Shown here: positions 1 through 64,000 of the stretch, piece by piece
Layout of the letters: the number at the start of each line of letters is the position of its first letter
Numbering within the stretch: position 1 is the stretch's first letter
Origin: Neophaeotheca triangularis
Taxonomy: Eukaryota
Assembly (NCBI GenBank): GCA_054600435.1
Contig: BAAIJX010000007.1
Location: 186,001 to 250,000 of the forward strand
Direction of reading: 5' to 3'
DNA: 64,000 nt
Translations under genes and position numbers: made by a program
Notes under the pieces: model-generated
Databases searched by the model: none
What the model saw: only the letters and a program-made list of their open reading frames with translations
What the model was told of the DNA's origin: nothing

Positions 1-693
1 TTGCACATAAGGTGGGATTGCTGCATTGCCACTACTCGGCTTTCGCGGGTGATCTGTTGCTGTACAAATGTTAAAGCGCGTTAGCTATCGCCCAGCGTGG
101 CGGTATGCAGCTGGGCGGTGCCAGGTATGCATGTCATGTGTTCTCCTAGTGAGGTTGTCACCTAGTATGCATGCCGACCTGTAGGCTGTGCAGCTTAAAC
201 GCCACGCGCTGAAGGTGCATGTACACACTCCCATCATCAAGCACACAGCCCGAAAGCACTGCCAAGAAGAAGAATCCAATGGCGACTGTCGAACTCCATT
301 GCTTCGACTTCACCTCCAGCGTCTGTAAACACGCATCCATACTCTGAGTCAGGTGTGTTGGTATACACTATGACTGCGCCCGAATACCCAGACCACTTGA
401 AGGTTAGGTATAAGAAGGTGAGGATTCCTTCTTGATTCCCTCTCCCTATCACCAACCAAGCGCGTCAGAAGCATCCCTACCTCAGGTACCTCCTTAGCAC
501 GAGACTCGTGAGACAGTGAAGCTTCAAAGCAATCACGACTGCGTCAAGTCTGTCACTTCCGGATACCTACCTACACCTGGGCAGTACAAAAGCAGCAATC
601 ATGACCTCCACCACAGCCGTCACCCACGATTTCCGGTTGCTTTCAATCCACTCTTTACGAACAAACTCTCCCGAGGGCAACAAACCCGCCAAC

Positions 694-1670
694 ATGTTCA
701 ATTGTTTCAAAAGAGGCTTCTCACGCAAGGACGACCGATCCAACTTGTCGAACAACATCAATTCTGAAGACAACCCTCATCCTCAACAGCGCAACATGCC
801 AGCGACCAGGCGACCAGGTAGGTCCCAACATCAATATTCCCGGGTTGATCAATTTATCAAGGCTAACACTCCCTAGCATCCGGCTCAAAGAAGCCCTTCG
901 TTAGCCAACAAGAGCCACCACCAGCATACTCACCAGCATCGAACGCCGCACCAGCGACCCAAACAGCCAGAGCGGCCGGATCCACAGCTGCCGGTACAGA
1001 CGACCCCTATGCCTTCCTCAGCACCTTCGACACGATCTTCCTAATCGACGACTCAGGCTCCATGGCAGGCAGCCGCTGGCGCGAAACCGCACTAGCTCTG
1101 GAAACCATCACCCCAATCTGCACCGCCCACGACTCGGACGGAATCGACATCTACTTCCTCAACCACGCCGACAGCAGTTTCCACCACAACGTCAGCAGCT
1201 CCACCATCGTCAGCGAAATCTTCCAAACCGTCCGCCCCCGCGGCGGCACGCCAACAGGCCAACGCCTCAACGCAATCCTCAAACCCTACCTCCGCCAACT
1301 CCAAGCGAACCCGGAAACCACCAAGCCCATGAACCTCATCTGCATCACCGACGGCGAGCCCTCGGACGACGTCGAGAGCGTCCTCATCGCCGCCGCCAAG
1401 AAGCTGGATAAACTCGACGCCCCCGCTTGGCAAGTCGGCGTCCAGTTCTTCCAGGTCGGGCGCGATGAAGAGGCCAAGAAGCATTTGCGGCAATTGGATG
1501 ACGAGCTTGCCGAGATTTCGGGCGATGATGATCTGAGGGATATCGTTGACACTGTGCCTTTTCAGGGGGCCGAGGGGACGTATTTGACGGGTGATGGCAT
1601 TTTGAAGGTTGTGCTGGGTGCCGTTAATAGGCGGTTGGATCGCAAGAAGAGTCAGGATCTTCATCGTTGA
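694..1670 (+). CDS. von Willebrand factor type A (vWA) domain protein; exons 694-817, 877-1670
   Basis: Intron 818-876 (GTAGGT...GCTAAC...TAG) joins ATG 694 in frame to ...DDPYAFLSTFDTIFLIDDSGSMAG. MIDAS DxSxS motif, plus GGTPT and ICITDG motifs. Confidence 0.88.
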
Positions 1671-2467
1671 CGGAGAGGTGGGCATAGTGAGGGTTTTTCT
1701 TTTTTTTTCTTGGCTGATAGATAGTCTTTATAATTAGCGTCAAGGGGAATAGAATAAGCCAGCATACGGGCAAGTGTGAGCTTTAGGAGTGGTAATGCCC
1801 TGCACTCCGTCGAAACACGGACCTGAACAAAGTGTCGCGTACGAAATGCTTGAACATCTGTCCCTCTCATGCAGATTCCAAGGCATCTTCACAACGTCAA
1901 CCGAAGCTCCTAGTTAGCATCCCCAGAACCAATCGCTAGAGCGTGCCTATAGACCACACGCAACCCGTCAGGAGTCAGGCATCCACAGTCCAAGTCGCGA
2001 GATCAACAGACCGGCTGTCCTAACCCGCAAGCGGTCCACTTCGTGCGAATCGAGCGCCAGAAGCCTCAGCCTCAATCGTCCTGTCGCCCATTCTTGGACG
2101 TGGACCGGTCACGCTCCCTTGAGCTCAGCCGCTGCTCGCAAGCCTAGGGACATGCTACCTCTCGCTTTGTCTTCGCCTTTAGTAACTCGTGGATTCCACG
2201 AGTCGGGGGTTCAAGGAAAACTAGAATTTTGCATGGACAACAACAACATCAAAGGCTGCAAAGCCGCATGGAGTAATTGAAAAGGGTGGGTGAGTGGACG
2301 GCCTGGCTAGTGGAATTACCCATGTCCATTGCATCAACATCTTTCAAACAGAGGCGCAAGAATAAGACGGGAGAATGTTTCCGCTAGATCGTTGGCCCTA
2401 CAAACGCAAGCTCCATGGTCAACAAGCCATCGTATCCGCTATGCGATGAGGTGGGGAAAACAAGTCT

Positions 2468-4024
2468 CTACGGCTTCACAACCGCCACTTGCCCCCTAAC
2501 GGGTACATTCTCCTGCCGCCCAGGCTGGGGGAAATCAGTAACATCAACGCCCTCCCTGAAAACCAAAACGTGCGTGCTCCCCCCGAAATGGAACATACCC
2601 GTCTGCTCGCCCTTGGCGACGTGCTGGCCCTCGTCGACAGTGATCTCGCAAGTGCTGACCTCGTCCATGCCGATGCCGATGAAAGCCATGAGCCCGATGG
2701 CCGGGTTATCGGCCTGGATGAAGATGACGGCGCGCGTGGCCATGGCGGCCAGGTAGCCTTGGCTATTGTTTATGCCGTCCTCGGCGATGGCGGTGGCGTT
2801 GGGATCGCCCAGGCCGGTGAAGAGGGCTTCGCTGAAGTAGGTGCCGTCTTGGACGAAAGCGCGCTTGACGGTGCCGCTGACGGGCGAGTGCCAGCGGTGG
2901 TAGCTGAGCGGGGATAGAAAGGCTTGGTAGACGGTGCCGCCGCCGAAGTGGTGGGCTAGCGGGTCGTGGGCTAGCATGTCCAGCATCGAGTAGGGCTGGC
3001 CTTTGTTCCAGAATTCGTCGCGGAGTTTGCAGCCGCGTTGCACGTTGAAGACTCTGCTCTCGCAGGCGTTGGCGATGACGTTGTCGTCGTTGGGTGAGGC
3101 GACTGGGCGCGCTGAGTCCCGGACTTGGCGCGTGAAGAATTCGTCCCAGGATTTGTAGCCGTAGTGTTTCTCGCTCGGATCGCACTGGAACAGTTCTTCG
3201 AAGCTGAAGGAGGTGTTGCTCGCGGCGTTGGCGGTTGTTACCAGGTCCCTTTTCCCCACGTCCCCGAACCAGCCCGATGAAGAGTTGCCCAAGACTTCGG
3301 CAGACTCAGGGGTCTGCATTCACAAAACAAAAGTCAGCAAGCAACACAAGGCGATAGCATCAACAGCAAATCCCGCTCACCTGCAAAAACTTGCCCCACT
3401 CGTTCAAGACCTTCTTCAACATACGATTGACCTCCGGGTCAAGGAAAGCGGCGTGCCCGCTCGGCGTCCCCATGGGATAATCTAGAATGGCATTGACAGG
3501 CACGCCCACCATGTGCGCGCTCTCAGCGGCATCGCTCCACCCGGGCGCGTGCGAAAGAATCACATTCAGCACTTCGAGCATATGATGGTAGTCGCGGATT
3601 TGCTTGGTGCCGGTGGGATCTTTGTAATAGGGGCGCTTGCTCGGGATCTTTACATGACGAGTACAGATACGGGTCAGTTTCTACGTTTCCGAGGCCGGTG
3701 TGAGGTTTCAGGGTTGCTGTTTTACCTCGTCGAACATGGCGTTGAAGTACATGTAGATGCGGCTGTTGCGTTCGATCAAGTCTTTGAACTCCTGCAATAC
3801 TGGCATCAGGTCTTTGGGGTGCTGACGGGCGTGCTCGATCTGGCGGTCGAGCCATTCGCGCTGCACGCTATGGTCTGCTGGTAGCCAGTTGCCGGTTCTG
3901 GTTCATCCGGCGTATGCTGTTATTAGTGTCTATATCATCATACATCGTGGCGTATCTTTCTCACCGTCACGTACCTGTGCCGGTGGTGCAGCATGTCATG
4001 AGGCCGACTCGATGAATGTGACAT
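2468..4024 (-). CDS. Phosphatidylserine decarboxylase-like (PsiD-related) pyruvoyl decarboxylase; probable exons 4024-3975, 3897-3726, 3647-3381, 3313-2468
   Basis: Spliced product has GNWLPADH, MGTPSG, SWDEFFTR, ACES, YHRWHSPVSG and a C-terminal FHFGGSTH autocleavage motif. Introns 3725-3648 and 3380-3314 are canonical. The first exon is less certain. Confidence 0.88.
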
Positions 4025-4375
4025 TTCTGCGAAGATGTTGGTTGTGAGGAAAGACAACAGTGACAGCGTCAATATAGACAAAAGCTTTGCGGCCATCATG
4101 TAGTAGCAAGGCGGGCGGGGCGCATTCGTGTCGTCGAGTCCGGCAGTTCCGGCCGCGGCTGGGGAGGGGGCGGGATTGGCCTTTTAAATACATACATACA
4201 TGTACTGTATGTACATGGAGCTGTAATGTGCCATGATGGTTTGCACACTACTCGAGGTGTCAGTTCACGGCCGCCATGAGAAGGCGATTCACCTGGCCCA
4301 GTCATGCTTGCGGTGACCATAACTTCTCCATACGCGTCCGGCTACGCAATATTCCAGTCACGCAATGGCATCTCC

Positions 4376-4378
<3 letters not shown>

Positions 4379-4422
<44 letters not shown>
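4379..4422. repeat. (GA)22 microsatellite
   Basis: Perfect dinucleotide run read directly from the sequence. Confidence 0.97.
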
Positions 4423-4426
<4 letters not shown>

Positions 4427-4815
4427 GCCGACATGCCGTTGCGCAAGACCGGTAGGTTGCGGAACTTGACGAGAAGCTTGTCGAAGCTTAACAGAGCTTG
4501 GTACAACTTGTTTGATCTCGACGATCTCGGGTGCTGCATCTCCTAGCTACCTACGAGACATGACATGGCTGGCTGTGGAAGAAGCCGCCGTCGAGGATCG
4601 TATTCTAGAGGATATATCCGAAGACTGACAACACTCACTTCTGCGCGGGTGGCGCGTCGACCCAACTCGCGAGTCAAGCAAGGGTCAAAAGTTACGCCTG
4701 CGTTGCGGTGAAGCATCTCCTCTATCTGACCTGCCGTACAGTTTGAAATTTGCGGAAAAGCTCAAGTTACATGAATCGATCAACACGCTACTGCACTCGA
4801 ATGTCCCATGCCTCA

Positions 4816-7775
<2,960 letters not shown>

Positions 7776-8971
7776 TTCAAAGCAGACGATCAGCCAAGCC
7801 TACACACCCCACGCCTTGAAACTTCACCGGCACCGGCCGTACAGCGGGCGTGTGTGAGACTCGGCTCTTGCTATTGTGCTTAGGGTACGGTACGGTAAGG
7901 AGGTTATAGCAGAATCTTCCAATTCTTCCTCCTGTGTCTATGCATTGTTGTCGATCCGAGAGCGTAGTCGGAGTGCACCTTACCTAGGCATATGACGCAC
8001 TCTTGTTGTTAATCAGCCACCTAGGTATGGTCACTATCCTAACAACATTTGCGAACCACCGAATCTTTCCGGCTAACGAGGCCGTCCAAGCGTGCAATCT
8101 AATGCAGTGCACTGTTTGTTGAACTTCCTTGCTATATACAGTAACCTAACGTTTGCGTTATGTAGGTGAAGACGAAACCAGCCTTGGAACATTTACATAC
8201 ACTACCTACACCTACTGATGCGTACTTACATAGTAATTGGGTAGGGTCTCTTGCGAGCGAGATCTGATAACGAGTCAACTCTGAAGGACAGGAGGAGCCT
8301 TCCATCTTATCAGATGCTATAAGTTACCCCAGACACGTAGAGTGGGAGGGAGTTGGAGACGGGAAGCAGCAGCTGAGCAGCCGTTGGAGGTACAACCGAA
8401 CCTGAAGACGGGACACTGCACGCTCAGATGAGGTGGGCAACTACATACTATGTAGTAGTATGTATTGTTCCATTCATCACATGACGGAGATGCTTGGCAG
8501 AAGCTACCTCTCGCAGACGACGAGTAACAAGGTTCAATCTTAAGTCCTTGACGCATGCCGCGTGCTGTTCTGTCTCTCTTCACCCGCTCCCACATCAAGC
8601 GCTAGTATTGCCCTGGTGCTACTAACGATGCGTCTTTGCGTGTGAAGATGCTCTGCTGCCACCGTGACCATCAACCTAACTGCCCAGCGCGCCCAGCGAT
8701 TGGACCACTGCTCTGCGCCTACTCGCCACTCGGTGCTATGCAGAGACCCAGACAAGATGGAAGGCGCGTCTCAACATGCCGCCTCATCTCCTTGCAGTAT
8801 GTGTGGCCATCTGCCTTGTACTGTCTGATAAAGAGGGAAGACATCGCCCGCAAGTACCTCCAAGCTGCTTTCACTCACCAGTCCTCGTGCCGTACGCTTT
8901 TCCTTTCATTGCAGCGTGCATCTTTCTTTCATTTTGCATCAGGTTCCTGCTCTTGTATAACCGTCATCATC

Positions 8972-10936
8972 ATGGCAACTTCCCTTTTGCCGCTCCTTTT
9001 CCTGTTACCCAGCAGCGCGTACTCTCAATCACTTCAGGGATGGGGCGTTTCTGGCGGTAGCGGACCTCGCGGCGGAATAGGTGACGGTGCTCACCCCGTT
9101 TACGAACCTTTGGCTTACATTACCGATGGTCTTGTCCCGACAACCCCAAACACGACTCGGCAATTGGCACGTGGTGAGGCGCCCGTACTGGTCCGCCGCA
9201 ACAATGAGACGACGTGCGGCTCCTCCGGTGTACGAAAAATCGTTGTAGATTCCCTGCCACAGGGCGCTCGCCAGGAGATGCTAGGCTTCGGCCATTCATG
9301 GACCGACTCTGCCGTCGACGTTTTCGATCAGCTGGAACCAGAGCTCCGCGATCAGGTAATGGAAGATCTTTTCGGTCAGCATGGCAACAACATGGGCTTC
9401 ATGCGGCACACTGTCGGCTCAAGCGACCTCAGCTTCGAGCAATACTCCTACGACGATAACGGTCCTAGTTTCAATGAGCCTCAGCCCGACCCGGACCTTT
9501 CGGAATTCAGCCTTGGTCCAAAAGGCACTCGTATGGCTGAATACCTCGCCATGATGGGTGAGGTCAAGGGTGATGTCTTCCTCTATGGCACCACATGGTC
9601 ATACCCCGGTTGGATGAAGAACAACCACCTCTTCATTGCGCCGGACATCGGAGGCTCTCACTTCCTATTAAACAATTCCTTCAACCCCGCATACATGCAG
9701 TCAGCAATCAACTACTACGCCCGATACGTCGATGCATACGCAGAGTTTGGCGTCAAGATCAATGGAATGAGTCCACAGAATGAGCCTCTCAACTATATCG
9801 GTATGTCGATGGATTGTACATTCGGCGCTCGTAAGCTAATTCTTCTAGGCGGCACGACGACAATGTACCTGAGCGATGTAGATCAGGCGACTCTTCTGAC
9901 GAACGGTCTCGGCACTGCAATGCACGAACGCGGTGTCAAGATAATGGCGTACGACCACAACACAGATGAGCCCGTCTATCCGGCGCGCGTGATTCAAGGC
10001 GCAGGAACTGACCTCGTTGACTCCGTCGCATGGCATTGTTACCAGGGCCCAGTCGCCGAGTACTCCGTGCTTGAGGATTTCCGCTACAACTATCCCAGCA
10101 CCGCTCAGTTCATGACCGAATGCTCCAATACCGCTGTGACTCCCGGCGAAAAGAACTTTTGGGTTGCTCAGAATTTCATGCCGTCGATCAGGTTAGTAGC
10201 CAAAGTCCTGGATTGACCCTGGCGCCGACCACTAACAGCTTCCAGATACGGGGCCGGTGGAGCAAGCATGTGGGTGATGGCGACAGACCCAGACTATGGA
10301 CCACGCTCGCCCTATGGCGGCTGTGAAACTTGCCTCGGCTCGATTATCGTCAACTCCTCTACTGAGTACACCAAACAAATCGACTACTACATGATCGGAC
10401 ACTTCTCGCGCTTCATTCGCCGCGGAAGCCGCAACTATCACGTCTTGCAAGGCAACGAAGGGAGCGGCACTGACTGGGACTCGCAATTCTACTCCATCGC
10501 CGTACAGAACCCTGATGGAGGCTGGGCTGTTGTCATTCTAAACAACATGCCCGAAGAACAGCACATTGAACTCAGCTTCACGGGAAGTGGTTTCGTCTGG
10601 GAAGGCACGGTTCCGGAGAACACTCTCGTAACGTGGATGCTGCCGAGCGATGCCATCGCGGCTAGACGTCGGGATCCCGCATCGCAATACTACGTCCCAG
10701 CGCCGTACGCTATGAACAACGAGACGAAGGCGACGACGCCCTACGCTACGAGTACACGTGCTTCGATGACTGGAGGCACGGGCACGTGGATGAGTTTCGG
10801 CACCGCGACAAGCAGCGTCGAATCCACTTGCCCGCCTACGGGTACTACTTCCAGCACGGTCAGCTCTGATGGTACCTTACTGCCGGTCCCCAATACCACT
10901 CACTCGATAGAGAATGTTGCCACTGTTGTGCCTTAG
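8972..10936 (+). CDS. Secreted glycoside hydrolase family 30 (endo-beta-1,6-glucanase-like); exons 8972-9800, 9849-10191, 10246-10936
   Basis: Signal peptide MATSLLPLLFLLPSSAYS. Motifs GFGHSWTD, RHTVGSSD, QNEP (acid/base), YDHN, AWHCY, FMTEC (nucleophile). Canonical introns 9801-9848 and 10192-10245; Ser/Thr-rich tail. Confidence 0.92.
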
Positions 10937-11218
10937 GATGGGCGACCTGATGGGCGGAATGTTTCTGGGGTTTTCGGGAATGGAAGCTTTCAATTTTCTT
11001 CGAGCGCGGCGCGAGCGCGCGGATTACGATTGAGACTTTAGGCACGTGTTATTTGGAGGCGATGTATGTTAGCTTTGCAGTGTTTTACTAGTATGGTCTG
11101 CCGTCTTCACAGGTGTTCACTGTACAGAATTCACTCGACGAGATGGAAGTGTTAGTTGGAGCTTTGGCCCATAAGCGGTCCTAGCAATAATTCACCGCCT
11201 TCATCATTCTATGCGGGA

Positions 11219-11247
11219 TTCTAGAGCTTTCGAACTTCGAAGAGCTC
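11219..11247 (+). promoter_or_regulatory. Heat-shock-element-like TTC/GAA cluster upstream of STI1
   Basis: TTCtaGAGctTTCgaacTTCGAA about 110 bp upstream of the STI1 ATG; an imperfect nTTCnnGAAnnTTCn. STI1 is a known HSF target. Confidence 0.5.
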
Positions 11248-11348
11248 ACATTTACATATTGCCGCTTCCATCTCGTCTGCTTGACCAATTTTCCGACAGC
11301 AACATACCAACACTTTGATACCCCAAAACCCCCCGACTAGAGACGATC

Positions 11349-13091
11349 ATGGCAGACGCACTTAAAGCAGAGGGCAACAAACTCTTCACCGCCAAAGATT
11401 TCAACGGCGCGGTCGAGAAGTTCTCCGCAGCAATCGACATCGAGCCTCAAAACCACGTCCTCTACTCCAACCGATCAGGCGCTTACGCTTCCCTGAAGAA
11501 TTTCGGCAAGGCTCTGGACGATGCTACCAAGACCACCGAAATCAAGCCGGACTGGGCGAAAGGATGGGGCCGCAAGGGTGCCGCCCTTCACGGCACTGGT
11601 GATCTTGTCAACGCCGTAGACGCTTACGAGGAGGCCCTCAAGCTTGACCCAGCCAATGCGCAAGCAAAGTCAGGTCTTGAGTCCGTCCAGAGAGCTATCA
11701 AGAGCGAGGCAGAGGCAGATGGAGCCGACCCAAGCGCTGGCCTGGGCAACATGTTCAATGACCCCCAGATGATTCAAAAGCTTGCCAACAACCCCAAGAC
11801 GAGGAACTTGCTTGCCGACTCTGCTTTCATGACCAAGCTGCAAAACCTTAAAAACAACCCAAGTCAGATTGGTCAGGAGATGGGCGATCCGAGGTTCTTG
11901 CAGGTCATGAGTGTGTTGTTGGGCATTGATATGCAATTCAATGAAACGGATGATGCAGACAAGGCCGCAGCCGCGCACAAAGCGAAGAACGGTGCCGAGG
12001 AGGATGTTGAGATGCCTGATGTGAAGCCGGCACCTAAGGAGGAGAAGAAGGCCCCGGAGCCGGAGCCGGAGCCGGAGGACGAAGAGACGGCGGCTACGAA
12101 GAAGGCCAAAGCTGGAGCAGACGAGGAAAAGAAGAAGGGTACTGAGGCTTACAAGAAGAGGTCTTTCGATGAGGCAATCGCTCACTACGAGAAGGCGTGG
12201 GACATGCACAAAGACATCACCTACCTCACAAACCTGGGTGCGGCACACTTTGAGAAGGGCGACTACGACTCATGCATAGACGACTGCAAACGTGCCGTGG
12301 AGCATGGTCGGGAGGTGCTGGCGGACTTCAAGTTGATCGCTAAGGCGTTCGGCCGCATGGGATCTGCTTACGAGAAGAAGGGCGATTACGCCAACGCTGT
12401 TGAATACTACCAGCGCTCGCTCACCGAACACCGTACTCCCGACATTCTCGCCAAGCTGCGTGCTGCTGAGAAGACAAAGATCACGGCCGAAAGGGATGCT
12501 TACCTCAGCCCAGAAAAGGCAGAAGAGGCGCGCCAACTTGGCAATTCCAAGTTCAAGGAGTCCGATTGGCCTGCCGCCGTCGACGCCTACAGCGAGATGA
12601 TCAAGCGCGCACCTGAGGACCCTCGCGGGTACTCGAACCGCGCAGCTTGCTTGATCAAGCTCCTCACTTTCCCAGGCGCCGTTGCCGACTGCGACGAAGC
12701 CATCAAGCGCGACCAAAAGTTCATCCGCGCTTACCTGCGCAAAGCCCAAGCTCTCTTTGCCATGAAGCAGTATAACCAGTGCATTGACGTGTGCGCCGAA
12801 GCGACCGCCAACGATGAAGGTGGCAAGAACGCTCGCGAGATCGACCAGCAGAGTCAGAAAGCGCTGCAGGCGCAATTCCAGGCTCGCGAGGGCGAGACTG
12901 AGGAGCAGACTCAGGAGCGCATTCAAAGGGACCCAGAGATCATGGCGATCCTGCAAGACCCCGTCATGCAGAGCATCCTGCAGCAGGCAAAGGGTGATCC
13001 AGCAGCACTGCAAGAGCACATGAGGAACCCGGGTATTCAGAGCAAGATTCAGAAGTTGATGGCTGCCGGTGTGATCAGAATAGGAAGGTGA
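11349..13091 (+). CDS. STI1: Hsp70/Hsp90 co-chaperone Sti1/Hop
   Basis: Intronless, 580 aa. TPR1 (LKAEGNKLF...LYSNRS), DP1, TPR2A, TPR2B and a C-terminal DP2 (DPEIMAILQDPVMQSILQQ). Confidence 0.97.
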   Translation: MADALKAEGNKLFTAKDFNGAVEKFSAAIDIEPQNHVLYSNRSGAYASLKNFGKALDDATKTTEIKPDWAKGWGRKGAALHGTGDLVNAVDAYEEALKLDPANAQAKSGLESVQRAIKSEAEADGADPSAGLGNMFNDPQMIQKLANNPKTRNLLADSAFMTKLQNLKNNPSQIGQEMGDPRFLQVMSVLLGIDMQFNETDDADKAAAAHKAKNGAEEDVEMPDVKPAPKEEKKAPEPEPEPEDEETAATKKAKAGADEEKKKGTEAYKKRSFDEAIAHYEKAWDMHKDITYLTNLGAAHFEKGDYDSCIDDCKRAVEHGREVLADFKLIAKAFGRMGSAYEKKGDYANAVEYYQRSLTEHRTPDILAKLRAAEKTKITAERDAYLSPEKAEEARQLGNSKFKESDWPAAVDAYSEMIKRAPEDPRGYSNRAACLIKLLTFPGAVADCDEAIKRDQKFIRAYLRKAQALFAMKQYNQCIDVCAEATANDEGGKNAREIDQQSQKALQAQFQAREGETEEQTQERIQRDPEIMAILQDPVMQSILQQAKGDPAALQEHMRNPGIQSKIQKLMAAGVIRIGR

Positions 13092-13529
13092 TCTCGACCA
13101 GGAGTCTTTGCTCGGGGGAGAGATGGATGGCGATTAGGCATGACGGCGCTGAGCTTACTGAACATTGCTGTAAGAACGAACGAAGCGTTTGCGTTGCTGT
13201 TTGAAAAGTGCTATGCATAGCGATATACGATAATTCCAACTGTTTCTTGCCGTAGCCTTATGGCAGCATTCCTGTCAGTGAGCCGTGAGAACCCGGAATG
13301 GCCCGAGCTCCATTGGTTCTTTCTACAACGCCAAACTTGACTTCACTTTTCATTTGGACTTTTATTCAGTTTCCCAAACATTGCAACGCATTATATAACA
13401 CTGCTCTTCCTAACTTATCTCTCCAATACCTGCATCCCTAGTCAATACTCTACATTACTTGCAGCTTGCCTCATCTACCTTCACTCGTGTCAATTGAAAA
13501 TTTTGGCAGCGACATTCCAATCTTCAATC

Positions 13530-14708
13530 ATGGACAACCAGCAACCGGACGCCCGAGTTTTGATCATTATGACAGGTGGAACTATCTGCATGAGACCGTC
13601 GGATGATGGCTTTGTACCTGCCAGAGGCTTTTTAGACGCGGGCATGGCCCCCAGACCCTCTTTCAACGATGGTTCGGACTCGGTGACAATCGACGTGGTA
13701 ACGGACGACAAAGGCACAAAATCCGGATCCAGGAGCCTACGAACGCCGATTAGTCGATATGGGCGCCAGATCCGCTACTGTGTGCATGAATTCGAACAGC
13801 TGCTGGATTCCTCGTCGATAGACGCGGCGGGGTGGAGCCAGATTGCCCAGACCGTATACCGCAACTATGATGGCTTCGACGGTTTTGTTGTGCTTCATGG
13901 CACAGACAGCTTAGCTTACACTTGCTCGGCTTTGAGCTTCATGTTGCAGGACCTAGGAAAACCGGTGATCCTCACTGGATCGCAATCGCCCATGCTCGAG
14001 CTGCAAAACGACGCCACGGACAATCTTCTTGGCTCATTGATCGTCGCCGGTCACTTCAAAATCCCCGAAGTTTGCCTCTTCTTCAACTACAAGCTGTTCC
14101 GCGGCAACAGGGCGACCAAAGTCTCCGCTACAGAGTTTGCGGCGTTTGCATCCCCAAACTGCCCACCCTTGGCCGTCATCACTGCCACCGGTACCAACAT
14201 CGCCTGGGACCTCATCCGCCGCCCCACGCCCAAACCCCTGAGTCTTCAGCTGGACCTGGACATTGCGCACGTGGCTTGCTTGCGAATCTTCCCCGGTATC
14301 AAACCCGAAATGGTCGACGCCGTGCTTCGCGTGCGTGACTTGCGGGGTTTGATTCTGGAAACTTTTGGTGCTGGGAATGCTCCAGGAGGAACCGATAACG
14401 CTTTGACCCGCGTTCTGACGGATGCGGTAACTCGAGATAATGTCATCGTCAACGTTACTCAATGCCTCAGTGGCACCGTCAGTCCGACATATGCTCCCGC
14501 TACTGTTCTTGGTCGCGCTGGCGTTGTTTTTGGCCACGACATGACTACTGAGGCAGCCTTGACCAAGTTGTCGTACTTGATGGCTGTGCCGGGACTTTCG
14601 ACAAAGGAAATCAGCCGACAGATGTCGGTGTCACTGAGAGGAGAGTTGACGCCAATGGAGACGACCAATTTCCAGCACCCAGGCCGCAAAGCATCAGTCA
14701 TACTCTGA
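13530..14708 (+). CDS. Cytosolic type I L-asparaginase
   Basis: IMTGGTI and VLHGTDSL catalytic motifs, LTGSQ, FRGNR, ETFGAGN, DMTTEAALTKL. First ATG at 13530. Confidence 0.92.
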   Translation: MDNQQPDARVLIIMTGGTICMRPSDDGFVPARGFLDAGMAPRPSFNDGSDSVTIDVVTDDKGTKSGSRSLRTPISRYGRQIRYCVHEFEQLLDSSSIDAAGWSQIAQTVYRNYDGFDGFVVLHGTDSLAYTCSALSFMLQDLGKPVILTGSQSPMLELQNDATDNLLGSLIVAGHFKIPEVCLFFNYKLFRGNRATKVSATEFAAFASPNCPPLAVITATGTNIAWDLIRRPTPKPLSLQLDLDIAHVACLRIFPGIKPEMVDAVLRVRDLRGLILETFGAGNAPGGTDNALTRVLTDAVTRDNVIVNVTQCLSGTVSPTYAPATVLGRAGVVFGHDMTTEAALTKLSYLMAVPGLSTKEISRQMSVSLRGELTPMETTNFQHPGRKASVIL

Positions 14709-14779
14709 ATACAATCTTGCACGCCATGACAGGTTCGAAAAAATACATGCTTAACTGCAGAGACCCATCACTACCCACT

Positions 14780-16442
14780 CTATAGCCTAGCGCTAAGCTT
14801 GTCCAGCGTCGTCCCAAGCGCGTACGTGTTACGCGTCTCCTTGCTACGGACCTTGTCCGCATCCTCGCGAGACACTGGCCTCGCCTCCACAGCGGGGTTA
14901 TATTGGAAATTAGACACCTTGATGACTTCCTCGCTCGACATCTTGCGGTTCCTGTCACCATTGGCTCGCTTGTATACCGTGACGACGACTGCTCCTCCCA
15001 AGCCAAGATTATGCTGCAAGGCGACATTGGTGTCGACAAGACGATTGTTGGCCCTGAAGAGGCAAGCAATCAGTACTCATTCGCCACAAGCACCAAGAGG
15101 GCCCTTACCATCCGCGCAATTGCCAGGTCAGTTCGGCGCACTGTGCGAGGCCAGTAGCTCCCAGAGGATGACCTTTCGAGATGAGTCCGCCAGAGGGGTT
15201 GATGACCGGACCTTTACCGCCATAGGTAATGTCACCCTTGCGAACCATCTCGTGCGCCTTGCCGGGTTCCGAGAAGCCAAGCCCGTCCAGCAGGATGAGC
15301 TCGTTGGCCGAGAAGCAATCATGGACTTCTGCGACTTTGACGTCTTTGGGTTCAATATCCGCCTCTTGCATTGCAGCTTTGGCGGCTCTTTTAGTCATGT
15401 CAAAGCCCACAAGATCCATTGAGCTTCGCGAGTACAGTGCTGGCGTGTCTGTCATGAGTGATTGGCCGGCCATCAGGATCGCCTGGTCTTTCAGCTCAGG
15501 TCGGGCGTCGAGGAAACTTTGGGAGACGATAATGGCTGACCCGGCTCCATCGCTGGTGGGACTACACTGCAGTTTTGTGAGTGGAGAGTGGATCATGGGG
15601 GCGTTCATGATCTCATCAAAAGTGTACTCCTTTTGGAATTGCGCATAAGGGTTGCGCTGGGAGTGTTCGTGGCTGATGCGTGCAATCTGAGTTTGGTAGA
15701 GTGTCAGTTTTTTCGTCGATTATCGTCATGAAACTCCCCCTTCCTCACGTACCTCAGCAAAGTCTTCGGGGCGAGCGCCATACCTAGACAATCCATCAGC
15801 AAACCATCGACCAGTCGATCGGCGACATACCACCTACTTCTCCATATACTCCCTCCCAGCATTCGCAAAAAACTGCGCGTTCCTCGGCGAACCGTGCGTG
15901 CCTCTTTCCTCCTCCATCTAAAGCGAAGGAAAAAAGGGAAAGAGTCAGCAGCGAACTCCTAGTAAGGAAAAAGTAAGAAGAAGAAGAAGAAAAAAAAAAC
16001 CCCCCCAAAAAGAACCTACCATCTGCGTACTCAACCCCATCGGACTCGGCCGATCCCCCCAAACACTCTTAATACTGCCAGGACTCATCTGCTCAAATCC
16101 AACAACCATGACCGCATCCACAACCCCACCCCTCACCATGGTCCTCGCGAGCTGCAAACCCGTCGACCCCGTCGCGCAAGCATTGTTGACATTATAAACC
16201 GGAACGCCGGTCATGCCGAACTGATAAAAAACCCGCTGGCCCGACGTCGTGTCGCCGTAGCAGTAGCAAGCGATGCCCATGCCGATGTCGTCGTAGTTTA
16301 TGCGCGCGTCCAGGAGCGCTTTGACGCCGGCTTCGAAGCCGAGGTCCGGGTAGGGGCGCTGTTGGCGCGGTTTGATGAAGGGGGTTAGCCCGACGCCTAG
16401 GACGTAGGCGTTGCCTTGGGGCTGGGTGGTGCGCGGTGGCAT
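14780..16442 (-). CDS. Peroxisomal SCP2/SCPx-type thiolase; exons 16442-16020, 15917-15838, 15783-15753, 15686-15109, 15053-14780
   Basis: NNACATGS, EVHDCFS and SKGHPLGATG motifs; four canonical introns; ends in PTS1-type -ARL. Confidence 0.93.
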
Positions 16443-16477
16443 GGTTTTTGTGGATTTTCTTTCTTTTCGCTCGCTGG

Positions 16478-16507
16478 GCTGTGCTGTGCTGTGCTGTGCT
16501 GTGCTGT
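16478..16507. repeat. (GCTGT)6 pentanucleotide repeat in the thiolase 5' region
   Basis: Six tandem copies read directly. Confidence 0.9.
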
Positions 16508-17141
16508 GTGCGAGCTAAGGGGGTTGGGGATAATGAGGTGGCTTCCTTCCTTTTCGTCTCCCAGGGCTGGGTCGCTGGTACGTTCTCGAGAAATCTTTCT
16601 TGTGTCGGATATCAATCGTCCGTGGGGAGCAGCACTTAGAGAGGGCTCGAAGCTGGGTTCTTTGCAAAGCAAAGGGGTAAACGTGAGAGCAAGGGGATGA
16701 TGGTTAGTGGCGGAGCTAAAACGAAGTGCTGCTTCGATGAAAGATGATCCCGGGTGCTGAGGTTGAGAATGGTGCAATTTCAGGTTCTTAAAGCTCACGA
16801 ATGCCACTTTAATACCATGTCATGATACAGATATATATACACGATGGCTCGCAGATAGCTGGGGTAACTCATAGCTGATTACATACCTTGACCTCGGGTA
16901 AGCTGAAGGACTCCGCAACAACAATCACGTGTTGAAGGTGAGCTAAAAGCGATCGTCAGTCTCATTCTTACATACAAAATTATGGCCTGTACATATCCCA
17001 AATACAATCACGGACCCTCAGAGGCCCTGAAGCCTATATTTCTAGTAGTGTCACGAAAAGAGAAAAAGCCAGCTTCCGCGCCAAACACCATCGCTTAATG
17101 AACAAAAACAAAAAAAAAAAGGCAAAGATTCACTTCCACCT

Positions 17142-20075
17142 TCACCTCCCCACTCTCCAAGACCCATCGGCTACGGTGTCAAACCTCACTTCTCGCCCTG
17201 CTCCTGAAGGCGGACTGCCGTTAATCTTCTTCATCCCGCCTTTCTCCAGCCAGCCCCGTAGATTCTTGCACTGGCTCACGTCGAACTCCTCCAATAACCT
17301 GCAACCATCGACGACGCTCTCGACCCCCTGGCCGGTGACGCGGACGCAACCTCGGACGGACAGGTAGCGGAGCTCGAGCAGGTGCAAACCGATGCAGCGT
17401 AGACTATTGTCCGAGACGGCGGAACCGCAAAAGGCGAGGTTCAAGCGCTGGAGCTGCGGCAGTCCGAGCGCGAGCACTTCCGTCGCCGTGTCCGAGAGCG
17501 CGCAGCAGAAGCTCAGGTCCAGCTCGCGGAGACCGCGACACCCGCCTACGACGCCTACGATGGCTTGGTCGGAGAGGTAGGTGCAGTCGGCTAGGACGAG
17601 GGACTTGAGGTTTTTGAATTCGTACAGGCTCCAGCTGTGGAAGCCCGAGTCTGAAATGCTCGTGCAGCGGGTCAGGTCGAGCGATTCGATGCGGTCCGAG
17701 GCGTGAGCGGCGATGTGCAGCATGCTGCGGTCTTGAATGTGTTTGCAGTAGCTTAGGGTTAGATGTTTGAGCTTCGGCGCACCGATAACTGTGCCGGGTG
17801 GGGGTTGGGTTTGCTCTGGCTGCTGCGAGGCGGTCGAGGAGTTTGATCGTTTGAGGTTCGGGCGTTTTCCATTGCTGGGTGGGGGAGGAGGTGGTGGCTG
17901 GGACGTTGAGTTCTGCTTCTCGGGTACGACCCATCCTACAGTCCGGGCGAGCAAGTTGTCGCCTACTTTTCTGCAATTGCTCAGATCAATCTCTTCTAGC
18001 GCTCTCGCTTTTTCGACCAAGGAGAGAATGGCTGGGCCGGTGACATCCCAGACCGATTTCATGCGCCAAACCTGCGCGCCTTCTCCACAGGCCTCAGCCA
18101 AGAGCTTGAAACCGTCATCTGTCATGTGGAAGCAATTGCTCAAGTCGATGCGTTTGGGTCTGGTGCCGACAAAGGGTATGATGACATCTCGTAGCGCCGC
18201 GTCAGTAACGTACTTATTATACAGCGTTAGATTGAGCGAATGCACAAGATCCGGTGAGGAATTCAGAAGATCGTGCCAATGCGCGCTGACCTGCCGTAGT
18301 CGCATGAGGTCGAGAAGTTCGAGGTGTTGAAAGATCATGACCAAGAGGGGGTCTGGCAAGCGTCCCTTTGAAAGTTGCGTGGGTCGTCGGTCCAGACTGG
18401 GACGTCTTGTGGCAGCAGGAGACAAGCTAGAAGGCGAAGTTGGAGAAGCAGTAGCGGACTCTTTACCTGGGCGCAATGGCGAGGTAGAGAGGAAGCGGGA
18501 GCCAGGGGGGCTGGGGGTTCGATGCGCATCGGTCAAATTGGCGTTGATATTTTCACTGGGTGGCAGTGGCGGTGCCAGGGAGGATCGTCGCGACTTGGCC
18601 CGCATGTTGTCGAGATCAGGGGCGAAGAACGGGTCTGGGTCTATAGGTTCCATCTGCGGCACCGGCGGAAGCTCTTCTTGGGGAGGCTTTTCGAACTTCA
18701 CGGTCGGCAGCGCTTTTCGCCAATCAGTAGGGTCCTCTGATTCGGTACTGACACCCCCTCCAGCGTAGGCCTTGTCGGTGTCCGCATCGGCCATGACAAT
18801 ATCGTCGTCTTTCTTCGCCGCGCTCAATCTTCGCTTCGCTTCATTCTCGACCTGTGAGCGCACGTTCGAGCTACACCGCCTCCACAGATCATCCAGTACT
18901 TCTCCGTTGATCAACAAGCATTCGACAGCATTGACACTTCTAACAGTTGCCGTCCTCCTAGGGGCCAAGGACAAACTAGTGACCTCGCCGAAATACTGAC
19001 CAACTTTTAAAGTGGCTCGCACTTTCTCACTGGTCTCTTCGCCAACATCAGAGGTTTGAAAGCCAGTCGTTTCGCCCGCGATCTTTGACCCTGGTAATGT
19101 GGTAAGGACCTCAACGTCGCCCCGAATGATGAAGTAAACATCACGACCAGTGCTTCCCTGCTGTAAAATATCGGTAAAAGGTGGGAATGACACCGGCAGT
19201 GCGTTAACTCCGAGGAAGTGTAGTATCTCGCTGGGTAGCCCAGAAAACAAAGGCAGCTTCTTGAGCAGCTGTCTGATGGTCAGCGGGGCACTCTCGAGCG
19301 CGCTGCTGCTGGCAGTCTCGGCTATACCAGGCGAGGGCGATTTGCGCTTCTTGTTGCTGGTGACGTCCCCATCGGTCAAAGAACCAGCCTCGCCCATCTC
19401 CACGTCGCCTGCAATCAAATCCCGTGACCTCTTTCTGGGCGCCACTGCCGGTCTTGATAGCTTTTGCTGGCCATTTGCGGTGCTAGAGCCACCACCATGT
19501 TCTTTCTTCCTTCTCTCCAGGATAGCAAGCCTCTCCTGTGCCTCTTCTCGAATCGCGCTTTCAACATCGGGGTACTTTGGAAGCTCTTTCTGTAAGTCCT
19601 CTTTATTCAGCCTCACGACCAGACTACGAACGTTGGCCGCGATTGATGCGGTCCGTGGAATGTCCATCAGGATGCCAATTTCTCCAAAGAATGCCCCCGG
19701 CTTTAGCTCAGTGTATGTGCTCTCTCCGTCTCGACTGGTGACGCGCACGCTGCCACGCACAACCCAATACATTGCTTTTGCATCTTCGCCCTCACGGATG
19801 ATCTCTTGGCTGGGCTGGTAGACGTGTGGACGCAAGCTCTGCCCAATGGAGAGCAGGAAGGACTCTGGTGCGGATTGGAAGAGTGGGAAGGCCTTGAGGC
19901 GGTCGAGAAGCTCGAGGGGAAGACCTGCAATGGTCGAGCTACCCAAGGGCGAGGATCGTACGGGTCGCGAAGGGTTTATACTGCTGTCGTAGGAATGCAA
20001 TAGGGTCGATGGATCAGAGGAGCCAGAAGGGCTACGCAAGGCCGTCTGGCTGGCGCGGTACTGCTGGCGACGCAT
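17142..20075 (-). CDS. Cyclic-nucleotide-binding (x2) / F-box / leucine-rich-repeat protein
   Basis: Two CNB phosphate-binding cassettes (FFGEIGILMDIPRTAS; YFGEVTSLSLAPRRTAT), an F-box (LPDPLLVMIFQHL...VSAHW) and Cys-containing LRRs (LDLSxC...ISD). Intronless, 977 aa. Confidence 0.92.
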   Translation of the reverse strand: MRRQQYRASQTALRSPSGSSDPSTLLHSYDSSINPSRPVRSSPLGSSTIAGLPLELLDRLKAFPLFQSAPESFLLSIGQSLRPHVYQPSQEIIREGEDAKAMYWVVRGSVRVTSRDGESTYTELKPGAFFGEIGILMDIPRTASIAANVRSLVVRLNKEDLQKELPKYPDVESAIREEAQERLAILERRKKEHGGGSSTANGQQKLSRPAVAPRKRSRDLIAGDVEMGEAGSLTDGDVTSNKKRKSPSPGIAETASSSALESAPLTIRQLLKKLPLFSGLPSEILHFLGVNALPVSFPPFTDILQQGSTGRDVYFIIRGDVEVLTTLPGSKIAGETTGFQTSDVGEETSEKVRATLKVGQYFGEVTSLSLAPRRTATVRSVNAVECLLINGEVLDDLWRRCSSNVRSQVENEAKRRLSAAKKDDDIVMADADTDKAYAGGGVSTESEDPTDWRKALPTVKFEKPPQEELPPVPQMEPIDPDPFFAPDLDNMRAKSRRSSLAPPLPPSENINANLTDAHRTPSPPGSRFLSTSPLRPGKESATASPTSPSSLSPAATRRPSLDRRPTQLSKGRLPDPLLVMIFQHLELLDLMRLRQVSAHWHDLLNSSPDLVHSLNLTLYNKYVTDAALRDVIIPFVGTRPKRIDLSNCFHMTDDGFKLLAEACGEGAQVWRMKSVWDVTGPAILSLVEKARALEEIDLSNCRKVGDNLLARTVGWVVPEKQNSTSQPPPPPPPSNGKRPNLKRSNSSTASQQPEQTQPPPGTVIGAPKLKHLTLSYCKHIQDRSMLHIAAHASDRIESLDLTRCTSISDSGFHSWSLYEFKNLKSLVLADCTYLSDQAIVGVVGGCRGLRELDLSFCCALSDTATEVLALGLPQLQRLNLAFCGSAVSDNSLRCIGLHLLELRYLSVRGCVRVTGQGVESVVDGCRLLEEFDVSQCKNLRGWLEKGGMKKINGSPPSGAGREVRFDTVADGSWRVGR

Positions 20076-21260
20076 ATTGGGAAGATGTCAGTAGGAGAGG
20101 AGGGTTGGGCGAGGAACATGGACTGCTGGTGACAGCGGCAAGGATATGTTGCTGTTGGATGGATGAATGCGCGGCGGTGTGCAAAGCAGCGCCTTTGGAT
20201 CGAAGAAAGCCAGCTCTTCTGCAGCTAGCCGAGACTGCGATTGCTGAACGCTCTACGTTGCGTTGTCGTCCATGGCTAAGACTGCAATTGTATGAAGATG
20301 AAGTGGATTTGGAGGAAGTGTGGCCCAAGTGAGTTAGTGGGACTGGGATGGCACCTGAGACAAGTAGTGCGTGTCAGGGAATGTTGCTTGACGCGACCGA
20401 TGCTTCAGCCCTGGTCGAATGATGACATGCAGCTAGCTTTGCTGGTGACGGGTGGGGGAGGGGGGGGGGGGGGGGACGAAAAGGACAGTATAGTATGTAG
20501 TGGAGTGTGAGGAATACAAGGATCAGGTATTATTTGGATTAGGATGAACAGGAAAACTGCGTCGATGGTATGCAGTGTGCGCGGGCAGTAATAATAATAA
20601 TGAGAGCAGGCAATAAGAATAATAACGATGATACTATATGGAGGTGTGTACGAGTAATGAATAATACCTAATAAGGTACCTAGAATAGGGTAGTTACTAG
20701 TAGGTAGCGGTGGTACTATTTAGTTCCACCTTCGTCGGCGGGGCGGGGACAGCTAGAGGGCGTGCAGCATTGGATGGCATGAGGTGGTCACTACTACTGA
20801 TCAAGCACGGAGCCCCACCATCATGGCATGAATATGATCCGCACCGAACCCTCTCGTGCCCTCTCCAATCCAGATTAATATCCAATAATCCAATTCAAGC
20901 AAACCCCCCGGGCATGGGAGCTGGTGGTCACGGCGGCGCGGTGTAGTTGGTTGGCGATTTCAAAAGGGACTTCAGAAGCTGACGCCGTTTCAACATCAAA
21001 ACTCATGCTCATCCTATGTACAACCCAGCACTAATGGCTCCCAAACTAATGCTGTCCCGTCAAGGGACAGGACCAAGCACACCCATGGTATCGAGCAGTA
21101 GAAAGACACAATCAAAGCCATAGCCTACGAAACTCCCAGACTCCATGCGCTCGGAACGGCCAGATTCCATGCCCTTATCCTGTTTTCACACTGCATCACC
21201 GTCTTCGGTCCAACCGGCGTTATATCCTGATGTTCGTCATGTCTCTACCAGGCACCCTCC

Positions 21261-22621
21261 TCATCTTATAACCTCGCTAGTCCGCGAAATCTCCATCGTC
21301 CTCAATATGCCATCCGCAGGCGCCGGGTCGTGCAGCCGCTCTTCGCTGCCGCTACTCCCGTGGCTCTCGCACCCATACCCTCTCGAAGAACTGTCAAAAG
21401 ACGTGACATGCCCACTCGTGACGCGCACGTCGTAGGGCTGCTTTACCCTGGCCACGGAACCCTTGTCCCCCGTTCTCGTAGCATTGCTCGATACTACCGT
21501 CGACGGTGTCGAATTCGAGTGGCTGACGTCTTTCATTTCGACGCCGCCTAGGATCTCGTGGATATTGCGCGGGTCGTACTGTTGTCGGTAGCCTGCGGAC
21601 AGGGTGCGGCGGTTGTGAGCATTTTGAGCGCTCGGGGTTTGGAGGCCGGAGCGTGTGTTGGACCTGCCGCGGCTGCTGAAGGCGGTCTTGGTGCTCTGTA
21701 AGACGGCGCTGAAGAGGGGTTTCAGTGCGGGCAGCGAGGCGGCGATGATTCCCAGGTAGAGTTCTAGGGAGTTCCAGACGAAGAATTCGTAGCCCCAGAA
21801 AGGGTCTGGGTGGTCGAAAAAGGTTGCTTGCTTGTATGCTTTGACGATGGCGGCGGCGCATGCCACAAGACCAAGGCTGAGGATGAAGCCGAGGACGACT
21901 TTGGTGCGGAGGTTGGTCTGGAGCTTGACAATAATAGGGATGGGAAGCAGTGCGAAGATGAAGTCGGTGACGATGTTGATGACGGAGTTTAGGAGACCGA
22001 GGGCACTGAAGGTGTCGTCGGAAAAGCATCTCGCCGTTGCTCGCTGATCAAAGTTCCACACGGCTGATATGGGAACGCAGTTGAAGATCAAGGTGAAGGC
22101 GCATGCTACGCAATAGCATACGATGAAGACTGTTGTGTGTCAGTCAGCAGTTTACATCACACTGGGAGAGGTGGGTCGACCTCACCAATACATGCCCAGA
22201 GAAATCGTTTCCATGACTTCTTGACTGCAAAACGCAGCAGGAACAATGCAATCGATATCTTGACCAGGAAGACCCCTATCATGATGAAGATGGAGTTGAA
22301 ATACTGCCATTGCTGAAAAGGCTTGAAGTCGGACGGCGATATGGTGACGGTATGACGACCCAGCCCATGCTGCCCCTGCGCGCAGAAGGCGACGAATACC
22401 TCGATACCCATGATCATGGCCGCAATCATGACATAGTCATCAGCGCCGATACTTCTGGTCATCCGCGCGCGAACGTACAAGCGTAGAACGACGGCTATTA
22501 AAGCCAATGCACCGAAAGCTCCGCTTGGTCCTAGAATCGCTGCCAGGTTGCTCTCGTCGGCGTACTCCTCTGTGAACTGCGGTGCAGGCGGCGCCTGGCG
22601 TCCTAGAACCGTTGGTGACAT
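21261..22621 (-). CDS. PTH11-like (CFEM-less) integral membrane / GPCR-like protein; exons 22621-22186, 22129-21261
   Basis: LRLYVR...ADDY, HGLGRH, KISIALFLLR, CVPISAVW, DFIFALLPIP and ELYLGIIAASLPALKPL motifs; multiple TM helices; intron 22185-22130. Confidence 0.9.
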
Positions 22622-25479
22622 AGTGTGTCGTTTGTTTGGCTTCCACAGGCAGACATGTGTCGCAGCCGACGTGCCGTGCTCCAACCAGTAAAGCCGATCA
22701 CGCTCCCCTGCGAGCTACGACAGTATGTTGATTGATTTCTGGTTGTTGGTGTAGACAACCCTTGCTGACTCTCGATCACGGCGAGGAATTACCGACCGCT
22801 CTGATATATAACGCGCAGCGAGCTCGACAATGGGTTGATACGTAGGAGTAGCGATCGGTTGTCCATTCCACGAGAATCTCCCGTTCAGTGAGGAAAAGCG
22901 CACTGTAGACAGCGCAGAACCGAATGCGCCACCAGATTCGTTGAAGGATTCGCTATGCCTGGGTTGCTGGGCTAGATACCAAGTCGAGAGCGGTGGCCGC
23001 AGCCAGGGGATGATTTGCGCGCCTAGAAGAGGTTTCTGGGCACACAGGGGAGGAAACCAACGCCACTCGATTCGGATCCAAGACGAGTTGTCGGTCGTGC
23101 AGCAAGAAGTAGCAAGTGACGAGGCTCGTGGCCCGCAGCAGAGCTCAGAGGCGATGTTCACCAGGGCGCCATAGGAGGTAGCTTGGAAGTCATAGCAAGG
23201 TACTTAGCATGTCTCGATTTGTTACCTAGCACGCTAGGATAGGTACAGCTCCATGGCCTGCGCGAACACAGGGACCCACGGCAACCATACTACTGTAAGT
23301 TATAACGAAGCTGCAGCTCGGAGAACTCGCAGACTACTAAGGAAGCTTACATTCCTAGTGGTACCGCTCTTGTGGTGAAATCCGAATCTAGCATTGATTA
23401 CCCCGTCGAAGGAGCCGGGGGTGCTTCCATATTGCTATTGCAAGCGGTCTGCACTCTGCAATTCTAGTGGCCGCCAGATGGTCCAAATGATAGCGTGCTC
23501 GATTCCAAGTCTAGGAGTAATCATTCGCAGGGTTCGCGACAGCCGTTTGGCCGGGAGAGTGAGGGCATGTTGTTGCACGCCAGCGCATGCGGCAGTGCGA
23601 CATGGGTTGAGCGGACTCCAGCACGCGCTTCACATCACTTGATGTAGTGACACTTGTTTTATTGCCCGACTTGACTACTGTACTAGGGGACGAACTCTGT
23701 TGCGCTGATAATAATGGAAGCATCGGAGAGTCCAGGAGACAGAAGTCACAGTGGTGCTCGCCGGATCCAATGCTCGATTTTACCTTTAGGCTGTCTCAAA
23801 TCCCTCCACCGGTTCCTTGCAATTCCGGTTATATAGACTTTCCCATATATATTATAGACTATTGCCATCGGCTGGTTCTTTTCATACAACTAGACCCCGG
23901 TCGCGGGAGCTCGATAATCCTTTGCTCGGTCGTACGTTTCAGAAGGATCGATTGTCTTTCCGCTTGTAGATCCTACTCGAGATCCGGACAAATTGCTCTA
24001 CATAGTGCCATCATGTGAAGATCCGATCATTTGCGTTCACGACGCGAGCTTTAGTGTTCAGCACCTCATCCAGTGATTAATCTTAGCATCTTTGGTCTAC
24101 TCTTAACTTTAGGACCGGCTCTAGGTTCCACTTGCTTTGTATGGGAAGCGTTCGTGGCCAGTGGCGCCACCCAGACTCTGGTGCTAGGTATTTCGTGGAC
24201 CATCGCAGGAGGTAAGTAATAAGTATCTTCAGGTTTTTAATGTGCAATCAGTCTGAGACACTTGGCCTCAGCTTACACCTTCACGCTTCTGAACGGACGC
24301 GGTGGTGATGATCCCAAGCAGTGCCGAGGTCGCTTAATGAATAATAGGTAAGATACCCAGCTAACAGGAGGTAAAGTGGATCACGCCGAAGGGAGAAGAA
24401 AGGCTTGAGGCTTGCTGTTCCCGGCTGCGGAGGAGGCGTACTGGGGTGAAGAGATGAAGCCATACCTATAATACCTACCTAATATATCTTTGAAGGCTAT
24501 AATGTATGGCCCGGCTCGCTCGGTTAGGGAAGAAGAAGTCGGTAGGTGACTGGTCTCCCTCTTAGTACGTGATGTACTGACATTATTATTATTATTGCCA
24601 TGGTAAGGTACCTTACCGTACGGTAATGTACCTGCAGCGGTGACATGGTCTGAAGAAGCTTCCCGAGCCCTGACAGATGAGTATATCTCGATTCTCGTGT
24701 ATCCAGCCTTTGGAACGATTGGCTTCTAGACAGAAACCTTCCTAGTAGTGACTCCGCTAGATACAGACTTTTTATTGACCAAGTTACCTTCGTTGCGGTA
24801 TTGGCGGATTACTGAGGCCTTCTTCTTGGCCATCGCATCCAATAATCATAGGTAGTTAGCTAGCGACAAAGGAATCTGTTGGCATGCCATCACGCGGATT
24901 CACACCATCTTTGGCGAGTGCGAGGTGGGTACTCAGTAGACAGTATAGGGAGTGGACACCGCTGAAAGCATCTGCCAGATCTATGGACCGACCCTTGTTG
25001 GTGCAGATGTTGCCCCTTCGTGCTGCAGCCTTCATCAATCAAGTCCCACGCCTTTACCCGGATATTACATTACAATACCACTCTCACCCATGTATAGACA
25101 TGCCCGTCTTCTAATGTAAACGCCTGCGACGATCACCAAGTCTTCAACTTCCGTACCCTCAGGCCTTCTTTCATCTCTCGTCGGAGCGAGACTACTATTG
25201 CAGCAAGCCTCCACGCTTAGCCTCCGTCTACCCTTCGTGCTACCTCCGCATAGTAGTAGCTTCTAATGTTCACCAAAGCACATGCGAGCCGTCCTCGCCT
25301 CGTCGCAGTAGATCCACTGTAAGATGGGTAGTCCCAAAGGTTAAACTCTCAAATATTTCCCTTGTTCTCACTCCCACCTCCCCTTGTTGCGTTTCATCTT
25401 TCAGCCTTCTACCTCACGGCTTCGTATAGTTGTGACTAGTCCTCAGCACGCGGATCTCGCTTATGGTAACATTAACACC

Positions 25480-26702
25480 ATGCATCTTCTCCCCGCTGTT
25501 GCGGCCCTCGTGCCATTGCTCTCCACCGCCGTGGCGGCAGAGTTCAAGCCAGCTTCCACAGAAGGTACAGACGAGTTGTACCGGCAAGGTCTCGACAACC
25601 TTGCCAAGTACGAGAAAGAACACGGAAGCCCCGAGGGCTGCGACTTGCAAACGAGTGCCATTCGAAAGGAGTGGAGTACGCTCAAGGACCAAGAGAAAAA
25701 GGACTACATCGCCGCGGTCAAGTGCTTGCAAACCAAGCCTGCCATCAGTGGAGATCTCGTCCCAGGCGCCAGGAGCCGCTACGATGACTTTGTCGGCACT
25801 CACATCAACCAAACTCTTTCAATCCACGGGACGGTGAGTTTGATGCGTTTCAATTGATCCATGCGGGTCAATGCTAACTCGCGGATCAGGGCAATTTCCT
25901 CTCATGGCACAGATATTTCAGCTGGAAGTTCGAAGAGTCCCTTCGATCCGAATGTGGCTACGAGGGCTACTTGCCCTACTTGAACTGGGGGCGTTATGCC
26001 AAAGATCTACTCAACGCTCCAGTTTTCGATGGCTCTGAAACCAGCATGTCAGGCAACGGCGCTTTCGTCGAACACGATGGCCCTTCGATCCCTTCCGTCG
26101 ACCAACCGCTCATTGTCCTCCCCGCCGGCGAGGGCGGCGGCTGCATCACATCCGGGCCCTTCAAAGATTACCAAACGAACCTCGGACCCGTGGCGCCCTA
26201 CCTCGAAGACGTCCGAGCCAATCCAAGGCCCGACGGTTTGGGCTACAACCCTCGCTGTCTGCGCCGCGACATAGGCGCCTACGTGGCCAAGCGCGAATCC
26301 ACCGACGCCAACACAACCGCCCTCATCACCGAAAATACCGACATCGGCTCCTTCCAGACCATCATGCAAGGCGTCTTCGACCAAGGCATCGTAGGCGTGC
26401 ACACCGCCGGCCACATGTGGATTGCAGGAGACCCTGGCGGTGACCTCTTCGGCTCGCCCGGTGACCCGTATTTCTTCCTACATCACTCCCAAATCGACCG
26501 CGTCTGGTGGATCTGGCAAAACTTGGACTTGGAAAAGCGGCAGAATGCGCTTGCGGGGACTTTGACGCTATTCAACCAGCCGCCAAGCAGGAACACTTCG
26601 CTTGATGATGTCTTGGAATTGGGTGTCAATGACGGTGAGGGCATCAAGATTAGAGATGCCATGAGCACTCTGGGAGGCCCGTTCTGCTACATCTACGAGT
26701 AG
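25480..26702 (+). CDS. Secreted tyrosinase-family di-copper protein; exons 25480-25833, 25890-26702
   Basis: Signal peptide; CuA His motifs (VGTH, SIHG, FLSWHR); CuB (GVHTAGH, SPGDPYFFLHH); intron 25834-25889. Confidence 0.93.
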
Positions 26703-27886
26703 ATTGGCCGTGAGCTATTTCGATATCGTTGGTTGGAGCTCCAGCATAGCGCAGCATGTGAATAATGAAGCATAGCGACAACAGCCCTTTCCAACGCTTT
26801 GAAACCCTCGGTTCTATTCAAGTCAGTTTGTAAGATACATCGACTGGTGCAAGGCCTATTCATACAAACGGCGAAGCAAATTATATATCAGACGCTTCGC
26901 TTCGACGGTGCTTAGCGCAGTGCCGCAACTGGAATGTCTCGGGGCCCTGGCGACACCATCAATACATAGCCTCTCCCGGCTGCGTTAACATCCTTCGAAT
27001 AGGCCGCGGTCAGTGAGGTTAGATTCGCAGCAGCTCGATTCGTCGCGCATCAGCCAGCGGTCTAGTGTCAAGGCGAAAGAGTTAATATCAGTCACGGGCC
27101 TGTTCACAGCCTGACAGAAATGAGCATAACCCAAACACTACCGCCAAGCGGACGGCAGGTGCTTGAGGTCCCTCGAATGCCCTCGGATGGCGACCGCAGC
27201 TCGTCCACGGGTGCAAAGCAGCATTTCAGCCTCAGATGTCGACGCTTGTGTTGGGGCTCTTTCGTGATGACGCCGGGCTTCTGACAATAAACTCCTCGCT
27301 TCCATGACCCTGTTGACCGCGCTGTAAGGGTGCATTGTTCTCAAGTTCGAAGACTTCGATGGTCCCATGTTCGTGTGGAACCGATGTGGAAATTCGCGGG
27401 GAAAGGTGAGGCGCCCATTTTCTGTTATGCTCCCGGCCGGGATCCTTTGGATTCCCTCGTGGTCTATGACGCAGGAGCAGTGAATTACTGAGCCTGGTCG
27501 AGGCTCTGGCTGAAAATACTACATATCAAGGTTATGGTGTTGCGTAGTGAACGAGCCCAGAATGGGACCAGGATACTACTACGAGTAGCTTAGCCTTGAA
27601 GGGAAAGGAGTCCTAGGCCATACTCGGTCTTTGTTGTGGTCTTCTCGCCGGACATATGAGAGTGCAACGGCGCCGTGAGAAGCGCACCCTCAATCGGAAC
27701 ATTCATCCGCGTCAAGCCCAGGCATGCCCTCGGCCTCCGTTTGGAGCGTTCCTTCTGAACACTCGGAGCATTTATATTTGGCACAGCTTTTCGAATGCGA
27801 CGTTACTCAGTCGGAAAGCGCCGTCGATGGTACATGGGGCCGCGACTCAAAGGCTACCTGGCCAGTCGTCAGTCACTGGGTACACA

Positions 27887-28471
27887 TCAACCCTCCGGCC
27901 CAGAACCCTGTGGCACAAACTTCTTGTCACTCGTGCTGCCAAGTCCGAAGACTTTGTCATTTTTCACATCTCTTTCAGTCTCACTCGCAATATGTGGCTG
28001 GTACTTGGTGGGGGCCTTTCGCCTCAAATTTTCGAGCAGAGCACGGCAGCTCTCTTCAATGTCAGACCGACTAGTCGTCAGGATGCTGTCGTCCTTCGGG
28101 AGGAGGATGAGCGCAGCTCCGCTCAAGCGAGTAGTAGTCAGCCGCCTGTCAAGTATGGAGCCATTTTCGTTGAACCCAGTTTTCTGCAGTTGTTTTGTAA
28201 AAGCGGCTGCAACGCGCCTTTTAGCCCAGCGTCTGATGATGACCCTTTTTGTCGCATCGACAGGAACATGCACTCTCCAATGTAGTTCCTTCGGATCGAA
28301 GGCGGCTAAGCGACGCTTGGTCTTCTTATGCAGCGGGTGCGTGTCGTCCTCGAGGAAGGACTTTGTAGCTTCGAACGTGGTACAATTGATAGGGCGCGGT
28401 GTAGGTTCGTATATCAATCGTAGCAGATTGCGCACCTGCGGACGCCCGGCCCGACCGGCAGACTTGGACAT
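27887..28471 (-). CDS. Basic hypothetical protein, RnpA (RNase P protein)-like by visual alignment
   Basis: 194-aa ATG ORF in good context, divergent from eIF1A; KRVIIRRWAKRRVAAAF helix. The coding call is reasonably supported; the function is inference. Confidence 0.7.
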   Translation of the reverse strand: MSKSAGRAGRPQVRNLLRLIYEPTPRPINCTTFEATKSFLEDDTHPLHKKTKRRLAAFDPKELHWRVHVPVDATKRVIIRRWAKRRVAAAFTKQLQKTGFNENGSILDRRLTTTRLSGAALILLPKDDSILTTSRSDIEESCRALLENLRRKAPTKYQPHIASETERDVKNDKVFGLGSTSDKKFVPQGSGPEG

Positions 28472-28906
28472 GAGGTTGGTGGTACACCGTATATAGTGAC
28501 TTTATCCCCAGTGATGTGGAATGATGATAATATCATAGGAGGTAGGTATGCCAGGAGACAAAGAGTGGATTTGGCACGTGCAACGTTGGGCGCAAGTGAA
28601 AGTGACAGCCAGCCAATCAGCGGGCGACTGGATCTCTTAGCAGAAGCGCTGAAAGCGGCAAACGGGCAAAAGTCACGGCGAGCGCAGCCTCGCAGCCCAC
28701 TTGAGCGTGTGTCATAACCTCCCCGCTATTATTTCACTCCCGTCCCTCACCAACGCGGGCTTTCCCTGGTGTCCTCCACCACAAGTCCCGTCTTCTTTAA
28801 CTTTCTCCTCTACTCCTTTGCACACAACCTACCCACTCCAACCACTTCCACACATCGGCAACGAAGCCACACTACCGGACCATCGATTCACGAGTGACCG
28901 GTCAAT

Positions 28907-29532
28907 ATGCCTAAAAACAAGGGAAAGGTGCGCCACCCCACACCGGGCAGGAAAATCAAGGGTGGGGTAGTCGATTCAAAGGGTCCCTTACTGATACCGT
29001 TCCGCTATATAGGGAGGCAAGAACAGGAGACGTGGAAAGAACGAGAACGACAATGAGAAGAGAGAACTCACATTCAAGGAGGAAGGCCAAGGTAAGACAC
29101 AACTCCCGGTTGCTCGTCGACAATCCGACCCTCGAGGGAATAGGACTGTGCACTCTCTGACACCCTACTCCTTCCACAGAGTATGCGCAAGTCGTAAAGA
29201 TGCTCGGTAACGGTCGCCTTGAAGCCCTCTGCTTCGATGGCAATAAGCGTCTGGCACACATTCGCGGCAAGCTCAGAAAGAAGGTCTGGATCAACCAAGG
29301 CGACATCATCCTCCTCTCCCTGCGTGAATACCAAGACGAAAAGGGCGACGTTATTCTCAAGTACTCTGCGGACGAGGCCAGAAGTCTGAAGGTCTACGGC
29401 GAGCTGCCCGAGAATGCCAAGATCAACGAGACAGACACCTACGGCGGCGAGGAAGAGGGTGGCATCGGCTTCGATTTCGGCGAGGACGACAGCGACTCGA
29501 GCGATGACGAGGTCGATGTTGACAAGATCTAA
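28907..29532 (+). CDS. TIF11: Translation initiation factor eIF1A; exons 28907-28927, 29013-29091, 29180-29532
   Basis: Spliced [17 protein letters not shown]...[13 protein letters not shown]...[12 protein letters not shown] with an acidic tail; two canonical introns. Confidence 0.97.
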
Positions 29533-30292
29533 GCGTGGGATGGATGGTTTGGGGGGTGGTCGGTTGCGCGATACGACATGCCGTTGTCTTGCTGGAGAAC
29601 GCTCGATGGGCAATCTCCATGCGCCACGTCGCGTATCCTGCACTGAGTCCATGAGAAAAATGGGAATATGCATCTTTCACGAGTGTCCTATGGGCTGTGC
29701 ATGTGAGGAAAGTGCACCAGAGATGGCCAAGGCCTACGGCGTTATGCAGATTATGATCAGAGGTCGATAGATGCGGCCTACGAAATGCACACTTCGCTCG
29801 AAAATCGCTCATATTCCATCTTGTAACTACTACTTTGTACACGGCGAACAGGCGTGACATGTTTTCGCAAGCCACGCATGTTTGTGTCGCTGTCACGTGC
29901 GCGATGTGAATGTTCTTCCTGGCGGTCAATCATGCGGCCTCAGCGGCTTGGCAGAGTCGGTCGGAGTGAATCTCCGACGACGTCAACCTGACTGCTTGCA
30001 GGTCAGTCGGGTCCAAGCCGCAGTTCGCTTCGCCTGTGTTCAAAGCTCTCTCTTTCGAACCGTCTCCCGTCTTTCTAACAACGCTCCCTCTCCACTACTA
30101 CTTCCTTGGTAGCATCCCGCTCAGATCAAGAGAAGCTAGCACGCACTTGTCGACTCCACCGGACTACGAATCTTCAGTGACTGGTCTGCTCGAGCCATTC
30201 GTTATATCTCACGCTGCCTAGCCGTGGACGGCAGTGGTAGCAAATTGACTTGTTGGTAGAGAGTCAACACCTACCCACAAGGATCTGAAGAT

Positions 30293-32313
30293 ATGCCTTC
30301 AATTCTCTCGGACGAGGACAAGCAAACGGTCAAACGTACAGTCCCAAAGCAGAACAACAAGATCCATGCCGTAGCAGTAGCCAAGCTCTACATCGCGTAT
30401 CCGAATCGACAGAAATGGACCTACACAGGCCTTCAAGGGGCTGCCGTGCTCGCCAACGATCTGGTCGGCAACACGTTCTGGATAAAGCTCGTCGATGTAT
30501 CCCCTGCGAACAGAGGAGTCATCTGGGACCAGGAAATTTATGACACCTTTCAGTACAACCAAGATCGGACTTTCTTTCATTCGTTCGAGTTGGAAGATGT
30601 AATGGCAGGCTTGAGCTTCGTCGACGAAAAAGAGGCCAAGCAATTCAAAAAGAAGATGGATGAGAGGGAGAAGAATGCCCATAAGAATACCAGGAGTAAG
30701 CCCTTCGCCAGCGGGCCTGCGCCGAGCGGCTCGGGTGGCACAGGCATCAGTAATACACAGCCCGTCGGTGGGAGTGGGAAGAGCGGCGGATTTGGGTTGG
30801 GAAGGCTGCTACCTGGGCACCGGGACCGAAGCAATAGCGCAGCGCAACAAGCCCCGGCCCAGAGCATAATACCTCCGAAAGGCGTGGAGGTCAGCGCTTC
30901 TCAACCGTCTTCAGCCAGGGCTCGCGCGACTTCCGACATCGACCTTGCAGACCCAGCCGTTCAAGCTGTGCTCGACGATCTGTTGGCGATGGGCATCACA
31001 CAGGACCAAATCCACGAACACGCTGGTTTCATCAAGAGCTATCTCGAGCAAAACAAGGCGACTGCCGCAGCAGAACAAGAGAAGAAGGACCGTGCTTCAA
31101 AAGCACCGCCGCCACCGCCGCCAGTTGCGAAGCTAAGTCCCCAGAACACTGGCGGCAGCTCTGGTACTGGCAAGCGTGGGCCACCACCAGCGTTGCCTCC
31201 ATCGCGACGGACACCTGGTGGAGGAGGCGGAGCGGGCGGCGAAAGGGACAGCACCAGTGGTTCGCCTGCAGTACAACGCCCTCGAAGCCCGTCTCCGCCA
31301 CGGGAGCCTAGTCCCCCACCGCGCGAGCCTTCTCCGCCACGCCCGAAATTTCGCGCTCCTCCCCCAATTGCAGACGCCGGTAAGTTTGCGAACGTCGGCA
31401 AGGGTCCACCAACGCCGGCTAGGAACCGAGCGACGTCCAACGCCGGCCCACCACCACCGCCCCGTCCACCGAAGGAGCCAGAGGAGAAGTCGACTCCGTC
31501 ACCTCAAGGAAACAGGTTCAACGTACCACCACCCTTCACCGGCAATAGGACGCCTTCTGGACCCCCTCCTCCACCTGCTAGGAACAGAGGTCCCGTGCCA
31601 CCGCCGCCTCCGCCACGAGGCAGTGATACATCATTCAATGCTTCAACGCCAGCACAGGTTGGCATGCCGCCTCCACCTCCTCCACGATCACCAAACACAA
31701 GTGCGCCTCCCCCTCCTCCATTACCGCCCAGCTCGACCAGATCGGTGCCACCGCCTCCTATGCGTCCAGGATCAACGAGTGGCGGACCGCCTCCTCCCCC
31801 GCCTCCAATGCCTCCATCGTCTTCCTCAGGAGGCCCGCCACCACCTCCACCGCCCCCGATGCCTCCCTCTTCAGCTGGTGGCGCCCCACCACCACCTCCT
31901 CCCCCGCCAATGCCAATGCCACCAGGCGGCGCGGGGGCGGCAACGGGCGTGGGTGCCGACACAGCAGCAGCGGCAGCAGGTTCTCAAGCTGGTGCACCTC
32001 CTCGCGATGGTCTACTCGCGGACATCCGTGGTGGCGCAAGGTTGAAGAAGGTTTCGGATACGGAGAAGAGAGACCGCAGTGCAGCAGCAGTGCCTGGACA
32101 GGAAAGCTCCGCACCACCACCGCCGCCTGGAGGTGGTGGATCAGGTGGTGGGGATGCGCAGGGTGGCCTGGCCGGCGCATTGGCGAATGCGCTTGCGGTT
32201 AGGAAGAGTAAAGTTAGTCACAGTGGTGAGTCTACCTCTTTCTTGCGACATTTTCCTACGCAATACGGTTACTGACTTCTACAGATGACGAGGACGACAA
32301 GGACGACTGGTAG
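30293..32313 (+). CDS. LAS17: WASP-family Arp2/3 activator; exons 30293-32225, 32285-32313
   Basis: WH1 domain, polyproline tracts, WH2 (GLLADIRGGARLKKV) and central helix. Intron 32226-32284 yields the acidic end DDEDDKDDW. Confidence 0.95.
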
Positions 32314-32801
32314 TTGCAACATAGTCTATTTGAGTATTCTGTATAGAGGCGACTTCAGAACATTCGGCTACATCGATAGTCCGACCACCAAGTTGGTTGA
32401 GAGAGGCGCCGCTTAGATAAATATTCGTAGTACATCAAAACGCTGAGGTATGCCTCTATATCTATCTAATTACGTCGTCCCATGCGAGCGTGGGCGGCAT
32501 GGATGGTGAAGTGAAGTGAAGCCAGTAGTGACGACTAGTGGAAGGTATGCCGAAACGATCGGCGGCGGTTGCCCGCGCAACGTCGTTTGTTGTCTTGGCA
32601 GGGACATGACGGGACACTGAAACTGCAACTCCATCAATGCGCAAGGCTCAAGCGAACCCAAGCCACCGTTTCGCTAAACATTGGACCTCTTAACACGCAT
32701 CTCATACGGCTCACATTGGATTGGAAAGTACAACAATAACACATCCACACTAATACCCATACGTCCCGTTCCTCTGGCATACTTGCGCGCATTCCCCCAC
32801 A

Positions 32802-35800
32802 ATGGCCGTGCCTCCCACGGACGGCGCGTCCAGCATCCAGGTCACCGTCCGCGTGAGGCCCTTTACCATACGAGAAGCTGCGCAACTCACAAAGAACGAC
32901 GATGGGCCTCTCTTCTTGGGCGATGGGAGTCTTGCTGCGGTGCCGGCGCCGAAGCTAGGAGCCAAGGGCATCAGGCCGGTGCTGAAGGTCATGGACGAGA
33001 AATGCTTGTACGTTCACGGCTGCGCATCTCCTCTACCAGGTATATATGCTGACACTGCCGTCCCACAGGGTATTCGATCCGCCGGAAGACACCCCCGTTC
33101 AGCGCTTCAGTAGATCAGTAGTCCCCTCGGGAAAACGAGTCAAGGATCAGACCTTTGGTTTCGATCGAGTCTTTGATGAGAACACGACACAAGGCGATGT
33201 GTATGAAGCGACTACGAAGAACTTGCTAGACTCCGTTCTAGATGGGTACAATGCGACGGTCTTCGCATACGGCGCCACTGGATGCGGAAAAACACACACA
33301 ATCACCGGCACCGCTCAAGCACCCGGCATCATCTTTCTTACCATGCAAGAGCTTTTTGAAAAGGTGGACGAACTCCAGGAAACAAAGCAGTCGGAAATCA
33401 CGCTGAGCTACCTGGAAATCTACAATGAACAGATTCGGGATCTACTCAATCCGGGAAGCGGGGGGAAGCAGGGACTCATGCTGCGCGAGGATGCGAATCA
33501 AGCTGTCTCCGTTGCAGGTCTTTCCTCTCACCATCCGCAGAACGTGCAGGAAGTCATGGACATGGTCATTCGGGGCAACGCTTCCCGTACCCAGAGCCCC
33601 ACTGAAGCCAATGCAACCTCTTCGCGATCGCATGCTGTGCTGCAGGTCAACGTCGGCTTGAAGGATCGCGACGCTTCCGTCAACGAGCCAACGACCATGG
33701 CCACTCTCTCGATCATCGATTTGGCAGGTAGCGAACGGGCATCGGCCACGAAGAACAGAGGCGAGCGTTTACTCGAAGGCGCCAACATCAACAAATCCCT
33801 ACTTTCGCTCGGCAGCTGCATCAACGCGCTTTGCGATCCGCGGAAAAAAAACCACGTCCCTTACCGTAACTCGAAGCTCACTCGTCTACTGAAGTTCTCG
33901 CTCGGAGGGAACTGCAGGACAGTGATGATAGTTTGCGTGTCACCAAGCAGTCAGCATTTCGACGAGACACAAAACACTCTCCGCTACGCCAATCGGGCGA
34001 AGAATATTCAAACGAAGAGCGTGCGAAATGTCTACAACGTGGATCGGCACGTCAAGGACTATTTGAAGAAAATTGATGAACAGATGGAACGCATCAACGA
34101 GCTTACAGCTCAGCAAAAGCAGTATGAAGAGCTGGCCTTTGTGAAGTTCAGAAAGGCGGAGGCGAAGAGGGCGGAGATTGCACACGATGGTATACAAAGG
34201 ATCAGGACGGCATATGACCACAGTTCGGGCGAGAGGAACGAGAGGGTGAACCATGTCCGGAGGCTTAGGCAGGTTGAGCGCAGAATCGGAGCTATCAGTG
34301 GATGGATTGGCGCTTTTGACCAGGTCTGCGAGACGAGGAAAGATGAAGAGCCACCGAGAAGTTTGACTGCTATGCGCAAGACTGCGTCTGGAATTTTGGT
34401 TGAGTTGGAAGGGAGTCGGCAGCATTATCACCAACGGCTCGCGAAATCGAACTGGACCCGTGCGGTTGACACCGCCCTTCAGGACGGCATCCGCAATTTG
34501 CAAAGCCTGGACGCAAAACCTGGCCAGGAAAGCGCAGAGGAGGCTCAATTGAAACAGGAAGTCGAGCTGCTCAAGACGCAAGCAGAGAGCGAGTGTCACT
34601 CGACAGTACTGGAGCAAGACAAGGCTGGAGAGGCTGGACTCCTGACTGTACTCTTGACGGCGCACTTTGAGACAGTCGCCATACTCAATCAGATCATGCA
34701 AATGTCGGAAGAAGAGGCTATACAAGCTGCACGCAACGTGCTAGGCAAGTTGCTGCATAGCTGTACGGAGGCTACCTCACAGGTCATCAAGCCTGATGGC
34801 GGACTTCAAATCACCGAAGCCGTACCCCCTTCAAGGACAGGCACGCCGCGAAAGAGGAAACAGGTCCCCCTCATGGGTCCCTCTCCGTCCAAGTCAAAGG
34901 GTCGAACTTCGCTCGCACAAGCTTCAGCAGTGCCTGTCCACATAGCATCTGAGATGCAGCCACCAGCAGGTCTTAGTTCCAGCCCGGCGAGACATTCACC
35001 TAGGAGGCGTGTCAAGCTCGGCGGCGCTCGAAAAGGCGTCGCATTTGGTAGTACGCCGAAGAAGAAGAGTCCGAAAAAGCGGGCAGTCAGGTGGCGAGAC
35101 GATACCGATGATGGTGCCCTGGTCGAGTTTCAGAAGACTCCGGAACAGTTCGAGCCTTCACCCGAACACAATGGGACAATGGAGCTACCGGCTGCCCCTA
35201 TGCTGTCGGCTGGTTCGGAAGCAGAGGAGCAAGGTTCTAGCCCTCTCCCTACAGCGCCTGTCCCAAGCAGTGACTTGCGAAAGAGCGGCAACGGGCGCTT
35301 CGCAACCGGCTTTCTCACGAAGAAAACCAACGGCTCACCCCCGCCTCCAGCACCACCGACCCTGTCTCTAACCACCTTTTCAAGCGACGACGAAGGCGCG
35401 AGCCCATTGCGAGAAATGCAGACCAACAGCGCTCCCAACCCCGGCAGTCGCCCTACGGCCTCTCTTCAACAATCCGAAGCGACAAAAGAAAACGACGAAA
35501 CCGCCTCCGTCTCTGGCTCGTCGGACGGCGAAAAGTCCTCCTTCACCGCCGACCGCGATACAACCAACAAGATCCGGTCCGCCATGAAGCTCAAGCGCAA
35601 CTCCTCCCTAGGCCACGGTGCCTCCAACACCGCGCATCGCCGCGAAAGGCGGGAATCCGCCCATCGCCGTCGTTCCCCTACAGCCAGCCAACAAGCTGTT
35701 TCGGGCTCTCCGCCTCCAGAACAGCAGGGCCAACAAGGCATCTTCAGCGCCAGCCACGCGAGACGCATGGTCAGGAGTGAGCGCGAGGATGCGCTGCGCA

Positions 35801-36036
35801 GTGTGCTCAGCCCGAGGTCCGCGCCCGTGCAAAAGGGGGCTCAAGGCCCTGTTGCGGTTCGGAAGAGTATGTTTGAGGGTGGTGCCGCGGCCGGTGCCGG
35901 TGCCGGTTCTAGTGGTCATGGGACGCCGAAGGAGGGCGCGGCTACTATGCCGAGGGCGCATGTTAGGACTAGTAGTGCGGTTGCTGGGGCTGGGGGTTTG
36001 AGGAATAGTGTGGCGCAGAAGGGAGCTTGGAGGTGA
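32802..36036 (+). CDS. KIP3: Kinesin-8 family motor; exons 32802-33007, 33069-36036
   Basis: VTVRVRP, P-loop FAYGATGCGKT (kinesin-8 type), SSRSH, IDLAGSE, HVPYRNSKLT; intron 33008-33068. Confidence 0.93.
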
Positions 36037-36654
36037 ACTTGGGATTGGAGGGAATAGACGTTTCGTTTTTTTGGATCTTCCACGACTTTGACTGGGGCAT
36101 GGATGGGTGGCGTTCAAGGTGGACATGAAAGGGGTTTCCGCGGTCATAGGTCCGCGTCGATCGCATTAGGGCGCTGTTGAGTCACCTGGATAGGCTGGTT
36201 TCATGCTTTGGTAACGATGGACGGCGTATGTTGGAGTCCGGCCGCGGGGTATAGGGTTCAGCGACCATCAGTCTTTCGTAAACGACCAGCAAGCATGTTT
36301 CTATACAGCAGTACATTACATTATACATGACATTGAGCGAGCTTACGTACAGTAGGTGATGTCTGATCGAACACTTTCCCGTTGCACCCTACAGCCCAAA
36401 CTCTGACCCTCGGCGACTAGTATCGTTAGTAGACCCCGCCCACTCTGCCAAGGCGCTCTTTCACAGCGATGACATAGCAGCTTAGAGCTTAGGCTACCTT
36501 AGGCACCCGCGGCTACCTACCTTCCGTCCTCCCATCCCTGGGTAACTATAGGTAGTGGGTATCGTTACGACTTCTATCGCCAAGTAAGGTAAGTAAGGTA
36601 ACTTTAACAGGCTCCAGGTCATCAGACTGTACCTCTAGCACGTCTCACGTGTAT

Positions 36655-36732
36655 GTTAGGTACCTACTACCTACCTACCTACCTCCCTACCTACCTTAGG
36701 CAGCCATGTATCTGTCTGTACCTACCTACCCT
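36655..36732. repeat. Degenerate (CCTA/TACC)n low-complexity tract just upstream of the P450
   Basis: TACCTACTACCTACCTACCTACCTCCCTACCTACC... read directly. Confidence 0.75.
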
Positions 36733-36740
36733 ATTCAATA

Positions 36741-38402
36741 ATGGATGTAATACTACATTTTCTTAGATTGGCACTCCTACATCCCTTCGCCTTCTTCTTC
36801 CTCTACTACCCGATCCTAGCTCTCACCTCATTCCTCCTATTGCTCTCCGTCGTCATCATCCCGATTCAACTTCACCGAATATCACAGGCCCCTGAGAACA
36901 TTCCATGGGTAGGCGTCAACCATGCCCGCTTCTTCCCCAAACTACGCGCTGTCTTTCGAGAGATCCCCGCAGCTCGGAAGCCCATCAACGAGGGCTATGA
37001 GCAGTACTCTAAAAAGGGCAAGCCGTTTATCGTTCCCGGCATGCACTGGAACGCAGTCGTGTTGCCTCCAAGCAACGCCAGCTGGGTCGCGGCTCAGCCA
37101 GAGCACGTCTTGAGTGGGAACGCCGTTCTAGACGAGAATCTTGGACTGGCTTATCTGACCCACGGGCCGAGTGCTGACAGTTGTCGGGACTTCACCGTCA
37201 TTCGACGAGACCTCACCAGGCAATCCGCTAAGCTTGGTGCAGAGGTGTATGATGAGGTTCGGGACGCCTTCACAGAAGAGCTCAGCAGTGATGAGGGAAC
37301 AGCGGAGGCTTGGAAAGATATCTCGCTCTTCAAGCTTTTACAGGCAGTCTCCTTTCGAGCCGTGAACCGCGTCTTTGTTGGACTTCCGCTCTGCAGAGAC
37401 AAGTCCTACGAAAAGCGCGTCACCAGTTGGACTTATGCCTACGTGATATGCGCCATCTTCATGCGGTACATGGTCCCCTCGATGCTAAAACCAATCTTCA
37501 TGCGCGTCATCTCCATGCCTTCACATCTGCTGATGTGGTATGCGACAAAGGAACTCCGCCCGATGATTCGACAGCGTTTGCGGGACCAAGAGACTGCAGC
37601 CGGGAAAGATTCTCAGGAAGAGCACAACGACATGATGCAATGGATCATCGCAACCAATGGCCAAAAGCGCGACCCTCGCGAACTTGCCCCGGCCAATATC
37701 GCAGGCAAGATGGTCCTTTTCAACCTCTTCGCCACGAGCACGACATCGTCAGTCTCTTCTTTAGTCCTGGTCGACATTCTATCCTACCCCGACGCGCCAA
37801 CTCTCCTGTCGCTCCTCCGCGAGGAAGCCGCAATCTGGCTCCCTCAAGTCGGCAAAGACCCCGCCGCTCTCCGCAAAATGGTAAAACTCGACTCGGCAAT
37901 AAGGGAAACCCTCCGCTTCAACAACGTCGCGGCCCAAGGTCTCGTCCGAGAAGTCGTCGCACCCGGTGGCATCACCACTCCGGATGGCGTGTATCTCCCC
38001 CAGGGCGCGCACATTCACTCCGACATCGCGAACATGCAACGCGACCCAGCCTTCTATGGACCTACGGCGGACAGGTACGACCCGTTTCGATTCTGCACCG
38101 ATGGCGATGATGGCGGTGCCGAGGTCAACGCGGCCAAACTACGACGTGCTTTCGCAGTGAATCTCTCACCGGAATATCTGTCTTTTGGATTGGGGAGACA
38201 TGCCTGTCCCGGACGCTTCTTCGCTGTAAATGCTATCAAGCTCATGTTGGGACATCTGCTGTTGGAGTATGAAGTCGAGCCTCTCAGGGAGAAGGCAAAA
38301 ATGATCGAACTAGGGGAAGAGGTTGTGCCTAGCGAGAAGGTCATGATGAAAGTGCGCAAGGTTGAGCAAGACAGAGAAAGAAAGAAGGCGTCGCTCTCGT
38401 GA
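36741..38402 (+). CDS. Cytochrome P450 (ent-kaurene-oxidase-like / group IV fungal type)
   Basis: N-terminal TM anchor, KLDSAIRETLR (ExxR), YDPFRF, heme motif FGLGRHACPGRFFA. Intronless, 553 aa. Confidence 0.95.
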   Translation: MDVILHFLRLALLHPFAFFFLYYPILALTSFLLLLSVVIIPIQLHRISQAPENIPWVGVNHARFFPKLRAVFREIPAARKPINEGYEQYSKKGKPFIVPGMHWNAVVLPPSNASWVAAQPEHVLSGNAVLDENLGLAYLTHGPSADSCRDFTVIRRDLTRQSAKLGAEVYDEVRDAFTEELSSDEGTAEAWKDISLFKLLQAVSFRAVNRVFVGLPLCRDKSYEKRVTSWTYAYVICAIFMRYMVPSMLKPIFMRVISMPSHLLMWYATKELRPMIRQRLRDQETAAGKDSQEEHNDMMQWIIATNGQKRDPRELAPANIAGKMVLFNLFATSTTSSVSSLVLVDILSYPDAPTLLSLLREEAAIWLPQVGKDPAALRKMVKLDSAIRETLRFNNVAAQGLVREVVAPGGITTPDGVYLPQGAHIHSDIANMQRDPAFYGPTADRYDPFRFCTDGDDGGAEVNAAKLRRAFAVNLSPEYLSFGLGRHACPGRFFAVNAIKLMLGHLLLEYEVEPLREKAKMIELGEEVVPSEKVMMKVRKVEQDRERKKASLS

Positions 38403-38491
38403 TGGTCCCGGCGTGGCACACTGGAGAGAATCGTTTGTCAACTTATTGCAAAGCTGTGTTTGGACCGCCCCCCTTGACTTTAATGATCAAT

Positions 38492-40541
38492 CTACGTAGA
38501 GCCTGCCGCATCACCATTGCCATGATGGCTGGCTTCTCGAGCTCTCAACTCACTACCAGCCCCATCGGCAGCAACACTGACACCGCTAGCGCTTGCAGCC
38601 GTCGTCGTCGTCGTTTCGCCCTCACCAGACGCAGACGTAGCAATAGCCCCACTGACACCCGCAGCCTTCGCGTCTCCAGAATCCCCACCCTCAGTCCCGT
38701 GACCTTCGCCCTGCTGCTCCCGCCCCTGCTCTTGCTGCCGCTCCTCCAAAGCCCTCACCCTCTCCGTCTCCCTCCGAGCCTCCTCAATCTCCGCTTCCGC
38801 CCGTCTCCTCTCCTCCGCCTCTCGAGCCCTCACATGCGCCTCGCCAACCCCAGGCCACAGACTCGCGACAAAAAGCGCCACCGCCCGCTCCAGCGGCCTA
38901 ACCTGCTCCCGCCACCAGGGCAACGGTCCAGCCTGCCTCTCCCTCTGCTCGCGCATCAGCCGTTCCGCAACCTGTTCAGGGGTGGGCATGGCGCGTCTGG
39001 CAGCCTGTCCAGCACCTCCACGCTCGCGCCCTCCTTCCCCCTCTCCCTCAGGCCTCGCTTCCTCCCCCCTCCCACCCCCCGGTACGCCCACGAGACCTTC
39101 CCACCACCCGCGCACAGCGCCACCGATACCGTTCTGGGCGTTCAGAACTCCCACGCGAACCAGCCAGTACGTCACCGCGAGGGCCACGAGCGCCATGGGG
39201 CGGCGCCAGCCCATGCTCGAGCCGAGGAGGAAGTAGGCGAAGATGAGGATGCGAAAGAGGAACCAGAGGTGTGCGAGAAGCGGTTGGAAGGGTGCGAGGG
39301 GGTCTTGAGCTTGAGCTTGAGCTTGGGCTTGTGCTTGGGCCGGAGCAGCGTTGGGTTGTTGTTGTTGCTGCTGTTGGTTCGCTTGGCCTGGTGCGCCGGG
39401 TATATTGGCGGCGGCCGCTCCGGTTCGTTGTGCGCCTTGACTCGGCGGGTTGTGTTGCTGGGTCTGCCCGTTGACAACACTGTGCGTTGGTGTCGCCGAG
39501 CGGCCCAATGTCGAGTTGGCAAGAACTGGATGGGCGTTGGATCGAGCGAACGAGCCAGTAAATGCGCCATGTTCCGGTGAAAAGAGCAAAGCTTGTGGTC
39601 CCTGGGGTCCGGATAGTAGATAGCACGTTGTCTCGCTGTTGGCTTGCGGCTGTCGACTCTCTGGCGTAGTCCTTGCCCCTGCTGCCGCCTGCTGTCTAGC
39701 CTGTAAGTTCTCAATACGCTGATGCAATTCCGCGAATGGCATGTGATTAGCTGGGGTGGGCTGAGGAGCCGTAGCGCTCCTACTACCCGGGACCCGGGCG
39801 CTGCGCAGCCCGAAAGGGTCAATGTAGCCATCTAGTGCCTGCGTTCTCTGCCGCAGGTCATCCAATCTACTCCTCTGCTCGTCGATTGTACCCCCATCAT
39901 TCCTGATTTCGTCCAACATGCGCCTCATCTCTGCCAAATTGTCCCTCGCTCTGTCAAGCGCGGATGGACCGGGCTGTTGCGGCTGACTACCTATCCCGTA
40001 TTGGGGCATGCCCGGCATCATGGGAGGCATGCCAGCCGGCTGCCGCCGTCCTCCAATCATCGGACCTCCGCCTTGGCCGTGACTGAAGTGCGGGAATTGC
40101 AAAGTTTGCTGATGAATAGCAAAGCGCTGGCCATTCGGTCCCATCCCCTGAACGTGGAAGCCTTGACCGCTTACAGGGCGCTGCTGCCCCGGTTGTTGTA
40201 GTTGTTGAGCCCCATTTGCAGCGACCGAATCTTGCGTACCTTGCACATTAGCATCCTGGCCAGCATTCGGGTTCGCCTGTTGGGAATGATCCGTCGCTTG
40301 CGCTTGGGTGCCCTCGCCGGCTCCCCCTTGACCGTGCGTACTGGGCGTGTGTCCTCCTACACCCTGCATACCCATTGCAGCACGCTGCTGCTGTTGCTGC
40401 CCTAAAGCCTGATTGAAGCCGGCACCTGGGAAGAGTCGCGCGCCAGAAGGGATTGCGGAAGTAGCAGGAGCTGGAGTTCCGGCAACAACGGGATTCGCTC
40501 CTCGCTGTATCTGTGAGAGAAAGCGCTGCTGAGCCTGCAGC

Positions 40542-40602
<61 letters not shown>

Positions 40603-41002
40603 ACTGCTGAGCCTGGGGGGATAGGTTCGGCATCGAAGGAGGTTGCGGTATAGCTCGCGATTGGGGCAAAGAGCCACTCGTCCCATTCTGTGGCTCCTTG
40701 ATAACGAGATGCATAGTATACTCAGTCTGCTCCGGGTCTCTATGAATGTTGAGCACGTCCGCTAGCGACTGCTCATTGTCGACCAACGCTCTTCCCGCAT
40801 AAAGAAGGCGCTGCCTCTCAGGAGGCGGATGCCCACGAAGCTCCTCTTGAATAGTCTTGCGCACATCTGCAATTTTTTGCTGCACGAGAAAGTCGCCCAA
40901 GCGCAAGCTGTCGGTGCCGTTGTGATTGTGAGATGGCGCGACTTTGATGTGGATCACGATGGTTGTCGGAGGCTCTCGCTGCCTTGGAGAAGCTGAAGCC
41001 AT
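38492..41002 (-). CDS. Ubiquitin-like-domain membrane protein (Herp/Usa1-like ERAD scaffold)
   Basis: N-terminal UBL (HPPPERQRLLYAGRAL), Q-rich middle, C-terminal TM hairpin (LWFLFRILIFAYFLL) and LFVASLWPG motif. Confidence 0.8.
40541..40600 (-). repeat. Coding CAG/CAA trinucleotide repeat (about 20 Gln)
   Basis: (CTG)n(TTG)n on the + strand, within the UBL gene. Confidence 0.92.
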
Positions 41003-41358
41003 GGTGACTTGAGATGACGCTTTCGGGCCCGTGTTTGAATATACGCAACTCCCTATCGCATTGTCGCACTGTTTGTCGTAGGTTTAAAGAGACCTTGATT
41101 GTCTGTTTGGTAGGATAAAGCAAGGCTTCCAGCTGGCTTCAACTTTCTGGAGCTCACTGAGAGCTGCCGCCCCGAGGTGGAGGAGTTTCGTTTAGTCAGC
41201 ATTCAAGATCTTGGCGACGAGAAGGTATTGATACAGAAACGACTGTCCGATTCTGTTATGGTGTTATGACCTGACGATAACAGCACATTGTCACAAACGT
41301 ACGATGACTACAAGGTTGTTCATGGCACTACATCTATCTTCTTCGAGTTGCGGCTGTA

Positions 41359-43113
41359 CTACCCAAAAGCATGCTCCTCCTCACCCAACACTCGGCCCTC
41401 AATCCTATCACCATAGACACCACCATCCAAAATCCATTGCTCATTATCATCATTATCATCTTGCACCCTCCTCCACGTGTTCTTCTTCTCCCTCCCTGCC
41501 GCCTCCCTGCCCTTACCCTTGTCTACCTTGGCCGTCGGCCTCACCAACCCCTTTGCTAGAGGGTTGTTGCTGAAAGCACCGCCATTACCACCACCACTAG
41601 CACCCTCCGGCGCGGGCGGAAGGAAGTCTTCGACCTCTTCGTCCGTAGCCTCGGCGCCGAAATCAGGCTTCTCCTTCTCCGCCATTCTACGCACGACCTT
41701 GCCACCTTTCAGGTCGATACTGGCGACGACCTGGCGTTTCTCGTACTCTGGCCGAGAATTCCACTCAATCTCCCTCAAGACCTTTTGCTGCCGCTTGAGC
41801 TGTTGTGCGCGCTCGGCAGGGGAAGCCCACATGTTGGTGCCGGAGGTCGGGATGTCGTAATCGGCCGCTTCGTCGTGAATCTGCGTTCTGCGTGCGTTGT
41901 TTGCTTGGAAAGTGAGGAGCTTGTCGCGGTGTGCTTTGGCCTGAGATTTGGCCGAGGAAGCCTCTTCGTCGTCGGAAGCGGCTGGTGTGGCTGCGGCGGA
42001 GGATGAAAATGGAGTAGAGCGGCCTGATGCGGTGCCTGAGGTTTGCGCGAGAAAATCTCGGCCTGTGAATGCGCGCGATTTGCCGTAGCCCACGTCGGCC
42101 TTTTTTTGCGTGGCATTGTTTGCCCTCATTCTCTCCTCTCCTCGCTCCTCCTTCAACACCCGCACTATGCTTGAGATGTCGCTGCTGCTTAGCAGAGGCT
42201 GCTCGCAAAAGGTGCAAGGGCCTAGGCCTTCCTTTACGCAAATGACCTTCCCACAGTTCAAACAATTAGGTGCCATATCAAGGAGAGGATGTCTTGTAGC
42301 CATGCAATTGCATTGCCGCTTCTTGTTGTCCACGGCCGAAGCCGCGGATTGCGATGGGTTCGTTTGAACTTCCAAGCTCCTTATCGCCGCGTCAAGATCC
42401 GTCAGAGCGGTTGACGCCCCATGCATAGCGGTACCGCCCGTGACATTGACCTTTGTCTTTGCGCGGGCAGGTGATGCTGTTCGCGAGGTCTGCTTCGAAA
42501 TTCTCCCCTCTAGCGCATCGCCCACCATCTGCCCAGAGGCGCCCGGTGGCAGCTTTGGTGTGACGGGCTTGCTGGTGAGTGTGGCATCGTCGGTGATCAG
42601 CGGCATTTGGGCAGCATCAGCAGGTTTGTTTTGCAGAGCCAAGTTGTCCGAGACCTGTTCCTTGTGCGCCTGTCTCTCCTTGACATGCCTCGGTAGGTAG
42701 TCTTGCTCATCTTGTTTGCGATATGCACCTGCGACGTTGCCCGCGCCCTCCACCTGTCTCGCGGGTAGCGCGTGAATGTTCTTCCTCTTTTTCGGGCCTC
42801 TTCTATCTGCTCGTGGTACACCGGAAGCTTCCGCTGGTACAGGACTTTTGTTCGAATTCGCATTGTTTGTAGGGGCGTTTCTGGACTGTTGCGCGTTTGA
42901 GGTTTGGTCGGGCGCTCTTTGCCGCCTCGAATTGAAGCTGCCAATGAACTCAAGAGCTTTCGGGTCCGTTCCCAGTAAGTTGCCCAAGTGTTCAGCGGCC
43001 TGGTCCTTGGGAAGCGTGTCTGCGTAAGTTATGATTTGCTTCAAGCTGTCATCATCAAGTGGGAGCAGCTGTTGGAGTCGGGGGAGCGCCCATTGTTGTA
43101 ATTGTGCTGCCAT
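41359..43113 (-). CDS. RQT4: zf-C2HC5 protein, TRIP4/ASC-1-like RQT complex subunit
   Basis: CNCMATRHPL...NCLNCGKVICVKEGLGPCTFC zinc finger, RDKLL, IHDEAADY. First ATG at 43113. Confidence 0.88.
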   Translation of the reverse strand: MAAQLQQWALPRLQQLLPLDDDSLKQIITYADTLPKDQAAEHLGNLLGTDPKALEFIGSFNSRRQRAPDQTSNAQQSRNAPTNNANSNKSPVPAEASGVPRADRRGPKKRKNIHALPARQVEGAGNVAGAYRKQDEQDYLPRHVKERQAHKEQVSDNLALQNKPADAAQMPLITDDATLTSKPVTPKLPPGASGQMVGDALEGRISKQTSRTASPARAKTKVNVTGGTAMHGASTALTDLDAAIRSLEVQTNPSQSAASAVDNKKRQCNCMATRHPLLDMAPNCLNCGKVICVKEGLGPCTFCEQPLLSSSDISSIVRVLKEERGEERMRANNATQKKADVGYGKSRAFTGRDFLAQTSGTASGRSTPFSSSAAATPAASDDEEASSAKSQAKAHRDKLLTFQANNARRTQIHDEAADYDIPTSGTNMWASPAERAQQLKRQQKVLREIEWNSRPEYEKRQVVASIDLKGGKVVRRMAEKEKPDFGAEATDEEVEDFLPPAPEGASGGGNGGAFSNNPLAKGLVRPTAKVDKGKGREAAGREKKNTWRRVQDDNDDNEQWILDGGVYGDRIEGRVLGEEEHAFG

Positions 43114-43996
43114 GGCTACTAGGTAGTACCTTTGAATGGGATTATAAGGGCAACAGTATCCAAGTATCATTCACCAACACCCATAGAGCTCTATGTGCAG
43201 GGCACGATTGAAAGAGAAGTATTGACGTAAGGTAGCTGCCAAAACGCGCGGGCGGCTTGACCGTCCATGCGGCGGCAAGTAGGCATGCAGGCGAGGCAGC
43301 TGGGCCGACTGTGGCCGGCTCGTCGATCGGGCTGGCCGAGCCGATAGTGCCGGCGCCAGTCGCGGTTGTATAGGCGCGCGTGGTCGCGCTGCAGGCTGCT
43401 GGTTGGGAAGAGGGACGGTCCGCCAACACATGTCGGTTTTTCCAGCAGCCTGGCGTGGCAGACGGCCAGCACGGGAGAGCCGCTTGCTTTATGCCAACCT
43501 CAATTCACTTGCCAGATTGCTCGCCTTTGCTATTCCATGTATATGACTTATCCCTTGCAGAATTCTGTCAACTTTGGAACGGGACCGCAGAGGTGAATGG
43601 CGACGAAAGAATTTATGCGCTACTCTGGGGCACCGAGCTGCTACTTCTGGCCCATAGAAGCCATTCTGTGCGCAGGCCTAGCAATAGGCAGCCCACCACT
43701 GTCAAAAGCTGGCCATAGCTATCTGGCTGATCGAAGCTACGAGATACGATAACACGCGGCCTAGAGCCGCTGCAAAAACCACTATAGCCACCCAAAACCT
43801 CGCCACTGTGCTGCGTCGCTGAATCCGAAAACGACAGGCTAGTGGTATATCCCTTTGAAAGCTGTTACTGCTGAACGTAGCCACCCGAAAGCCCAAGCAA
43901 ACAGCCAAACTCCATTGTAAACACTGTCGTCCACCCTTGAGAATACTTCATAGTCGTCGATAAGGCCATAAAGGAATATTTCCTATCTTCGTCGTT

Positions 43997-45598
43997 TCAA
44001 GGCAGGTCAGTCTGTACACCAACGTCCCTGAAATCCTCTCTACGCCTCGGCCCACTGGAGGCTCCTTCCGTGGCATGTCCGCTGTAATCTGCTGAACCAG
44101 TCAGCAAAGAATCTACATGGGTCCACCAGTTATTGGAAAAATCATACTGATGTCGGTCGTCGTACGCTCATCCTGCTTCTGTCCTCCAACGAGTTCTCCA
44201 ATCCTCACGCCTTGACGCTGTGCGGCTCCAGATCCGGGAGTTGGAGTGCGTCCCTCGCGAATGGGCATATTCGGCGCAAGTCCGTTAGACGTTGGAGGCT
44301 GGGGCGTGCCCGACTGGCCCAAATTCTGTGGCGACGAAGATGCGCGCTGTGCGTCAAAGGAGAATGTAGCGCTTTGGGGTGACGCGCGACGCCCGTCTTG
44401 CTGGCCATGAGCGTAATACGGCTGGGCTTGTGTAGGATACGAGGCATTTGAAGAGTTGGGCGAACCTGCAACAGGGGTCAGACCAGAATGATCTGGGTAT
44501 TTGAAAAGCGGAGCGCCATCATTGGCAAGATTCTGACCTTGAGCAGCCGGGTTTGGCGGCGGCAGTGTCGGAGTGTGTGGCTCTTCGTTGACCCTCTTGC
44601 GCCCGGCCTCTTGTGGCGCCTGCATTTGTGCGACTTGCGGCTGACCATTCATCTGCTGCTGCTGAGGAGGCGGCCCATACATTTGTTGCTGCTGAGGTGG
44701 GTACCCTTGTGGTGGAGGCGGGTACTGACCCTGCTGCTGCGGTTGTCCTTGTTGTGGGGTACCGGGGGGTGGGTAAGGATCGTTGCGACCACCTTGCTGC
44801 TGCTGTTGCTGCTGTTGTTGTTGTTGTTGGGGGGGAAGAGGTTGACCGTAGGCACCGTAGAGTTGCGTGTTGGGTGGAGCGTTCTGGCCGCGCCAGACGG
44901 TATGCGCCGGCACGAAAGCTTGCGTTTGCGCCGAGACTGGTGTGAAGACACACTCTTGCGAAAAGCGCTGGCAGTTCGTGCAACGTCCATCCTCTGACTG
45001 GTCAAAACCAGAGCATCGAATCTAGAGACAGCAGTTAGTGCGAAGTCCTTCCATTCCTCTAGCTGTTGTAGTCGGTTTCGCGTACCTTGCGTCTGCGGCA
45101 GTACCTGCATGCGATGGCGGTGCGCTGTCGAGGAGCTGGTTGGGCAGGCGCATACTGCATCTGGGGCTGGTATGGAGGGGGAAACATTTGCTGAGGCGGA
45201 GGGAGCGCGCGATACTGGTCAGGATGTTGCGGTTGGAGCGTCTGCATGGTCGGGCCTTGTGGAAGGGCTTGAGAGATTGGCGGAATCTGCTTTACGCCGT
45301 CAGCGTCAGCAACAGCGTCGCTTGCGAGTTGCGGATCTATCGCCATTTCGCTGGCAGCGCGGTGTGTGTGGGGAAGGTAGTTTGCGAGTAAGGCGTTGTT
45401 GTTGCTTTGCGTAGGAAGATGCAAGTTGCGACGCGAAGTTCGCGATTGCGTAACAGGTGAAGTGCTTGGCGGGGAACTTACTTGTTGACCAGGTCTTGGC
45501 GCAAATTGACCATTGGGAGGTTGCGGCGACCAAGATGGAGGAGGCTGCGGCGTGGCATTCGGATTCCATTGCCCATTTTGCTGGGGTTGCTGGTACAT
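43997..45598 (-). CDS. Zn(II)2Cys6 transcription factor, P/Q-rich; exons 45598-45482, 45286-45086, 45021-44148, 44091-43997 (stop at 44113 if the last intron is retained)
   Basis: Intron 45085-45022 joins RQRTAIACRYCRRRK to IRCSGFDQSEDGRCTNCQRFSQEC, giving a complete C6 cluster. It resembles McrA-type regulators from memory, not verified. Confidence 0.88.
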
Positions 45599-46149
45599 GG
45601 TGTTTGAGTTGGGCTGACTTGCGACTTGGCAAATGAGGTGGAATCGGTGGCGTGGCGGCAGTAAGTAGCTACTCTAGCTAGAGTCGTCGGGTTGCTCAAG
45701 CAATCTCTGACTGGATCGTGAAGTGTCCGTTCAAATACGGATGAGCGGTGTCGAAGGTGAGGTCGCACAAGCAAGGAGCGGCCCGTCGGGTTTATTGAGC
45801 TAGAATAGTCAATGGCTTGAAAGGATGAAATTGTAACCCTTTGTTGCTGTTGTGCGAAATGGTCCGAGACGGTGTGGGCGGCAGACGACTGTCTATGGAT
45901 GGTCAAACGTAGGACAGCGGGAGTAAATGTCGATTGACAGATGGTGACACGCCGGTCGTCGTGGTCAAATGCGCTCGTGAATGCGGACGCGCGCGCGCTG
46001 CAGAGAGGCAGATATGTATTGGTGAAAGACGAGACGCACCGGGCGTTGCACGGCAGTAGAGGTTGGGCCAAAGTGAAGATGCACCTACTACGCCGACGCA
46101 ATGCGAGGGAGAAGGGGTCGAGAGAGGTCACGGTGAGGTCAAGGCGAGA

Positions 46150-46197
46150 ATAGGTAGGTTAGGTAGGTGAGGTGAATGAGGTGAGGTGAGGTGAGGT
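46150..46197. repeat. Imperfect (AGGT)/(GAGGT)n repeat upstream of the C6 factor
   Basis: TAGGTAGGTTAGGTAGGTGAGGTGAATGAGGTGAGGTGAGGTGAGG read directly. Confidence 0.8.
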
Positions 46198-49100
46198 TCA
46201 AACTGGCAGTGCGGGTAGGCAGAGGGAGCGGGAGAAGCCTGAAGGTGAAGGGCGGCGGCGGGTGAGGGAAAGATGAAGCAACCCGGCGGAGAGGAAACGA
46301 GCCGGGACCCGACGCTTTTGTTGACTCCCACGGTCAGCTGCGGCGTCGTGTTTGAATGGCTCCCTAGCGATTAGTCTTCTCGAGATGGTGGCAGACGAGC
46401 ACAGGGTGAACAAGGCCCGGCACGCTTAAGCCAGGGAACCCAGGGTCGGATCGACTCTAATAAGTGTACCCGGTACGTCCATGTGCCTCTAGGGCTCTAA
46501 TGCAAGGCAGTTCCAATCTAATAAACGAACAACAGACTGCTTGTCCACGCCACCTGCATCTGCCGCGGACACTCGCGGCTGGGAGTGGTGGTGAGTATGT
46601 ACACGGATTGTGGATGGATACTCTACTACATGTCAACCACAGTGATAGAGAGCAATCTATCTACACCTGTCTCTCCACTGCGACTGCTGCGGCTACCTCC
46701 TAATGGCGCGCTGACGCTGCGGAGGCACGTACAAAAGCACCTGGCGTACCATATGGACATGCATAGTAGTAACCGCACTACTACCCGGGTTCGACTACAT
46801 TGGTACTGCTAGCGCTAAGCTCTAGAAAGACGCACGCAGATCGCCGGCCGGAACGCACCAGGTCCCAGTCCTCAACCCACTACGGCCCACGAGTAGTAGC
46901 GACTCGGAGTCAGTAGTATTATTACTATCATTTTGCATTCGCGGTGGAAGTGCTCGATGGCCGCTGTGACTGGTGCAAGCCAGCCGCGTATTCGCGAGCA
47001 AAATCTGGTAGGGCCCACTGTTCGTAGGCAGTTGCGACTTTGCGGCCGAGAGTAGTGAGACTCTGAGTAGTGACGCTCTATTCGTCGCTTGCTACGGTTT
47101 GCGGCTGCTACTATCGCTGGACGTCCGAAAAATGATGACAGACGAGGGTTGGTGGAGCTGCGACTAGCGATGGACAAAAAACCGACGTTCCATGTTCCTT
47201 TTCTGCCCGCGTCACACGAGGCGCAGAAACCGCAGATCTCTCAGCGGCTACTTGCCTTGCGGCTTGCCTCCTCGGTCCGCCTCGCGTGGCAGAAGAACCC
47301 TGCCCTCGCTTTAGTGTAACCCACAGGCTTGTGGGCTGTGGCGGCCGCGCTGCATCGGCTTTCCCGTGACCCGTCAACGCCCGTGTCTGTTGCAGATGTA
47401 CCTCGTACTCAAGTACTTCTGTTGTATGTACTGTAGTCTGTATGCATTGTACATAACCTACCTTGATGCATGCCGCCCGCCTTGCACCTGCAGTCTGCCG
47501 TTGGCCTGTTGGTGAGCTCTTTGCCGCCGACTGCCTTTGCTGTGCGTTTACCTCGCAGCTCGACCTGCTCACCTGAGCTGCTAGTCCAGACTAATAAGGT
47601 ATATGTATGTACTATTGTGCCTCGACAGCGGAGACGTATACTGTATGTGCCCACCACGTCACATGCCGTCCTTCGAGAGCCGAGGACAAGTGTGCCACAC
47701 GACAGGGATATGAAAATGGGGTGCCTGGACGCAAAAATCGGACATTGGACGGCTGAATCGACGAATCAAAACCCCGGATGCATTCTTTTACCCTTGGCAC
47801 ACGAGCTACCAAGGCAGGGACAATAATAATGTATTGGTGGACGGGGGAAGACTCGGAAGTGCTACAGAGGCGGGCGGCCGGGGCGGATCATCCCAACGCG
47901 CAGTCTACTAAATCCCTCCAGGGGTACCACTGTACCCGGTACGTGCGATGATGCGAGCGAACACTCGAGCTTGCACCAATAGAGGCATGGACAGACAAGG
48001 AAAAATAACCATGGCCCCGTCAGAACTCAGACGGCACCCATCCCCATCTAGCCGTTTGAGAAAACGATTGTTGACACAACGTCCACGCGTTTGCCAGTCG
48101 GGGATTTGACATTACATTTCGGAAGAAGCGTCAAGTTCCCCAGGAGGTGACCGATGGATCAAACCTTGAAATTAGATCAAAAATATGCCATGCTGATCCA
48201 TCATCCAAAACCCAACTTACCGTGACTCGGAATGGAGCATGAAGCTAATAACTACCAAAGATCTTTCGCTGATGATGTGGCAGCATCACATCGTCACTAC
48301 TTTCACATCGAAATAGATCCCTCAGGAATTGTGCTCACAAGCAGGACATGAATGTATCATTTTGCTTCAGTCCTTCTCGCCATGACATTCTCGTATCTAA
48401 ACGACTCGGCAAGGTGTTCCGAACTGGCTGACTACATACATTTATTTGCCACTCGTTGTTCACTACTACTGCTGTGCCAACACACCTCAACAAGGCAACG
48501 CATCTCCCGATCCTTCGCCGACCCTAAAGCGACCCCTTCCAGAGTTATGTACGGAAGCGGCGCGAAGGAGCGGTTCGCAAAAACCTTCTCACGTCTACCA
48601 TACTCTACTGAATCTTGGTACGCCGGGTGGAAGCTAAAAAAGGTATTTGATAGAGGTGATTTAGCAGTGATTATCAATATGAAGGGATAATGCGCCTTGT
48701 TAACCGACATTACGAATAACCGGTCAAGGTTAACAGTCTTTTCAGACAGGCATACCCCTTTCATCAAAGGCATTTTGGTGTCGTAATCGCGCAAAACCGA
48801 CAGAGTCGATCAAATTCTTTGCGGGGTCAGCAAGCACCTAGCTAGACCCAAAACAAACCCTTGGTGGGAGCAAAGTGCCGCTCGTGGCACTGTGGGTTAG
48901 ACTATAATATTGGAATATGGAGCCGAGCAAGAGAAACTTGCCCCTGTTGGCGAAGGAAGCAGAAAACTCTAGTAGCTCTGCAACAAAGAATTTCTTTGCT
49001 GCTCACGCAATTTTACGCGAATGTGTTATGGGGCCTTGCCGAGATGTTTTCTGCAGGATGGTGCCTCCCGCAAACGACTCTCAACTTAATTCACCTGGCG

Positions 49101-50808
49101 CTGCTGCGGCATGGGTAAGTATGTACTAGTAGTGCATGATGCACGCTTTTAGCTGCAGGAGTGACAAAGGTCGAGATTATTGAGCGCAATCAAGCGATGG
49201 AGAGCTGGGTCGTCAATCAACAATTTACAGAGGGGGGGGGGGCCGGGAAGCTTCCTGGCAGCTGTACGGTGGTGTACCTCCTATCGCTCGTCCGACAGGG
49301 CTAAGATCGCTTATAACTAACTGGTGGCACAGCAGAGTAGAGAGAAAAGGCACCGCCGCTGAGCGACAGGGATGCCCCCTCACGTGACGGGAAGCAGCTG
49401 CGGCTCGCCGAAGCGTCCGGCGGTACACTAAAGCGTTGGTGCCTTTTTGGACGTCTCTCACTCTGACGAATGGCTGCCCAGATGTGCATATGGAGCATGT
49501 AAACGGGGTCGATGTGGTCGGACCGTCGATGAGGCAAGACTTGTCGGAAACGGGGGGCGGCTCAGTACCTAATTCCCTCACGGAAAGCCTCTCGGGCTGC
49601 ACCGTCGTCGTAACAGCAAGATTATTGTTGTCGGTAGGCTCGACGGTGCAGGGTACATCGCGGTCGGTAAACACAGCAGCGCGTTGTTGTCGTCGGGTGT
49701 CTACGTGTCCAGCGCATGATGCGACGAGATGGTGTGAGCGGAGGAATGGGGCGACTGTACGTTGTTGTCGTGTACCGATCCTTGCAGCTGTCTCGCTTGA
49801 TGGTTGCTGATGCGTTGTTCATCTTCCACAGCGTTGCATGCGAGGCTCTTGGAGCACGCCTTACCACACACCTACATTCTCTGTCTCGAGACCCTGAATC
49901 TTGCTTCTTCGGTGATGCAGGATTGGCACGTGTATGCGCCATGTCACCATCTGCATACAGTTCGACAGGATAAATGGTCACGTGGAGACCGTGTTGTCGA
50001 GGCAGTGCGTTGGTGGTGATTGCACGCTACCACCATTAGATAGTATCGACGGGCGAGCAATGAACCGCTTAGAAGAAGATGTGCTACGCGCTATTGATCT
50101 CTTCTCAATCTCTAGCAAGCATGCCTCGTGACCTCCATTTCCCCCTCTTTCTCTTTCTACTCTTTTAGATCCTAGCAAAGTCCAGTTCGTAGAGCCAAGT
50201 CCTCTCTCACTATCACCCAACTGGGCTGTACCTCCTACAAGCCAACCCTATCAACTACTGTATGTCCACCCAGCAACCAAGCCAACCAACTTGCTCAACC
50301 CAAACATATACAAGAGAGTTACAGCGTTTTCGTATCGTCCCCCGCACACCACTCCCACTTTAGAGAGTCTAGGGAGCTTGTGCAGTCTAGGGAGTCTGCG
50401 GAGTCAAAGGAACCCGCGGAGTCGAGGGAGCCTACACATCCTCCCTTACGCCTGCAATGCGATCAATGCGAATGGCCTTTCTCTAACAGACAGAGTTACG
50501 ACAACCACGGAAAGGGCTGCATGACATGTCCTTGTAGAAACCCGACTCGAGGGCAGAATCGACACCGGACAGCACTGAATTCATGCGATATATAGCGTGA
50601 TTCCAGCATTTATCTGGCCCGTTGAACGAATGCAGCACTTCCCAGCCCTCTTGCTCTTCCAGGGTTCGAAGTAGCCGCACCGTACTGGGTTCTCCATGCA
50701 ACAAGCATGACTGCTGTTGCGGCAATGTCTGTCGGATGCGCCTTTTAAGAGCAGCGGCTCAGCAGCCTACCCTACTCTTTATCAACGAACGTCCTACGAT
50801 TCTTTGTC

Positions 50809-53800
50809 CTAACCATTGCTGCCACTTTCCTCCTCTTCTCCCGAGGCTTCCGACTCGGACTCGGACCCGGACTCAGAATCAGACGACTCCTCATCTGGCA
50901 TTACAACGGAGTTCAGGTAGGTAATCTAGAGAGGACTCCGTTAGTTTGCTGTACATCTCGACTCTGACTCTGCACATTCCCCATTACTGACGAAGGAGGC
51001 GTCTGTGATGAGTCTAGCTCACATGGCAAATCCCGTGTGTAGCTCACCGCCGTTTTTTATTCATGAGAATGAGGGGATAAGACAACGAATGCTGTGACAT
51101 GGCACTCACAAATGGTTTCAAGCACGCGAACAGTTCGGCGACGCGGTCGATACCTTCGCGCCCGGTCACTTCATCGTCGCTAAGCTTCCTGCCAACAGTA
51201 TAGTTCTTCAGACGCAAAAGCTCAATGTCTTTGTGATCTGCATCGTAACCCTGCCATGCGCGAATGGTCAGTTCAAGTGCGCGTTGACACGAATAGCAGA
51301 AGTGAGGGTGAGCATGAGACAAAGCCCGACTCGTGACGTTTTGGCCTACAACAGCTTCGGCCAACCACACACGAGAAGCGGTTCACTTTTTCAACGCGAT
51401 GCCGGTCAAGGTAGGGCAGGCCTTGTCGGGTTTGCGACGAAAGGGGATGGGTAGCCAAAATATTGCCAGTAGTCGAGATTAGAGTTTTGGGCCAGCAGTT
51501 CCGTACCAGACTTCAACATCCGTCAAAAGCCTCGGGAAGTCGTCACGGATGTGCCTCCCAGAGAGCCTTCGATTAAACCCCGGACGCGGCACGATGGTTT
51601 TGCGACCTTCTTCGTGTTGATGATGTGCACTTTTGTTGCCAGTCGAGGGTGGACTTCGAAGTCTTTGGGCCGCAATTTAAGTCCAAAAGCGGTTACAATA
51701 GTCGACTGATAAAGGGCCTCGTAAATCGAGCACATTGATCCTTGACAACGGCGGTCCGGGCAGTCGGAGGAAAGAGCTCGTGGTTCATCAGGCGTCTCAT
51801 CTCCCAAGCTCGCTTCCCTGCCGCCCCCTGCGCTGTGATAGCTTTTGGTGGGTGACGCATGCTTGCACGCGAGGCTGCATCATTCTGCACCTCTGCAGCT
51901 CGTGCGATGCATCCTATGACTAGTCGTCACGTCCATGCGATGCATCGAACTTCGTGCAAGTAATGTCGCCTCCGCAGGGCACGGACTATTGGAACGGCAG
52001 CGCCTTTGGAGCGATCGATTCAACAACCCAGCCCATTGGGATTTATGAAGTCGGCGGGCGCGCAAACTCCCATCACCAGCAACAGGCTGAAGCGGTGTAA
52101 ATGGAGGTAGTAAGACGTGAATGAAATCACAAGCTGCTTACCTTTGGTTTCGTCCGCAAGGCGTTCTCCGAGTTCGACTTGAAGAATGCCTTCACCACTT
52201 TTTCATCGGATTTTGGAGCACCAGCAAGGAACTCTTTCCGTACTCCATCACCCATAAGCACACCCTTGATCCTCTGCGGTCGACGATGGATATCGCGGCG
52301 CATCGCTGCGGTGGGCGACGCCTCTGGATGCCATAGCCCTCCGCCTGGAATGGAAGGGTCAGCAAAAGCTTGGGAGCAGTTTCTACTCTTCAGAGCCCAA
52401 GAAAGAGAAAAGACAGTCAGAGGGATAAAGCTGTACAACATGGGCGATGGATCTCTGAGTATCTCGGTTCGTGTCGGGGAACATCGTAGGTCAGCGGAGA
52501 ATGCAGTTCGTCGCGTCCACTCGTTTGCGGTGCGGTCTGCCCATGCCCGACCATATGCGCAACCTGCCTGTTCCAGATCTGAGCCATCCCAGGAAGGGAC
52601 CTTAGATCTTGAAGGATACCAGGTACATGTCTCCAGTGTCGCTTTTGTAGGTTATTTGGTTCATCCCGCCTGTCCCAGGATGTGGATATTTAGACGCTGT
52701 AAACGTCCAAAGCATGCACGTCCGTCACAGACGTTGACAGCGCTGAAAAGATAATCTTCCTCGTCCGTGTCACCGCTGTTTCATTCAGGTCCAACTTCTC
52801 AAGTCAGCCGCTCCTGTGACAGCGTCTACTCTGGCTCTCAGACTGAAAAGCCCGCGTCCCTCTTGGGCTTGCATTCTGCAGTCTCTGCGTCTTGGACCAC
52901 GTAACCATGGCACTTTTGGGTAGACGTGGAAGTTGTGTTCTGCGATTCCCGCGGTGGCTGCGAAACTTCAGAAATGTAGTCACGCTGAAGAACTGCCTCT
53001 ATCCCTTGATAGGCCTACGTCTCCGAGCGCTCGCCGAGCAATTGCCTTACGCTCGAGGATGCATAGGTAGGGGAGCTTTGAATGACGAATCTATAAACGG
53101 AAGAGGGCACTGAAAAGTGCTGAATCTCTTGGACGAGATATAACTTACCGACGAAGCTCTGGTTTCCAGGGGCGATTTGGACGTAGTAGTGCGCATAGGG
53201 ACCTTTGCGTCCAGTTCGAGACCTGCAGTCGTCAGTCATAGCGTTCATCCAGGAATACACCCACAAAGGCCCCCTAGAAGATTGCACTTCAAATATACTT
53301 ACCACGCAGCTGAGAAATGAGGCTTGTACGGGGTGGGATCCGAGGAGAAGCGTACATCGCGATATATGCGGAAGATCTACTTCGGTGAGCTTATGAATGC
53401 TGAATGTGTGTCGTGTTTCCAGAGACGTACGACATCTTTGTACGGGAGTTCTGGGATCGTATCGTCAATGGCGGTCAGTCTGCTGGTGAGCTCTTCTACG
53501 AACGAGTGCCAATCGCGTTCGCTTTGACGGAAGTCTGGATCGTGCACTACTCATCGTTAGCACGCATTCAGCCAATGCTTTATTCCATCGTCGACGCGTT
53601 GATGAGGGACATCAAGCGGTCACGAGTGATCACTGATTACAGCTCAGGGATCGGCTTTCTGGAGCTATTCATGATAGTTGGTTTTCCAGCCGATCTCACG
53701 GCTGCGCAGCATCCAAGCTCGAGGCTGAGAAGAACTTGCTGCCATGCACAAGGCTCATGGTTCACTTCGAGGCCTTACAGCTATAGTAGGGAAGATTCAC

Positions 53801-54362
53801 TGCATTGCGTCTGAACGACTAGCCAGTAAAGCGCGAAGAGCAGGGAATTGAGAGAACGACCAAGAAACTTACTTTTTAGCCATTCCCTGTCGTTGTTCGC
53901 CTTGAGATCCTTCAGAAAGAGTAGCGTGTTTGGGTGGATCGTCTCGTTGCTATACGGGGTCTTCCCTGGCTTCCTGGCCTGCGGCTTCTTGATGATTACT
54001 TGCTTGCCAGGCCCAAGCCCAGCCTTCACACCCTGCCGCCACAGCTCGTTGCCTTTTCGCTGTGAAGACTTCTGGGGTCGTTCATCGTTGTCGTAGTCAT
54101 CGTCTTCGGCTTCCTCGGAGCTTGACGCATTGCCGTCTTCATCGTCAAAGTCAGAAGCTTCGTCATTGGGTGTATCTGAAGACATGGGCTCGGCATCCGA
54201 GTCATCGCCACCGTGCTTGAAATATTGGCTTTTGGTAGGTGTCACTTTTTGACCTTTGACTTTTTTTCCTTCGGTACCTTCGAGCGTGGTCGACGAAGCT
54301 GTACGCTTGTGGCCTGAGGTCGCCGCTGATATGCTCGAAAGCCTTTCCGATTTGCGTGCCAT
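50809..54362 (-). CDS. DUF2461-family protein; exons 54362-53873, 53546-53431, 53376-53303, 53222-53149, 52344-52142, 51250-51110, 50925-50809
   Basis: Six GT-AG introns join phase-consistently: FLKDLKANNDREWLK-MHDPDF...-IFRIYRDVRFSSDPTPYKPHFSAAW-SRTGRKGPYAHYY...SFVG-GGLWHPE...LRTKPK-GYDADHKDIELLRLK...PF-ITYLNSVVMPD. Confidence 0.88.
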
Positions 54363-54736
54363 TGTGGTTTTCAACGTCGCCGCTCGTGGAGTGACAACTT
54401 GGCGCAACCGAAAGATCTCGTGATCTTGGCTGTGCTCTGCGACTCAAGTGGTAATTGTCCCTTCAGTGTTATCGCCCACTTTGTGTTTCTGCGTTATTAC
54501 CTCACCGGTAACATATCATTCCAGCAGCTAGGTAGGTCCACGGGTGTTTCGGGTCTACGAGTAAGCGAGCTGTTGATCGCATTGTTAGGCGTAGCGCTTG
54601 CCGTCCAGCCGCGCGCTAATCGCGGCTATCTCGACCTCACTCCAAAGCTCTGTGATACGACCAACTGCATCGAGGTAGCAGCTGATCATGGTCTCACCGA
54701 TACTCGGACCATAACACGGCCGGTCCGCAACCGCAA

Positions 54737-55755
54737 ATGTCTTCAAATTTTGCTGCCAAGAAGCAAAAGATTCTTCATCAGCTCGAAGTCCCGGATAAAG
54801 AATACGCGGATCTTTCGCCCAAAGGCTCAATTGACTCGGGCATTCGACAGCTCGTGGACGAAATCAATGCTCTCGATGGCTTTGTAACCACTTCAAGCTG
54901 CGCCGGACGCATCGCTGTCTATTCTGAAGGTCGACAAAAGCTTGACGAAGTCGAGCCGGTCTCTCAAGAGGAGCTCGAAGTTCCAGAGCGGGGTTCTGAT
55001 GGCACTTCTACTGGTGGTGGTAAAGGCGGCGGCAAGTGGCTTTACGTCTCGCACGAGCGGGTGAACCAACTAGACGGCATGAGCGATGCACAACTATCGG
55101 CTATGCTCGGTCTGGGTTCTACTGATGGTCTCCCTTTGGATGTCTCAGCTGCTACAGCTCGCTGTCCAGTCCGCTTCAAGTTCGAGCCTTTTGTAAGTAA
55201 AGTCAACCTTGGTTGCAGCGCAGCTACGGGGCGTCACAATGCACGATGAGATGTTCAGTCGAAAGAACAATTTCGTCCAGCACAACGCAAGATGTTTACT
55301 GACTCTGATAGATATTACACATCCTGACTTCCTCGTTGAGAAATGCCCAGCATGCACTCTCCGCCGCCATGAGCGCAGGATTTCGAGAGAGTGGCATAAG
55401 CGGCGTTGTCGCTTCCGCCGATGGAACGCCTACCCCTATGGTAGCCGTGCGTACTACTGGTCTAGCCTTCGATTCAATTGTCGCGAATGCAGACAACCTC
55501 GACAATCCGAAGCTGCTCGTCTCGCAACGTTATCTAAGGATCTTACTGGAGGTTGCGAATCAACGCTTTGCCATGAATAAGCAGCGCATCGAGAGGTTTC
55601 GGGAAGCCTTGCTGCCGCGGGCTCCAGATCCTGATTGGGAACCGTCTCATCTCCGAAAAGAACGCAAGCGTCAAGAAGGTCTCAAGCGTCAAGCAGAAAT
55701 GCGAGATCGCAAGGACGGCAAGCCTGCTGAAGTCGAACTGGATAGCCTCCCTTGA
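54737..55755 (+). CDS. TYW3: tRNA wybutosine-synthesizing methyltransferase; exons 54737-55192, 55312-55755
   Basis: DLSPKGSID, VTTSSCAGRI, WLYVSH, KFEPF-ILH, GFRESG, MVAVRT; intron 55193-55311. Confidence 0.93.
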
Positions 55756-56154
55756 GTGGTTGCGTCTGATGTACGCCTATTTTGCAATGGGTGATAACAC
55801 AGCCAGACCATGACTCGAACAGGGCCGTGACGAGCGAATGGCATGGAATCTTGCGAAGTGGGATTCCACGCTTTCCGGCACCTACATTGATAACGAAGGT
55901 GACTGTTCAGGCGTACCACGCTAACTCGTCGCCGCTTATCGCACGTCCACAGCAAAATTGGGAGTTTCGCGACGTGCACTCTTGCGCGGCATGTAGCCAC
56001 AGGCTGCTCGAAGATAGTCAACGTTGTACAAGTTATAAAATACACACGTACTTCGACGCCATTGGTATGCACACAAGCCAGCAATTCAAGGCAAGACATC
56101 CACGCTAAATGCGTTCAGTATCACAAAGAGGAGAGTCCAGGACAGTTGCTTCCA

Positions 56155-58029
56155 CTAGTCCTTCTTGCCACCTCCAAACCACGAGAACGCACCACTCTTC
56201 ATCTCCTTCATCTGAGCGTCCATCATCTTCTTCTGCTCCTCCTCTTCCTCCTTTAGCCACTGCGCGCCGTTCTCCCTGATTTGCTTCTCCAAGAACTCGT
56301 ATTGTTTCTGACCCTGCTCGCGGATTTGGTCACTCAACATCTTTCCTTGCGCAAGCCCCTCAGCTACACTCTGACCGTCGGCGAGAACCATACCTCCACC
56401 CATACCAGGCGTTGGCTTGATTCCCAAGCTGCTACCAAACACGGATCCGAGGGAGCGCTTGGGTGCTTTGGAACGCTCGGCAGCCAGCTGCTCGTTGAAT
56501 TTTTTGCGGGCTTCGCCCTCACGGCGGGCAAACTCTTGCGGGATATCCTGACCCTCGAAGCTCTTCACGACGTTACGAACGTCATCCGTGCCCATAGTCG
56601 CGACGTATTCGAGGAAGGGAATCAAACCGACCAAGTCTTTCGTGTGGGGATCCTTGGGATCGCCGCTCCACTTGGGAAGAATGATGGCGTTCTCGGGTTG
56701 GTTCTTAACGTGCGGTGCGTGAGTGTCGACAATCAGAGTCTTACTCAGGGGTCGGTTGAGGTATTCCAGATCCTTAATGTATTCGCCCTGTTCATACTTG
56801 GTAGCTTCGCGACCTAGCGGCCACATGATGAAGTGGAAGGGGTCAAGTTTCTTGATGACCGGATCCGCAATGCTGACTGGCACGCTTGTGAATAGGACAA
56901 GCTCGTAGTACTGGGAAAGGTAGCGTATGAAGTAGTCAATGCCTGGGCGCTTGGAAACACGCCATCCGTGCTCGCGGTCCCAAGATGAGTGAATCATGAG
57001 ATCTTCCAAGCTGAGCACCAAGGTGAAAGGAGGACGTTGCCCTTCAGGCACCTCGGGCAAGAGTTTGGGGAACGTAGGCTCCGTGTAGTAGCCTAATTGG
57101 TTGCCCATACGCGCGCGCATGCGTGTGTACATGCTGCTTGGAGACCAGCTGGCGGCATCCTCTGGCGGCATTCCTGAGGGAACCTCCTCCTTGCTGCCAA
57201 AAGGACGGCCTAGGTAGGCGGCCCCGAGGACTGACGCTCCGAAAATGCTGAGATAGAGATAGTAGAAATTGGCCGCCCTTCGTTTGTCCATAGAGGTCTG
57301 ATAACGCTCGCTATCGTATTCACGCTCTCGCCCCTCCTTTTGGCCTTCCTCTTCAGGTGTCCGCTCGACGTCAAAGCGATCTGTTTGCGCCTGTTCTTCT
57401 TGCCCTGCACCGGCCTTGCCCTGCTTTCCAGACATGTATTCTGCCATGAACGTGGAAGGAATGCCCTGGCGCAAGTCCGGTAGCGGTTGTGGTTTGCCCT
57501 CCGGCTCGACGGGGGGCTCTGGCGGGGGCGGCGTGTTCTCTGCCCTCGCTTGTGCGTTCTGCGTGGTATCTCTTATGCCTCCCGGCACGGGCTCGTCAGC
57601 GTCCTTCTGCTGAGCCACAGGCTCCTGCGGCTTCAAATCTTCTTCCAAGGGCGATGATGGCCTCGCTGTCGAGTCCTCTGGCCGGGATCCCTCGATTGGG
57701 CTTGCAGGGGTCTCTGATGCTGCGCCCGCTCCGGTAGGCGTCGCCGCCGCAGGGCCCCCGAAATTGATACCATCTTTGGGTTGCCATGTTTGGTCTTTCG
57801 GAAAGCTCGTCCCGGGAGATGTTTGCCTTGCGGATCCGGGTTTCGGAGGGGTTGGAGCTCGAGGAGCAGCTGGTCTCGACTTGTGTGGAGGCGGCGGAGG
57901 CGGTCTTTTCGGTCTGCCGTCGCTCGCGTATGCCCTCGTTCCCAATGACGTGCTGGTTATAGAAGATCGAATTCCTGATGATTGCCCCCGGGAAGGCCTG
58001 ACAGCCCGGAGAGCTGCTCGCGGGAGCAT
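56155..58029 (-). CDS. TIM50: Mitochondrial inner-membrane translocase subunit Tim50
   Basis: Presequence, single TM, and FCP1-like domain (TLVLSLEDL, WDREHGWR, KRPGIDYF, IKDLEYLNR, QPENAI). Confidence 0.96.
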   Translation of the reverse strand: MLPRAALRAVRPSRGQSSGIRSSITSTSLGTRAYASDGRPKRPPPPPPHKSRPAAPRAPTPPKPGSARQTSPGTSFPKDQTWQPKDGINFGGPAAATPTGAGAASETPASPIEGSRPEDSTARPSSPLEEDLKPQEPVAQQKDADEPVPGGIRDTTQNAQARAENTPPPPEPPVEPEGKPQPLPDLRQGIPSTFMAEYMSGKQGKAGAGQEEQAQTDRFDVERTPEEEGQKEGREREYDSERYQTSMDKRRAANFYYLYLSIFGASVLGAAYLGRPFGSKEEVPSGMPPEDAASWSPSSMYTRMRARMGNQLGYYTEPTFPKLLPEVPEGQRPPFTLVLSLEDLMIHSSWDREHGWRVSKRPGIDYFIRYLSQYYELVLFTSVPVSIADPVIKKLDPFHFIMWPLGREATKYEQGEYIKDLEYLNRPLSKTLIVDTHAPHVKNQPENAIILPKWSGDPKDPHTKDLVGLIPFLEYVATMGTDDVRNVVKSFEGQDIPQEFARREGEARKKFNEQLAAERSKAPKRSLGSVFGSSLGIKPTPGMGGGMVLADGQSVAEGLAQGKMLSDQIREQGQKQYEFLEKQIRENGAQWLKEEEEEQKKMMDAQMKEMKSGAFSWFGGGKKD

Positions 58030-58498
58030 CTTGTGTAGCTCTCCACGTGCAGGTCTACGTCGCTTCTTATCGGTTTCTCATCCAACTCGCACGAGCGAAT
58101 ATAGGGGTAAGCCAGAGTGTAATTTGCCTAAGTTGGTTCTTTGTTGGACTTGCGAGAAATGTTATCGTCTTGAAGCGCATCAAATGTCAAATGTTTCTCC
58201 TCCGCCCTCTCAGCGGAGAGCTCATCACTGGCGGTCTTGGCACCCCCGAAGCCGACCTCGAGGCCACCTCTGCTACTCTACTACCACTCACGTACCCACT
58301 AGGTACCTGGACGGTAGATACATCCAAGGCTGACTGTTCACATCAACCCGTTTGTGTATCCCGACGCAGATCTTTTGCTGTAAGAGGGGCATCAGATGGA
58401 TAGCGAACAAACGCAGAACTCTCATCCACGCTCCCTTGGCTGATGTTCAACTTGCTAATCGGAACCTCACGTTCGATGACCCCACCGGATGCTACTCG

Positions 58499-61400
58499 AT
58501 GCAAATGATCGCATGGCTCGATGCACCGGCCTCCAAATTGCGACTATGGCCCCTGCTAATCTATTTAACGTTGTCGGCGTTATGGGCGACTGGCGCGTAT
58601 TGCATGACAGATGACGAGATCGGCGTGTTGAGGTGCGTATGCGCCGCGCGATAGGGATACGCTGGCATAGAAACGTGAGACTGGGTCGCTGACTTGGTTC
58701 AAGGCAAGACACTCGTAATCTCTTTTACCATGGCTATAGCAACTATCTAGCCCATGCCTTTCCGGAAGACGAACTCAAACCACTGTCGTGTAAGCCACAG
58801 ACTCGCAACTACGAGAATCCAGCAGACATAGGCCTCAACGATGTCCTTGGGAACTATAGCCTTACGCTAATCGACTCACTGTCGACCTTGGCAATACTCG
58901 CATCTGGTGAAGACGAGGTAGGAGGTCGGGATGCTCTGCAAGATTTCCAAGACGGTGTTGCTAGCCTGGTGGAGCTGTACGGGGACGGAAATAAAGGCTC
59001 GTGCGGAAGCAGGTCATGCGCATTTAATCTTGACAGCAAGGTCCAGGTGTTCGAAACCAATATAAGGGGTGTGGGAGGTCTCCTATCCGCCCATTTGTTC
59101 GCTACTGGCGAGCTTCCAATTCGAGGATACAAACCGCAGTGGACTGAAGACCACGAAGGCACTCTGGTCATTGCCTGGAATGGTTTCACGTACGACGGAC
59201 AACTGCTTCGTCTCGCGTACGATTTAGCATCGCGGCTGCTGCCCGCATTCAGCACTGCGAGCGGAATGCCATACCCAAGGGTCAACCTACGACATGGCAT
59301 ACCTTTCTACCAGGATGCTGAAGAGGGAGTTTGCCGTCTTGACGGTAAGAGCAAAGATCCCAGAGAGATCACGGAAACTTGTGCAGCCGGAGCTGGAAGT
59401 CTAGTCCTCGAGTTCACTACGTTGAGCCGCTTGTCCGGAGACAACAGGTTCGAGAGACTTGCAAAACAGGCATTCTGGTCTGTTTGGCGGCGGCGCTCCA
59501 GTATCGGGCTCCTCGGTAACGGCATAGATGCTGAATCTGGCCAGTGGACAATGCCGCCTTTGTCGGGCATAGGCGCAGGCATAGACAGCTTCTTCGAATA
59601 CGCGCTGAAGTCTCATATTTTGCTATCGAACTTGCCTTATGATACGGACAATGACGCAACAGAGTCGCCGGAAGCCTACCTGCGAACATGGCAACAGGCG
59701 CATGCAGCCGTGAGGCGCCATGTCTATCGCTCACCTCGCGCAGAGGTACACCCTTTCTATGGTCAAGCGGATTTGAATTCAGGTGCACCGCGCTACAGCT
59801 GGATAGACAACCTCAGTGCGTACTATCCTGGGCTGTTAGCATTGGCCGGCGAATTGGATGAGGCCATCGAGTCTCACCTCCTGTTCTCGGCTCTATGGAC
59901 TCGGTACGGAGCTTTGCCCGAACGCTGGCACGCTTCCAATGCTTACATTGATCCCAATTTTCGGCATTGGGCCGGGCGCCCAGAGTTTATCGAAAGCACT
60001 TGGTATTTGTACCGTTCAACCAGAGACCCCTGGTACCTCCATGTGGGCGAGATGACTCTACGAGACATTCGGCGCAGATGCTGGACGAAGTGCGGCTGGA
60101 CTGACCTCTCCGATGTAATTAGCGGCGAAAAGCGCGATCGCATGGAGAGCTTCTTCCTAGGGGAAACAGCAAAATACCTCTTCTTGCTGTTCTCGGACGA
60201 TCATCCATTGAACCAGCTAGACGCATCATTCGTTTTTAGTACGGAAGGCCACCCTCTCATCGTACCCGAGTCGTCTAAAGAGATGCCTGGAATGAACAAA
60301 AGGCCAAGAACGAGACCACAGCCAGCATCAACAGCAACGTGCCCAAGACCACCTTCACCATTGCCGCTGACAGTCTCCAACATTGCTAATCGTGCAGACC
60401 TGTTCCATGCTGCAGCTTTGGCGCAGCTTCATTTGGTGCCTGTGAACCCTGTCAGGTCCTCATACCTGCTTCAAAACCTGCCCGATCGCCCTGGTGTATC
60501 AATGCAAGACGTTCAGAGCCCCACCAATTACACCTTCTACCCATGGACACTGCCTCTTTCGTTGACACCAGTTAAAGGAACCAGCTCGCCAATTACAAAC
60601 CACCTTGTAAGCACACTATCTTTCCCAAACTTCGATGCCAACAATCCTGCGACGGAAAGAGGTTTGCTTCCAATGGGCGCGCTACAAAAAGCCTTGGACG
60701 GTATTATAATCAACAGTCTGTCCAATCTCAAGCTCAGCTTGGTCCAAGAACCCAAGTCCCTTTTGCTCCCTGACGGTGCTGGGATAATGGTAGAAGAAGA
60801 GATAGGGCAGCAGTTCAGAGTGCATGGCATTGCGAACTGGGCATTGGGGCGAGACGAGAAGGTATTGTTGAGCCAGGACGCTCTGCACGGAGTACATCCG
60901 AATGATCCACATTTTACCCGGGTTAAGGACTTGGAAATGTGTGACCTGGTCATTGACATAACGCCTCTCAACGACGAGCATTCGCATTCTGAAGCCCCAG
61001 AAAACATCGACGAGGTGTTTGACCCAATCCTGGATCAAGTTCCTGATGCAGCTGCTTTTGGAGGGGCCAGTGGGAATGGCACAGTCACCTCAAAGAACAC
61101 ACTGGCCCGATTCATGATCCCAGCTATACTACCGACTGGACCTGGCGCAGCGCCTCTGCCAGCGTCAATGGATGCTTCTGATCCAACTATGCTACCGCTG
61201 GGCTCTCTACCGTACAGAGCCATCTATTACCTCGACTCGACGCTCTGTGATCAGAGGCTACCAGCGCATATCTCGAAACGCTACCAGATACTTGTAATTA
61301 CACGCGGCGAGTGCAGCTTCAACGACAAGTTAGCCAACATACCGGCTTTTGCACCTGACGAGACTAGCCTTCAGCTGGTTGTGGTCGTGAGCTCGACGCC

Positions 61401-61734
61401 GGCGTCCGGGAAAAAAGCCAATGGAAACTCCCTACCAGACATGTCCTCCGAGCTCATCAGGCCACTGCTTGATGAGAAACAACGTACAGCCAGCGGTTTC
61501 GATCGTAGGCATCCTATTGCTATGGTGATGATCGACGCTGGCGACCTTGGTGCAGGGCGCGCTGACGAAGGTCTCAAAGCGGCAGCGAGTGCACTCGCGA
61601 CGTTTGATGAGAAAGGCAATCTGGTTGAAGAGCCGCGAGGGGATAGAGCCAGTCGCATGCAGGGCATTGGTGTCAGGAGGCGGTATTGGTTCGAGAGCAT
61701 GGGTGTGCCGATTGCCAACCTGATCTTACTGTAG
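58499..61734 (+). CDS. MNL1: GH47 EDEM/Htm1-like alpha-1,2-mannosidase with C-terminal PA-like domain; exons 58499-58632, 58704-61734
   Basis: Signal anchor; FYHGYSNY...AFPEDELKP, LIDSLSTL, VFETNIR, GAGIDSFFEY, RPEFIES, RMESFFLGET, FSTEGHP; RGECSF PA motif; intron 58633-58703. Confidence 0.92.
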
Positions 61735-62156
61735 TGTGGCTTAGTTGCTTCAATGAGAACCCATCCATGATAGTACAGCAACATTGCGACGAAACATAGA
61801 TCAAGATAGGGTAAAGAAATCATGACCATTGTGCTCTTCCAGCAATTGCAGGCGAAGGAAGCTGATAGAAACGGCGAAAAAGGCAGGACTAGGCGGAAGC
61901 ACGTCCTCGTCATGATCGTCCTAAGCAGGTCGAATCAATCCAAGCAACATCCTTGGAAGCGAAGCCTCATGACTGCTCCCGGCAGGATTATAGTAGTCGA
62001 GATCGCCAAACCTGATTCGGACCAATTTGAGAGATTTACTAGACCTTTCCACAATGTCCGTTCGCAAAATTACATATTACTAGAAGCCCCAAGGGGCCGT
62101 TCTGGTTAGAGTTTCCTTACATGTTGCGCCCAAGTATACAGCTCTTGTCGAATGAG

Positions 62157-64000
62157 ATGTCGTGGCTTTCACCAAAGCGTCGTCGCACCACTGGGAACCT
62201 CAAGACTATTCCCGGGGCGCAAACGAACGGCAACTCGAATAGCAAACTCCTTGAACCTCAACAGCCTGCGCTGCCTGAGAATGAGACACCCGTCTTGCGA
62301 GTCCCGTCGCAGACAGCATCCTACGGTGGTCCGTCGAATTCCGACGGCAGTCTTTTCTACGCCTACGCTCGCCGGGTAAGCTCACGACCATGGAGCATAT
62401 CACAGTCCCAGAGGCTCGCAATACTAACCGAGATATTTGCGCCCGGCAGGGTGACGACTCGCAACCACGACATCTGCTCACCTTCGCTTCAGCAGGCGTA
62501 GCCGACGAATGGTGGCAGCTTGTCCAACAAAACTTTCCCGACTCGTCCCGTCCCGGGCCCCAGCTCTTTAGCTTCGAGCGAGACACCGACCTAGACGAAG
62601 CATCGAGGCACGAGGCCTTCAAGCATCTTCAGTCAAAATGGATGTACTTCCAAAATCACGATGCTCCCAACGTTGCGACTCGAGACGTGATACCTGCGCA
62701 GAATGCGAAAGGTAAGGTACTCGGCGGATCCGCGCCTACCAATCCAGAAATGGGCAGTATGAAGCCTGGCGCGAAGGCCGCAAGGTCGGAGGTATCGCAG
62801 CTGGAACAGCACTTTGAAAAGATGATGGGAGCTGTGGAGAGGAACTCCGACCAAATAGCCGCGCTTGCTCAGAGACAAGCTGCCAGTGATGGAAAGCTTG
62901 CTGTTCAAAGCCCCAGCTTGCTGAAGGGGAAGGTGCAAGGGACTACTCAGCTGGACATGGGGGTATTGGGAGCACACCTTGATCGCATCAATGGCACGCT
63001 CGAGAGGAATGCGCAGCATGTCGAGAGTCTCTCAAAGAGGCAGCAGGAAAATGAGGAAAGGCTGCGAACAGTCCTGGAAGAGAACAAGACACACTCGCCA
63101 GCCGGTAGTGTGGACATGACACAGCTCTCGAGTCACCTCGATCGAATACAAGACATGCTGGAGAAGACCATCACGGAACGCAAGAATAACGCGAATGGGG
63201 TTTTGAAAGACCAACAGCAGTCCGGGGTAGACTTTAGGCCTTTGACCGAAAAGCTCGGAAAGGTGGAGGAGGCTATGGAGCAGAACTCGGCGTTCATGAA
63301 GGCGTTGCTTGAGGAAGGCTCGGCGGCGTCAGCACCCGGGACGCCTTTTCCAACGCAGGAGAAAGCGGCGCCGCAGATAGACATGAGCCCTCTGGCTACC
63401 CATCTCGAAAACATACACAAGGCAATCGAGCAACAGTCCAGTCACATGCAGGCATTGGTCGGCTTTGCGAGTGGTGATGGGGACAGCAGCGGCGCAGGCG
63501 ACCAAACATCAGCGCAGGAGTCGACAGGTTTGGCGCCGTTGGGAGAACATCTCGAACAGATCTACAATGCTGTGGAGGATGGCAACAGCCACATGAAAGA
63601 CCTGGTCGAGGAATCCACTACCAGCAGGATGGAGGCTAAATCCAACTGCGATAGCATTACGGCGCAGCTAGAGGCGCTGCAAGAAGTTGTCGAGTGCCAG
63701 CCAAAGATTGACATGGAAACGCTCACTGAGCACCTTTTGGGAATCAGGAACGCAGCAGAAGAAAATGCTGAAAACATGCGCGACCTGATCGATGCGTATG
63801 GAGCTACCAGCGGTGACCTCGATATCCAACCCTTGGCCGACCACCTAGACGCTATACGTGAGACCACGGATAAGAACAGCGGACAGCTTACCCATCTGGT
63901 CGAAAATACCGGCACAGCTCGTTCGGGAGACTCTATCGACTTCACTCCGCTGACGGAACGATTGAATCGCATTCATAGCGTGCTGGAACAAACGCACGAG
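62157..64000 (+). CDS. Hypothetical helical-repeat / coiled-coil protein, 3'-truncated by the window end; exons 62157-62375, 62450->64000
   Basis: Intron 62376-62449 (GTAAGC...ACTAAC...CAG). The frame stays open for more than 500 codons to the window end. It is absent from the ORF track because it has no stop. Confidence 0.85.

Follow-up and report, generated by a model that had tools for sequence, protein, structure and literature searches.

The reading frame and its surroundings

In the window, by which we mean the whole stretch of 64,000 nucleotides of Neophaeotheca triangularis DNA that was analysed, the minus strand carries at 27887..28471 a coding sequence of 194 codons plus stop, running from ATG to stop. 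The first-pass annotation, made from the DNA letters, had described its product as a small, very basic protein with a basic, acid-free N-terminus, and this description proved accurate: the protein has 194 aa, a pI of 10.3 and 38 Lys and Arg vs 22 Asp and Glu residues, and its residues 1-21 contain five Lys or Arg and no Asp or Glu, E22 being the earliest acidic residue. The peptides quoted in that annotation are all present in the frame, at residues 1-21, 62-91 and 119-152. The coding sequence and the parts of the protein, with the evidence that delimits each given in brackets, are as follows.

27887..28471, minus strand: complete single-exon coding sequence of the RnpA-like protein (listing of open reading frames and full-length homologue alignment)
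28421..28471, minus strand: residues 1-17, basic, acid-free segment before the fold, a putative short mitochondrial targeting signal (composition)
28286..28420, minus strand: residues 18-62, strand 18-22 and extra segment 1 with helices 34-41 and 48-56 (model)
28181..28285, minus strand: residues 63-97, strand 63-68 (L-H-W-R-V) and RNR-like helix 77-97 (hhalign, conservation)
28130..28177, minus strand: residues 99-114, extra segment 2, a loop absent from bacterial RnpA (18-column gap in the RnpA profile)
28016..28129, minus strand: residues 115-152, last strand (118-123) and C-terminal helix (135-152) (hhalign, model)
27887..28015, minus strand: residues 153-194 plus stop, a poorly conserved, low-confidence tail (pLDDT; alignment consensus undefined)

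The listing of open reading frames held no in-frame start 5' of M1 before a stop codon, M1 lies opposite a Met in 108 of 115 family members, and the homologue P0002 was aligned by phmmer to residues 1-179 of the query. The possibilities of a spurious frame, of an upstream exon and of a longer N-terminus were each considered and ruled out, since there is no upstream in-frame start and homologues align from residue 1. The frame at 27887..28471 is a real gene, well beyond a chance open reading frame.

Around it the DNA is GC-rich, as in a filamentous fungus, and contains ordinary nuclear genes. By eye only, we noted an eIF1A-like frame as the divergent neighbour (29200-29532, plus strand) and a tyrosinase-like frame at 25480-26702. 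An out-of-frame ATG at 28536 opens a frame of 40 codons (28414-28536, minus strand), overlapping the RnpA-like gene at its start codon, and which is possibly a uORF or else lies upstream of the transcription start. A search of sequencing runs found two metatranscriptomes that match the locus, with a small share each. One (X2, a polyA library) gave a 160-base contig inside the coding sequence (28016-28175, 2 differences), and this single contig is too little for a claim that the RnpA-like gene is transcribed; the other (X1) gave a 170-base contig at 28731-28900 (0 differences), upstream of the eIF1A-like neighbour.

The protein family and its sequence ties to bacterial RnpA

An exhaustive phmmer search over 1.84 billion representative proteins recovered a family of 164 representative proteins at E<=1e-3 (84 at <=1e-10, 3 at <=1e-30). 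The top match other than the query itself has an E-value of 5.2e-48 and 50% identity over residues 1-179. The reading frame is thus conserved, as the first-pass annotation presupposed. A word-index protein search returned the query itself only, among 313 candidates. The family alignment comprises 115 of the 150 matches listed; the other 35, which covered the query partially or were much longer, were left out by eye before the family tests. In this alignment G118 is invariant and H45, P46, R80, R86, A90, L95, G99 and G104 are near-invariant. Among the 55 matches of an alignment-based search, all that are named are called hypothetical, uncharacterized or unnamed, and none of the 55 carries a precomputed Pfam domain. 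The named matches belong mostly to the Dothideomycetes, order Pleosporales, as judged by the taxonomy of three species. A wider range, across Ascomycota and Basidiomycota, is suggested by the labels of Atlas clusters, which serve here as leads only; one basidiomycete cluster has the bacterial RNase P protein family (Ribonuclease_P, PF00825) on 18% of its members.

Several relatives carry additional parts. Four of them (P0008, P0024, P0033 and P0039), mutually 44-51% identical across both parts, have a La domain behind the RnpA-like domain. The same arrangement is found in a metagenome contig (L113:1121-2116), in one uninterrupted frame of 331 codons whose start resembles a presequence and whose La domain lies at 241-297 (E 3.4e-17), and so the fusion is, in at least that case, real DNA and not a merged gene model. 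The La fusion connects the RnpA-like domain with RNA ends, be they mitochondrial or nuclear, and it could be equally compatible with a role on nuclear pre-tRNAs. In another relative, P0074 (334 aa), the RnpA-like part is followed by an RRM_1 domain (E 2.3e-18, residues 225-294), in what may be a true fusion or a merged gene model. In P0064 (521 aa), P0070 (462 aa) and P0073 (347 aa), 150-340 extra residues precede the RnpA-like domain; no Pfam match at E<=0.05 was found in them, and they may be long presequences, added domains or gene-model errors. The protein encoded in the window consists of the RnpA-like part only, with no La or RRM domain.

Searched alone, the query found no family in either Pfam (E<=10) or NCBIfam (E<=1), and among PDB sequences it retrieved a designed repeat at E 1.4 only. 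The family profile, run against all PDB sequences, among which we count the structures of fungal mitoribosomes, gave two chance rows only (E>1), and so, by sequence, the protein is not a chain of any solved complex. The first-pass annotation would have been contradicted by a best match to a ribosomal or other known protein, and the PDB sequence searches returned no such match.

The link to RnpA emerged from the relatives. PF00825, whose curated cut-off is 22.3 bits, was matched by 18 of the 115 aligned members at E<=1 and by 19 of the 149 listed non-self relatives at E<=0.05, all of the relatives' matches centring on profile positions of about 40-75; two relatives only score above the cut-off, P0103 (22.9 bits) and P0104 (23.9 bits). 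Of the 24,736 Pfam models, La was the only other family to recur among the 149 listed relatives (n=4). The NCBIfam model TIGR00188 rnpA (cut-off 38.35 bits) was found in all seven relatives that had been preselected for a PF00825 match, each time below the cut-off, and the other NCBIfam rows for these seven proteins were two RNase P equivalog models only. As the query and most of its relatives lie below the curated cut-offs, we regard the protein as a diverged homologue, and not as a member of the RnpA family as that is delimited.

For profile comparisons, the RnpA template was E. coli rnpA and then 29 proteobacterial RnpAs, spread over one phylum. Aligned by hhalign to these 29 sequences, the family gave a probability of 69% (P 4.3e-5, score 34.7) over 62 columns, while the best of the controls (2 reversed and 20 column-shuffled) scored 15.8, with P of at least 0.079. 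The aligned stretch starts at profile position 43 and takes in the strand that precedes the RNR helix and everything from there through the C-terminal helix, so that only the last two thirds of RnpA, towards the C-terminus, are matched. When the template was a narrow alignment of enterobacterial RnpAs (20 sequences), the match was weak (1.5%, E 0.035) and fell on the RNR motif. In the opposite direction, an HMM built from the 29 RnpAs detected 11 of the 150 family proteins at E<=0.01, and 0 of 150 among both the reversed and the shuffled sequences. Sequence profiles therefore tie the family to RnpA, as had been proposed, and to no other recurrent family save La (n=4).

Predicted fold, RNR-like motif and N-termini

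An AlphaFold2 model built on the family alignment has a mean pLDDT of 87.2 and a pTM of 0.73, with pLDDT values per 10-residue block of 92-98 over residues 21-150 and of 54-78 in the blocks after 150. It comprises a strand (18-22), two helices (34-41 and 48-56), a strand (63-68), a long helix (77-97), a strand (118-123) and two helices (129-132 and 135-152). When the model was structurally aligned to 48,161 representative chains, RnpA chains took ranks 1-3, namely those of T. maritima (1nz0; Z 8.2, 87 aligned residues, rmsd 2.5), S. aureus (6ov1; Z 7.5) and E. coli (2ljp; Z 5.9), with Z of 7-8 being reachable without kinship according to the search tool's own note. The ranks below them were held by RNase W, the RNase E 5' sensor and exosome RNase PH subunits (Z<=5.8). 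We would place the structural weight, for what is a predicted model, on the fact that the three listed RnpA chains lead and on their agreement with the sequence evidence.

Foldseek against the PDB gave no match at E<=1e-3; its top rows were the RnpAs of S. aureus (E 0.11, probability 0.99) and of B. subtilis (probability 0.98), and its ranks 4-17 held RnpA chains of E. coli, T. maritima and again S. aureus and B. subtilis among other S5-domain-2-like proteins. An independent model, that of the relative P0103 in the Atlas, had a bacterial Ribonuclease P cluster among its neighbours (TM 0.49 by query, 0.66 by target). The predicted fold is hence an RnpA-type alpha/beta sandwich (S5 domain 2-like), as the first-pass annotation had anticipated, with RnpA at the top of both the chain search and Foldseek.

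The structural alignments place 86-89 residues within the model span 14..152/153, beginning from RnpA residues 25-30, which leaves roughly 50 model residues extra. As these alignments begin at RnpA residues 25-30 and the hhalign alignment begins at position 43, the N-terminal helix of RnpA is unmatched. The model, the structural alignments and hhalign together locate the two insertions relative to RnpA that had been suspected earlier, at about residues 23-62 and 99-114. The former contains a family motif, H-P-[LF]-[HY], whose H45 is found in 108 of 115 members and P46 in 105 of 115; the latter contains conserved glycines (G99 in 107/114, G104 in 112/112). Behind it, residues 115-152 are aligned to the last strand and the last helix of RnpA and include the invariant G118 (115/115).

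In the register given by hhalign, the family motif S-K-K-x-V-V-R80-[S/N]-W-A-x-[R/K]85-R86-V-[R/K]88-x-A-F lies opposite S-K-K-x-G-x-A-x-x-R-N-R-I-K-R-x-x-R-E-x-F of RnpA, such that R80 is paired with the first Arg of RNR, R85 with the second member of the Lys-Arg pair, position 88 with the next Arg and F91 with the Phe. The basic positions are widely kept (R80 in 113 of 115 members, R or K at 85 in 105, R86 in 108, R or K at 88 in 90), as is the Phe. The Asn of RNR is retained in 31 of 115, Trp takes the place of its second Arg in 87 of 115, and the residue at the Lys position varies. Judged from this alignment, the RNR motif is partly kept in the fungal family. The earlier observation of an Arg and a basic pair at the RNR-motif positions agrees with both the register and the conservation counts.

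Compared with bacterial RnpA (the C5 protein), the fungal protein is alike in being small and very basic and in having an alpha/beta core with the order basic helix, strand, C-terminal helix. It differs in length (194 aa with two extra segments vs about 110-130 aa), and the family differs in leaving the N-terminal helix of RnpA unmatched, in the Trp at the second Arg of RNR and in falling below the curated HMM thresholds; moreover, the fungal protein is eukaryotic, nuclear-encoded and has a presequence-like N-terminus. Considering all this, we find it very probable that the gene encodes a highly diverged, nuclear-encoded homologue of bacterial RnpA, with two extra segments.

As to its location, the segment that precedes the first strand has a median length of 27.5 residues in the family and is only 17 residues long in the query, which is short for a cleavable presequence; the query's residues 1-16 contain four Lys or Arg and no Asp or Glu. 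Across the family this segment is rich in Ala (13.4%), Ser (11.4%), Pro (9.9%), Thr (9.0%) and Arg (8.2%), and Asp plus Glu make up 3.0% of it vs 10.3% of the remaining protein. No Asp or Glu is found in the first 20 residues of 80 of the 108 family N-termini, and 101 of the 108 have at least two Lys or Arg. An acid-poor, basic N-terminus rich in Ala, Ser, Thr and Arg is the textbook description of a matrix-targeting presequence, and these family N-termini suggest that the RnpA-like protein is probably mitochondrial.

A possible protein cofactor of mitochondrial RNase P

The mitochondrial DNA of many fungi includes a gene for an RNase P RNA. In bacteria, the RNR helix of RnpA binds the catalytic RNA, the cleft formed by its sheet and N-terminal helix binds the 5' leader of the pre-tRNA, and the protein raises both the substrate affinity and the activity of the ribozyme. 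That the fungal protein acts as a cofactor of an RNA-based mitochondrial RNase P, as the first-pass annotation put forward, is a putative role whose chances we consider evenly balanced. In such a mechanism, the acid-free basic N-terminus would direct import into mitochondria, where contact with the mitochondrion-encoded RNase P RNA, the product of rnpB, would be made by the RNR-like helix (R80, R/K85, R86, R/K88), while the 5' leader of mitochondrial pre-tRNAs would be held by the face of the sheet and the added helices. The protein retains the core of RnpA (the sheet, the long basic RNR helix, the last strand and the C-terminal helix) and has acquired a stretch of helices behind the first strand and, following the RNR helix, a loop that contains glycines; the family helices 34-41 and 48-56, with their H-P-[LF]-[HY] motif, may substitute for the missing N-terminal helix of RnpA. 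In filamentous fungi, the protein would then fill the place that the unrelated Rpm2 has in budding yeasts.

Precedents for such a protein exist outside fungi. A nuclear-encoded RnpA of bacterial type serves an organellar RNase P RNA in Ostreococcus, as summarized in PMC4919922, and a highly diverged, nuclear-encoded RnpA is predicted in the jakobid Andalucia godoyi in the account given in PMC7050145. In both Ostreococcus tauri and Andalucia, as these sources describe them, a nuclear RNase P protein of bacterial type accompanies an organelle genome with an RNase P RNA, which is the arrangement proposed here. However, the Andalucia protein is reported there to be recognised by a standard domain model (COG0594), whereas the fungal family lies mostly below threshold and is known from sequences, and the Ostreococcus protein is described as working with the RNA and complementing E. 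coli, whereas the fungal role is deduced from sequence and a model. Within fungi, the proposed protein resembles Rpm2, of the S. cerevisiae mitochondrial RNase P, in its supposed role as nuclear-encoded partner of the mitochondrial RNase P RNA, although its size (22 kDa vs 105 kDa for Rpm2) and its fold assignment make membership in the Rpm2 family implausible. In a 2012 review (PMC3790967), Rpm2 is named as the sole protein to have been identified from an RNA-based RNase P of organelles, with an occurrence confined to close relatives of yeast, and the composition of the enzyme in fungi other than budding yeasts is called unknown. The same text relates that seven polypeptides of 16-55 kDa, left unidentified, copurify with the mitochondrial RNase P of A. 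nidulans, a size range that an RnpA-like protein of 20-22 kDa would fit, as a match of size alone. PRORP, the protein-only RNase P, is stated to be absent from fungi in PMC10941002, and rnpB is annotated in the mitochondrial DNA of Bipolaris (PMC7225605), of nematode-trapping Orbiliaceae (PMC7174627) and of some basidiomycetes, with recurrent losses (PMC11277600). A family member is found in Curvularia, which belongs to the Pleosporaceae as does the rnpB-bearing Bipolaris; as evidence of co-occurrence this is an anecdote only.

Three other explanations have to be weighed, and one of them shares the ancestry that we propose. The protein may descend from RnpA and have no role in RNase P, acting instead as a mitochondrial RNA-binding protein in RNA chaperoning, RNA decay or ribosome assembly. 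We consider this unlikely, in that the parts of RnpA that are retained are those that touch the RNase P RNA, and no sequence match to any solved mitoribosome chain was obtained. Also, rnpB-bearing fungi need a protein partner, and none is known outside the budding yeasts according to PMC3790967. What speaks for another job is that the RNR motif is partial, with Trp at its second Arg, that the leader-binding N-terminal helix of RnpA is unmatched, that the extra segments are specific to the family and have their own conserved residues (H45, P46, G99, G104), that some relatives have added RNA-binding domains (La or RRM), and that rnpB was repeatedly lost in fungi, as noted in the review PMC11277600.

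The very basic composition, with a K-K-T-K-R-R stretch, the short N-terminal segment of the Neophaeotheca triangularis protein and the subfamily fused to a La motif would also suit a nuclear or cytosolic RNA-binding protein that acts on nuclear pre-tRNAs or other small RNAs, the La motif being best known for binding the 3' ends of nuclear Pol III transcripts. Yet the family N-termini are acid-poor, rich in Ala, Ser and Arg and of a median 27.5 residues, those of the fusions (M-S-R-A...) included, and nuclear RNase P subunits are absent from the 50 best structural matches; the subunits of fungal nuclear RNase P are, moreover, already catalogued, as PMC4919922 indicates. A nuclear or cytosolic role is, in our judgement, quite improbable. 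To the last explanation, in which the protein shares the S5 domain 2-like fold only, independently or through another member of the superfamily, and has no specific kinship with RnpA, we give a slight probability. It draws on the 9-14% sequence identity in the structural alignments, on the presence of the RNase E 5' sensor, RNase PH, EF-G domain IV and Lon at Z 4.4-5.8, and on the query being below every curated threshold, but it has to contend with the recurrence of Ribonuclease_P in 19 of 149 relatives, in one motif region and twice above the cut-off, with a profile-profile alignment that is in the RNR register and far above its controls, and with RnpA outranking all other members of the fold. 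On balance, a diverged RnpA that acts as a mitochondrial RNase P cofactor appears to be the best explanation of the whole.

The literature searched, which left subscription journals largely outside, yielded no paper naming an RnpA homologue in fungi. Since an automatic PF00825 tag is already present on some basidiomycete relatives, the novelty lies in recognition and breadth, and not in principle. RnpA is presented in PMC7050145 as an ancestral bacterial feature with a highly punctate distribution in eukaryotes, and an RnpA-like family extending across the Dikarya would broaden this distribution. For filamentous fungi, the conserved RnpA-like gene is a concrete candidate for the missing protein of the mitochondrial RNase P. 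Taking the lines of evidence jointly, we tentatively entertain the possibility, somewhat doubtful as it is, that the family constitutes the mitochondrial RNase P's missing protein subunit across the Dikarya, in filamentous ascomycetes as well as basidiomycetes, a vertically inherited RnpA of the endosymbiont that was relocated to the nucleus. If this is true, RnpA was retained in fungi too, and not just in green algae and a few protists; the exception would be the budding yeasts, in which RnpA was replaced by Rpm2, while one clade would have added a La motif.
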